The translations under genes were made by a program, and so were the position numbers. A stretch of 63,528 nucleotides of DNA, filler included, from Bigelowiella natans CCMP2755 (taxonomy: Eukaryota > Protista > Cercozoa), in assembly GCA_000320545.1 (NCBI GenBank). It is 4 parts of 4 records of this genome, joined end to end, with 100 filler letters (N's around TTAATTAATTAA, not from the genome) between each part and the next. Parts side by side here need not be neighbours in the genome. Positions count along the whole stretch, not along the records: positions 48,840 to 59,672 come from ADNK01003595.1; 3 more parts are not named here. One strand, written 5' to 3'. How positions within the stretch are numbered: position 1 is the first letter of the stretch; every line of letters starts with the position of its first letter. The notes beneath the pieces are model-generated. The model made no database searches. It saw only the letters and a program-made list of their open reading frames with translations, and had not been told where the DNA came from. Positions 1 through 63,528 of this stretch are shown here, piece by piece.

Positions 1-93
1 CTTCCCTCCTTAGCCTACAAGTCGGCAGACGATACGATCACCGTAATGCTCATCATCATTGTCATCATCATCAATCATCATCAATAATAATAG

Positions 94-275
94 ATGGCTC
101 AGTTGATGAATGGGGAGGACTTCTTCCCGTCCTTAAAGCTGTGCAGACCCGAATCCTACGCAGCGTGCGGCACCTATAAGGAGGCCAGGAAGGTAGTAGA
201 CGTATGACAACTACCAACCATATAATCTCAATTACAACCTACGATTGTCTGTGACTACCCTGCCATTCTCCGTAC

Positions 276-349
<74 letters not shown>

Positions 350-822
350 GTGTGTATGGAAGAGGGGGGGGGGTATTTTCTATGGCAGCTGCTCTCGACA
401 CAGTGTATGTGTCTCGCTGCTGCTTTGCAAGTTCGAGGCTAAAGCTTCTCCCATTACTACTACTACTACCAGGCCTTTTTGTCTGGGATGAAGGCCCTCA
501 CTAAGGTATCATCGTCAAAGAAGAAGATGGTGATGGTGGTGATGATGACGACGATGATGATTTGCGAGGAATACGGTATGGCTCCTGGTAATCATGATGT
601 TAATGCAGGCCGAGAAGTTCTTTGTTCTCGATGGCTTCGTCACAGAACATATTAAGGTCATACTCATCATCATCATCATTGTCATCCGTCGTCGTCGTTC
701 AGGTGTTACTGTACCACGTCGCAGTGTTTGCGCGCGCGCGTGTGTTTGTGTATGACAACGTGTATTTCGTACAGATACTTCAGGAAAAGTCCCAATTTTG
801 GAAGTTTTTGGCGTAAGTGCAG

Positions 823-864
<42 letters not shown>

Positions 865-2741
865 GCATAAGCGATGCACAGCATGCACGATGGACCACAT
901 GAAAACACACGCATACAATCGTTCTGTGCGACTTGCTCGTAGTCTAGTAGTTTCATGATTTGTGTCATTATCATCATCATCATCATCATCATCGTTATCG
1001 TTATCGTTGTATTAGACAAAGAGAGGAGGACTTATCCAGAAGGTATTTCGTTACTTTTCCTCCTCCTGTTGCTTCTTCTTCTTCTTCTTCTTCTTCTTCT
1101 TCTTCTACTAGTGTCAATATGCTACTTGGCTCCTAGGACTATCGTCCTTTTGATACTCCCCCCCCCCACCCCCCAAACAAATGCATATTATGATTCACAA
1201 TTTTAATAAAAATATGAAAGGGCCAAGATGCACAAAAGACGTGGCAACCTCCTACGTCCGGTCCTTCATGAGATCAGCTCTAGCGCCTATGGTAATGAAA
1301 TACAGCAAATGGCGGATGAGGTCGGTACTCGTTGGTGCATGCCTTGTGATGATGATGACGATGACGATGGTGATCGGGGAGGCGAAGGGTATGGTGATGA
1401 TATTTAACCTACCCTCCTTCCAGGTTGCTTCGAGTGCGACGATTATGCTGGAGATAAAGGAACATCTCTTTCCCAAGCTAGCTAAGAACAAACGCTCCGA
1501 TGTACTTCCCCCCACTTCACCCAGATATTCTACACGATAATGATGATGATGATGATGATGATGATGATGGGGAGGAGGAGAAATGATAATGATGAAAGGG
1601 TAGAAGCTCAGATCGTAATGTTGATAATAGCGAGTGAGTGGATGAGCTGGTGAGAAGAGGAACTACTTTTACAAATAGCACGCTCCTACCCATCGTATGT
1701 TCAAGTGAATTTTCTCATTTCGGCTCACACACAGCACCCGCACCACGTATTATTATTATTATTATTATTATCATTATTATTATCATTATTATTATCATTA
1801 TTATCATTATTGCAGTCAACTCTTGATGATTATTCGCTGCTGTTCTCTCGTCATCCATTAGGCTGTGAACAAGATCAATAAGCTGGCCCACACGGCCATC
1901 CTATACTATCGTCTCTTCATTCGGTAAATGCTGCTTCATATTATGGTTTTGATTCAGTGTATCTTGATGTCTTGCGGCACATCCATGGTGATATCACTTC
2001 TTTACTAATTGAAATTTATTATTATTATTATTGTTATTGTTATTATTATCCTCGCCCCCCCCCAACGGTGCAGAGGCTTCCACAAGAACTATGGGCCTGA
2101 TCCACCTGACAAGATCGATGCGTATGACCTTCCTTCCACCATCTCTCCCCATTCTTCAACAGCTCTACCAAACACACACGCACACATAGTTGTTCATAGC
2201 GTACGTTATCATTCATACAGATATTTCTTATTGTTAATTGTTGTTTTTGTTGTTGTTGTAGGGAAATCGTGAAGCACTATCTGACTGCTCGGTGAGGGGG
2301 GGGGGGCGGGGGAGGGGGGCAGAGGAGATTGGAGTGAAGCAGGAAAAAGCTAAGATTTATGATCATCACTGCGGTTGTTGCTACTGCTACCCACCCCTCG
2401 CCCTTCGATTCATTATTCTTCCACTTAAATACTATAATTTTTATCGTATCATTTGCACTGCCATCATCAATTACGCGTCCTAGGTTCCATATCGCGCGGT
2501 TGTATTCGAAGATTGTGGGCGACACGATCCCTGCTACATGCAAACTTACGCAGAGTAGTCTTGAGGAGTATAAGGTGGGTTGCTGCTGTTTAGCTGCTCA
2601 TCTTACGACGCTTGTGCGTGTGCGTGTGAGTACGCAAAGTCGGTATTTTCTGTGATAAGACTTCATTGACGTGCTAGCACCTGAAGCTTATAGTGCCACT
2701 TCTCTGATTTTCCCGTCCCCCTCACTCTTCCTTCTGATAGT

Positions 2742-2781
<40 letters not shown>

Positions 2782-2939
2782 ACGTCACAGCTGATTGTCA
2801 AACTCGCAAAGAAATATGACTGCAAGGTTGTGATTAGCAAGTCGGAAAGAAGAGGAGGAGGGGAAGAAGAAGATCAACCCACCTATGACTGTGATTATGT
2901 AAAAGAATGTGAAAGTGGCACGGTGTCCACGCATGTCTA

Positions 2940-2978
<39 letters not shown>

Positions 2979-3255
2979 TGGCTCGTATCTGGGAATCTTA
3001 AACTAACGAATTAATATATTATCTTCTTATTGCATCTGGAGCACTAAGTAGTTGTATCTGTTTTCTCAACAATTACACTACAGGATTTCAAAGAAGAGCT
3101 ACAAATATGCAAGGACATGGTAAGTAAAGGCAGGGATTCATAATACCTCTCCATTGAGATAGCTGTTTGAGTTGAGTCAAACACTGAATCAGGTGGACGT
3201 TCTCCCGGCGAAAATCGCAAATTGGCAACGAGAAGCGAGCAAATATACCCCTTGA
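94..3255 (+). CDS. KIFBP: KIF-binding protein (KBP/KIFBP) homolog, 3' part, many small exons
   Basis: Manually spliced AG..GT exons give YKEARK|AFLSGMKALTK|AEKFFVLDGFVTEHIK|ILQEKSQFWKFLA ... VLHEISSSAYGNEIQQMADE|VASSATIMLEIK ... FHIARLYSKI...SSLEEYK|LIVKLAKKYDCK|DFKEELQICKDM|VDVLPAKI...*. These match, in order, the KBP C-terminal motifs as I recall them (AKEFFQIDGYVTDHI, ARLYGKI, SLEHYK, ELELSKEMVSLLPTK). Stop TGA at 3253-3255. The 5' end lies outside the window. Confidence 0.75.
279..345. repeat. Compound (CT)n(GT)n microsatellite, representative of dozens of intronic SSRs (CA, CT, TA, ATC, CTT, GGA, poly-G) across the window
   Basis: Directly visible; these SSRs explain most low-complexity ORFs in the track. 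Confidence 0.95.
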
Positions 3256-3650
3256 ACACGGCACGTTAAGGTTAATTAAGAGTATATTAATGCTACCCGA
3301 CATGTCCACGAAGCATAGCAAGGCAGTATCTAGTGTCTCGTGGAAAATAGTCACAATTACATTTCAAATCAAAATCTGTGTATTATTAAACAGTTTGCCC
3401 AACCCATTTATTAGCCCCCCAGTTATAGGTGCATACGCGCGTAGCGCGATGGCACACTGCAGTAGAGGCAATATATGCAGCTCACTACAACACCACTGCT
3501 GTTAATTTTTGCGCCTCATGTACTTTTGGATGCACTATCTGCGTATACTGCCCCAATTACAATAAAGGTGCGATAAATATGCATTGGAAGAAGATTCCGG
3601 TATGCATTTAGCTAATTAGCTCTGGATTAGCTCTGGATGTACTGAGACGC

Positions 3651-3845
3651 GTGACGGATGTGATGAAGTGATCCAATTTTTTTCAATTGCGTCATCCCAA
3701 TGTAGCATGAATGCAAAGCAGCGACCACAGCGCTCGCATGTCACATGTGTTTGTCTCCACCATCACTGATCGTGTGTGCACAGCATGAGACGGATGTGAT
3801 CAAGTGGTCAAGTCTTTTCAACAAACAGTCATCCTGATCTAGCAA
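3651..3845. repeat. Two diverged copies of a ~55-bp dispersed repeat (third copy at 61434-61490)
   Basis: GACGGATGTGAT..A.TG.TC.A.T..TTTCAA.....ATCC at about 3651, 3787 and 61434. Confidence 0.55.
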
Positions 3846-4581
3846 TGTAGCTGTCATTGCATGTATTATTGCAAAAGACACACACAAAGATGATTTGAAA
3901 TATGGTGAAGACACGCACTTGGAGTAGTTTGTAATCGAAGGAACAAATGAAAATGTATGGTCATGCACAAATGTGCAACTAAGACAAGCCATGCACATGC
4001 TTTTATTGCAATGGATACAGCACACGTTCCATGTGTCATGTGCATGTTATTGAGCTGCTGGGCTACGATGCGACGTGCTAGCGAGGCATTTCATTCTCAC
4101 TTAAAAACTCTAGTTCTGCATCGAATTCGGCATCCATAGGCATGCATTGAGCATGCACACTTCTGTGCATTGCGCGGCAAACTGAAGTTAATGGGACATG
4201 AGAAATCACACGTAGCAAATGCGCGTAAACATGTACATAGAGAGAGAGCTAGAGAGGGGGGGGTGGGGGGGTGGGAGAACTGGGGAGGGAGAGAGAAAAG
4301 AGCAAGGTCAAACAAGTAAGAAGTGACTAGGTGATATTACACACGAGCGCCCGCACACTATTTTGTACTCAGTAACACCAAATGTAGTACTGTCGTCCGC
4401 TGCAAGACCACATTAAAACTTGGTAAATAAGATGACATGCATGCGATGATAATCCTGGATCGGGGCAGATACATGAGCTTACTATGTTCGAACGAATCGA
4501 TTCATGTATTGAAAAGGTGAAGCTTATACACGAACACGACCGAAAATCGTCTGTCTAATTGTTTGCTGCTAATTTTTCGAC

Positions 4582-6042
4582 TCATTCTGGGTGTTCTGTC
4601 TTGCACATGAGCTCCGCGAGCCTGAAGTGACACTCGGCGAATGCCCAACAATTAACGATCTTTGTCCTCCCACCTTTCTCTTTCCTGCTCTTTAAGAAGC
4701 ATTCGGAATTTACATTCAGCTTGCTTCCTTGTACATGCGGGGTTGACTCATTTTGGTGGCTCTTGCTAATATGTCGGTGTCCAATGATGCTATCCGGATC
4801 GAGCGAGTAGGGTGCGTCCCTGTCCTGCCGATGCCATCCTCGAATCAATTGCAAAGCTGCGAGCCGTGCGCAGGACTTGTCGATGTTCACGGATTTGGCG
4901 GTGACTGCATGCTTGGCATGAGGAAGGGTCAACCCTGTCCTATCATTGAAGAGAATTCCTTGCATATTGTAGCCTACAGCACCATACATGCCTGGAAGGC
5001 ACTTGAGCGCTTTCACATCCTCAGGCATTAGCTGGGCAATTTCCGTTTCTTTGAAGCCATCGTTGTAGCGGAGCTTGTGCTCAGTAAAGACAGTCGATTG
5101 TGAGACTCGTGTCATTTTTAGGTTCAGACCCAACTCTAATTTTCCTTTGATGTCCCCCGTGTTGATGAAAGGCCTCTCCATGAACATTCCAGCGAACATC
5201 ATCTGAGCCGCCCCGAGGGTCCTTTGTTGCTGGACAGGATTGTTCATTGCAGCAGAGAGGAACTGAAGGCTCCAAGAAGCAATCTTATTTAGCCTTGACT
5301 CCTGCAAATTCTGAAGCTCCTTCTCAGAATACTTCGCTGATTCCTTTTCTTTCTTTGGGATGGTTCTATAGTCATCTGGCATAATTTCTTGGAGTTCGTC
5401 TGGTTCATCGTCCACAGCAACCAGATCAAAGTCGAAACCAAAATCATCTTCGTCCTCTACGCCGTCGATGGCTTGAACAGCCTCATCATGGGTGAGTCTG
5501 AGAAAATTCTTGATGCTGGCGAATACCTTCTCCACCCGCTCTACCTTGTCCCCGAAGATCTCGCATCCTTCGCGGCCATTCTTCACGGGTGTTTCCCAAC
5601 TAAAGCAGGATCTACCGTCACCAATGACATTACCGCGATGCGGAGTGCCGTCCCTATCATTGGTACTGGCATGGACGAGGGATATTCCAGGATAACCGAC
5701 ATGCTCTGTGAGCTGTATCTTGTTCCCTTTCGTGATCTGGTCAATTAGTTTTGCCCTATATTCCTCAGAGACACAGCCAAGATTGAAGTCTTTCGTCATG
5801 TCGAATCCTATGCTCGCAAGCGATTGGGCAAGCACAGTGTTCTCGACAACATTTAGCTCCAACAGGCTGGCGTTTGACCGATCGATGGTGCTCTCGAGGT
5901 TTAGGGGATTTCTGTGCAAGGTGCCCTCGGCCAAAGTCAGGAGAAGACTTGTTAACAAGAAGCGGAGAAGCAAAGAAGGAGAGGAACGGACATTCCACAC
6001 CCCTCCACGCCGTGACGGAGGACAGGGCACGCTGCTCCTCAT
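4582..6042 (-). CDS. Intronless 486-aa putative secreted protein; C-terminus weakly Amidase_2/PGRP-like
   Basis: Long, non-repetitive ORF with a hydrophobic signal-like segment (LLLRFLLTSLLLTLAEG) and an acidic linker. C-terminal motifs are AVGYN, HA...SVNI and IIGHRHIS. The function call is tentative. Confidence 0.6.
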   Translation of the reverse strand: MRSSVPCPPSRRGGVWNVRSSPSLLLRFLLTSLLLTLAEGTLHRNPLNLESTIDRSNASLLELNVVENTVLAQSLASIGFDMTKDFNLGCVSEEYRAKLIDQITKGNKIQLTEHVGYPGISLVHASTNDRDGTPHRGNVIGDGRSCFSWETPVKNGREGCEIFGDKVERVEKVFASIKNFLRLTHDEAVQAIDGVEDEDDFGFDFDLVAVDDEPDELQEIMPDDYRTIPKKEKESAKYSEKELQNLQESRLNKIASWSLQFLSAAMNNPVQQQRTLGAAQMMFAGMFMERPFINTGDIKGKLELGLNLKMTRVSQSTVFTEHKLRYNDGFKETEIAQLMPEDVKALKCLPGMYGAVGYNMQGILFNDRTGLTLPHAKHAVTAKSVNIDKSCARLAALQLIRGWHRQDRDAPYSLDPDSIIGHRHISKSHQNESTPHVQGSKLNVNSECFLKSRKEKGGRTKIVNCWAFAECHFRLAELMCKTEHPE

Positions 6043-6436
6043 TGCTTCATCCAGATCTGCAGCAGGACAGACATCCTTACAGAGGGGGTTTTCAAATCCG
6101 TTTTAAATCCATCAAGACAGCTCGGACTAGGGCCGACTTTTTATTTTTTAAAATAAATAATAATTTAATTTTTAGGTAAAATGTCGGTGGACTAGTTCGA
6201 GTATTTCCTGTCGTCTTTCTGGTCCCGAAGAGAATTCTGCCGATGATGATGATGATGATGATGATGATGGTGTCGAAAATCAACAAGATATTGAATCTGC
6301 GACAAGTACTTGCGACCGCATGTGCTTCTCCTCGGCTGGAGAAAGGCCTGCTGCTCGACGATATCGTGCTCCTCAGATTCCAGAAGGGTTCAGATCACCT
6401 TCTGTTACCCCATCCATCCATCCATCCATCCATCCA

Positions 6437-7405
6437 ATGAATTTCTTTCTCCTCGACTTGGATCCGGAGAAAGCGGCCCAGATGCACTGCAATCGGCACG
6501 TTGTCAAGATGATTCTTGAGCTCACACACCTGCTCTGGATAGCCCTCCATATGTCCCACGCCCCGCCAAAGCTGAAGCAAGGTGCGAAAAGCCTCCCGCT
6601 TCCTGAGGAGGTGAAACCTGTGCTACTGGTCCTCACGGGGCTTTCGAAGAAAATGGCAAATTTGATCTTAAAATTCGTTTTTAAGCGACCGATCTTCGAA
6701 GCTATCGAAGGCGTGATCCCGTTCAGCAAGATGTACATGTGGAACCCGCTCGCGATGTGGGTTCGTGAAACGCCTGCAAACCACATGTTCACCCTTCGGT
6801 TTGCGTGGGCCTTATGCCGGGAATACTCGCGGCGATTCGGTAATAAGGTTCACTCATGCGAGGCGCACCTGCGACTTCTGGAAAAAATAGGTTATAGGAA
6901 GCCATCATCACTCCGAGAATACAAAAAAATCAGGGGAGTATTCAGCCTTAAAGGATGCACGCCTTTCCCGCTTTGTGTACCCAAAGAATGCCTTGTGGCC
7001 GTCGTTTCTGCTAATGATGAAAAGAAAAACGATGGAAATAGTAAATTTGATGCTATTCAGAGCTATCGTGCTTTCTATGCCCTCAAATTTCAAAATTGGG
7101 GGGCCAAGGGACGGCCAATGCGCTGGACCAGGAAGGAGCATAATAGCTCGAAGAAACGAAAGGCTAAGACTGTGTCTACTCGAGCGGATGAGAATAATAT
7201 TCCTTTGTGGTTGACGCTGCAGATAAAGCAGAATGCTCCAACGGAAAAACACCTGGAAAGTAATCACAACCTAAACTCTAGTACTTTCCTTATCAGCGCA
7301 GATGGTTCTACCAGTCGATCAGGGACAAGGAAATTACTTCGGAAAGAAGGGAGGATGACTGTTCAGAAAAATAAGAGGTTATCCAAGCGATTTAAAATAA
7401 AATAG
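6437..7405 (+). CDS. Pyrimidine-dimer DNA glycosylase / endonuclease V-like protein, intronless, with basic C-terminal tail
   Basis: The ATG at 6437 gives MNFFLLDLDPEKAAQMHCNRHVVKMILELTHLL, followed by PLAMWVRE, ALCREYSRRFGNKVHSCE, TPFPLCVP, DAIQSYRAFY and RWT. This is the motif series of the phage/NCLDV/bacterial MNIFxLDxDP...HVVKMILE family. Confidence 0.75.
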   Translation: MNFFLLDLDPEKAAQMHCNRHVVKMILELTHLLWIALHMSHAPPKLKQGAKSLPLPEEVKPVLLVLTGLSKKMANLILKFVFKRPIFEAIEGVIPFSKMYMWNPLAMWVRETPANHMFTLRFAWALCREYSRRFGNKVHSCEAHLRLLEKIGYRKPSSLREYKKIRGVFSLKGCTPFPLCVPKECLVAVVSANDEKKNDGNSKFDAIQSYRAFYALKFQNWGAKGRPMRWTRKEHNSSKKRKAKTVSTRADENNIPLWLTLQIKQNAPTEKHLESNHNLNSSTFLISADGSTSRSGTRKLLRKEGRMTVQKNKRLSKRFKIK

Positions 7406-8226
7406 AGCCACAGATTTGCATGCGGTACGCACTAGTAACCATCGGCCTCTCGCTTCACTCCCTTTATATATAATAATACACACACAAGACACACACAGAC
7501 ACATTACATCACATGTACCATCTATACTATGCGAATGTATGTTGCGTGCATGTGCATGCTAGTGTAGCTAGGTAGCCGCGTATCACAGCCAAGCAGCTAG
7601 GAATTGTCGGAACATGTGGACAGATTTGGATGCTAACAATGCTCACCTTGCATGTCCGTTGAGCTACCACTGCAATTGGGCGAGCATCTGCAGATGATGA
7701 ACCTGTATGGTGCCTGGTGCATTTGTAGCATGCTTCGCCGTGTTTGCGTAGGACAAATGATTTTGGATACACATGACACTGCCTGTTGGCAAACGCAGCG
7801 CAGCACCAAGCATGCCTTGTTTGCTAGCGCTAAACTAGCTAGCTAGGCCGGCACTTCTTGATTTATCGAATGGTTATATGGTATATTTGAGCATTAGAGC
7901 ATCCGCATGAACTTGTTTCATGTTCATATAAGGCAGTACAATATGCACGTAGCTCGCACGTTGCAATTGGCACATTTTTTTTACGACGCAAATTGACGAT
8001 CAGAAGATGGAAATCTATCTATATTTGTCACAACATAACTTTATTAAGAACTGCAGACACCTTTGCAATCTAATGAAGAATGTTTCACAAAAACAACCAT
8101 TGAGATTGGCAAGGAATATGGCTTCTTCCGTTCATCATGAGCCTTGTGCTGGTGACACACATGACGATAGAATTTACTACTTTTGATAAGGCAATGTACA
8201 GTATGTATATACTTGTCCTGCGGATC

Positions 8227-15098
<6,872 letters not shown>

Positions 15099-16434
15099 TG
15101 GATAAGCCTCCGGAGATAAATTGTTCAGCCCAACCTGAAGTTCTCCGTTTGGTGGTGTGTGACGTGACGTGACTCTGGTCGAATTATAGTGTGGTTCTCA
15201 CCGTGTCGGAGCAAAGCTCCGTGTCGGAACCCACAAGTAAAAGACTTATTGGCGGGAGAAACCATTCCAGTCGTCCGATATAAAAGCATTCTACTATACT
15301 TATGCGACAACAGCAGATCCCGATATTCAACCGCAATTGCAAAAAATCCAGAGGAAGAACAAATTCGGAAATCAAAATAGCGGCCATGTGGCACCGTTTG
15401 TTTCCGATTCAAAAATATCAAGGAATGTTCGAGGAAGTTCTTGAGACACCCTGAAATTTCGTGGAAGCAACACATGATGTAGATCTACAGGTAGATCTAT
15501 AAAATAAAATGAGTGCTTCTCCTGCGACTTGCAGAAGATCAACCACAGGTGGGAATTCTAGTTTTACAGAGAAAAATACTCCAAAACCCTCTTCCTTCCA
15601 ACGGATTTCCAGGATTTTGCACTGAGATACGTCATCTACTTTCCAGAAATATTCTACTTGTATTTTAGACTACGACATTATATTAAGACTGGATCATCAG
15701 ATGTACGAAGATTTCGATGTATTTTACCGAGAAGATAACAGATCTTATTTCTTAAGATTTCCAATAGAATATTCCGAGACGATTCAATTAAGATCTAATT
15801 GGAATGTATGTCAGTATTTGTCTATCAAAAAAGTAATATGTCTTCAAAAATAATGTGGAAATAGTATCTAGAATTGGATTCGAGCGAAGCATATAACTTA
15901 TATTCACCTTATTTTCCTCTTTCCAAAGACAAATATTGTATGTCTTGATTATAGGCTGAATGCAAAAGCAGCTCTGGGCTGTGTCTTGTAAGAATTCATT
16001 CTTCTTAGATAAAACGACAATATATATTTATGTCGTAGACTATAAATATATTGTATTTATCGTTTTCCTCGAAGCGCACAGCTCTTTCCATTGTCTTTGC
16101 GTTCGCGCCTCGCCAAGCTGGTGCAAGAAAGTAATACCTTTTTCACATGTAGTAACCAGAAAATTGTTAATATTATTCATGTAATGCGACTATTGCTGCA
16201 TGTCTCTTGAAGATATTACAGGATATTATAGATAATTTCTGAATTACAGGGAGAATCCTGGTCTGACAACATCAAAATTTTCACAGGTCTGAGAGACATT
16301 CAACCCAGCTTTCCTTCCTCCTCCCGGTCCCCATTTTAAATCAGCGGAGAGAATGTAGACATCATTTTAGGTTAGACAACACAGAGGTTGCTGATTTTTA
16401 AAACTGTGTCTCTTGTTTTTGTGACTACATCAGA

Positions 16435-17564
16435 ATGGCTCGAAACGCCTCATACGATTTCCTCATCAAGCTGCTCCTCATTGGTGACAGTGGTATTCAT
16501 TCTTTCCTATTCACTTTTTTCACTGTGAATAAACGTTAATGCTTTTTTTGTCTAAATCGAAACCATCCAAATTTTGGATGTGAAAGTTTTGCTTGAAAAT
16601 TTCTAAAGATTGTTTTTTGTGAAATTTAGGTGTTGGAAAAAGTTGTCTACTTCTGTGCTTCTCAGATCAATCCTTCACAACAAGTTTCATCACCACAATT
16701 GGGTACCCCTCTGCCATATTTTTTTTCCCCTTGCCCATATATTACTAAGCTAGATGAATACAGGATTGATTTCAAAATTAAGACCATCGAGCTTGATGGG
16801 AAAAGAATCAAACTCCAAATATGGGATACTGCAGGCCAAGAGCGCTTTAGGTTTGCTAATTTAACTGTTCTACTTGTTCTAAACTTTGACTTATACATTC
16901 CTTTTTTCCTACGGCAATCTTTACAGAACCATCACTACAGGTAGAAGATTTACTCAGAACACTTCCCACTCTCATGTTCCTAAGAATTTTACTCTGTTTT
17001 CCAGCATACTACAGAGGGGCCATGGGCATCCTTCTCGTTTATGATGTAACGGATGAAAACTCTTTCCAAAGTAATTTGAATATAGATTTCGATATGGTTG
17101 GGTTCTGAGTGAATTTATTGTAGACATTCGCAACTGGGTGCGGAATATTGAGCAGCACGCTGCAGATAATGTCGATAAAATTCTTATCGGAAATAAGTCT
17201 GACATGAAAGATCAAAAGGTTAGAGCGTAATTTGCATTTATGAGAAAATCATATTCAAATGGATTCTGTATAGGTGGTTGATACAGCAAGAGGAGAGGAG
17301 TTAGCTCGCCATTATGGCATCAAGTTTTTTGAAACGAGTGCGAAGACTAATGAGAATGTAAAGGAAGCTTTCTACGCTATTTCCAAAGATATTAAGAAGA
17401 GACTCATGGATACAAATCCTAAGGGAGATTCTTCGCATGGTGGTAATTTGCGATACTAAAAGAGCTATTGATGAACAACCCGATTCCTAATTATACCTTT
17501 TGCAGGAGGGGGGACGGTCAATTTGGGGAGGGGTAGCAGCGGTGGCGGTGGTTGCTGCAAGTAA
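16435..17564 (+). CDS. RAB8: Rab8/RabE/Sec4-family small GTPase, 8 exons
   Basis: Spliced product [25 protein letters not shown]...[54 protein letters not shown]...GNKSD...FFETSAK...GGCCK*. Short GT-AG introns and a C-terminal CC prenylation motif. Confidence 0.95.
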
Positions 17565-18285
17565 TACTTGATAGGTCAGCGTTGAAAGCGCACCTTTGAC
17601 GGTTTCCGTTAGGAAAGGATCGCTCGAATTCTACATGGATTTAAATAAAACCTGTTTTGGGTTGAGCATGGATAAATGCAGTTCCTTTATTTGTAACTAT
17701 CGTAAAATTGTCCAATAAACTTATTGTGAAATACGCAAGGCGGGATGCACGCGTGTAACGATATAACATCAGTGGATGGTGTAGATCATAATACATCATC
17801 TTCGACAGAAGTTGAAAAGGTGTGTTGTAGATTTCATGCTTATGAATGAGGCCACGGAATTCGGCGTTGCCTTTTGTCTCAAAATATTGATCTAATATCA
17901 CACTCATCATGCATACGTCAAGTACAAGTGATAATGCCATGCATCGCACATAGCATACCTACATGAATACACACACGAGCTATATAGGGCCTCAAGTGTA
18001 AGCGTGCTAGCATGCATCAGGCGCTAAGCGTACACATCTAGACATGTCAACGCACGCATCTATGCTATGTAGCCTATCATTGCGATGTGTGCGCTAGCAG
18101 CCAATTGGGCAGTGACTTACATAGCTAGCTGAAAATTTAACACTACGATACTACGTCATGTGCAAATTATGTCTACGTTAGTTCATCGCATGCCTGCTAG
18201 CCTGCTATATATTTGTGACCATCCGCATTTGCATTTATCTAGTTATTCGCATCGCACATGCCGTGTGTGCAGCGGTTATTCGTGT

Positions 18286-18321
<36 letters not shown>

Positions 18322-18325
18322 TGCT

Positions 18326-18358
<33 letters not shown>

Positions 18359-18763
18359 CTAGACTGGGCAGAAATCACATTGTGCTGAGTGTCAACACCC
18401 GTGAGGGCCATCACAATGCTTTGTTTTAATTAATTCTATTATGTGTTTGCCAGGGGATGCCAATGGGCACAATGTTGTCTAGTTGTTCGTGCAATAATTC
18501 GTGTTGACTATAATATTTCTCCACGTTCATTTAAGCGTTCATTGCACACGTACACCTAGATGCTCTATGCTAGTATGCGGCACAATATTGTCATACTTAT
18601 TAGCTAGCTTAGTGTGCCGTTATGCCATCGCATAGTTGAAGGCGACACAGAATCACAGATCAATGATCACATTTGACCTACTATGCACTTTCATCGAACC
18701 TGTGACTTAGCATAGTGGCTGCAATGTCACACAACTGAATAAGCCACGCATTTAGCTCCAACA

Positions 18764-20507
18764 TCAAAAATCATTATTCTTTCCGTCTAATTCGGGGTTT
18801 TGGACGACGTCTGACAAAGAGGTTTCCCGATCCCTATTTGTTCGCTTTGACGCATTGCGTGTTCCGTCGACGCAGACATATGCGATAAATAGGAAATAGA
18901 TAACAAGAAAGGTAATCACCAAACCTTTAAACCATGCCTCATCGGGAACCGGGCTGCCCTTGTCCCAGCAAAAAGAGACTATTAAGTAAACATTCACTGC
19001 GAATACCATCAGCGCCCCTGTCCAACCAACTATCTTCGTGCTGACTTTATTTACGAACGCTCCCATAACCTCGGGTGTGTTAGTTAAAATTATCACTGGG
19101 ATGAGTGCGAAGGGCAGCTGCACTGATTGCAGGATGTTTAGCCATTCACCAAGTTGGTCAGTAAGATTCGGATCGTGCGCAGTAGCTAAAGCAACAACAA
19201 GTGCCGGACCTAAAGCGACAGTTCTCGTGATCATTGTTCGTAACCATGGTGCGACTTGGATGTTGAGAAAGCCTTGCATGACGAATTGACCGGCATATGT
19301 TCCTGTCATTGTTGACGCTTGTCCTGACGCAAGGAGTCCACAACCCCAGATATACTTCGCCGTATTTCCCAAGAAGTTCTCGAGCGCAGAGCCGGCAGAG
19401 CCTAGACCAATCTCTGCGCACACTCCGTGTCCATCGAATCTTGACGAGCATGAGGCGACTTCCGAGGGAGCTGTTTGCCCGTCAAAATTAGATGATCTTG
19501 AGTCTACACACGCATAGTTTGTGTCAAATTGCGAAGCACAATCGCGGCTGAAGAAGCCCCTGGCAAAGGTAACAACAATAGCCGCGTTGATGAAGAAGGA
19601 AGCAAGAAGCGCGATAGCACTCTCAATGGCGTTGTACTTAATGGCTTCTCGAACTTTAGCTGGCCTTCCTCGATCAACTCTCCGGGAGAGAACTAATGCG
19701 GAGTGAAGGTAAATGTTGTGCGGCATTATGACCGCGCCGAGTGTAGCGACAGCCTGGAGAACGACATAGTCGGGAAGTGTGGGAACCACCCATCCAAACA
19801 AAAATGGCTCAGTATGAGTCCCTGCAACACCCCAATTGACGAAGAAGCACACACACATGACGAAGATAAGCGAGCAGAAGAAAGCCTCAAGCTTCCTGAT
19901 TCCGAAGTAGTGAAATCCAAGGAATGTGAAGGTGTCAAGTCCTGTGATCAGTGTTCCTGCCCATAGAGGTAGGTTGAAAAGCAGTTTAAATGCGATTGCA
20001 GAGCCAACAACCTCCTGGATGTCCGCTCCGACGATCTAAATCGTGTCAAGAATGATTTAGATTAGGTAGAGAAAAAATCGATAGCCACTATGTGCGCCTT
20101 ACTCGCAGGGTATTCTAAAATAAGGATAATTCACGCTGTTCATGATAGTGTTTAATCTTGCGAATCGCGATTCTGAGCTCTTTCGAGCAACAGAAATCAC
20201 AGCCGTGCATTCCTACCAACATGCCTCGTGGCGTTCGTAGTGATGGGATCTATTTCAGATTTGTCACAGGAGTAGAAATGAGTGTGTTTCTGTTGTGTTT
20301 TACCGCGATCTCAGTCATAATCCAAAGTATAATCGATACTGGTCGTGAGAACGTCAGTCGACAGTGAGTTGCTAGATCATTCCCTGTTACCACCCCAAGT
20401 GTTGCTGCCATAACCTATAACACACATACGCGCGCGCGCGCGCGCACACACACACACACACACAGTCGTTATCGTAATGGAAAATTCGAAGACAGAGCTA
20501 GGACCTC

Positions 20508-20556
<49 letters not shown>

Positions 20557-21203
20557 CTGTACATTCGTATGCATAGTGCGTGTGTGTGGAGAAAGAAATG
20601 TCGGGGCTACTAAGAAATAGGCTTCTTCTACTACACCTGCAGCACCCAACCCAGGACTGTAGACCAAAACAGCACCCAGAGTATTTGATAGCCACAGTAA
20701 GCACCTTGTTGGAGGTCCGCCTCCAAATTACCTGACGATAGTATGGAACCCTATTATGAAAATGCGCCGTCATCGACTGCATCTGTCTTAAACATCGGAA
20801 CCACCACCGTCTACGTTGTTCCTGCTTGACAGTAGGTCATCAACATCACACCACCTGGATCTAAATATGCCATGCTCATTAACCATCCAGGGCCTGTATA
20901 CCTAATATTTACGGCATACTCGTTACATTTCCTTCATAATTTCAAAATAGTCTTGTGGAGACCAGCACGCGCACATTGGGCATGCAGCCGAGGGTCGGAA
21001 TTAGAAGGATGAATGATTTGGTTTCTTTCTTACGCCCATAATGTCTTGAAGCTGAACCAGACGTCGGGATCTTCATCAGGAACGTCGACTTCATCCTCAA
21101 CTTTATCATGGGATAAGGCTTGAGCTAATGATATGCCCCCCTCTCTCTCACCTTCTTTGTCATCCTGCAGTGATACCCTCGAGTACTTTGAGGAGGACAA
21201 CAT
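18764..21203 (-). CDS. NRAMP (SLC11) divalent metal transporter, multi-exon
   Basis: Motifs WFSFKTLWA|YTGPGWLMSMAYLDPG|NLEADLQ, LGVVTG, DIQEVVGSAIA, GAVIMPHNIYLHSALV, GQASTMTGTYAGQFVMQGFL and QSVQLPFALIP. Likely ATG at 21203. Confidence 0.93.
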
Positions 21204-22069
21204 CTACCTTTACAATCGAAATCTCCTTCATACTTGAGTTGCTGCGACAAAGAGAATCCTTGTCGCACTACTTAAAACCAAAGGTATTTTCCCCATTTCG
21301 CTCCCGTCTCGACGACGTCAAAATTCATACTTTCCTGCCCCTCCTCCTCTTCCCACGGATAACAAGTCAGTCGCATTCTAGTCGTTTCTTTTTTTATCGG
21401 AGTGAGGAGTTCGGGAAGAACGCTTCTTTCAGGTGATCCGTTATGTTGGCTCACCTCATACAGTTACGTTGGGAATAGAAAGGGATTTGAGTACATGTAA
21501 TCTCGTGCAGATTCCCTTGCGTTTGGCTTCTCCCTATCTGACGTACACCGTCTCCTCAGCAACCTTCCGTATCTTTCGGCGATCCTATTCCCTTCTCTAG
21601 GGAGCTTAATGCTACCCTTCATATGAGAAGACAGGTGCTGAACAAAAAGGGGGACGATAGCACCTTCCCGAGTCTCTGCAAGCATAGCTGCTTCGCATAT
21701 TTGTGAATGGGATTTGGAAGTCACCAAGCTACCACAAGACTTTGGCCAGCCTATGTCCTTATTCTTGGACTGTTGTCCAGAGCCGACAAGATTGGTCACA
21801 ATAGTAAGAAAGGCCATCACAACGCCAAGAAGCACCACCGTCGAAGGTCAAATGCCCCCACCCCTCCACAGAGTGATCACATACTACCAGCACAGCACTA
21901 TGGTTGTTGCCTTGCTCTCCTCCTTTTACAAGCTACTATTATTCTGAGATGCGCTGTAGGACTCTCGTAAATGCATGATATGTACGCATCCTTTTGTTAA
22001 CCGCGTACGTGCATGCAGAAGGATGTTTCAGTCTATCGAGTCAGTAGTAATTAACGCTACCTGCTGCGC

Positions 22070-22122
<53 letters not shown>

Positions 22123-24352
22123 CCTCCCTCCCTTACACACACACACACACACACACACATACACACATACACCATGCGAAGTTGGCGGCATATCTAGTCG
22201 ATAAAGGCGCGAGGCCTGTAAGTGATATTACCTGCACCACCACCAATCACCACCATATAGAACTGTAAGTGGTATTGCCAGCACGGCTACCAATCACCGC
22301 CATATTTTGCCATCATCATTATCGTCTCGCCCTATATCATATCTCAACTATCACCACATTACGTCACAGTGCCACGTAGATGAATGATAGGGCAGCAGAA
22401 GGAGGAAGTAGTGAAACCACAGGAGGGAGATGAGGGGAAAGGAAGAATTTGGGAAGGAACTATTTTTCCTCGCTGTGTTTGATGCTCTTCATATCAGTAT
22501 GATAGACACTTTTGTTACGCACTCTTCCTTATTCTTTTGGCCAACTAACTCCTTGTTCTGGCTCTCCTGGCTTGTATATCACCAGATGGCTCGCGATCGG
22601 TCGGTTTCAGCATGTTTTTCCTTCTTCTTCTTCTTCTCCTTCTTCTTCTTCTTCTCCTTCTTCTTCTTCTTCTTCAAAATCATTGTTGGTGTAGCGCTCT
22701 ATCGCCTCCTCCTCTCCCCCCTCCCTCCCTCCTCGCAGGATGCATGCAATTTTCTGAGCATGGGAGAGAGCCTCGACTCTATTCGCTAGCAATTTCCGGC
22801 CATTGCCGTGATCAGCCGTTTGATATAATATGATGCTGCAGATTTGGAACAACCCCATTGGATCTGGGGTTAAAGAGCTACGTGCAACGCTACCCTGTCA
22901 AGCACAATAAAGTCATCATCATCGCCCTGTTTTCCCCTCTTCTTCTCTGCTCCTTAGCATCTGGGCATGATGTGATTTTATAGGAATTCTCTTGGTTGTG
23001 CAGGCATTATGACCCAGAAGGTGGTGGTGGTGACACATGCAGTAGTAGTAGTAGAATAGTATACCTTGAATTATACCTTTTATTTCTGCCTCGGGTACTA
23101 CCCAGCTGTTTCTGTTGTTCATAATTCTATGATCTTGCCAAAGTCCTGCTTTATTGGCATAGAAGTAAAAGCTGTTCCCAAAATCCCTCCTCCTCCTCCT
23201 CCTCCTCCTCCCCCTCCTCCTCCTCCTTATTCTTGCCACACCAGTGTCGGACATGTACTATCTCTCCGATGAGAAGCTCCACGAGCATAAGCTGAAGTAT
23301 TAACCAAAAGAGTTTAACTAACGTGACGATGAGACCTTTGCGGTGCTGCCAAGGAAAAGGACTGAAAATGTCACTGAAGTAGTGCCTATGCTTTGTGTGT
23401 GCTGTTTGTGGATTGTGTGCGTGCATATGTTTGTTGTGTTTCGATAGACAAGAAAGCATACAGCAGGAGAGAAGGTCATCCTATAATTATTCTTGTTTTG
23501 ATGTCCCGTCCGCACTTGTCACGTGTGCCGTGTGCTGTCTACGAGCCTAACTAAGTGCATGCATGCATGCATCATGCTTTGAATGTTGTACAGGGAATCG
23601 GAGGCCTTTTCCCGGCGGCAAAACGCCATTGCGAAGGTGACGGGGCGACCGTTGAGTGCTAGCTTATCACGTGTTGCAGGACACACTTGTGTGCTTATTG
23701 CTGTTTCCTGCATGATGATGATGATGATGATGCTGTTGTTTACTTTCTTCGATGAGAGACAGCGGCCATCCATCTAGAGCAGCATCAATACCGCTGATGA
23801 TGAGAAATGCCAATTAAATCGATCAAAATCCTCCCAACAGCGCAAGAGCATTGTATATGTATTATGTTACTGCAAACGTTGTACAGTGCCTCGGCACTTC
23901 CCTTTACCCCTGCTCCTCCTCCTCCTCCTCCTCTATCCATTGATATGTACAACTGCTAACACTCTTATGCTACTACTACCATATGCACGATATATCATTC
24001 AAGGAACTTGAGAAGCGTCGTAAGGAAGAGGACACCAAGGTATATATCATGAGAGTGGTACTGACAAAGGGCTTTTCGCTTGCACAGCTCCCTCCTCCTC
24101 CTTCTGCTGCATTCAGCGTGTGCATGTATTATATTATATACATGGGGGGGGCGCATATTCGTTCGATCCTGCCTTGTCCATCCTCCTCCTTATGATAGTT
24201 TACACGTATTATTAATACCAACATTGTGAATTAGAGAGAGGAACTGGAAAAGCAGTATTCGTCAGCTGCCATGGTATTAAAACACTCGGGTATCATCATA
24301 GGGACAAAAGAGCAGCAGCAGCAGCAACAACAACAACAACAACAACAACATT

Positions 24353-24384
<32 letters not shown>

Positions 24385-24962
24385 TTTTATGTTGTATTGT
24401 TCTTGTTGATACTGTTGCATAGATTGCGGCACAGGCTGCATGGGAAGCAGCTAGATCACGATCAACGGTTGTGCTTTTTGTGATTATTATCATTGCCGTA
24501 CATACGCTACGATGCTTAAAATTAAACACAGCGATGATAGCACCGTTATGAATGGTTTGGATCATAGATCCAATCGCATTGGATTTGGGAGAGTATTATC
24601 TTTCTTTTTGCCACAACAACGTCCGTGAGTATAATGAATGTGAGTTGTATCGCATGCGTGTGTGGGTGTGTGTGTGTGGTCGTTTCTTGTTCGTTATATT
24701 CATGCATCATCGCAGCAAGTGCCCATCGATCCCCCAGCAGCAGCAGCAGCCTTTTCTTCTTTTGTTGGAGAAGAAGAAGAAGAAGAAGAAGAAGAAGAAG
24801 AAGAGAAAGGACAGATTCGACAACAAAGAAGACAGGTCCCTCCTAGCATAGAAAGAAGAAATCGCCATCCTCCTCCTCCTCCTCCTCCTCCTCCTCCTCG
24901 CCATGAGCCATATCAACGATGCATATCTTGAGATACGGATGATATCCTTTCCCTCTCCCCCC

Positions 24963-25015
<53 letters not shown>

Positions 25016-25104
25016 TATGTTCACGGTAATGAATTCTGCTGGTTAGAATGTTGGGAATACGACGAAGACTCTGCTGTCGCGGTTTGAAAGTCTCACCAAG
25101 AAGA

Positions 25105-25204
25105 NNNNNNNNNNNNNNNNNNNNNNNNNNNNNNNNNNNNNNNNNNNNTTAATTAATTAANNNNNNNNNNNNNNNNNNNNNNNNNNNNNNNNNNNNNNNN
25201 NNNN
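25105..25204. other. Artificial 100-bp assembly spacer (N44-TTAATTAATTAA-N44)
   Basis: N-run with a central six-frame stop linker; identical structure at 48740 and 59673. Confidence 0.97.
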
Positions 25205-25578
25205 AGTAGTAGAAGAAGTAGTAGTAGTAGTAGAGTTGGAGGAACAAGTTCCGCCCCCCCCCCCACCCCTTCAGAGCAACTCACACAGGACATTGGCAGG
25301 TTTCCGCATATTTCTCGTGTTCTTGTCGGTGGCTGCTGTCGTCTCCAATTCCGTGGGCAGAGGACGGAGAGGGGAAGGGAAGGGGAGGAAGGAGGAGGAG
25401 GCTAGAGAAGCGGGGGCGGGGGACAATGAATGCATATGCAAGTCTCGATTGCAAGGGTGTGAGAAGCGATGTAACGTAACACCGGCGTCAGAACACAGCC
25501 AACAGGGTGGGCGAGTTAGTGCCTAAGTGGGTGGGGGTTTTATCGCTGCCTTTCACATCATCCCCCCCCCTTTCGTAG

Positions 25579-26057
25579 GCATCAATGCTTTGGCTTGCGG
25601 AGCACGGCTCTAATCCCAATATGCAGGTGACCCAAATCCCCCCTTCCCCCTCTCCCTCCCTCCCTCCCTCCCTCCCTCCCTCCCTCCCCCTCCCCCTTCT
25701 CTTTTCCTTCCTTCCTCTTCGTTTCCTCTCCTACCCCCCCTCTTTCTTTCTTGTTTTTCTACGAATTCACCGATCACCACCCTGATTCACGTCGAAGGAG
25801 CCGCTGGATGCAGTTTATCTTGCATTCTCACTGCTGACCTCGGAGGGGGCGGTGTGTCCGATAGAGACTTCAAGGGTACTGCTCCTATTGTTTCGCAGTG
25901 TTATCATCGCTATCACACCTATCCTCAGACAGCCACTCCTCTTATCAGGGTAAACTAGTCAGCATGGCGACGATCCTAGTAGGCCTGAGCTTAATCATCC
26001 CGCAGCTGGTCATATTGCGCGTGCGCGTGTACTTATGCGCCTGTGCGTTGTGTGTAT

Positions 26058-26098
<41 letters not shown>

Positions 26099-26887
26099 AG
26101 TGATATCGAGTCGTTGCTTTCTGTCTGTCATTGGTCGTCGAAGTGTGGTGTCTATTGGGTCAGTAGTAGTGATAATAGAGAGAACTAACCACACGAGCAA
26201 CACCACAGGCGGATGTTTTCATACGAGCGAGCGGGGACTCGCGGAAACATCGAGAAACGACGGCAGAAGTAACGATGATACTGATAGCGAAGATGGTGGA
26301 AATGGTAGTAGAGAACAGTGACAAAATGACCTCCTCCTCCTCCTCCTCCCCTCACCCATATTGCTTAGCGAGCCTTCTGGGCAAACTCGATCCGCAGGAT
26401 GGATGAGTTGGAGATAAAGACGCTTCTTCCGCAGGATGTCGCCTCCCGTTTGCGGTGAAACACACATAAAAATGCCTTCACAGAACAACAGCAACTTCCA
26501 ACAAGAGCTGCGATGAATCATCAACATCTTTTCTTCTCAGTGAATTTGCCTTGTCCCGGGACGAAAGCTTTGGAGTGCTATTGCAAGCATACCACGATCG
26601 GTTACCATGCATGCCTGCCATTTGTTCCATTAACACTTATGAATTTTTAAACAAATATAACTCAATATTGTTAAAATGGGTACACTACTAGGGATGAAGT
26701 GAGTTTGGCTAAAAAGTTTATCGCCTTCGATGCGGCGCACTCGGAGCAGCTGGCAAGCGATAGTGACGACGATAATGAAGCCGAGCTCTCGTCTGAAAGA
26801 GAGCAGTCCTCAGAACTAATCTCGAAAGAAGGAAGCATAGGCAACAACGCAACGGCTCAGGCGCAAAATGATTCTAACATTATTTGA
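25579..26887 (+). CDS. 3' exons of an unidentified gene, one ankyrin-like fragment
   Basis: AG/GT-bounded segments ASMLWLAEHGSNPNMQ, RAFWANSIRRMDELEIKTLLPQDVASRL, EFALSRDESFGVLLQAYHDR and DEVSLAKKF...SNII*. Confidence 0.35.
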
Positions 26888-27181
26888 ATCAAAATTATGA
26901 CGCAGATGAGCACAATCTATATAAATCTAGCTACATGGTGTTCGATGTTGCATGATTGTGACATGTGCTCTTGCGTTGATGAGCTTGCTCACACTGATGT
27001 CACCAGCCAGCTAGTTGCATGTCTACACATGAGACGGATGAAAATAATACGTTGTTTGCTCTTCTTTGCATGTCCAAGCGCATGCACAGTGCACGCCGGG
27101 ACTTGAATGACATGGAGAGTTTTTGGTGCGACTCCAGGTCTTCTCCTGAGTGCTTCTCCACAACGACTCGATCTCACCTAG

Positions 27182-27213
27182 AAAAGGATCACGAACGCGT
27201 GTGATTGAAACGA

Positions 27214-27261
<48 letters not shown>

Positions 27262-28950
27262 GTGTGCCAGGTGGGAACTGTCCAGGAAAACTTGTGCATG
27301 CGTGGTTTGTGCGTGCTGGGTGCGCCTGGCAGTGTTTGTTTGCCGTGTTCGGGGGGGATGGCACCAAAAAAAAAAGCAGAGAATGAAGTGATGGCACTTG
27401 TGGTGGCGACAGGCAACCCACCCCTTCGTGGGCTGGCCCCCTTTCCTTTGCAATTTTGCCGACAACTGAACAGTGCAGGTTGCAGGCCTCCGTTTGGGTC
27501 ATCAAACCACACAATTGATGGCCACACCACAGGCAATCTGGAACATGATCTTTCGACCATGAAATCTGGAGGGGGGAATGGTCATGCAGAACATCCAGTT
27601 TTCCTTCCTGCTTGAAGTCGCTCCCCCAAGTTTCCCAGAGCCACAGCAAGGTCCTGATTCAGATGGAGAGAACACGCAATGATGAGGAGGAGGATGACAT
27701 GACAGCATCATCAGCGACCTCGGTGCAAGGCAAGGAATGGTTGGAGCTCCTCTCGATTGCTGGCTTGAATGTCTTCCTTGTTTCACTCTGGAGCTCTGAC
27801 CTTCGCTAGCTAGCTAGCCAGTTCGGCATGTGGCATTGCCAGATTGGCCAACACGGCAGACGCAAATGGAGAGAAAGTGATCGATGTTTTCGACGGTTCC
27901 CGAAGCAGCAGGAGAAGGAGCTTGTCATTGCAAGAAGCATGAGGGATGTGAATGGAGGAAATCAATGAACTTTGAGATGTGGCCTGGTTTGCGCCTGGAA
28001 GACTGATTCATCGATCAGTCTTCTTTGACTTTGCATGTTCGCACATTGAAGCCACCATGCGCATGAACGTCGTGGCTTGAAGGAATGTCTTTCTTTCGTT
28101 CCATGCTTCAGTTTGGTCATCAGAACAATTTTGCAACACGTTCAAACGTTTGGGGAAAGACTTTTCGCTCCGAGACGGCGATTTGTGTGAACGTGCAGCT
28201 CGAACAGCGCCGGATGCGTTTTCTTCTTGGCCAGGTACCCGGACGCCTGCCCCGACAAGACCATGCACAAACGGAAAGTCCATGCACGCAGGCATCTCAA
28301 TTCCACATCGGATGAATCACAGGCAAGCTGCAGGCAAACCCCAAAAATCACGATGGTGAGCCTCTCCGAACGAAATCCGACATCGAAAACTCTTTCCTCA
28401 AAAACCACTTGAGAATCCTTTCTTTCTTTGTCGCAGGGAAGCAATTGTCTGCATTCTTTCTCCGCCAACTTCGGTTCCGTTCGGAGACGCATTTTGTTTT
28501 GTCAATGCGACAATCTTCATCGTGTGTCGTCTGGAACAATGTCTTGAGAAAGTCACACCGGTGGTCAGCACTCTGATCCAGGATTGTCGCTGATGACCCA
28601 TCTCCCTCAGTTTCGTTCGTGAGACTTCGGGATGAATTCATCGCAGATCGAAGAATCTGGCATGAAAACATCCATGACGGCTAGAACGACACACACGATG
28701 TGAAATCCACTCAAATGGCCAATTGTTGCAAGTCTTTCACGAAAATTGCCTGCACCAAGGCGACAAATGGGAATTTTGACACGGAAAAGATGAATCTCAA
28801 AGCTCTCAAAATCTTTCTCACCCGCAACACGCGACAGTCGTTCCCCCCCCACATTGCGATTGTCCACCCCCATCGTCACAGTGATTGCAGAAACAGTGAG
28901 ACAATGTCTGACATCTTCGAAGCAGCAAGGAACAACGATCTCGCTCGTCT
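27182..28950. other. TpA-void hypermutated domain 1 (unidentified degenerate sequence)
   Basis: Manual count of 5 TpA in about 1.77 kb (4 CTAG, 1 GTAC). Overlapping His/Cys-rich, nearly Tyr-free ORFs occur in many frames. Confidence 0.85.
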
Positions 28951-30455
28951 GAAGTATTTGATCGAGCAAAAGGCAAACATCGAGGCGAAGAACAATGACG
29001 GTGGGTAGCAGCTGCAGCATTGCTAGCGTTCAGGCAGTATTTGCAGTGTTGGGTGGGTGATGGTGATTGTTGTTGGTAACAGCAGTGACATTGGCATTAG
29101 CAACAGTTTTTAATGGTGAGCATGGGAAGTAGCACTTGTATCAGCATTGTGTAGTGAGTAGCAGGGACTGGTAAACTGAGCATTGATGTTGGTAGAGACA
29201 GCAACATCAGTTTTACAAAAGTTAATTAAATTAGAAGTTAGTTTGAGGATGGTTGCTGATGTTGCATACATGTGTCATTGTTGTTTGTGCGTCTAAAATG
29301 CGGTCGCATACCATCAGGTTGGACGCCGTTGATTTCGGGATCTTATAATGGCCATTTGGAGACCGTCAAGTACCTGGTTGGTATGAAGGCAAACATCGAG
29401 GCGAAGAACAATGACGGTGGGTAGCAGCTGCAGTATTGCTAGCGTTTAGGCAGTATTTGCAGTGTTGGGTGGGTGATGGTAATTGTTGTTGGTAGCAGTA
29501 GTGATATTGGTATTAGTAATAGTTTTGAGTAGTGAGTACAGGAGGTAGAAGCTGTATCAGCATTGTGTAGTGAGTAGCAGAGACTGGTAAACTGAGCATT
29601 GATATTAGTAGAGACAGTAATATTAGTTTTACAAAAGTTAGTTAAATTAGAAGTTAGTTTGAGGATGGTTGCTGATATTGTATACATGTGTCATTGATGT
29701 TTGTGCGTCTAAAATGCGGTCGCATACCACCAGGTGATACGCCGTTGATTTCGGGATCTTATAAGGGTCATTTGGAGACCGTCAAGTACCTGGTTGGTAT
29801 GAAGGCAAACATCGAGGCGATGGACAATTACGGTGGGTAGCAGCTGCAGTGTTGTTAGGCAGTATTTGCAGTGTTGGGTGGGTGATGGTAATTGTTGTTG
29901 GTTGCAGTAGTGATATTGGTATTAGCAATAGTTTTGAGTAGTGAGTAGTGAGTAATGGAAAAGTAGTAGAGGTAGTAGATGTAGTTGTAGCAGAAGTAAT
30001 ACACAATATTATTTTGGGTTGCTAGTAGTCTGTTTGAGTGTTTTGTGGTTGCAATTTTTGATGTTGTAGGGTTGATTTGATGGCTCGTTGATTGCGATTG
30101 GCACTGCTGTTGTTTTGCCTCGCAATCGTTTGTTTAATTTTTGCACTAGGCAATACCACATTGTACTGGGCTAACGAGCGAGGTCATAACGATATCGTTC
30201 ATTTCCTCCGCAATGATGAAGAGATTCAGTTAATTCGTGATGAGGTTGAGAAGAAGGCCAGGCAAGAAGCTGAGGAGGTGGAGAGGAGACGCAGAGAAGC
30301 TGAGAAGAAGGCAAAGCAAGAGGCCGAGGAGGTGGAGAGGAGACGCAAAGAAGCTGAGGAAAAAGCCAGGCAAGAAGTTCGACAAGACGGAAAAGATCTT
30401 TCGTTTATGTTACTTTATTTTTGTGACAAGCACTCAATCACACATACATGTCTGG

Positions 30456-30539
<84 letters not shown>

Positions 30540-33500
30540 GATCACATCGTGATTCGTTAGACAAGAGGACTTGAAATCCGCACAGAAGAAGGTAGGCCCA
30601 AATAGAACGGTTTAAGGCGTAGAAGTAGCCGTTTCATAAGCACATTATTTTTCTCATAACCGCACAAACACAAACACAAACATACACACAAGCACTATCT
30701 TTCTCTATATCCTTCTCCTAATTTATCTGAGCTCTACAAAGTTATTTATATTTGAATCATTGTATTTGTTCTGTTTAGACTCACACCCGCATAACTTATG
30801 CAAATACATATTTACGTATATATATATATATATATATGTGTATTACATACGTAAATATGTCAACCACGTTAAAATCACGCGATCTTTTATAGTGGAATTA
30901 ATTTTGTAGTCTTGTAAAGCATATCATCTTAAGGTCGCAACTTCACTCATTTTCATGTCTCGATTACACTCTTGTCCAACAGCAAGAAGAGAGCCATGGG
31001 ACATTTGGGATGATCGTAGGCAATTTAGTGAAGAGGATATTTGAAATCGATACCACATTGAAGAGTTTAAGGAGCAGGGACAGGGAGATGCATGAATTGA
31101 AATCGATGAATTCCAATTTGAATGAGTTTCAGCCTTGTCTTTTAGAGTCAAAACAACGTAAAACAACCAACTCGAAGAATAAGCAAATTGAGGCTCTAGT
31201 GATTTCAAAAGATGCAGTATTTAAACGCGTTGCACAACATAGAAAAATACTTCTAGGGCGGAACACGACTCGCTCAAGCGATAAGATCGTACGATCAAGG
31301 CAATATCTAAGGGAGGTCATAAAACAACGAGATAAGAAGTTCCAGGAATCAGTGCCGAAACTCGAAAATGTGGTAAAAAATTTGAATGCAGTGCTAGTGG
31401 AGGTGGAAAACTTTGAACAGGCATCGGAGACTATCTGCACAAAGTTTGAAGCTAGACTGAGAACTTGTTGTAAGAGCATGACAGTGAAAAAGTCGGCCGA
31501 CAAAATCAGTAGCAACGAGGAGGAGAAATCGATCGAAGAGTTAATCACATCACATCTCTCTTCAACCAGTGACGATGCCGTCATTGAGGGTGGCGTGCAA
31601 TCGCTTGATGCTATTCAGGCGCCTGTGCATAATTTCGAGAACAAAAAGAAACTTTTTGAGGCAGCTGTCAAATCCGAGTGCCATTTAGTAACCAAATGTA
31701 TCTCAGCATCGGAAGCAATCTCGTCTTCCAACAGAATCTCCAATGACAGCCAAAATGAGGATTCCAAATCAGAACTCGGTAAACTGTCGAAGACTCCATC
31801 TGAAAGCAAGTTGACAATGACTGCTATTATGACCTCGCAGTCTAGGCTCAAGGAAGCAACAAAGCACCGACTCTCCGTCTCAAGTGCACTGAAAGAAGAG
31901 ATTTTGGCGATTGAACTGAAAATTCCATTCATCACTCATGGCATATTGAGTAAATTACATGCCTGGTCTAAAAATATTGCACGGTTCCGCACATTGTATG
32001 GCAGAAGCTTCATTTCAAAACTACGAAGACAATTGTCCCAGGACATTGAAGAAATCAAGAGCGAACTCCAGCTGATTCGGGAACTACAACAAATGAAATC
32101 ACTTTACAAAGAAAAGCACGAAAAAGACTTTGAGGACCATTTAAGAAACATAAAGAAACTGAAAGAAGAACGGGACGCAATTAGAAATGAAATTAGGAGA
32201 GCAGAAGACGACTTCGACGATGAAGAGACGATTTCTAAACTTGGGCAAGAACTCCAAGAGATAAACAAACGCTTGCGGGAATATAGAAGCGGACGGCAAT
32301 CTAGAAAGGTTCGAACGCAATTCCAGCGCATCTGCTGCAAACTACCAGAATATAGTCTGAGACGTTACGCAGAGGAACTGGACCCATTATACGGAACAGC
32401 CGCAAAAGATGTTGCTGTTTTCACAGATGTCGATTACGTGGATGACATTGATGATCCGATCACTATTGCAGGCAGCCATGCGGATGTAAAGGTGTCCGCA
32501 AAGCTTCGCATACAAGAAAATGGAAACCGTGTCAAGTGTATTCTAAAAACCTTCGACACTTCTCACGGGAAGAACTTTCAAAGCTTCAGAAGAGCGGTGC
32601 ACGTGCTTACTAGGGTAGCCCATCCGAACATAGTTGCTCTTCAAGGCGTGTGTAAAAGTGACAACAACACTTGGAAGGTTGAACTGCCAAGATACAGAGG
32701 AACTCTTAAAACGTGGGCGTTGGAGGAAAAGAAACGGATGATGAACAGAGACAAAGAGACATCCGGACGTGACGGGAACGACGGAGATATGAATGTTAAG
32801 CAGGGCGCTGCCATGAAAAGAAGTCATCAAGAGGAGTGGGAAGTATCCTGTGCAAAGATGCTGCGAGGTGTGCTTGAGGGGATATATGCGCTACACCAGT
32901 CCAACATCATACATCGGGATTTGAAACCTGATAACATATTAATCGGCCCCCCTCGTGGTTGCAAAGCATCTCTCCGAAAGCGTCCGTACCCGGCGCTAGC
33001 TGATTTTCAAACATGCAAGGTAGAATAATGATGTAAAGTAAACAGTGGCAATTATGGTCCCAATCGTGCGCTAATATCCAACGCCTTTTAATCCTAGGGG
33101 GGGGGGAGGGAGTTTGGGCTTCGGGAGCGGGCTCGGGATTAGGTTCAACCAAATAGACTTACATTTTTGACTTCATGGTGCGTATGTCTCCTTTAGGTAG
33201 ATAGCCCGACAATGGATACTGTTGCAACCACCAGATTCGTCGGAAGCTTAGGGTATACTGACCCTAAAGCCCATGTCGATGGTGTCACCAAAGCATCAGA
33301 CATGTATTCATTCGGAGTCATCGTTGGAGAGCTTCTCACTGGAAAAAGATTGAGGTCGCCAGCGGAAGTATTACGGACAAGTGGACTTGATGATGACCAG
33401 AAATCATTACTGAGGTGTTAAACAAACGACCCTGTGCTCTGTGTACATTCTAAGACAGTTTTTGCATTTGAAAAAATAAACTATTTTAATTAACTCCTTG

Positions 33501-34740
33501 CTGATTTGCTGGAATTAGGGGAGTCTTCCCAAATTATGAAACAAACACTATCAAAAGACAGTTACGAGGAAAGCTATGAGCACACATTGTTGTACATTCG
33601 CTGTTAGCTCGATAACCAACGGCGTTCCTAAATATGTTTAGATCGCTTCTTGATCCCGAACCTTCCAAAAGAATGACTGCCATCCAAGCACTTCAGAATC
33701 CTTTCATGATGACTGGACCAGCCATGATGCGGCAATGTTGCATCTGTTGGGACGACGAAAAGTCTTTTAGCGAAGGAGTTTCATGTTCAGGACCCGGTCG
33801 TCACTTTTACTGTGATGGATGTTTCGACAAGATGGTTAACGATCAGGCGAGAGAAAGCCTAGCTGATAAAATGAAACGAAATGGGAGAATTCTGTGTTGT
33901 ATGGATGCGTTCAAAGAACCGTTGTACATCATCAATCGCCGCCCAGATGGAAAAGAGATTAAAACAAAAGTGAAATGCCGTTCGTTGCCGTTTTCTGATC
34001 TGGTCGTCGCAATGCACACCAAACCGGGGACTTTTGATGTCTACGTGAAATCGAGAGAAGATTTGTCTGTTGAGAAGGATCAGATGAGAAGAAACGCAGA
34101 GTATCGAGATGACGTAAAAAGAGAGGCTGAGGCCTTGATTCAACTCAACGAGCAACAGAGACGGATTCGAGAGGCTAAGGACCACATATTCACTCGCATT
34201 CTTCCGTGTGTGGGCGATGTACGGACAAAGGAAAGCCTTTGCAATCTCTGTCCCCAATGCGGGACACCGTTCCAGCACTTTGAAGCTTGCTTCAAGATTA
34301 CGTGCCGACACTGCAAGCGCCCCATCTGCGCGTGGTGCATCAACATATGCGAGACGTCAGACCCACACACACACGTAAGAAATTGCAGGTTCAACCTTGA
34401 AAACCGAAACGTGTTTTCAACGGAGGTAAAATACGAGCGATCGAACAGCAACCGTAGACACCAGCAACTCCTATCCTTTTTGAATAATCAAGCAAATGAA
34501 GTTGCTATCGGTGTAGTACAAGATGTCAAAGATGATCTTAAGACTCTCGGATTTGCAAATGTAGTCGCCAGATTTCTTAACAACGGTAGGGCAAACGGTA
34601 GTAGCAGCGGCGATGGCATCCTCAACATGGCCGAAGAGTATCAGGTTGCCCTGCAGCTACAAGAAAGGCGTTTGGATAACGGTGGCCACGCTCATGAGGT
34701 TTGGGGTGATCTGCATTTTGAGGCGGATGGCATTGCGTAG
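28904..34740 (+). CDS. Ankyrin repeats - coiled coil - Ser/Thr kinase - RING/Rcat (RBR-like) E3 ligase fusion, multi-exon
   Basis: ANK exons at 28904-29000, 29318-29416, 29734-29832 and from 30150. Kinase motifs CILK, HPNIV, IIHRDLKPDNILI, DFQ, GSLGYTDP, SDMYSFGV and KRMTAIQAL. RING CCICWD...C...HFYCDGC. Rcat-like LCPQC...ACFKITCRHCKRPICAWC...HTHVRNC. The joins between 30380 and 30983 are uncertain. Confidence 0.8.
28955..30149 (+). repeat. Tandem 416-bp exon+intron units (99-nt ankyrin exon + 317-nt intron)
   Basis: Introns 29001-29317 and 29417-29733 align without gaps. Intron 29833-30149 shares the 5' third. Exons 2 and 3 are near-identical, 33-aa, phase 1-1 units. Confidence 0.92.
30247..30377 (+). 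repeat. Coding 54-bp tandem repeat (EKKARQEAEEVERRRREA x ~2.4), charged helix
   Basis: Units begin at 30247, 30301 and 30355. Confidence 0.85.
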
Positions 34741-36062
34741 CAACATGTTTTAGAAAACGTTTGCCTGGTGTATAACGTTGTGACAAGCATCACATGACAA
34801 TGCACGCTAGAACATGCTCATCCGGATGGTGCACACTTGCTTGACACTGCTACTAACTAATGTAGTGATCATTGCCGTTCGGCCCAGTTAGTTCGGTCAA
34901 CTTGTGGTGCAATGATCTTTGGGTGCCGTCAAATGTGAGCGAATACAACACCATTGGCACGAGCGGTGCGCGACAAATTGTTCAACATTGGCACGTGCCT
35001 GTTCACTGATTTCATCATGCACTGTGGTAAAGTTTGCTAACAATGCTAATGGCAGAATGTGCGGCAGTGCAAGCATGCCAATAGGGCAATAAGATGTAGC
35101 GCACATGCACCCATCTAGCCATTCTTGCATGACAGTTGCGCTGCACCGGCCAAGCGTTTGTCATCCACAAATTGCGACGTGCAGTTGGCTTCATGCATGC
35201 ACACAGCTAGCGCATTGCACAGATGAGCATCATGAGTCGTTTCTAAATCCAACCATGCATCAGCTAATCGTGTCTAATTTCATCATTTTCTCCTGTCAAG
35301 ACGATCACAAATGAGCAAATCACAATGCATGGTGAGCACATCGGCATGACACAGGGCCATGCTGGCGTGGTTGTCAATATCGGGACTCGTCGCATCTGCA
35401 AACGCACCCTGATCAAGAATTGCTCACTTAGCATCGTCCAGCTGATCCACATCAATCTAGCAATCTGCTCAGCTAGTTAGCTTCAGCATGCATTCTGGCA
35501 TTCTTCCCACATCCGAGCCTGTGCAGATGCAGGATCGGACTGTCATCATTGTCAGTTGCATCAATGCTCTTTGTCTCGCCAGTGCTAGAGTGGAAGAATC
35601 ACTCGCTTCAACCATCCTTGCAACTGCTGCAGAAGTTCTAGATGCAGCATGATGTGTGCAACATGCATCCTGTTGCTGTGTCTGTCATTGGTTTTTGGAA
35701 GTAGATGAGTTTCTGCTGCATGCACCCTGCATGGGCGGAACAACGTGCAAGTGCACTTCTTTTGGTGCCGCAGCCGTTGATTTGAGCCATGTGTGCACAT
35801 TCTTCAGACGCGTTTGCTGATCAGGATGAAAACAGCGAACAGTCATGATTGCATGGCATGATGAATGGCTAGATATGGACTCGGCGGGCACATTGTAGCT
35901 ACAAAACAGCACTGCTAGACTGTGACAGCGAACATGGTAGATGTGCATACACATGCATGTACATGTACATTTGATATCATAGCGCTGGTAATATTGATGC
36001 AGATAATTATTTTAAACATGCTTCCCGCTGCCGGTTGCGCTGCGCGCCGCCGAATTCAGAAT

Positions 36063-38605
36063 TTAGAAGTCGTCATCATCGGACTCCTCGTCCTCATCCA
36101 AGTCCTCCTCCTCGGGGTCCTTTGGCGCTTGCAGTTTCTTAAATTCGTCCTTGAGCTGTTTGTAGTAGGACTTGAGCGCCCCGCTCTTGTGCTCCGGCAG
36201 CTTGAGCCAGCCTTCGATCTGCTGGCAGATGTTCTTTTGCTGGAAATAGAAGTGGTGGCGCACCACGTCCTCGAAGCCGAGGGGCGGGTTCTTCAGCATG
36301 TCGAGCATGGCCCACTGCACGGTTGCGACCTCGCGGATGGCGTTGTACTGTCGCGACTTGGCCATGCCGCTGGACGAGTTCATGGAAGTCTCGTAGCCGG
36401 GCTCGTTGAAGTAGGGGTGCTCGATGAAGATCAGAGACTGGATGGAAACGCACACTTGCAGGAAGGTCGACTGCTTCGGCTGCCACATCTCCTCCGGTGA
36501 GCCCGACCACGTCCCCAGCAGGCTCAGGCACACCTTGCCGCAGTTGTAGAGGTTCGGGTTGAACCGCACCGACGCGCGCCCAGTGGTCATCAGGTTGAGT
36601 TTGGGCGGTACGCTCGGGTACTGGGGGGGGAAGTACACGTCGAAGAGAAACAGCCCGTAGCCGTAAGGCGTGCTCGGCGGCGCGGCGATCATCATCTTGG
36701 CGTGGCCCATGCTTTTTGAGCAGCACCGGAAGAAGACCGACGAGTTGGGGTTCAGCGGTAGCGACTTAGATAGCCCGACGAACTCAGCGGCCAGCCGGTT
36801 TGTCCACGCTGCAGAGACGGAGGACGAGGAGGACGAGGAGGAGGAGGAGGATGCCATCGCGCCCCCCTTGCTGCCCTTGCGGTAGTGGTGGGTCTTAAAC
36901 TCGCCGATCTCGCCGAAGAGGGAGCGCTTGAGGACGGAGACGTACGATTTCTCGTCCACCCAGCCGTATACCTTGGATTTGTGCAGGGCGCTGGGGATGA
37001 GCTTCTTGTGGTGCTCCATCATCGTCCCTCCGCCGCCCTTGCTGTCCCCCCCCGCTTGCTGATCCGTGCCCCGTGTGTTCCCGGTGTTGCCTTCGCTCTC
37101 CTCCTCTTTCTTCTTCCTCTCAGCCTCCTTCTTGAGCTTCAGTAAGGTACGGAGGTGCTTCTTAACCGAGGCGGTGACGACCTTGTGCAGGGCCACAATC
37201 TTCTCGAACAGGGCCTTCATCCTCGCCGACGTCTTGGAGCCGGCGAACTTCAGCATCATTGTCCGCGCTGTTCTTCTGCTCCGAGAGCACGTCGCGGAGC
37301 GTCGTCTCTGCCGTCGAGCCGGCGCCCAGCGCAGTAGCATTACTGCTATCCTTGCCTTCGTTTGCCGGCAAGAAGAGGAAGGTGAGCTGGGGGCGGTCGG
37401 CCATTGCATTGATCACGTCCAGGGCCACGTCAAACTTGTCGAGGTCCTTCTGTATATCGAGCGCGGAGGTCTGCTTGAGCAGGGCGATGAGCCACGGCAA
37501 CACGGAGCTCTCCGCCAGCGCGTTGATGAAGTCGGGGTCCAGCGTCTCGGCCGTGAGCTGTGTGCGGACGGAGCTCATGATGGCCAGCACCTCGGCGTTC
37601 TTCTTGCGCTCGCGCTCCTCGTGCTCGCGCTTCATCCTGCGGATCTTGGCCGTGTCCTTGTGGTTGCTGCCGTGCCCGTAGCCCGTCCCCGCGGCCCAGT
37701 ACCTCCTGCTCCCCGTCGCTCGCGACGCCTTGCTGGCGCTCGCCTTGCGCGCTTCGTGGCGCTTAAACTGCTGGTAGGCCTCCTTGTACTTGTTCACCCG
37801 CCTCGCGCGCTTGGTGTTGAGCGACGTCTCTGCTGCCGCATCGGTGCTGGTCGTCGGCGTCTTCACGCCCTCCTCCATATCGCCGCCCCTTCCCGTATCG
37901 TCCTTATCGACGCCTCGGGGGGGGATGCCGGTGATGAGCCAGAGCCGCACCAGGTTGAACTCGAGGGCGTTGTAGGGGGGCTTGTTGTCGCTGCCGACTG
38001 TGCCATACATCATCGTGAGCTGCTGCACGTAGTCGAGCATCTGCCCCACCTCGTTGCCCAGACCCCAGCCCCCCGCATCCTTATTGGACGCGGAGGAGGA
38101 GGAGGAGGAAGCCGCGGCGGCGTCGCTCTTCTGCTTGATCTCCAGCAGCTCGTTCTGGCCCTTGAGCTCTTTTTTGATCCACCCGCAGAAGGGCGAGAGG
38201 CCGTAGTAGTAGTAGTGGTACTCGGTAAGCGCCGTCTGCAGCTCCATGCTCCCCACGCCGCACACGCTGGACCCGCATAGCACGTACAGCGCCTCGAGGG
38301 CCTTACGCATTCCGTCCGCGTATATGACCGAGTCGTCCCAATCACCTCCAAAGCTGCGCGTGCCCGCCGTGCCGGCGAGCGGTTTCAGGCGCTGCACCAG
38401 GCCGTTGAGGCCCTCCAGCCCTTCCCGGAGGTACGTCTTAACGGCGTGGGACCACTTCTGGATCGGCTCTGCCGCGCCTATCTTCCCCTCGTCCCTTTTC
38501 TTCCTGCGCTGCTTTCCCTCCCCCCCCACCCCTCCCCTTTCGTCTTCCTCTTCGCCACTGCCATCGGTTGTCTCTGCGATGAGCTGTCGCAGGAGGAATA
38601 TCACC

Positions 38606-38637
<32 letters not shown>

Positions 38638-39567
38638 GTGGTGGCAAATACCCCCACGGAGGGGGGGCCACTTTGGGGGGGGGGGGGGGAGAGAGAGAGA
38701 GGCTATCGTTAGGACAAACGGCAAAGCGGGGAACATGCACGCCCACCCACATACACGCGCACATGGGTACACGCGCGAAAGTCTATACACGCACCAACCT
38801 CCATGGCCACGGGGATTGAAGAGGCTAGCTGCGAGTGCGGGATGATACTGATCTCATATGGCGCCCACAAGACGTTGGAAATGAGGGTCCCCAGCACGCG
38901 AACGAGGCGGGAGCCTGCCGGCGATGATGCCGGCGACGATGAAGAAGATGACGGAGAAGACGACTGCGTCATATCCTCACCTGAACTCCCCGTCTCCATC
39001 ACCTCATCGAAGGCCTCAGGGGGCACGAACCGCAACATGCGTTGAAGCAGCCGCACGATGACCAGCTGGACCTGCGGAAGGGGGGGGGGGGGGGGAGGTT
39101 ACGTGATATTTGCAAAGGAGCGCGGTTGGGAGGGGGGGAAAGGGAGGGGGGGGAAGGGGAGGGGGGGGGGGGAGCAAGCCGATGATACCTTCGGAGAGCC
39201 CGCGAGCAACATGCCTATAAGATTGGCCAGGGTGGATGCAGGCGGATTGAGATCCTTTAGGTAGTTTTCGTAGCGATCTTGGTCCGCCTTGAGCATCATC
39301 ACAGTCTCGTAGAACTCCTTGCGCTCTTTCTCCGTCAGCGACATCACAAAGTTGAAGTCGTCGTACCCGGCGTTGTGGAAGGCCTCGGAGTAGCGGACCA
39401 GCCCGGCGCCCTCGAGGAGCTCCTGGAGGGTCCTCGGCTTCTTCACACGCCTACTGATGGTTTTTGGTTGACTGCTGTGTGTTTGTGCTACATGGCTTCA
39501 TTGCCCGTGATTATTTGAATAAATCATGCGGGGTCCAGACCCCCTTCCTCCTCCTCCTCCTCCTAGT

Positions 39568-39610
<43 letters not shown>

Positions 39611-40449
39611 CGCGCACACGCACACACGCGCGCACGCACACAACGCACAACAAACTACCACTAGATCTTTCTACTTGGCATACCTGTGCCTTGACGCCGG
39701 CACGAGCTGCCCGGGCGGGAGCCACTTGAAGAGGCCCAGGAGGACGGAGGCGTAGTGGTCGTTGAAGTCCACCACGCCGCAGGTGTCGAGCCACATCACC
39801 TTGTTTGACGACACGGTGTACCACGGCGCTTCATAGCCCACGACGCCATTCTGCCACATGATCGGCATCACCTCCCCCCCCCCGTCGTTCCACACGGGCT
39901 GCGATAGCAGGCGCGTGCTGTCGACCTGTCCGTTGACGAACAAGCTGGCCTTCTTGCTCTCCACCAGGAAGGCGACGTGCATCATCCCCCCCTCCAGCTC
40001 GTACTCGCGCGCCCCGCCGACTCGCTGCTGTACCACGTAGTTGTGGTGGGGGGCCGAGTGGTGGTGGTGGAGACTGGCCCCCCCGGTCGAGACCAGCGCA
40101 TGTACGCGAAACTTCCCGGCAGAGCTGCCAGGGAGCAGCGAGAGGCGTGGCAGCCATCGATGCTCGTGGTTGTTGGGCTGATAGGCGTAGTTGGCCTTTT
40201 CCGTACCGCGGTAGGCTAGGAGGAGCTCCCGGTTGCTGCCAGAGTCGATTCGCAGCTTGGAGGTATCGATCCAGAGGGAGAGGGACGGGCTGGCGGAGGA
40301 GGAAGCGGAGGAAGAGCAGAGGGCGCCGGTTTCGGCTGCCGCCTTCACCTGATGGGTTTGATTGATCGATTGGATTGGTGGTTTGATTTGATTGGCTGAT
40401 TGGGATTCGACAAGCAAGTCACGATCCACGACCATGGCTTGTTCGGCAA

Positions 40450-40500
<51 letters not shown>

Positions 40501-41034
40501 ACCAGCAGCCGCAGCACCAACAGCAGCAACAAGAATACATAACACATAATATGGCGATGATAACGACCACGCGTAAACCACCACCCACCACCCACCACCA
40601 CCTCACTATTTTTATGCTCTGCTGCAACCTCGGCCGGCAGTTGGGCTGGGGGGGCGCGTTTGGTGGTGGAGGCGGGAACAACGATCGGTGCCCCGCTGAG
40701 AAGCTTGTCTACGGCGTGCTGCACGTTCCCCGACGTGGCCTTCAAGGCGCGCAGGTTCAATGCGATGTCAACGAAACCCATGTAGTTGAGCTGCATCAGC
40801 TCCTCCTCGTATTTCACCTAATAGCGACGATGCCGACGACAAACGATCAGGCTGATGACGATGATATGATGAGAGCTGGTGATGATGGTTCATCAACGCC
40901 AATTTCGTTGGTCGTCGTCGTCTTCTTCTTCTTCTTCATCATCATCATCATTAATGCTGTTCTTAACTTATTATAATCACCCGCCTTCGTGTGTTCTGCT
41001 GCTGCTCCCACCACATAAAATGACACATTCTCCG

Positions 41035-41066
<32 letters not shown>

Positions 41067-41562
41067 CTGGTCTTTGGCCTGGTCGATCTTCTTTATGTTT
41101 GCCCGTTTCTTCTCTTGCAGCCGCAATTTCTCCTTGCCGTCGGCGACGACGGTGGGGGAGAGGCGGGTCAGCTCTGAGATCACAAACCTGACGATGTTGG
41201 CCTCCTCCTGCCGCCCCGCGTCCTCTTGCGCAGCAACCATTGCTACCCAGATGCGGTACACCTCAAACGCAGTGGCCTCAAACATCACGCGCTCCCGCAG
41301 GGAGCTGAAGGTGCCTAAATATTGTCATGCGTCGAGGTTTGGTTGGGTTGTCCATTCGCCCGGCCTTTCTCGGCCGCCAAACGCACAGCTCCTACTACCC
41401 GTGATTTTACAAGCAAAAGAACCCTCCACCCCCACCCCTCCCCACCTCCCCCCTTTCCCTGTCCCATATTTTTTTAATTCGTTTGCATGTGGTTCTTTGG
41501 AGCCGTGTGGACGATGATTATAATGATAATAACGATAATGATAATAATGATGATGATGATAT

Positions 41563-41603
<41 letters not shown>

Positions 41604-41792
41604 GGGGGGGGGGAGAAAGAGACAGAGAGCCGGGACCTGTGAGCGGCAGCTTGGCAGCTGGCAGCACACTATTCCTCAGCGTATCCTGCAGGATGGCAAC
41701 GACACCGCTGGACTTCATCTCCTTGATGCCCATGAAGCTCCTAGCCATCAACGACGTCCAGATCTTCATCGCGAGGAGCCTAGGGCAATGAT

Positions 41793-41833
<41 letters not shown>

Positions 41834-42676
41834 CAGGAGGAGTGAGACACCGCCACTACCATTATTTCTACCACTAACATCGGAAGCCTATCAGCCGACT
41901 AGACCGACAGCGTACACTTACCGTTCCGTCGCCCCGAGTGACGCCTTGGCCAATATCTGCGTGACGCTGAGCATCATGGCGGAGAGCTCCTTGCCGATGC
42001 TCTCCTTCGCCCCCCCCTCAAGCCCCGCAAGGAGCCCACCCTCGAGTGACACGAGGAGGCAGCGCAGCAGCCCACGCTGCATCGCCGAGGAGAGATCTCC
42101 AGCCTTGAGCAGGTTGGCTATCTTGGCCTGAAGGCCTTCGCTTGCGCCGAGCAGCGCTGGCCTCCCTCGCGCTCCCCCACCCCCTTTGCTGTCGCCATCG
42201 CGCCGGCTCACGAGTCCCTCGATGCTCGCTTTCGTCACCGCAGGGGTTCCGACTGTTTGGAAGAGATATCTCTTGAGCTCCTTGGACTCAGCCGCAGTGA
42301 GCGTAGCGGCCCACACATCGGTGAGGCGCTGGCCGTCCTCCTCGCGCGACTTAGTGGACGTCTCCAGCATTTGTCGGAGCTTGATCAGAGCCGCCACCCG
42401 CTGCTTGGAGTCCACGGGCGTGGCCGTCAGCATCTGGCTTATGACTTCGCAGAGAGACGTTCCGAGCAGCGCCTGCAGCTGTCCTAGCCAGGGAGCTGGA
42501 CCCCAGGGGAGCGACACCACCTCGTCGTCGATGAACAATTCATTCTCGCCGAAGGGAGAAGAAGAAGGCGAAGATGATGATGACGATGCTGCTCGGGAAG
42601 GAGGGGGAGAAAAAGGAGGAAGAAGGGGAGGAGAGACGGGACGGAGGGATTAGAGATGACAAAGCTCTCTCCCCCC

Positions 42677-42723
<47 letters not shown>

Positions 42724-43680
42724 TCTCCGCCTCTCCCCCTCTCAATTAGATTCATTCATTGATTGATTCACGAATTAGTTTGAAATCCGTGAGGAAGATC
42801 TACGAATGACGTATGTGTGCATTGGGGATCAAATGCGAACTACTCGTTCATCCGCTTGTTAGATTTGATGTGCATAAATACCTCCTGCAGCGTCGCTATT
42901 GCCCTTTTCAGAATCAGCGGCGGCGGCGGCGGCGTCCTCTTCCTCCTCTTTGCCGTCGTCCTTCTTCTCGGGCCGCCTCGGGGTGTCGATGATCGACAGC
43001 ACGGTCTTTGACTGGTTGATGGAGCAGGCGAGCCGGTAGGAGCCCTTGGGCAGGTTCTCATGTGACACGCCGAGATCCTTGTCGTTCATCTTGAACGACA
43101 GCCTCCGCTTGTCCAGGTCCAAGCACACCGTGATCACGTCGCCGGTCTTCCACGTCTCGCCGTACTTCTTCTCTTCGCTGAGCCTCCCGGTCGCGAGGTA
43201 CGCGAAGCAGCTGCCGTTGCCGCTGTCGGTCATCATGCGCTCCAGGTTGCTATAGTTGGATGTCGCGACGCCGAGCATCGCCTCGATCGACTCAAACTTG
43301 TCCACGCGGACCCTCCACTCGCGGTAGCCCTTCGAGAAGCTCAGGCTACCGAGCGCCGACCCCCACTTGTGCATGCCGATCGTGCCTGGGGTGGGGGGGG
43401 AGGGGAGGGGGGCACCCGGAAGAAGAAGAAGGAGAAGATGATGATGATGATGATGATGATGATGATAACTGATGATGATGAATAACCACAGCGACTGCGA
43501 CGACGACGTACTTGTGATGGTTTTCTTCTTCCTGGCTTTGCCGTCTGCGCCCCCCTTGTCCGAGATCTTTAGATGTGCAGCTTTCTTCTCCCATTGGTCA
43601 CGTGCGTAAAAATCGATGCTCTTTACGGTCCGCGATAACTTTGACCACGCCGCGCATGCTTGCGATTCGCTTTTTGAGGC

Positions 43681-43711
<31 letters not shown>

Positions 43712-43882
43712 GGGGAGAGAGGGAGAGAGGGAGAGGGGAGAAAAGAGAGGGTGAGAGGGGGGAAGGGGGACAAAAAGTGAATAAAGCTTCAGTTCAAACC
43801 CTGTTCAATTCTTTATACAACGACGACGACGACGAAGATATTGATGAAGGATGAGAACCAGGCACACAGTTCATCAACCTTC

Positions 43883-43920
<38 letters not shown>

Positions 43921-46900
43921 GTCTCTTGCCCCTTATTCGTTCCCTCTCTCTCCCCCCCCGCTCTCCTTAGGCATCTCTCCTCTAGCAGCTATCACACACT
44001 GGTACCGGAAGGCCTGGCAGAGCCTCCACGAATTGGAGTCCTCATCGAAGAACTCGAGCTTGAAGTGCTGCACCGAGCGCACCTTCGCGTGGTTCGTGAG
44101 AGCGATTCTGCGAACGGCCACAGGATCTTTGAACTCGAAGGTGTAGCTACCGCTCAAAAAGCTGCCATCCGCGCGGCTCTTGACGTCAGGTATGACCCTC
44201 TTCGCCGCACCGGTGGTGAGCCTGGAGGCGGTGACGTAGCTCGCAAGGGCCTTTTTCTTGGTCTTGCTTGTCGTTGTCGTCGTCGCCGCCGAAGGCATGC
44301 CGTTGGAGAAGAGATCCAGCCTTGCGAGCTTCCAGAGGCTCCTCCGATCGTTGGCCGGGGCCTTCGCGCTCACCCGCCACGCCGTCGACTTGTGCGCGGG
44401 GCCGCCGGAGCAGTTGAATTGGTCGTTGCGCGGCGCGAAGGTGACGCGGTCGCCGTTGTGGTAGAGCGTCACCCCCACCGCGAGCTTGTTGAACTTGATG
44501 AACTGGAACGCCTTGCCCAGGGGGACGCCGTTTTTGTCGTAGGAGATCGTGGAGTTGTCGGTGTCCACGTGCACGGTGATCCGGTCTCCCTGAATGGGCA
44601 GGTTGCCCAGCGACTTGTACTTGTAGCTGTCCGGCGACCGCGCCGTGCCGTATAGGACGGTGGAGTGCGAGCCCCCGCCCATTGAGTAGCCCCAGGAGCT
44701 GTCTCGGTAGCCGAGGTAGGAGTTGCTGGTCTTCTTCCACCGCGTGAACGCCTCGCTGGCGCAGCCGATGAAGATCCACTTGGAGGGCGCCGCGTCGATG
44801 GTGAAGTCGAAGGAGTACTTTCCGGAGTTGCGCGGCATCCACTGGGAGAGCCGGACGGTGTTCCACTGCCCATTGCTGCCCAGCTTCTTCTCGACTGTCA
44901 GCCCCCCATTGCTCAGCGTCACGTGCGGGGCGAGCTCTGATTTGTCAAAAGTAATCATCTGGTCCCCGTCGACGCCGTCACCCAGCCCGCTGCCCCGTCC
45001 GCCCAGCTTTCCGTGGATGGAGGGCAGGATCGGCACCGCGATGGGGACGAGGGGCGCGATGGCGTCGATGAGGCTTTCCACCGACTCCTGAGAGAGCTTC
45101 AGCGTGTTGGGGGACGCCGCTGCTTCGATGCTGCTACTACCGGACATCGAGGCCGCCGTTCCTGATGAGGACGATGACACCGCGGTCAGCACGAGAGGCC
45201 CTCCCAGCGCACCAAGAAAGTTGCGGAGAATCTCCATCGCCTTGTACGTCTGCATGCTGTAGTGGTGCCGCTTGGATGCTTTGCTGTTGCTGCTGCTGCT
45301 GTTGCTGCTGCGGGCATTACTCTTCTTCTCGTCATCATCACTGTTCTTTCCTTCGTTCCTCTGGATCCTACGCCTTCTGAAGGCGGCCTCGTCTTCACAC
45401 AGCCGCACTACGTCCTTGCTCAGGGTGCAGTTGCCTTTTAGAATCTGCTTGCTATATGCGTGGAGAGCGCGCTCGACCGCCTTGGCCGCGAACAGGCTCG
45501 CCTTGGCCTGCTCCTTCGAGCGCGGTTTGAACGCGGAGAGGGTGCGGCGGAGGGAGGGGATCCTGGAGCTTTTATGCGTGACCTTCGACTTGTTCTTAAT
45601 GCCGCATGCATCGAGGGTGTGCTCGTCGTTGAGCTTGCTCCCGTTGAAGTGGAGGTCCATGCACCGCGGCGGCGGCCCAGCGATGATGGGGGATGACGGG
45701 GGGGCGGGCAGGTGCTCGAGAAGCTTCTCCTTGAGGGAGGCGACGCGATCCTTACGGTTCATCCTCACGATGCACAGCTCCCCCGTGTCCAGCGCCACAG
45801 TTACCTCAATGTCGGGTGGGCCGTCCGGCAGGTCCATTTTGTCGAGGTCCTTGAGGACTTTGCTGTACGACGACGCCCACGTCAGCAAGTGACGGTGCAG
45901 CGTGTAAAGCAGCTCGAGCTCCTGGCTAGGGAGGTGGCCGGCCCAGTAGACCGTCTTCTCCAGGTCAAAGAGCGACACCCAGCCGTCGCGCGGAAGCAGG
46001 GTGGAAGGGGAGGAGGACGAGAAGGACGATGGAGGAGAAGCGGCGGTGAGGATGCGGCCCCGAATTATATCGCTGTCCTTCCAGCGCGCCGTCTCTACCA
46101 CGCGAATCTTGGTCAGAGGCTTGAGTCTCGCCACCTCCGCGGAGTCGATTTCGGCAGTGCGCTGGACCGCGAGCTCGATGCCAGGCTTCACGACGTACAT
46201 GCCCGGAGTGAGGCGGCGGAGCGGGATGGGGGAGGCCGAGGGCGCGGCTGAGCCCGCCATCTTATTCTCGGCGGAAGGAGGGCGGCGTTTCAGGCCGGAT
46301 GATGATGGCTGTTGCTGCTGGGACAGCAGAACCTCCTCGTGCAAAGTTCTGATAATGTCGCGGCCCTGATCGATGCATTGGTCCGAGAGGTCTAGCAGTA
46401 ACGCGATGAGGAGTCGGATCTCGGCCTCGAAGCGAGCCTTGTCCTTCTGCACAAGCGCCTCCTCCTCGGGGGACATGCCGAGCTCCTCCCCCGTCGACAT
46501 GCGTAGGCGACGGGGTATCTTGATCGGCTCGGGGATGAGGAGAGTGCAGAGCCGGTCCGTCCGGTAAAGAGCCTCCAAAACCGGCATTCGGATGGCACGT
46601 GTCATCGGGTGTGACTGAAACTTTTCGCCGATCAGAAACCGTACCATCTCCAGCCTGGCGCAGCATTGACAACGTGAGGTGAGTCGTGGGTGTGATAAGA
46701 GGACGACGAGGAGGACGACGAGGAGGACGACTACGACGACGAAAAGAACGGACTCAACCATCTCAATAACGCAGCACTGCACAACCAGACCAGGGAAGCG
46801 GAAGCGCAGAGTTTGGAGAGGAAGAGGGAAGGGGGGGGGGGGGGGGAGGAGGGAGGAAGAGGAGGAGGGGAGAGGGAGGAAGAGGAGGAAGAGGGAACGA

Positions 46901-48148
46901 ACACCAAGCTTGCTCTCCATACCTCTCCAACGTGGTCGGGTAGAAGAGCTCAAAGGCCATTGCGATAGTCCTCGCCGCCTCGTCGTTCAACGGCGCCTTG
47001 GAGTCTGGGTGAGGCTTGACGTCGCCCAGGATGATGCCCGCCAGGATCAAATGCAACCGTTGAAGGAAGTGGAGCCCTCCATCAGCCGCCGCAGCGTTCT
47101 CCTGCTGCTTCTTCTCTTCAGCCTCAGGGAATCGCCAGGGGTGCAGCTTCGGGTCGGAGAACTTACTAGTGCCTGGCGCCGCGTCGCTCAGCTGCAGCCA
47201 CCGCTGGTCGACCCCTGATAGGAGGATCCGATGCAGGTTTGCTCTGATAACGCGCAGCGTGCTTAGCAGCAGAAATGATGCCTTTGTCTCGGCCCCGCCG
47301 CCTCCGCCGCCGCCTGAGCCGGGACTACTACTACTACTACTGCTCCCGCTGCTGCTGCTCCTCCTACTCCTACTGAGGCAATGGCTCGTAGCCTGCGCCA
47401 TCTCCACGAGCTGCTCAAGCATCTCGGGGTCCTTGCCATCTATGCACAGCGGCGCTGAGAGGAGCACGGGCGCGCCGAGGATGGACGGCACTTGTGCTGG
47501 GTAGCTCTGCTGTCCGCACAGCTCCGCGATCGACCGCATGACTGCCACGACGGCGTCGCTCGCCGCCTCGGTCTTCCCGTTGGCGCGCGATATGATGGCG
47601 TGGACGGGCGGGGGCAACCACAGGGGCGCGTAGAGGCGGAGTCCCTGCGACAGCGAGGAGGCGCCATTGCCGCCGTCCATGCTCGACAGCGGTGTGACCA
47701 CCACCTCGCAGTTGATGTTGTAGACCCCGAGCGCCACCATGAGCTTGCCCGGCAGGCCGTCGGCCACCTTGAGCATCTCGCCGCTGTTGATGGCGATCCA
47801 CATCTTGCGCTTATTCATGTCGAGCCGCAGCCGCACCTTGTCCCCGGCGCGGTAGGCTGTAGCGGAGATGTTCAGCGGCGAGGCGTAGTTGATGGCGTTG
47901 CGGGCATAGACCTTGCCAGAGGAGGAAAGCGTGTAGCCGTGCTTGTAGAGGTAGTCGGACCGCCAGTTGAACGGCTTGGTGTCGCTGGGCAGCACGCCGA
48001 TGTCCATTTGCAAATTGGCGCCTTTTGTGATGAGAAACTCCACCTCGAAGCAGCCCGACGACAGCACGGGCGCAAACGCCACCGTCCGGTCAGGATACCT
48101 GCCGATGTGCCATGTATATATAAGTATATTTACATTTTATAAATATGA

Positions 48149-48187
<39 letters not shown>

Positions 48188-48607
48188 CATCACATCTCGC
48201 CACGTACATGCCGGTACAGGTGACGCGGATGCTCTCTCCGTCCCCCTCCTCATTAAACTGGAGATTGCTCGAGGACTTGAGGCTCGGGTCTGGTCGAAAG
48301 GGCTCAAGCCCAGTTTCCTGCCAGCCGACGAGGAGCGGCCTGCTGCCCCCCCCCCCATTGCCGTCACTGCCATGTGCCATATTGAGCCCCGACCCCCCGG
48401 CCTTCCTCTCGGAAAATGGAAAAAAGTGTCCGTTTAAGTAGCATGCTGCGGCGTAACAATTCTTAACGCAAACGAACTGGGGGGGGGGGCACACAGTCCC
48501 GCTGCTGCTGCTCTTCCCCTCCCCTTCCTTTCCGTGCTGCTGCTGCTTCACGTCTCTCCCGTCGTCTGGCTTGTCCCTTTCGTGCACCCACCAATTTTCC
48601 AACATGC
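36063..48607 (-). CDS. Giant multidomain ubiquitin-conjugating enzyme, BIRC6/UBE2Z-like UBC with 3 SPRY, SH3-like, UBL, UBA and SAM domains; 5' end cut by gap
   Basis: C-terminal UBC (TPYGYGLFLFDVYFPPQYP...[21 protein letters not shown]...IQSLI...PYFNEPG) with a BIRC6-like YWAAGTGYG motif. SPRY domains near 47700-48080, 44430-44960 and 43000-43380, UBL near 45580-45810, UBA near 40700-40817 and SAM near 39250-39440. Exons are GC3-rich. One apparent frameshift near 37260. Confidence 0.85.
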
Positions 48608-48739
48608 CTGCGAAGGGGGGGGGGGGGGGGGGGGGAGGGGGGATCTCCGTCACAAAAATAAAAAAATCTTAAAACCCTCTTTTTAGACAAAAGGAGGGGG
48701 GAAATCCCACATTTTCCCATTATATATGGGGGGGGGGGG

Positions 48740-48839
48740 NNNNNNNNNNNNNNNNNNNNNNNNNNNNNNNNNNNNNNNNNNNNTTAATTAATTAANNNNN
48801 NNNNNNNNNNNNNNNNNNNNNNNNNNNNNNNNNNNNNNN
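48740..48839. other. Artificial 100-bp assembly spacer
   Basis: N-run with TTAATTAATTAA. Confidence 0.97.
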
Positions 48840-48840
48840 G

Positions 48841-49254
48841 ATTTTGCGTCTTATCGGCATTGTTGGGGAACGAAGGTACTCTGAGCAAATCAAAGCTCTC
48901 GGCCTTTCTCTCCATGAAATGGCTACGTTGCACAGAGAGGTTGACCCGATCATTATGATGATGATAGCGATGATGATGAGGATGAGGATGATGATGATAA
49001 TGATGCAGGAAATGGTGTAGTGATTAAACGCTAAAGGGAATACGTGATACATATATATAATATCAAGATAAAAAATATATGTATTACTTTTTGCGTGTAT
49101 TGTGTGTGTGTGTGTGTTTCCCCCCCCTTCTCATTTTCCTCCTCCTCCTCCTCCTCCCTCCATAACCATACCGCTTGTCATTTTCTAGGCCAAACGGCAA
49201 AACTGCGAGCAGAAAGAGCAAATCGAGACACTTCGGGAGCAGCTGAAGGTGCCG

Positions 49255-49304
<50 letters not shown>

Positions 49305-50322
49305 CAAAAAGAACAGATAAGAATCCCACAACAACACTACTAAAAACACGTCGACGATGATGACACAAACTTGATCTGTGACATGGCCTTGAAAGCTCAT
49401 CATTTATCTCAGTTTTAATCTACACATCGTCGTGAGCTTCATCATCATTATCATCATCATTATCATCATCATTATCATCATCATTATCATCATCATTATC
49501 ATCATCATCATCATCATCACAATCATCATGCATATCACATCATCACACACATAACCGCCACCAGGTCGCAAAAGCCACCAATCGGAAGCTCACCAAGGAC
49601 TTCGTCATGCAGATGCGGAAAGCGACAGAGATGTAACGACCACAAACGAAAATGCACACGCTAACTATATATGTATACACATTTATTAACATATATTATT
49701 ATGATATAACACTCCCCTCCGCCCGGCTGCCTTATATAATACGCAGATCGGAAGCTTTTTCATCGACACCGGTCCGACATGCGGAGACGCTGGGTACTGT
49801 TATCACTACTTTCACCGATACACAAACTACCCACTCATTGAAAAGACTCTCGGAGAATCGATTTTAGTATTTAAAAGAATAAATGAATAACACGCGACGC
49901 AACCTATGATGATTTTGGCAAAGAAAGAAAATATGCAACCAGTCACGCAACGATTCGTTGTTGCTCCTGTGAAGGGATTTTCAACTATTTTTTTGTGGTC
50001 CTGCTGTCGCTATCGGTGGAGGGAATCGAAAATTGCACGCGTTCTTCGGTTTACGGAACTGCTATTCAAGCTGTCCGTGGACAGCGGCATCACTAGATCA
50101 GCAACTTAGTGTGATATTTTGCTTGAGTCTTCGATGACTACTTTGTCATTTCGAAATCTAAGGATGTCCCTCGTTCTTTCCTATCCATTTCTCTTCTTTG
50201 TAGAAACGTTTCCTCACTGCTCCCCCACCCCTCCTTCCCTGTCTTCTCATATGCATTTTTCAGCTGCCGCCCTGATGTCTCCAAAGGATCCATCTCTCCA
50301 ACGACGCCTTGATGACGAGTAG
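48841..50322 (+). CDS. 3' exons of an unidentified coiled-coil protein gene
   Basis: AG/GT-bounded segments ILRLIGIVGERRYSEQIKALGLSLHEMATLHRE, AKRQNCEQKEQIETLREQLK, VAKATNRKLTKDFVMQMRKATE and a terminal AALMSPKDPSLQRRLDDE*. Confidence 0.35.
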
Positions 50323-51276
50323 ATAGAGCTCGATTCGAAATTACAACATCGTCTGTACATCTAGACAGATAATATCACAGGGAGCATGTCATCATGCTAG
50401 CTAGCTAGGCTCTCGTACTCTCATGTCACACACGCTGGCTAGCTAGCTAGCTCTAGAGCTAGCTAGCATGCGATGCCTGCTCATCAATGCGTATTGGCTT
50501 TGTTCAAGAATGACAAGTAATGACATGTGCAGCTAGCTAGAGCACGTGAGTCGCATAATTCGCATAATTCGCGCGCACACATCTAGACATCTAAACTTGC
50601 TCTAGCTAGCTAGCAGCGCGTACTGTCTCTGTCTAGCTAGCTAGCCATCATGCATCGATCATTTAGCTGTTAGCTGCTAGCTAGACAAGCAGCAGCAATC
50701 CATGCTAGCTAGTTAGCTAGCTATCTAGCTATCTAGCTGTGCGCTATAGCGCACGTCTTGACGCATCAAGCCTGTACACGTGGCATCTCTAGCTAGGTAG
50801 CTGCTACAGATCTAGACGACTACATGCATGCTGGCATGCGCACTCATGGCTAGCTTGGTTGTCCACTTTGGAGGCAAAAATTGTCACGATCGACGCAAAA
50901 TGTGATGCTTGAGAGCGCTGTCAAAAGCCAAAGTTGCGATTGCGCGAACTGACATGGCGGGGAAAAATCGCGAACGCAGCGCAGCATGAGAATGAACACG
51001 TGCAAATGGGTCAGCGAATCAAACATGTGCATGGCAGATGCGAGAGCAAACGGAGGCAAGTCAGCAAATTGCAAAATGAAGCGCGTTTTGAAATGCATCA
51101 AAGAAAAATTATGTGTGTAAATGTTGCATTGAATGAATTTACATTGAAAAATACATGCAGTTGAGATTGAAATGAGGTGGCCAAAAAAGGATGAACAGAC
51201 CACAGATGGAGCTTTTTCTCATCAGGAAAGCGATGAGACACATGGAAATGGGTCAATTTTTTTTTTTTTTTTTTGT

Positions 51277-54151
51277 CTAAAGTTTTGCTGCCGCGTGAGC
51301 AATCTGTTCGTACGCGTTTTTGCAGTCTTCAGAACAGAATCGCAACTTGAACTTGATGCTCTTGTGGGCCAAGCAATCCTTGTGGCCGACCTCGTCGCAT
51401 TCAGCACATCGCCCAAGCTCGTTGGGCAAAACGGGCCTCTTGCAAAAGCCACACTGCGGAGGATCGGACGTGCGGCGCTTCATGGACTTGCCCACAGTCT
51501 TGGCGGTCTTGGCCTTCTTCGCAGGAGACACTCTGGCACGCAAAGTGTGAGGGCGTTTCTCACCTGAGAAATGCATGGGTTACGAACATACCAGCATGTA
51601 AGTAACAATCAAAATGAGTTGTGCACCTTTGCCTTTGGCTGCACTGACACTTTTCTTGACGACATCAACAAGAGATGTTTCTTCGTCGTCGGATCCACCA
51701 GCGAGCTTCTTCCCCTCCATGCGGCCAAGGTCATGCCAGTGCTTTCCAAAACTTTGAAGGGCACTGCACTTGGTCAAGATGGAATTGAACTTGGTCTCGA
51801 ACAGCGCTTTTTGAGAAGATGGATCCTCAGTTGTGGTCATCGAGTGGACTTTGGCCTTGGTGCGGTTGGTGATCTCCTGGTGGCGGTTCAACTGAATGCA
51901 GTTGTGTGTGAAGTGCAACAGTGCACACGCGTCGAACCCTTGCCCACCATGGGCAATGAGGACAGCAGATCTTTCCTCATGCAAAGTGAGGCACAGATGT
52001 TCCATCACATCGCCTTTTCTGTCCACCGCGAAAAGCTTGCCGTCCACGGTGATGGACTTTGGACTCGAAGTGACGATGAGGTTTTCGCGCTTCCCAAAGT
52101 CCACTTGCGCGCAAGACCCGTTCTTCGCGATGATGTGTGCGTCAATCATCGGAGCGAAAGAGGTCTTGGGCTTTTGTGGACGTCGATCGTGCTCGCATGC
52201 ATGGAGCACGTCGACGTCGTCATGCCCACACTTGTTGATGAGCTCACTGAAAGAGTCAGAGTTTTCAGGGAGACACCGAATGGTGAGGGTGAAGTCGCCA
52301 GTGACATGGCGATCAAAATCCAGCTGTTTGCCAGCATGGATCTTGTTGACGTAGATGTTGAGTTGCTTGTCGTCGAAAGACTGCCCGATGTCGAAAGCTC
52401 CAACAAGAGTGTCAACAAAGACGTGATCTGACAAAAAAGCACAGTGTCACGAAAATGCTGGCACATTCGCAACTGTGAAAAAAAGTGCACACTTGTTGAT
52501 TTGCCCTTGTTTTGCATGACGATCCCTAGTTTCTTGACGACGACTCCGGTGACGATGTTGAGCTCGATCGCATCTTCCTTGAGTTGAATTCTTTCTGCAT
52601 CCTCCATCGCACGTGTTGCCTTGCATTGATCAACACAATTCTGGAAACTGTTCAATGCAACCTCTGGAATGACTCGCTTGTTCTTCTCTGGAGCCATCTT
52701 GTTTTTGACAAGGTGGAACTGGATTGCGAAACTGAGCCACTTGTCGTTCTTGGGAACTTGAAACTTCTCGTGTGATGCCTCCCATGATGACACGTCATGT
52801 TTCTTCATGAAAAGACTTGTGAGGTGTTTGGACCCTGAAACACAGATGACGTCAGAACTGAGGCCACAGTGACACAAACAAAAAAGATGACTCACATTGT
52901 TTCTTTTGTGGACTGACGATCATTTGCTTGATGGTGTGATCTTTGAGGCTCATGACTTTCTTGATCTCTGTCGTGCAATCTTTCTCGTCCATTCCGCGAA
53001 CCTTGCTGATCCATTTGAAGTCCTTGGGTGCGTCATGCACATCGTTGGGTCCTGGGTTGCAAAATTTCTCCAAAAGGTTCCAGCTGTGTTCGCTCCACTG
53101 TGCGAGTCCAACCACCAAGTTGAGGCAGGTCGCACCGCAACCACCTTTGGAATGCGAGCTGGTGAGCTCTTTCCAGTCCCCAATGTGTTCTTTGGTGAAC
53201 CTAGTCGGACCCAACCTGGCATCAAATGCCTTGGCTTCCAGGTAGCTAGTCTTCATTTCGGCGATGGCATCCCACACTGCAGACTTGATGCTGATTTTGT
53301 CAGCTTCATTGACAAGATGACCATGTTTGCGGATCATCTTGTTGTCCTCTGGGTCATCTGTGCAGAAAACGTTGCAAGTGACTTTGCGATGACGTTTGGA
53401 ATTGCAGATTGCCAGCAGTTCTTGCAGTGCGACGCGGCGGTGATTCCCATCGATCACTTCCGCCCAGATGCCATCTTGAACTTGGAGTGTGTTCTCCGAC
53501 ACGAATTGCTTGAGTTCCACCCGTGAACGTTTGAGAGAAGTTTGCTTCTCTTTGCACACGGGCGCAGAAGGGCGAACAAGTGCGCCAAGCACAATGTGAA
53601 CAGACCGGTTCCTCATCATTGAATCTCGAATCTTGCGCACTTCCCCTTGCCTCAGTTTCCGAGAAGCTGTCTTCCCACGTTCCGGACCGACAAGCTGGTC
53701 CAGCTTCAGCTCGCATGTCCCCAGAAAGATCTTGTCAACAAATGCCTCCATTTCTGCTCCGAGCTTGACTTTGGCATTGTCTCCTTCCTTCACATTTTTT
53801 TCGCACTCTGAACCAAAAGACAGTCAACGTTGTTTCGCACGAAAGTGAAAAAACCAAAAGACCTTCAATGGTGATTCCTTCTGGAAGATCACCCTGGAGG
53901 TTCAAGTCTGATTGACTTGGCGCATCTTTGCCCGGAGTTGTCTTGTCCTTCGTCTTTGGCACAGATGATGACGACTGTTCAAAGAATGATTTTGATGTCA
54001 CGAATGCACCAGTGTGTTCGTCACCATGTTTCAATTGATGAAATTGCACTGCCGATTCTGGTTGGTCTTGAGATGCAAGTTCCTGGCGGAGTTTCTTCAA
54101 ATTCTTCAGGTGTTTCTTGAATTCCTTTGCAACATCTGACAACAGTGACAT
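51277..54151 (-). pseudogene. 5-exon ParB/Srx - N6A/N4C methyltransferase-like - PHD-like zinc finger gene (876 aa), TpA-hypermutated but frame-intact
   Basis: Exons 54151-53863, 53807-52896, 52834-52493, 52427-51627 and 51563-51277 join through four phase-1 GT-AG introns into one open frame. It has the ParB motif EVIDGNHRRVAL, a SAM-binding-like VMEHL...VLIAHGGQGFDACALLHFTHNCIQLN, and C-terminal CGFC...CAEC...HKDC...FCSEDC. Only 3 Tyr in 876 aa. Confidence 0.7.
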
Positions 54152-54186
54152 TCAAGAATTCTGTTTCAAAACAAGCGAAGATGCTG

Positions 54187-54822
54187 TCAAATGCCTTGTT
54201 TTGATTTGTGTTGAGACATCTTGGCGTGTTCATTGGATCTTGCACTTGCAATGGCGCTGTTTTCAACCCATTTGTCAAGTTCAAGACCCAATGTTTCCCT
54301 CCCAGCATCCGGGGAAAACACCGACGCGGTGAGCGCATTCAGCACTTTCTGGTTCGCGACTTGGCGGCGCTCGGTGTTCTTCAGCGCGTGCACGTCATGC
54401 TTTTTCCATTGGGCCCGCTTGCCTGCTTCGACGGGCTGTTGGACGTGCAGCTGCCAATGGTTGTTCGGATCTGTCATGCGAGAGAAGCACCAGACAGAAT
54501 CCAAAACAGTGCATTTTCCTAGAAGGTGACACAAACACGGCATGGTCAGTGATGTGAACAATGTGAGCTGCGAGTTCCAATTGAAAGTGCAAGTCTGTCA
54601 CCCGAACCCCGTCTCACGTTCTGAACACTTCCCAAAATTGAACCCCTCACATTCACAGTCGAGCTTGCCGTGTCCTTGCTTTGGCACAATGAGGTTCGTG
54701 AGTGAGCGTAGTTGGGCGTGCACAATCGAATGTTTCCGAAATGTGCTGCGGAGCACGTGATGCTCTGGAGCACCCTCTTGCAAGGCGCCAAATGAGTGAT
54801 CTCCTCTTGCATTTGTGATCAC
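54187..54822 (-). pseudogene. Degenerate coding-like sequence upstream of the ParB gene, same strand
   Basis: Protein-like Tyr-free ORFs 54187-54561 and 54598-54822 inside the TpA-void domain; no family recognised. Confidence 0.3.
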
Positions 54823-55670
54823 GGTGAAATTGCGAAAAACGTCACGAACGAAAAATTGAAGTTTTTAAACATTAATTTTTCGGCTCGTACTCGTAGCTTC
54901 TTCATTGACCCAATTTGCAAAAAGCACTTTGTTGTCATTTTGAGCAATGTGCAATTGAACATGCAACTTCAAGATCCACATTCAACTCAACATCTCATTT
55001 CAATTCACAATGCAAAAATGATGTTCAAGAAATTGTGTCACGAATGCACTGGCATGTTCGTAACTCATGACACATGTTTGTGATCAGTGGAAAGAATGAA
55101 CGTCGTCAGTCAAGGTTCACATGGAAAGGATTCAGGACAAGATTGGTCGAACTAGAGAAGAGTTTGATGAAATCCAAATCGGATGACATTTGTTTGGATG
55201 TTTTTCAAGTCGGAAGGAGATTGTTCCCAACTGAAGGTGTGCTTCACAACGTTTGCAACAAACGAACGACATTGCAATTGTCAAACAGGTTTCTTTGGCT
55301 TCGAGTTGTTCGAGATTTTCTGCACCCACTTCGTGTCGAAGACAGAACATGACACATTTGGGGATTTGTCTCATTGTTCACAATTGAAATGTGCATTGAA
55401 TCAAAAGAATCTCAACACGTGCATTCGACACTTTGTTTCAATGGGTCTCCTGGCTCTCAGTGTGGAGCATGAGCGGTTGCAATCCAAGTGGAAACACTTG
55501 TTGATGTCATTGCGGTTCAGAGTTTTAGCGGGCTTGCGGTAGCTGCTTAGCTTTTGTGCGCGGGACTGTGCTGATGTCACTGAGTGTCAACACGCGGTCC
55601 TGTGTGCGTTTGAATTGTGTTGATGACTTGTGACTTGCGCTGCATGCATGTGCGCATTGGGTTCCGGCGC

Positions 55671-55844
55671 ATTCGCGAAGATTCTCGAATCTTCCAGAAT
55701 TCTCTCGAATTCTCTGGAAGATTCTCGAAGCTTCCGGAATGCTCTCGAAGATTCTGGAAGATTCTCGAATCTTCCGGAATGTTCTCGAAGCTTCTGGAAG
55801 ATTCTCGAAGCTTCTCGAAGATTCCCGAAGTTCTGAGAACTTCC
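55671..55844. promoter_or_regulatory. Array of heat-shock-element-like 10-bp units (GAAnnTTCnn x ~15)
   Basis: GAA recurs every 10 bp from 55677. 12 of 15 units are perfect GAAnnTTC, the alternating nGAAn consensus bound by HSF. Function is inferred. Confidence 0.65.
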
Positions 55845-56283
55845 ATGCGCATGTGCGCAGCGCAGCGTGCAGCACGAGTGGACGTGCGCATGCTGCGACA
55901 GCTCCTTGATCGTGGGTGGCGCGGCCAGACCGCTGACACGCCCCCATGGACGTGGTGACCACGATCAGAGTGCTGATGTGCACGTGCCATTTCTGCCATG
56001 GTGACAGAACTTTTGCACGGTGCTGCACATGGACGCCATTCCCAAAGGTTTCGGAGTCCGAATGGTTGGCAAAATTTTGCCGACCAAACATCGCACCACC
56101 AGACGCCTGAAACTCTGTGCAGAGGCACAAAATTCCCAGGCTTGCAACTGGGCAAGGTGCCATGGGCATGGTGCACTCCGAAATCGGCAGGAAAAATTCT
56201 TGCCTGACTGGGCAAGGTGCCACCATTTCGGTACGAACTGGGACTTGTCCAAAAAATTAATTTTTTAAACGACACCAGTGTGC

Positions 56284-56367
56284 TTCCAGAAAAAATTCTG
56301 GAATCCCTCACGTGCTTCCAGAAAACATTCTGGAACATTCTGGAACATTCTGGAACATTCTGGAACA
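56284..56367. promoter_or_regulatory. Second HSE-like array, (CATTCTGGAA)4 plus TTCCAGAA units
   Basis: ACATTCTGGAACATTCTGGAACATTCTGGAACATTCTGGAA at about 56325-56365. Confidence 0.6.
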
Positions 56368-56451
56368 CCGATCTGGTTTCCCATAGTCAGGTCCCCAAAT
56401 TTAGGAACTTCGATCGACCGTGCTTTTAACTCTTCACCTTGCCCCACCTCT

Positions 56452-56774
56452 TGTGATGAGGCGAGCTACGTACACGTCCACGTCCCCCAATGGAGCTCTT
56501 CCCTGAGAGACGAAATTGCGGGCTGGGCTCCAAATACTGTTGGCTGGCTGGGTTGCAGCCATGCCAGATCGAGAAGGAATGCCGAAGAGAATACAGTCTG
56601 CCTTCGTGGGTCTGAAGGCATCATACTCTGGTCATAGCGACATTGTTCTTCCACACCTCCACACAGGGAAGGCAGTTTTTTTCTGTCTTATTTATTTTTA
56701 ATTTCGTAGGTATCTCGTAGTATATAGCCTTATATCTTGTTCTTGTTTTGTAGGTATCCTGTCTTTGTTCCACA
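56452..56774 (-). repeat. Candidate 3' LTR
   Basis: Begins TGTGG right after the PPT and contains TATA-like and AATAAA sequence on the minus strand. It ends ...ATCACA (56452) or ...CCAACA (56538). No second copy in the window. Confidence 0.5.
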
Positions 56775-57007
56775 TTCGCCCCCATGATTGTGCAGTGTCT
56801 GGAAGACAGACACTGTGCAATTATATAATCCATAGCGTAATTTACATTCGCCCCCATCGGAGCTGTGCACATAGCTGTGCATATAGTCCATAGTAAGATA
56901 CGCAAGGAAAGGTACACACATATAAAGATGTGTGCCATTAAAACCTTGCAGCCTATATGTTCATATGTTGTAGGTTTCTAGATGGACGTGGGGCTTTCAT
57001 AGGGCGA

Positions 57008-59668
57008 CTAAGCGGACGTGGGGCCGACAAGGCGAGGGAGCTTGTAAGGTAGAGTCTTTGTAGTTATTTTTCTTTTTCTGGTGCCTTGTAGCATGATGGT
57101 TAGTTTTTCTCTGTATGATATAGGGAACAAGAAATCACAGTGTTTCTTGTTGCTAGGTCCTGGTAGAGCCTTGGTAAGTATATCAGCGGGATTGTCCTCC
57201 CCAGGTATTTTGTTTATGCAGATCTGCTTGGTTTGATAGTTATCACGAACATTGTGATATTCTATCCTTATGTTCTTGCCTTTCTGTGTGAATCCAGGCT
57301 TGGCTGCAATGGAGATAGCTGCTTGAGAGTCACAATACACAGGTACAGGGTTCGGTATTTTCATTTTTAACTCCTGTAGTAACTGAGTGACATACACTAA
57401 CTCTCTGCATATATCTGATAATGCTATGTACTCAGCCTCGCCACTGGACATAGCAACGACCTTTTGCTTGTTGCTCTTCCAGACAACAGGTGCGTTGCTT
57501 AGCGATATGAAATATCCTGAATATGATTTACCCGTTTTCTTGCAGGTCTTCCAGGAAGCATCGACGTAGGCTTTAAGCTCAGGTTTGGACGCTGCTTTAA
57601 AGGTAATTCTTTTGTCCTTTGTGTTGACCAGATATTGTAGTAAGCGCACTGCAGCGATGTAGTGTATAGTTCTAGGATCTTGACTGTAGGAAGCTAGACG
57701 AGATAGAGTGTAGCAGATGTCTGGCCTAGTAGCCACCGCTGCATACATTGCTGCTCCTATGATGGATCTGTATGCCTTCTGATCTACTTTTTCATGTTCC
57801 ACGTATTCGTCTAACTTTGATCCTGTTATCATTGGTGTTTTTGCTCTTTTCGTAGGCGTGATATCATACTTCTGGGCGAGTCTGGTGAGGTAATCTTCCT
57901 GCGATATCCAATAGTTTCCCTCATTGTCGCTACCAACTCTTATGCCCAGTGTTTTCTTTAGCTCGCCTTCATCGCGAAACTCAAACTTGTCGCCTATTCG
58001 CTTCATGACAAAGTCCAGGTCTTTCTTATCTTGATATGCTATGCATATGTCATCCACGAAACATGACAATATGATGATTCTTCCTTGTCTGTGCATTATC
58101 ATTAGGCAAGGATCGGAGTAAAGCTGGACGAAGCCAATGGCGTTGAGATGCTCGAGCAAGGTAAGGCTGAATATTGCACTTGCTTGTGTCAGCCCATAAA
58201 TGCTTTTATTTACCAGTAGGGCTAGTGGAAGGCCACTGTTGTATAGCCGGATTTCATCAGGTGTCTTCGGCTTCCACCCTTTAGGTATTTCCATGTATAC
58301 TTTACAGTCCATCTTTCCAGTTAGGAAAGCTGTAAGTATATCTATCCCGTGTAGTTTTAGCTTGAGGATAGATGCTATGGCTAACATTATCCGAAAACTA
58401 TTTAGGGACAACGTCGGGGAATAAGAGAAGAAGGAGTCTTCTCCCGGGATCTGCGTGAACCCTCGCGCGACCAGCCTTGACTTATACCGAATGGTATAGT
58501 CTACATTTATTTTCTTCTTGAATACCCATTTAGATGTAACGAAATTTGTATCCTTAGGTCGCACTACCAGCGTAAACGTTCCAAGTTTTCGAAGCTGGTG
58601 CAGTTCCTCTTCCGTAGAAGGTATCCAATGCTTCTTATCATCTCCTGTGATTGCATCGTCATACGTCTTAGGAAGGTCCTCGATCTCATGTACTGATGGA
58701 GCTTTTATATTCATCAGGCGGTCGTAATAGCTACCAAGTATTCCGTAACGAATACCAGGTACTCCCCTATTTTCTCTATTCGACCTTCGAGGCTTACTTT
58801 TTGCTTTTGTTTCAGGCCCACCATCCTCTGGCAACTCGTCAGTTGCACTGGATGGTTCGGGGGCGTCCGCGTCGGCAGGACCTTCTGGATAAAGGTACGC
58901 CAAAGCCGAATCACTAACTTTGTTTCTCTTCAGCGAAGGAAACTTAAACACTGTGTGGTACCATTTAGTTACACGGACTCTTTTAATTTTCAGCGTCTTC
59001 GTGGCGACGAGAAAAGTACCAAATCTATCGTCATATCCCAACATACGTACGTATTCACCTCTAGCACCCATACCACCTGCAGGTCGGAGTTCCTTGTCAA
59101 TGTGGTTTACTCCGATGCATCCCCAGGTAGTTAGATTCTTTAGATTTGGTTGCTCATGGTGCAGTAGTTCTTTAGGCGTTTTTCTACCAGGTGTGCTGCG
59201 ATGTGAGGTGACGTTGTGGAGATATGCTGCAGTCTGAGCTGCGTAGGACCAGTATCCGACCGGTAAGCGTGCATGTTCTAACATAGCTCTTGTTTTCGCC
59301 ATGATAGTCTGTATGTGACGCTCGGACATTCCATTTTGCTCAGGTGTTCGGGCGGTGCTAGGAACCCATTTTATTCCTTCGGAGGTGAGCCAGCTATGTA
59401 GCTTTGCGCTCATATATTCACCTCCACCATCCGATCTGAATTCGTCTATGCTTCCACAACCTGGAAGCTTTCTGATGTGCTTTATGAACTGTATGGTTTT
59501 CTGCGTAACTTCGCTTTTCTTTCTCAAGAGCTCCAAGGTAACCCACCTTGTTCCTTCATGTACGAATATTACGAAATACTTGTAACCATCCATGCTGTTA
59601 GGCATGGTCTTTACATCAGAGTGAATTCTATTCCACATCCCGGTTTTTCTTGTGGATATCAGGTACAC
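57008..59668 (-). CDS. pol: Copia Pol (integrase, reverse transcriptase, RNase H), uninterrupted
   Basis: IN motifs RIHSD, FRSDGGGEY and TPEQNGMSER. RT motifs SKWVFKKK, YKSRLVARGFTQ, DILTAFL, KSIYGLTQA and FVDD. RH motifs YVDASW, EAEYIAL, YCDSQAAI and NPADILTKAL. Confidence 0.95.
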   Translation of the reverse strand: MYLISTRKTGMWNRIHSDVKTMPNSMDGYKYFVIFVHEGTRWVTLELLRKKSEVTQKTIQFIKHIRKLPGCGSIDEFRSDGGGEYMSAKLHSWLTSEGIKWVPSTARTPEQNGMSERHIQTIMAKTRAMLEHARLPVGYWSYAAQTAAYLHNVTSHRSTPGRKTPKELLHHEQPNLKNLTTWGCIGVNHIDKELRPAGGMGARGEYVRMLGYDDRFGTFLVATKTLKIKRVRVTKWYHTVFKFPSLKRNKVSDSALAYLYPEGPADADAPEPSSATDELPEDGGPETKAKSKPRRSNRENRGVPGIRYGILGSYYDRLMNIKAPSVHEIEDLPKTYDDAITGDDKKHWIPSTEEELHQLRKLGTFTLVVRPKDTNFVTSKWVFKKKINVDYTIRYKSRLVARGFTQIPGEDSFFSYSPTLSLNSFRIMLAIASILKLKLHGIDILTAFLTGKMDCKVYMEIPKGWKPKTPDEIRLYNSGLPLALLVNKSIYGLTQASAIFSLTLLEHLNAIGFVQLYSDPCLMIMHRQGRIIILSCFVDDICIAYQDKKDLDFVMKRIGDKFEFRDEGELKKTLGIRVGSDNEGNYWISQEDYLTRLAQKYDITPTKRAKTPMITGSKLDEYVEHEKVDQKAYRSIIGAAMYAAVATRPDICYTLSRLASYSQDPRTIHYIAAVRLLQYLVNTKDKRITFKAASKPELKAYVDASWKTCKKTGKSYSGYFISLSNAPVVWKSNKQKVVAMSSGEAEYIALSDICRELVYVTQLLQELKMKIPNPVPVYCDSQAAISIAAKPGFTQKGKNIRIEYHNVRDNYQTKQICINKIPGEDNPADILTKALPGPSNKKHCDFLFPISYREKLTIMLQGTRKRKITTKTLPYKLPRLVGPTSA

Positions 59669-59672
59669 ATTT

Positions 59673-59772
59673 NNNNNNNNNNNNNNNNNNNNNNNNNNNN
59701 NNNNNNNNNNNNNNNNTTAATTAATTAANNNNNNNNNNNNNNNNNNNNNNNNNNNNNNNNNNNNNNNNNNNN
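59673..59772. other. Artificial 100-bp assembly spacer
   Basis: N-run with TTAATTAATTAA. Confidence 0.97.
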
Positions 59773-59817
<45 letters not shown>

Positions 59818-60009
59818 TACGTACATAATATGAACAATGGCCCAGCGTCTCAGTACATCCACGATTCCCACTTGTCAATCGCCGCTATCATCGCAGCAAT
59901 CATCGTCGTCACCCCCCGCCCATTCTCCTCCTCACCACCATCACCATCACCATCGCCGTGACGACCATCATGATCTCTCATCGCCTTGCTTGTGCGGTGC
60001 TGTTGTCAG

Positions 60010-60623
60010 TGTTCCTTGTCCCCATTGGCCTCATGTACGGGGCCAGAGGCGGCTTCACGGCCGAGTCGTTCTTCCTCTTCGTCGGGCATAGCCTCATCCC
60101 AGTGACCTTTGGGAACATGATCGGCGGCGCGGTCTTCGTCTCCATGCTCTACCACGTGTACCTCGGCCCCGTGCCGTTCGGCAATAACGCCCCCCGTGCA
60201 GGCCATCAGCCCCATGGCGGGGGCCACGGAGGGGTACTCGCGAATTACAAGAATCACATGCAGCAGCAGCTGCAGCTGCAACTGCTGCAGCAGCAGCAGC
60301 AGCAGCATCACGGCAGCCTCCCGACGCAGGGGGGGGGGCATTATCACAACCACTATGGCCATCAGCCCCCGCCCGTGCACCCCCACCATGGAGACGGGAG
60401 TCAGGGCCATGCGAAGCCAGGGAGGGAGGGGACCGTGTCGGTTTTGGTGGAGCAGGTGATTCGGCATAACGACGCTGCCGCCTCGAAGGAAGATCGGAGG
60501 AGCCTTCAGCAGGAGGAGGCTCTGGCGGGGGGGGAGCGAAGAGTGACTCGAGGAGGAGGAAGGGGATATTGTCGTAGTACTACTAGTAGTAGTAGTAGTA
60601 GTAGATGTTTGCGGTTTCGATGA
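60010..60623 (+). CDS. Formate/nitrite transporter (FNT/NAR1 family), C-terminal exon with Q/H-rich tail
   Basis: After the acceptor at 60009: FLVPIGLMYGA...SLIPVTFGNMIGGAVFVSMLY, matching the FNT NLIPVTLGNIVGG motif. The true 3' end is uncertain. Confidence 0.7.
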
Positions 60624-60712
60624 TGAAGGGGGGGGAGGGGTGGACAAGGGAAGGTGTGGATGGGGGCTGATAGTCACCATATCCACCTAGCAGGAGGAGG
60701 CTGAGAGCGATC

Positions 60713-60812
<100 letters not shown>

Positions 60813-60918
60813 TGGGTGGCATCGGTTACCGGTTAAGGGACCATCGTGTTTGGTAATTTTAAATCAAACATCCCCAGTGTGTGTGTGTGTATTATCGCGA
60901 ACTCGGTGGCGGCACGAG

Positions 60919-60957
<39 letters not shown>

Positions 60958-62582
60958 TCTCTTTTACATCTCGAAGAAGTGCGTCGTTGCGTATTGAGCG
61001 CAGCCAAAGCCGTTCTCAATACGGACGTACATTATCAATTGCGAAAAGACCAACTGCCTCCAAGAATAAAGAGAAGTAGCAGCGTTATAATATATATATA
61101 TATACATATTTATAATATATTATATATTTAGATCGCAAGTAGTCGAATTATGAATTCAGTAGAGCACATTCTTAGTTTGAAGTGTTCGTTATTCTGGTAA
61201 TAACACTATTCCTCATTCGTTATTTCGGAATTAAGTCGTCATCATCAACAGCTAAAATCTAAAGCGCCCACTCACGACTACTTGTATACATGATCATTGC
61301 ATCCCATGTTTCGATTCGTTGCGCTGCCCGGCCAAAGCTTTCAGTTGACATGCGGTCGCAGCCAATGATTGTGTTGTGCTTCTGGTATGAGATCATGGAC
61401 AAAGTAGCACAATGTGTACACAGCATCCATCGTTGAGACGGATGTGATGATCGAATGGTCAAATCCTTTCAATTTTGATCCTGATGCAGCTTTGTGTGCA
61501 TGCTAGCATGAGCAGTGAGGAGCATAGCAAGATGAAAACCAATTGCGCATGTGATGTGCTTTCACGCTGTGCTTCCCATGCACGCAGCATGGTGTGTTCC
61601 TCTTGTCACACAAGCAAGTTCACCGGCCTTGTGCTCGCCAGGAAAACACTCGGTTGCCCTTTTGTTGTCTAGCACACAGTTGTGTCGCCATTCTAGCGAT
61701 CAATCTGGTGCAAAACACCCTCTATCGCTCGCGATGCCATTGTCGCATGCACGCACATGCACAAGCTATATAGCAAGTTAGCAAGCTAGCAAGTCTGCAT
61801 CATCATCGTTGTTCATACGCACACGCGAGCATGTCGCATTTTGTAGCAGCAGCAGCACATTGCTAGCTAGCTAGATGCGTGCGCAAAAGCATGTGCTGTT
61901 TGCTCGCATATCTATGTACACACTCTATCATACTTGCACGTTTGCATGGATGGTAGCATGCATGTGAACTGTGTTTAATGATATCTATTATTTTACCGTA
62001 CGTCTCAAAATGACAACACTGTTAGAGACTGTCATCATAGCTACAAGAGGCTTCATGCATGCTAGCGCATGCCGGTATGCCATCATGTTTTGCTAGTTTG
62101 CTCGTAATTTCGACATCCACTGCCGCACGCCGTGTATGAGACTCGTGGTCATCTCCCTCTCCCCCCCCCCCCCTCTCCTTTTCTTGCTTGTATACAGTAA
62201 CAATCTATAAATCAAGCAATTACTGACTGTATGGCTGCATGCATGCTAGCACGGCTAGGCGGCGGTAGTGTTATATATTGATGGTTATTAGATGATTGAT
62301 GGCCTTGGGCAAGTTCTTACTTTCGGCTGATGATCGGTATACTTTGGCGAGGGCGTCGGGCTCTACGCGTTCTATGCGACGACTATTTTCCGTCGGCATC
62401 CTGCGTGCAGCTGCCAAGGTTGACCTTATTGCGGAGTACCTTTCTGGGTGTGATCTTCCGAGACCGCCTCGCCCCACCAGCGATGGTTCGGGTGGGTAGG
62501 GGCCGGGAATACGTTGGTTTGAACGGCCAGCCTCCCCTCTCATCTGCTGCTGCTGCTGCTGCTACCTTGCTCCACTCTGCTG

Positions 62583-62815
62583 CTACAGCGAGATGAAGTG
62601 CTTGTACTTAGCGAACTTCTCGAGCAGGGCACCGACGAGGCCGATGGACAGCCAGAACATGCAGTTCAAGGCCATGTTGATGAGTCGCACGGGGTTCCAG
62701 ATGATCTTGTAGAAGCCCCGGCATCGCTTGGGGAACAGGCTCTTGATACTTCGCTGCATGCCGATGTAGCACTCCGAGCCGAGCCAGTTGGAGGACTCGT
62801 AGAAGTCCCGCCCCC
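62583..62815 (-). CDS. Terminal exon of an unidentified gene
   Basis: Polypyrimidine+CAG acceptor, then a GC3-rich frame RDFYESSNWLGSECYIGMQRSIKSLFPKRCRGFYKIIWNPVRLINMALNCMFWLSIGLVGALLEKFAKYKHFISL*. Confidence 0.45.
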
Positions 62816-63484
62816 TGAGAAGAAGAAGAAGAAAAAGGCGGAGGAGGAGGGGGGCAAAGGGATGAGGGGGTGAGAAGATGATGAGAGGGTAACAACAACA
62901 ACAACAACAACAACAACAAAACCAAAACGACGACGACGACGATAGAGCTCCAACCGGCAACTCCTGCAGTCGAGAAGGATTCCGCAGCACGAGCAGCTTT
63001 GAGATCCGTTCACCACTGGCCTGTAAAGCTGAGGGAGAAGAGAAGAGGAGGAGGAGGAGGAGGAGGAGGAGGAGGAGGAGGGAGACGAGGAGAAGAAGAG
63101 GAGCAGCTGGAATAAGCGACGCCATGTTTGCGGCACGATTTGGAAGCAGCAATTATCCTGCACAGTGATAGAGTGGGAAGGGGGGGGGGGGGGGGGGATG
63201 ACATGTACCTCTGCTCGCACCGGATTTTGATACCGCACCAAACTGGACAGGATCAGCAATATGCCCTCGATTGCAAGTCTAAGAGGATGAAGGTGATGAT
63301 TATAATGATAATGATGATGATGAAGGGGGATGCTCGGAGTTGAGAAGCAAGGCTATACAAGATCCAAGAGACAACGAACGCACGGGTGTGTTAGACAACG
63401 AACGCACGGGTGTGTTGTGTGGTGGCGGCTATGTAATCAACACTTCAGCAGCTAGTGAGCTGCGCGCGCCACGTGTGTGTGTGC

Positions 63485-63518
<34 letters not shown>

Positions 63519-63528
63519 GGGAGGGGGG

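What the first reader, a model, noticed from the sequence alone, without database searches (positions are those of the whole stretch)
51277..54151. Hidden 5-exon ParB/Srx - DNA amino-methyltransferase-like - PHD-like gene
Seen: five separate ORF pieces join through four short phase-1 GT-AG introns into an 876-aa frame. It carries the ParB/Srx signature EVIDGNHRRVAL and a Cys/His finger at the C-terminus. Between them, reverting CA/TG to TA gives VMEYL...VLIAYGGQGFDAYALLYFTYNCIQLN, resembling the C-terminal SAM-binding motif of beta-class N6A/N4C MTases (VLDPFGGSGTTAVAA...RNCIGIE). An upstream VFVDTLVG sits where DPPY would be, so the catalytic motif is non-canonical. Established: ParB-MTase fusions are typical of phages and mobile elements, and bdelloid N4CMT shows such MTases can be co-opted with a chromatin-reader domain. 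Inference: a prokaryote-derived DNA-modification module coupled to a histone reader, possibly transposon cargo. It is a victim of the TpA process and conceivably related to whatever marks the DNA.
Basis: partly seen in the sequence, partly recalled or inferred. Interest (0 to 1): 0.85.

Follow-up and report, generated by a model that had tools for sequence, protein, structure and literature searches.

The report
Transposon gene with dead-looking methylase domain
A real, spliced gene inside a cut-and-paste transposon of chlorarachniophyte algae fuses a ParB-like domain, a DNA-methyltransferase domain that has lost its catalytic residues, and a zinc finger; it is a target, not the cause, of the host's TpA hypermutation.

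Summary
The gene is real. The model needs fixing: the proposed start lies inside a fifth, GC-AG intron, and the gene runs at least one exon further 5'. One ancestral intron is now read through in frame. The gene is the second ORF of a DNA transposon. It has a conserved CTTGGTTG end, 25-bp terminal inverted repeats in an Amorphochlora copy, and a DUF6589-like (Academ/KDZ-type) putative transposase beside it, truncated here. Relatives occur in Bigelowiella natans, Amorphochlora and marine samples. ParB/DndB-like and PHD/C1-like domains have weak support. The beta-class amino-methyltransferase fold is supported by several weak but concordant tests. However, DPPY and the SAM-binding residues are lost in every homolog, including lightly mutated ones, so it is probably a pseudo-enzyme. 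The TpA process is already described in B. natans; this element is a victim. I found no published description of this fusion or transposon lineage.

The parts
50854..50878 (+). Transposon terminus beginning CTTGGTTG, preceded by CTAG
   Evidence: Same 8-mer ends L001, L002, L003, L005 downstream of the gene; in L005 it starts a 25-bp inverted repeat (24/25) at both ends. Other copies have loose ends at 50853/50854.
51116..51276 (-). 3' untranslated region
   Evidence: X1 contig 1 runs to 51116
51277..51563 (-). Last exon: basic linker and C4HC3 PHD/C1-like zinc finger (51453-51322)
   Evidence: Pfam PHD E 8e-4, C1_1 E 2e-5 for best member, both below cut-off; cysteines conserved in 5 homologs; junction spliced
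51627..52427 (-). Exon with permuted (beta-class) amino-methyltransferase-like domain (52425-51726), catalytic and SAM motifs degenerate
   Evidence: alignments
52493..52834 (-). Exon, conserved segment without a family match
   Evidence: Spliced in RNA; 33-44% identical in L002, L004, L005
52896..53807 (-). Exon with ParB/Srx-superfamily (DndB/DGQHR-like) core (about 53727-53257) followed by a helical region
   Evidence: Pfam DndB E 1.7e-4, 1.8e-5 in the sister copy; NCBIfam DGQHR E 0.011; PHROG ParB E 0.008 for a homolog; motif invariant in 4 homologs
53863..54135 (-). Exon as now expressed, including a retained 78-nt ancestral intron (54052-53975) whose donor went GT to GC
   Evidence: Contiguous in X1 contig 2; intron-like in L001 and spliced out in B. 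natans model P0014
54136..54194 (-).
   Evidence: Joint 54135/54195 in RNA; GT donor in L001
54195..54518 (-).
   Evidence: 42% identical to Amorphochlora P0004, E 1e-20
55071..55522 (+). 5' fragment of the divergent putative transposase gene, cut off by an inserted repeat
   Evidence: 81% identical to the L001 ORF; 49% to the start of Amorphochlora P0015; transcribed. The C-terminal part of the Amorphochlora homolog resembles DUF6589 clusters, 0.94 with 187/256 features.
50854..56400 (.). Zone of TpA to CpA/TpG hypermutation covering the element and the inserted repeat
   Evidence: CA/TG double differences 73 against 11 for the next class

Best explanation
The gene is the accessory second ORF of a chlorarachniophyte cut-and-paste DNA transposon with CTTGGTTG ends and a DUF6589-like, Academ/KDZ-type transposase. 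Shown: it is transcribed and spliced, multi-copy, lies between the terminus and the putative transposase, and kept its reading frame under selection while copies diverged. Inferred: the roughly 950-1,000 aa protein is a non-catalytic DNA/chromatin adaptor. The finger contacts nucleosomes or a partner, the methyltransferase fold binds DNA or protein without methylating (as METTL14 or the inactive DIRS1 MTase domains do), and the ParB-like domain binds nucleotide to clamp or dimerise on DNA. Together they would help the transposase engage ends or targets, or help the element resist silencing. The host's TpA mutator then hit each copy independently, eroding Tyr codons, splice donors and possibly the start codon; it creates no TAA/TAG stops, so the frame stays open.
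For: Termini and TIR. Same two-gene unit in L001, L003, L005. No exon indels in 2,856 nt against 3 in 465 intron nt, P about 1e-8; dN/dS 0.29 in the ParB part. Splicing. Collinear profile match to 39 beta-class MTases with DPPY, motif I D/F and motif II E replaced; local score 25.2 against a maximum of 20.9 in 30 shuffles. All listed Foldseek rows are METTL14/MTA1/MTA9/CcrM. Seven of eight Atlas shape rows carry N6_N4_Mtase. TpA signature matches bioRxiv 10.64898/2026.01.13.699255.
Against: No single domain test is significant on its own: Foldseek E at least 0.011, model pLDDT 53, HHalign probability 5%, DndB and PHD below Pfam cut-offs, and the ParB model was uninformative. The transposase call rests on language-model features and motif resemblance; Pfam DUF6589 itself did not hit. 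Both Amorphochlora copies lack the ParB core, so it may be dispensable. Overall dN/dS of 0.74 is near neutral. No biochemical data.
Confidence: 0.62

Rival explanations
1. It is an active amino-methyltransferase with a non-canonical site. It marks its own element (6mA or 4mC), guided by the finger, to escape silencing or shield TpA adenines.
For: The motif IV Asp and the GxG glycines are kept and the whole fold is collinear. An invariant His in motif I and an invariant HD further up could form a variant site. KDZ transposons carry active-type TET/JBP enzymes (PMC12730594).
Against: PPY is replaced by unrelated, variable residues that TpA changes cannot produce. Motif I Asp and motif II Glu are lost in all copies. 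In N4CMT, changing SPPY abolishes activity (PMC8885841). Copies carrying the gene are heavily TpA-mutated, so there is no sign of shielding.
Confidence: 0.13
2. It is passive captured cargo or a decaying relic with no present role; transcription is incidental.
For: Overall dN/dS 0.74 and 4.0 in the finger between two copies. ParB core deleted in both Amorphochlora copies. The transposase is truncated here.
Against: Architecture and most intron positions are kept at 25-40% identity across at least five lineages, always next to the same terminus; exons are free of indels.
Confidence: 0.15
3. It is a domesticated host gene that takes part in marking or mutating TpA sites.
For: Most relatives come from TpA-depleted contigs; it is expressed and has DNA- and chromatin-binding-type domains.
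Against: It is multi-copy with transposon ends and is itself eroded. No deaminase domain was detected. Viral inserts and other transposons are also hit, and an ADAT2-like candidate is proposed.
Confidence: 0.04
4. The middle domain is not methyltransferase-derived and the resemblance is a common alpha/beta arrangement.
For: Best VIA match is a SirA-like protein, Z 7.3, and all Z are under 8; single-sequence HHalign to YhdJ found nothing.
Against: Sequence profile, language-model features, Foldseek, VIA (MTA1 Z 6.9, M.MboIIA Z 6.2) and Atlas shape search all point to the same permuted class, with motifs in the expected order.
Confidence: 0.06

Closest known systems
KDZ (Kyakuja-Dileera-Zisupton) transposons carrying TET/JBP genes (PMC12730594)
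   Same: DNA transposon carrying an accessory gene derived from a DNA-modification enzyme
   Different: Cargo here is ParB-like + pseudo amino-MTase + finger; target duplication is 4 or 10 bp, not 7-8 bp; Pfam KDZ not hit; host is rhizarian
Academ transposons (AcademX 3-4 bp, AcademH 9-10 bp duplications; PMC10045372)
   Same: Duplication length 4 or 10 bp fits; large second enzyme-derived module; transposase motif order D..D..GxxH..E resembles Academ (my recall, untested)
   Different: No XPG nuclease or helicase; termini CTTGG rather than the TAG-type ends I recall for Academ
Inactive N6A-MTase domains of DIRS1 retrotransposons and METTL14 (PMC4738411)
   Same: Amino-MTase fold with lost catalytic residues; mobile-element borne in DIRS1
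   Different: DIRS1 domain is group-2/PCIF1-derived in a retrotransposon polyprotein; this one is permuted beta-class in a DNA transposon, fused to ParB-like and finger domains
Bdelloid N4CMT (PMC8885841)
   Same: Permuted beta-class MTase fused to a C-terminal chromatin-type domain in a eukaryote
   Different: N4CMT has SPPY, is active, is a host gene and has a chromodomain
Phage/prokaryotic ParB-N6_N4 MTase fusions
   Same: Domain order ParB then permuted MTase (one such cluster is Atlas row 2)
   Different: No sequence relative found in phages or viral contigs; motifs degenerate; introns; extra domains
TpA hypermutation of Bigelowiella natans (bioRxiv 10.64898/2026.01.13.699255)
   Same: TpA to TpG/CpA signature on foreign and mobile DNA
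   Different: Here on a transcribed DNA transposon, seen in several marine relatives, with apparent sparing of CTA/TAG contexts

Membership tests
beta-class N6A/N4C DNA methyltransferase (PF01555) | Permuted fold, motif IV before motif I | tested here: met
   Collinear HHalign, score above all shuffles; concordant but weak fold searches
beta-class N6A/N4C DNA methyltransferase (PF01555) | Catalytic [DSN]PP[YFW] | tested here: not met
   Only the Asp is kept; the next residues vary; 29 of 39 reference sequences show the motif
beta-class N6A/N4C DNA methyltransferase (PF01555) | SAM-binding DxFxGxG and motif II acidic residue | tested here: not met
   D to I/V, F to H, E to N/T/H; GxG kept
beta-class N6A/N4C DNA methyltransferase (PF01555) | Pfam profile match | tested here: not met
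   No PF01555 hit for window or homologs
ParB/Srx superfamily (DndB/DGQHR-like) | hhDGxHR signature after a strand | tested here: met
   Invariant in window, L001, L004, L007
ParB/Srx superfamily (DndB/DGQHR-like) | Profile or fold match above threshold | tested here: inconclusive
   Three libraries agree but below cut-offs; AF2 model pLDDT 44, no fold match
PHD finger | C4HC3 zinc ligands | tested here: met
   Present in window, L001 and P0011; His replaced by Cys in two homologs; last pair is Cx3C
PHD finger | Trp of the H3K4me3 aromatic cage (own knowledge) | tested here: not met
   Position is V, D or T; C1 scores as well as PHD
TIR DNA transposon | Terminal inverted repeats and target duplication | tested here: met
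   L005: 25-bp TIR and TTAG on both sides, 4 or 10 bp given the telomeric repeat context; only one end survives in the window
TIR DNA transposon | DDE transposase | tested here: inconclusive
   DUF6589-like by Atlas features 0.94; two Asp motifs conserved, Glu motif seen in one sequence; no Pfam or PDB hit
Dileera/Zisupton (KDZ) | 8-bp target duplication | tested here: not met
   L005 flanks allow 4 or 10 bp, not 8 (PMC12730594)
Academ | Transposase homology plus XPG nuclease or helicase | tested here: inconclusive
   No nuclease or helicase hit in either ORF; no Academ reference sequence or paper was available
N4CMT-like epigenetic writer | Methyltransferase activity on DNA | not testable with these tools
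   Needs an in vitro or long-read modification assay

The most novel reading that the evidence does not exclude
This is an undescribed transposon lineage whose accessory protein, built from a prokaryotic ParB-methyltransferase module, is a counter-defence factor: it binds or marks adenines in its own DNA in an arms race with the host TpA deaminase, either as a pseudo-enzyme or through a new His-based active site.
Probability: 0.12. Interest if true: 0.85.

Novelty: new variant of a known kind. Interest (0 to 1): 0.56.

Why it matters
It adds a new cargo type, a ParB-like + pseudo-methyltransferase + finger protein, to the DNA transposons that carry epigenetic tools, and points to a transposon lineage I found no description of in Rhizaria. 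It also gives a natural test set for the newly reported TpA mutator: several independently mutated copies let one read its context preference, show that it reaches a transcribed DNA transposon, and show how it rewires splicing (GT to GC donors, one kept and one lost). It warns against blanket TA restoration when inferring motifs.

Tried and rejected
Start at 54151: rejected, intronic. Shorter intron 2 (38 nt): breaks the frame. Blanket TA restoration: rejected by homologs. P0005: spurious repeat match. P0002 ('Myxococcota MAG') as evidence of bacterial origin: rejected, it reads into the eukaryotic intron. hAT domain beside L003: lies outside the terminus at 6077, so unrelated. Introner origin of the introns: they share a short motif but I did not show TIRs; left open. 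The true start codon is unresolved: candidate intron 54601-54519 shows no joint in RNA, and L001 has an ATG just above it that is GTG here.

Full report
OBSERVATION. The piece 48840-59672 holds a host-like intron-rich stretch, a TpA-free zone from about 50850 to 56400, and an intact copia pol ORF. Contigs of run X1 skip 51564-51626, 52428-52492, 52835-52895 and 53808-53862 exactly, with 0-2 other letters in coding exons, so this copy or a near-identical sibling is transcribed and spliced. The run's RNA status is a guess in the record, but exact intron skipping shows it is RNA. An 86%-identical copy (L001) has GT there. The exon above it matches the N-terminus of Amorphochlora P0004 (42%). A 78-nt stretch, 54052-53975, is an intron in L001 and in B. 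natans model P0014 but is retained in frame here. From the first in-frame ATG (54477) the expressed frame is 965 aa; the true start is unresolved.

METHOD NOTE. Database searches and folds were run exon by exon, by reference; the joined model was not sent to any search tool, so a full-length homolog search was left out. A joined translation was used only inside local scripts, to check the frame and compare with loci already fetched.

HOST AND RELATIVES. Exon 2 found one relative, whose 90% cluster includes a Bigelowiella natans gene model. Exon 4 found relatives in Amorphochlora amoebiformis and marine metagenomes at 25-38% identity. The window is therefore most likely B. natans; this is an inference, as run labels are coded. 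DNA runs hold several diverged copies.

THE ELEMENT. The 8-mer CTTGGTTG ends the window copy at 50854 and four other loci downstream of the gene. In L005 it begins a 25-bp inverted repeat at both ends of a 4,370-bp insert in a telomeric repeat, flanked by TTAG (4- or 10-bp duplication). A second gene accompanies it: head-to-head in L001 and L003, tandem and partial in L005. Its full-length Amorphochlora form is 793 aa (P0015). Its C-terminal half resembles DUF6589 clusters by language-model features (0.94, 187/256), and it has acidic motifs in transposase-like order. Pfam and PDB give no hit, so the superfamily stays open between Academ-like and KDZ-like; the duplication length excludes the 8 bp of Dileera/Zisupton and fits Academ. 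In the window only the 5' part survives (55071-55522), cut by an unrelated high-copy repeat, so this copy is non-autonomous and has one end.

DOMAINS. ParB-like: DndB, DGQHR and PHROG ParB profiles all hit the same stretch below cut-off, and the signature is invariant in four homologs; the structure model was useless. Both Amorphochlora copies have deleted this core. Methyltransferase-like: the family profile's only PDB hit is a methyltransferase motif I (E 0.09); Atlas features give N6_N4_Mtase at 0.76, a lead only; a low-confidence model (pLDDT 53) retrieves METTL14, MTA1, MTA9 and CcrM in every listed Foldseek row (E at least 0.011), MTA1 and M.MboIIA by VIA (Z 6.9, 6.2) and PF01555 clusters by shape (TM about 0.4). 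Against a profile of 39 beta-class enzymes that I built, the alignment is collinear and scores above all 30 shuffles. These states are shared by lightly mutated Amorphochlora copies (TpA 0.56 and 0.86) and cannot arise from TpA changes. The domain was degenerate before hypermutation. Finger: C4HC3-like, conserved in five homologs, without the cage Trp; PHD and C1 profiles score alike. Histone reading is plausible, not shown.

SELECTION AND THE MUTATOR. Between window and L001, exons have no indels in 2,856 nt while introns have three in 465 nt (P about 1e-8); both frames are open; dN/dS is 0.74 overall and 0.29 in the ParB part. CA-versus-TG double differences number 73 against 11 for the next class, the mark of independent resolution of the same ancestral TpA. 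Surviving TpA sites are enriched for CTA/TAG contexts (46 of 77) relative to double-hit sites (6 of 49; P 1e-7; P 0.007 against the copia). This process is described for B. natans viral inserts and TpA-poor transposon genes, with an ADAT2-like candidate (bioRxiv 10.64898/2026.01.13.699255). The adjacent unrelated repeat is depleted too and the copia is not. Nothing links this gene causally to the process.

MECHANISM. Shown: transposon context, expression, splicing, earlier selection, hypermutation. Inferred (about 0.6): a non-catalytic DNA/chromatin adaptor that serves the transposase or shields the element from silencing, by analogy with inactive DIRS1 MTase domains and METTL14 (PMC4738411) and with epigenetic cargo of KDZ elements (PMC12730594). 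Rivals: decaying cargo (0.15), active variant methyltransferase (0.13), unrelated fold (0.06), domesticated part of the mutator (0.04).

NOVELTY. My literature searches found no description of this fusion or element; the library is incomplete. It works like known cargo-bearing DNA transposons but is not a member of the active beta-class methyltransferases or of N4CMT by the features tested. Verdict: real, a new variant of a known kind, interest 0.56.

Noticed in passing
window 55523-56400: Separate repeat, about a hundred-fold above single-copy depth in DNA runs and extremely abundant in RNA (+ strand), with a sharp left end, varied flanks, 10-bp tandem arrays and TpA depletion (0.14). SINE-like by layout; no Rfam or tRNA match.
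   Followed up: partly
window 50320-50853: CTAG-rich, TpA-rich, CC/GG-poor repeated sequence directly flanking the transposon end; variants exist in DNA runs. Unexplained.
   Followed up: no
window 57008-59672: Intact 886-aa copia integrase-RT-RNase H frame with normal TpA (0.98) next to fully depleted DNA: probably a recent insertion or an exempt element.
   Followed up: partly
window 50854-55522 and L001: Surviving TpA sites favour CTA/TAG contexts, suggesting a sequence preference of the mutator that I did not see in the parts of the preprint I read.
   Followed up: partly
window 54136-54194 and 53975-54052: Two donors changed from GT to GC by TpA hits: one is still spliced, the other is retained in frame.
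   Followed up: yes
window 51578-51606, 52444-52474, 53996-54024, 55035-55065: Several introns of the element share a roughly 29-nt near-palindromic motif; L005 introns share a different short motif. Possibly species-specific splice or branch signals.
   Followed up: no
L005 7925-12294: Complete internally deleted copy inserted in a telomeric repeat array of Amorphochlora, with the transposase fragment inverted relative to L001 and L003.
   Followed up: partly
L003 3660-3780: Clean in-frame deletion of the ParB core in an expressed Amorphochlora copy (P0011).
   Followed up: partly
L002, L004, L006, L007 (whole contigs): Marine relatives of unknown hosts are also TpA-depleted (0.01-0.44), so the mutator may be widespread in related lineages.
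   Followed up: partly
P0002 and P0009 (match window 51629-52315 and 51388-51715): Labelled as a Myxococcota MAG protein and a Prorocentrum lima transcript; both look like misassigned chlorarachniophyte sequence.
   Followed up: partly
window 48840-49640: End of a host-like gene with microsatellite-rich introns; not identified.
   Followed up: no
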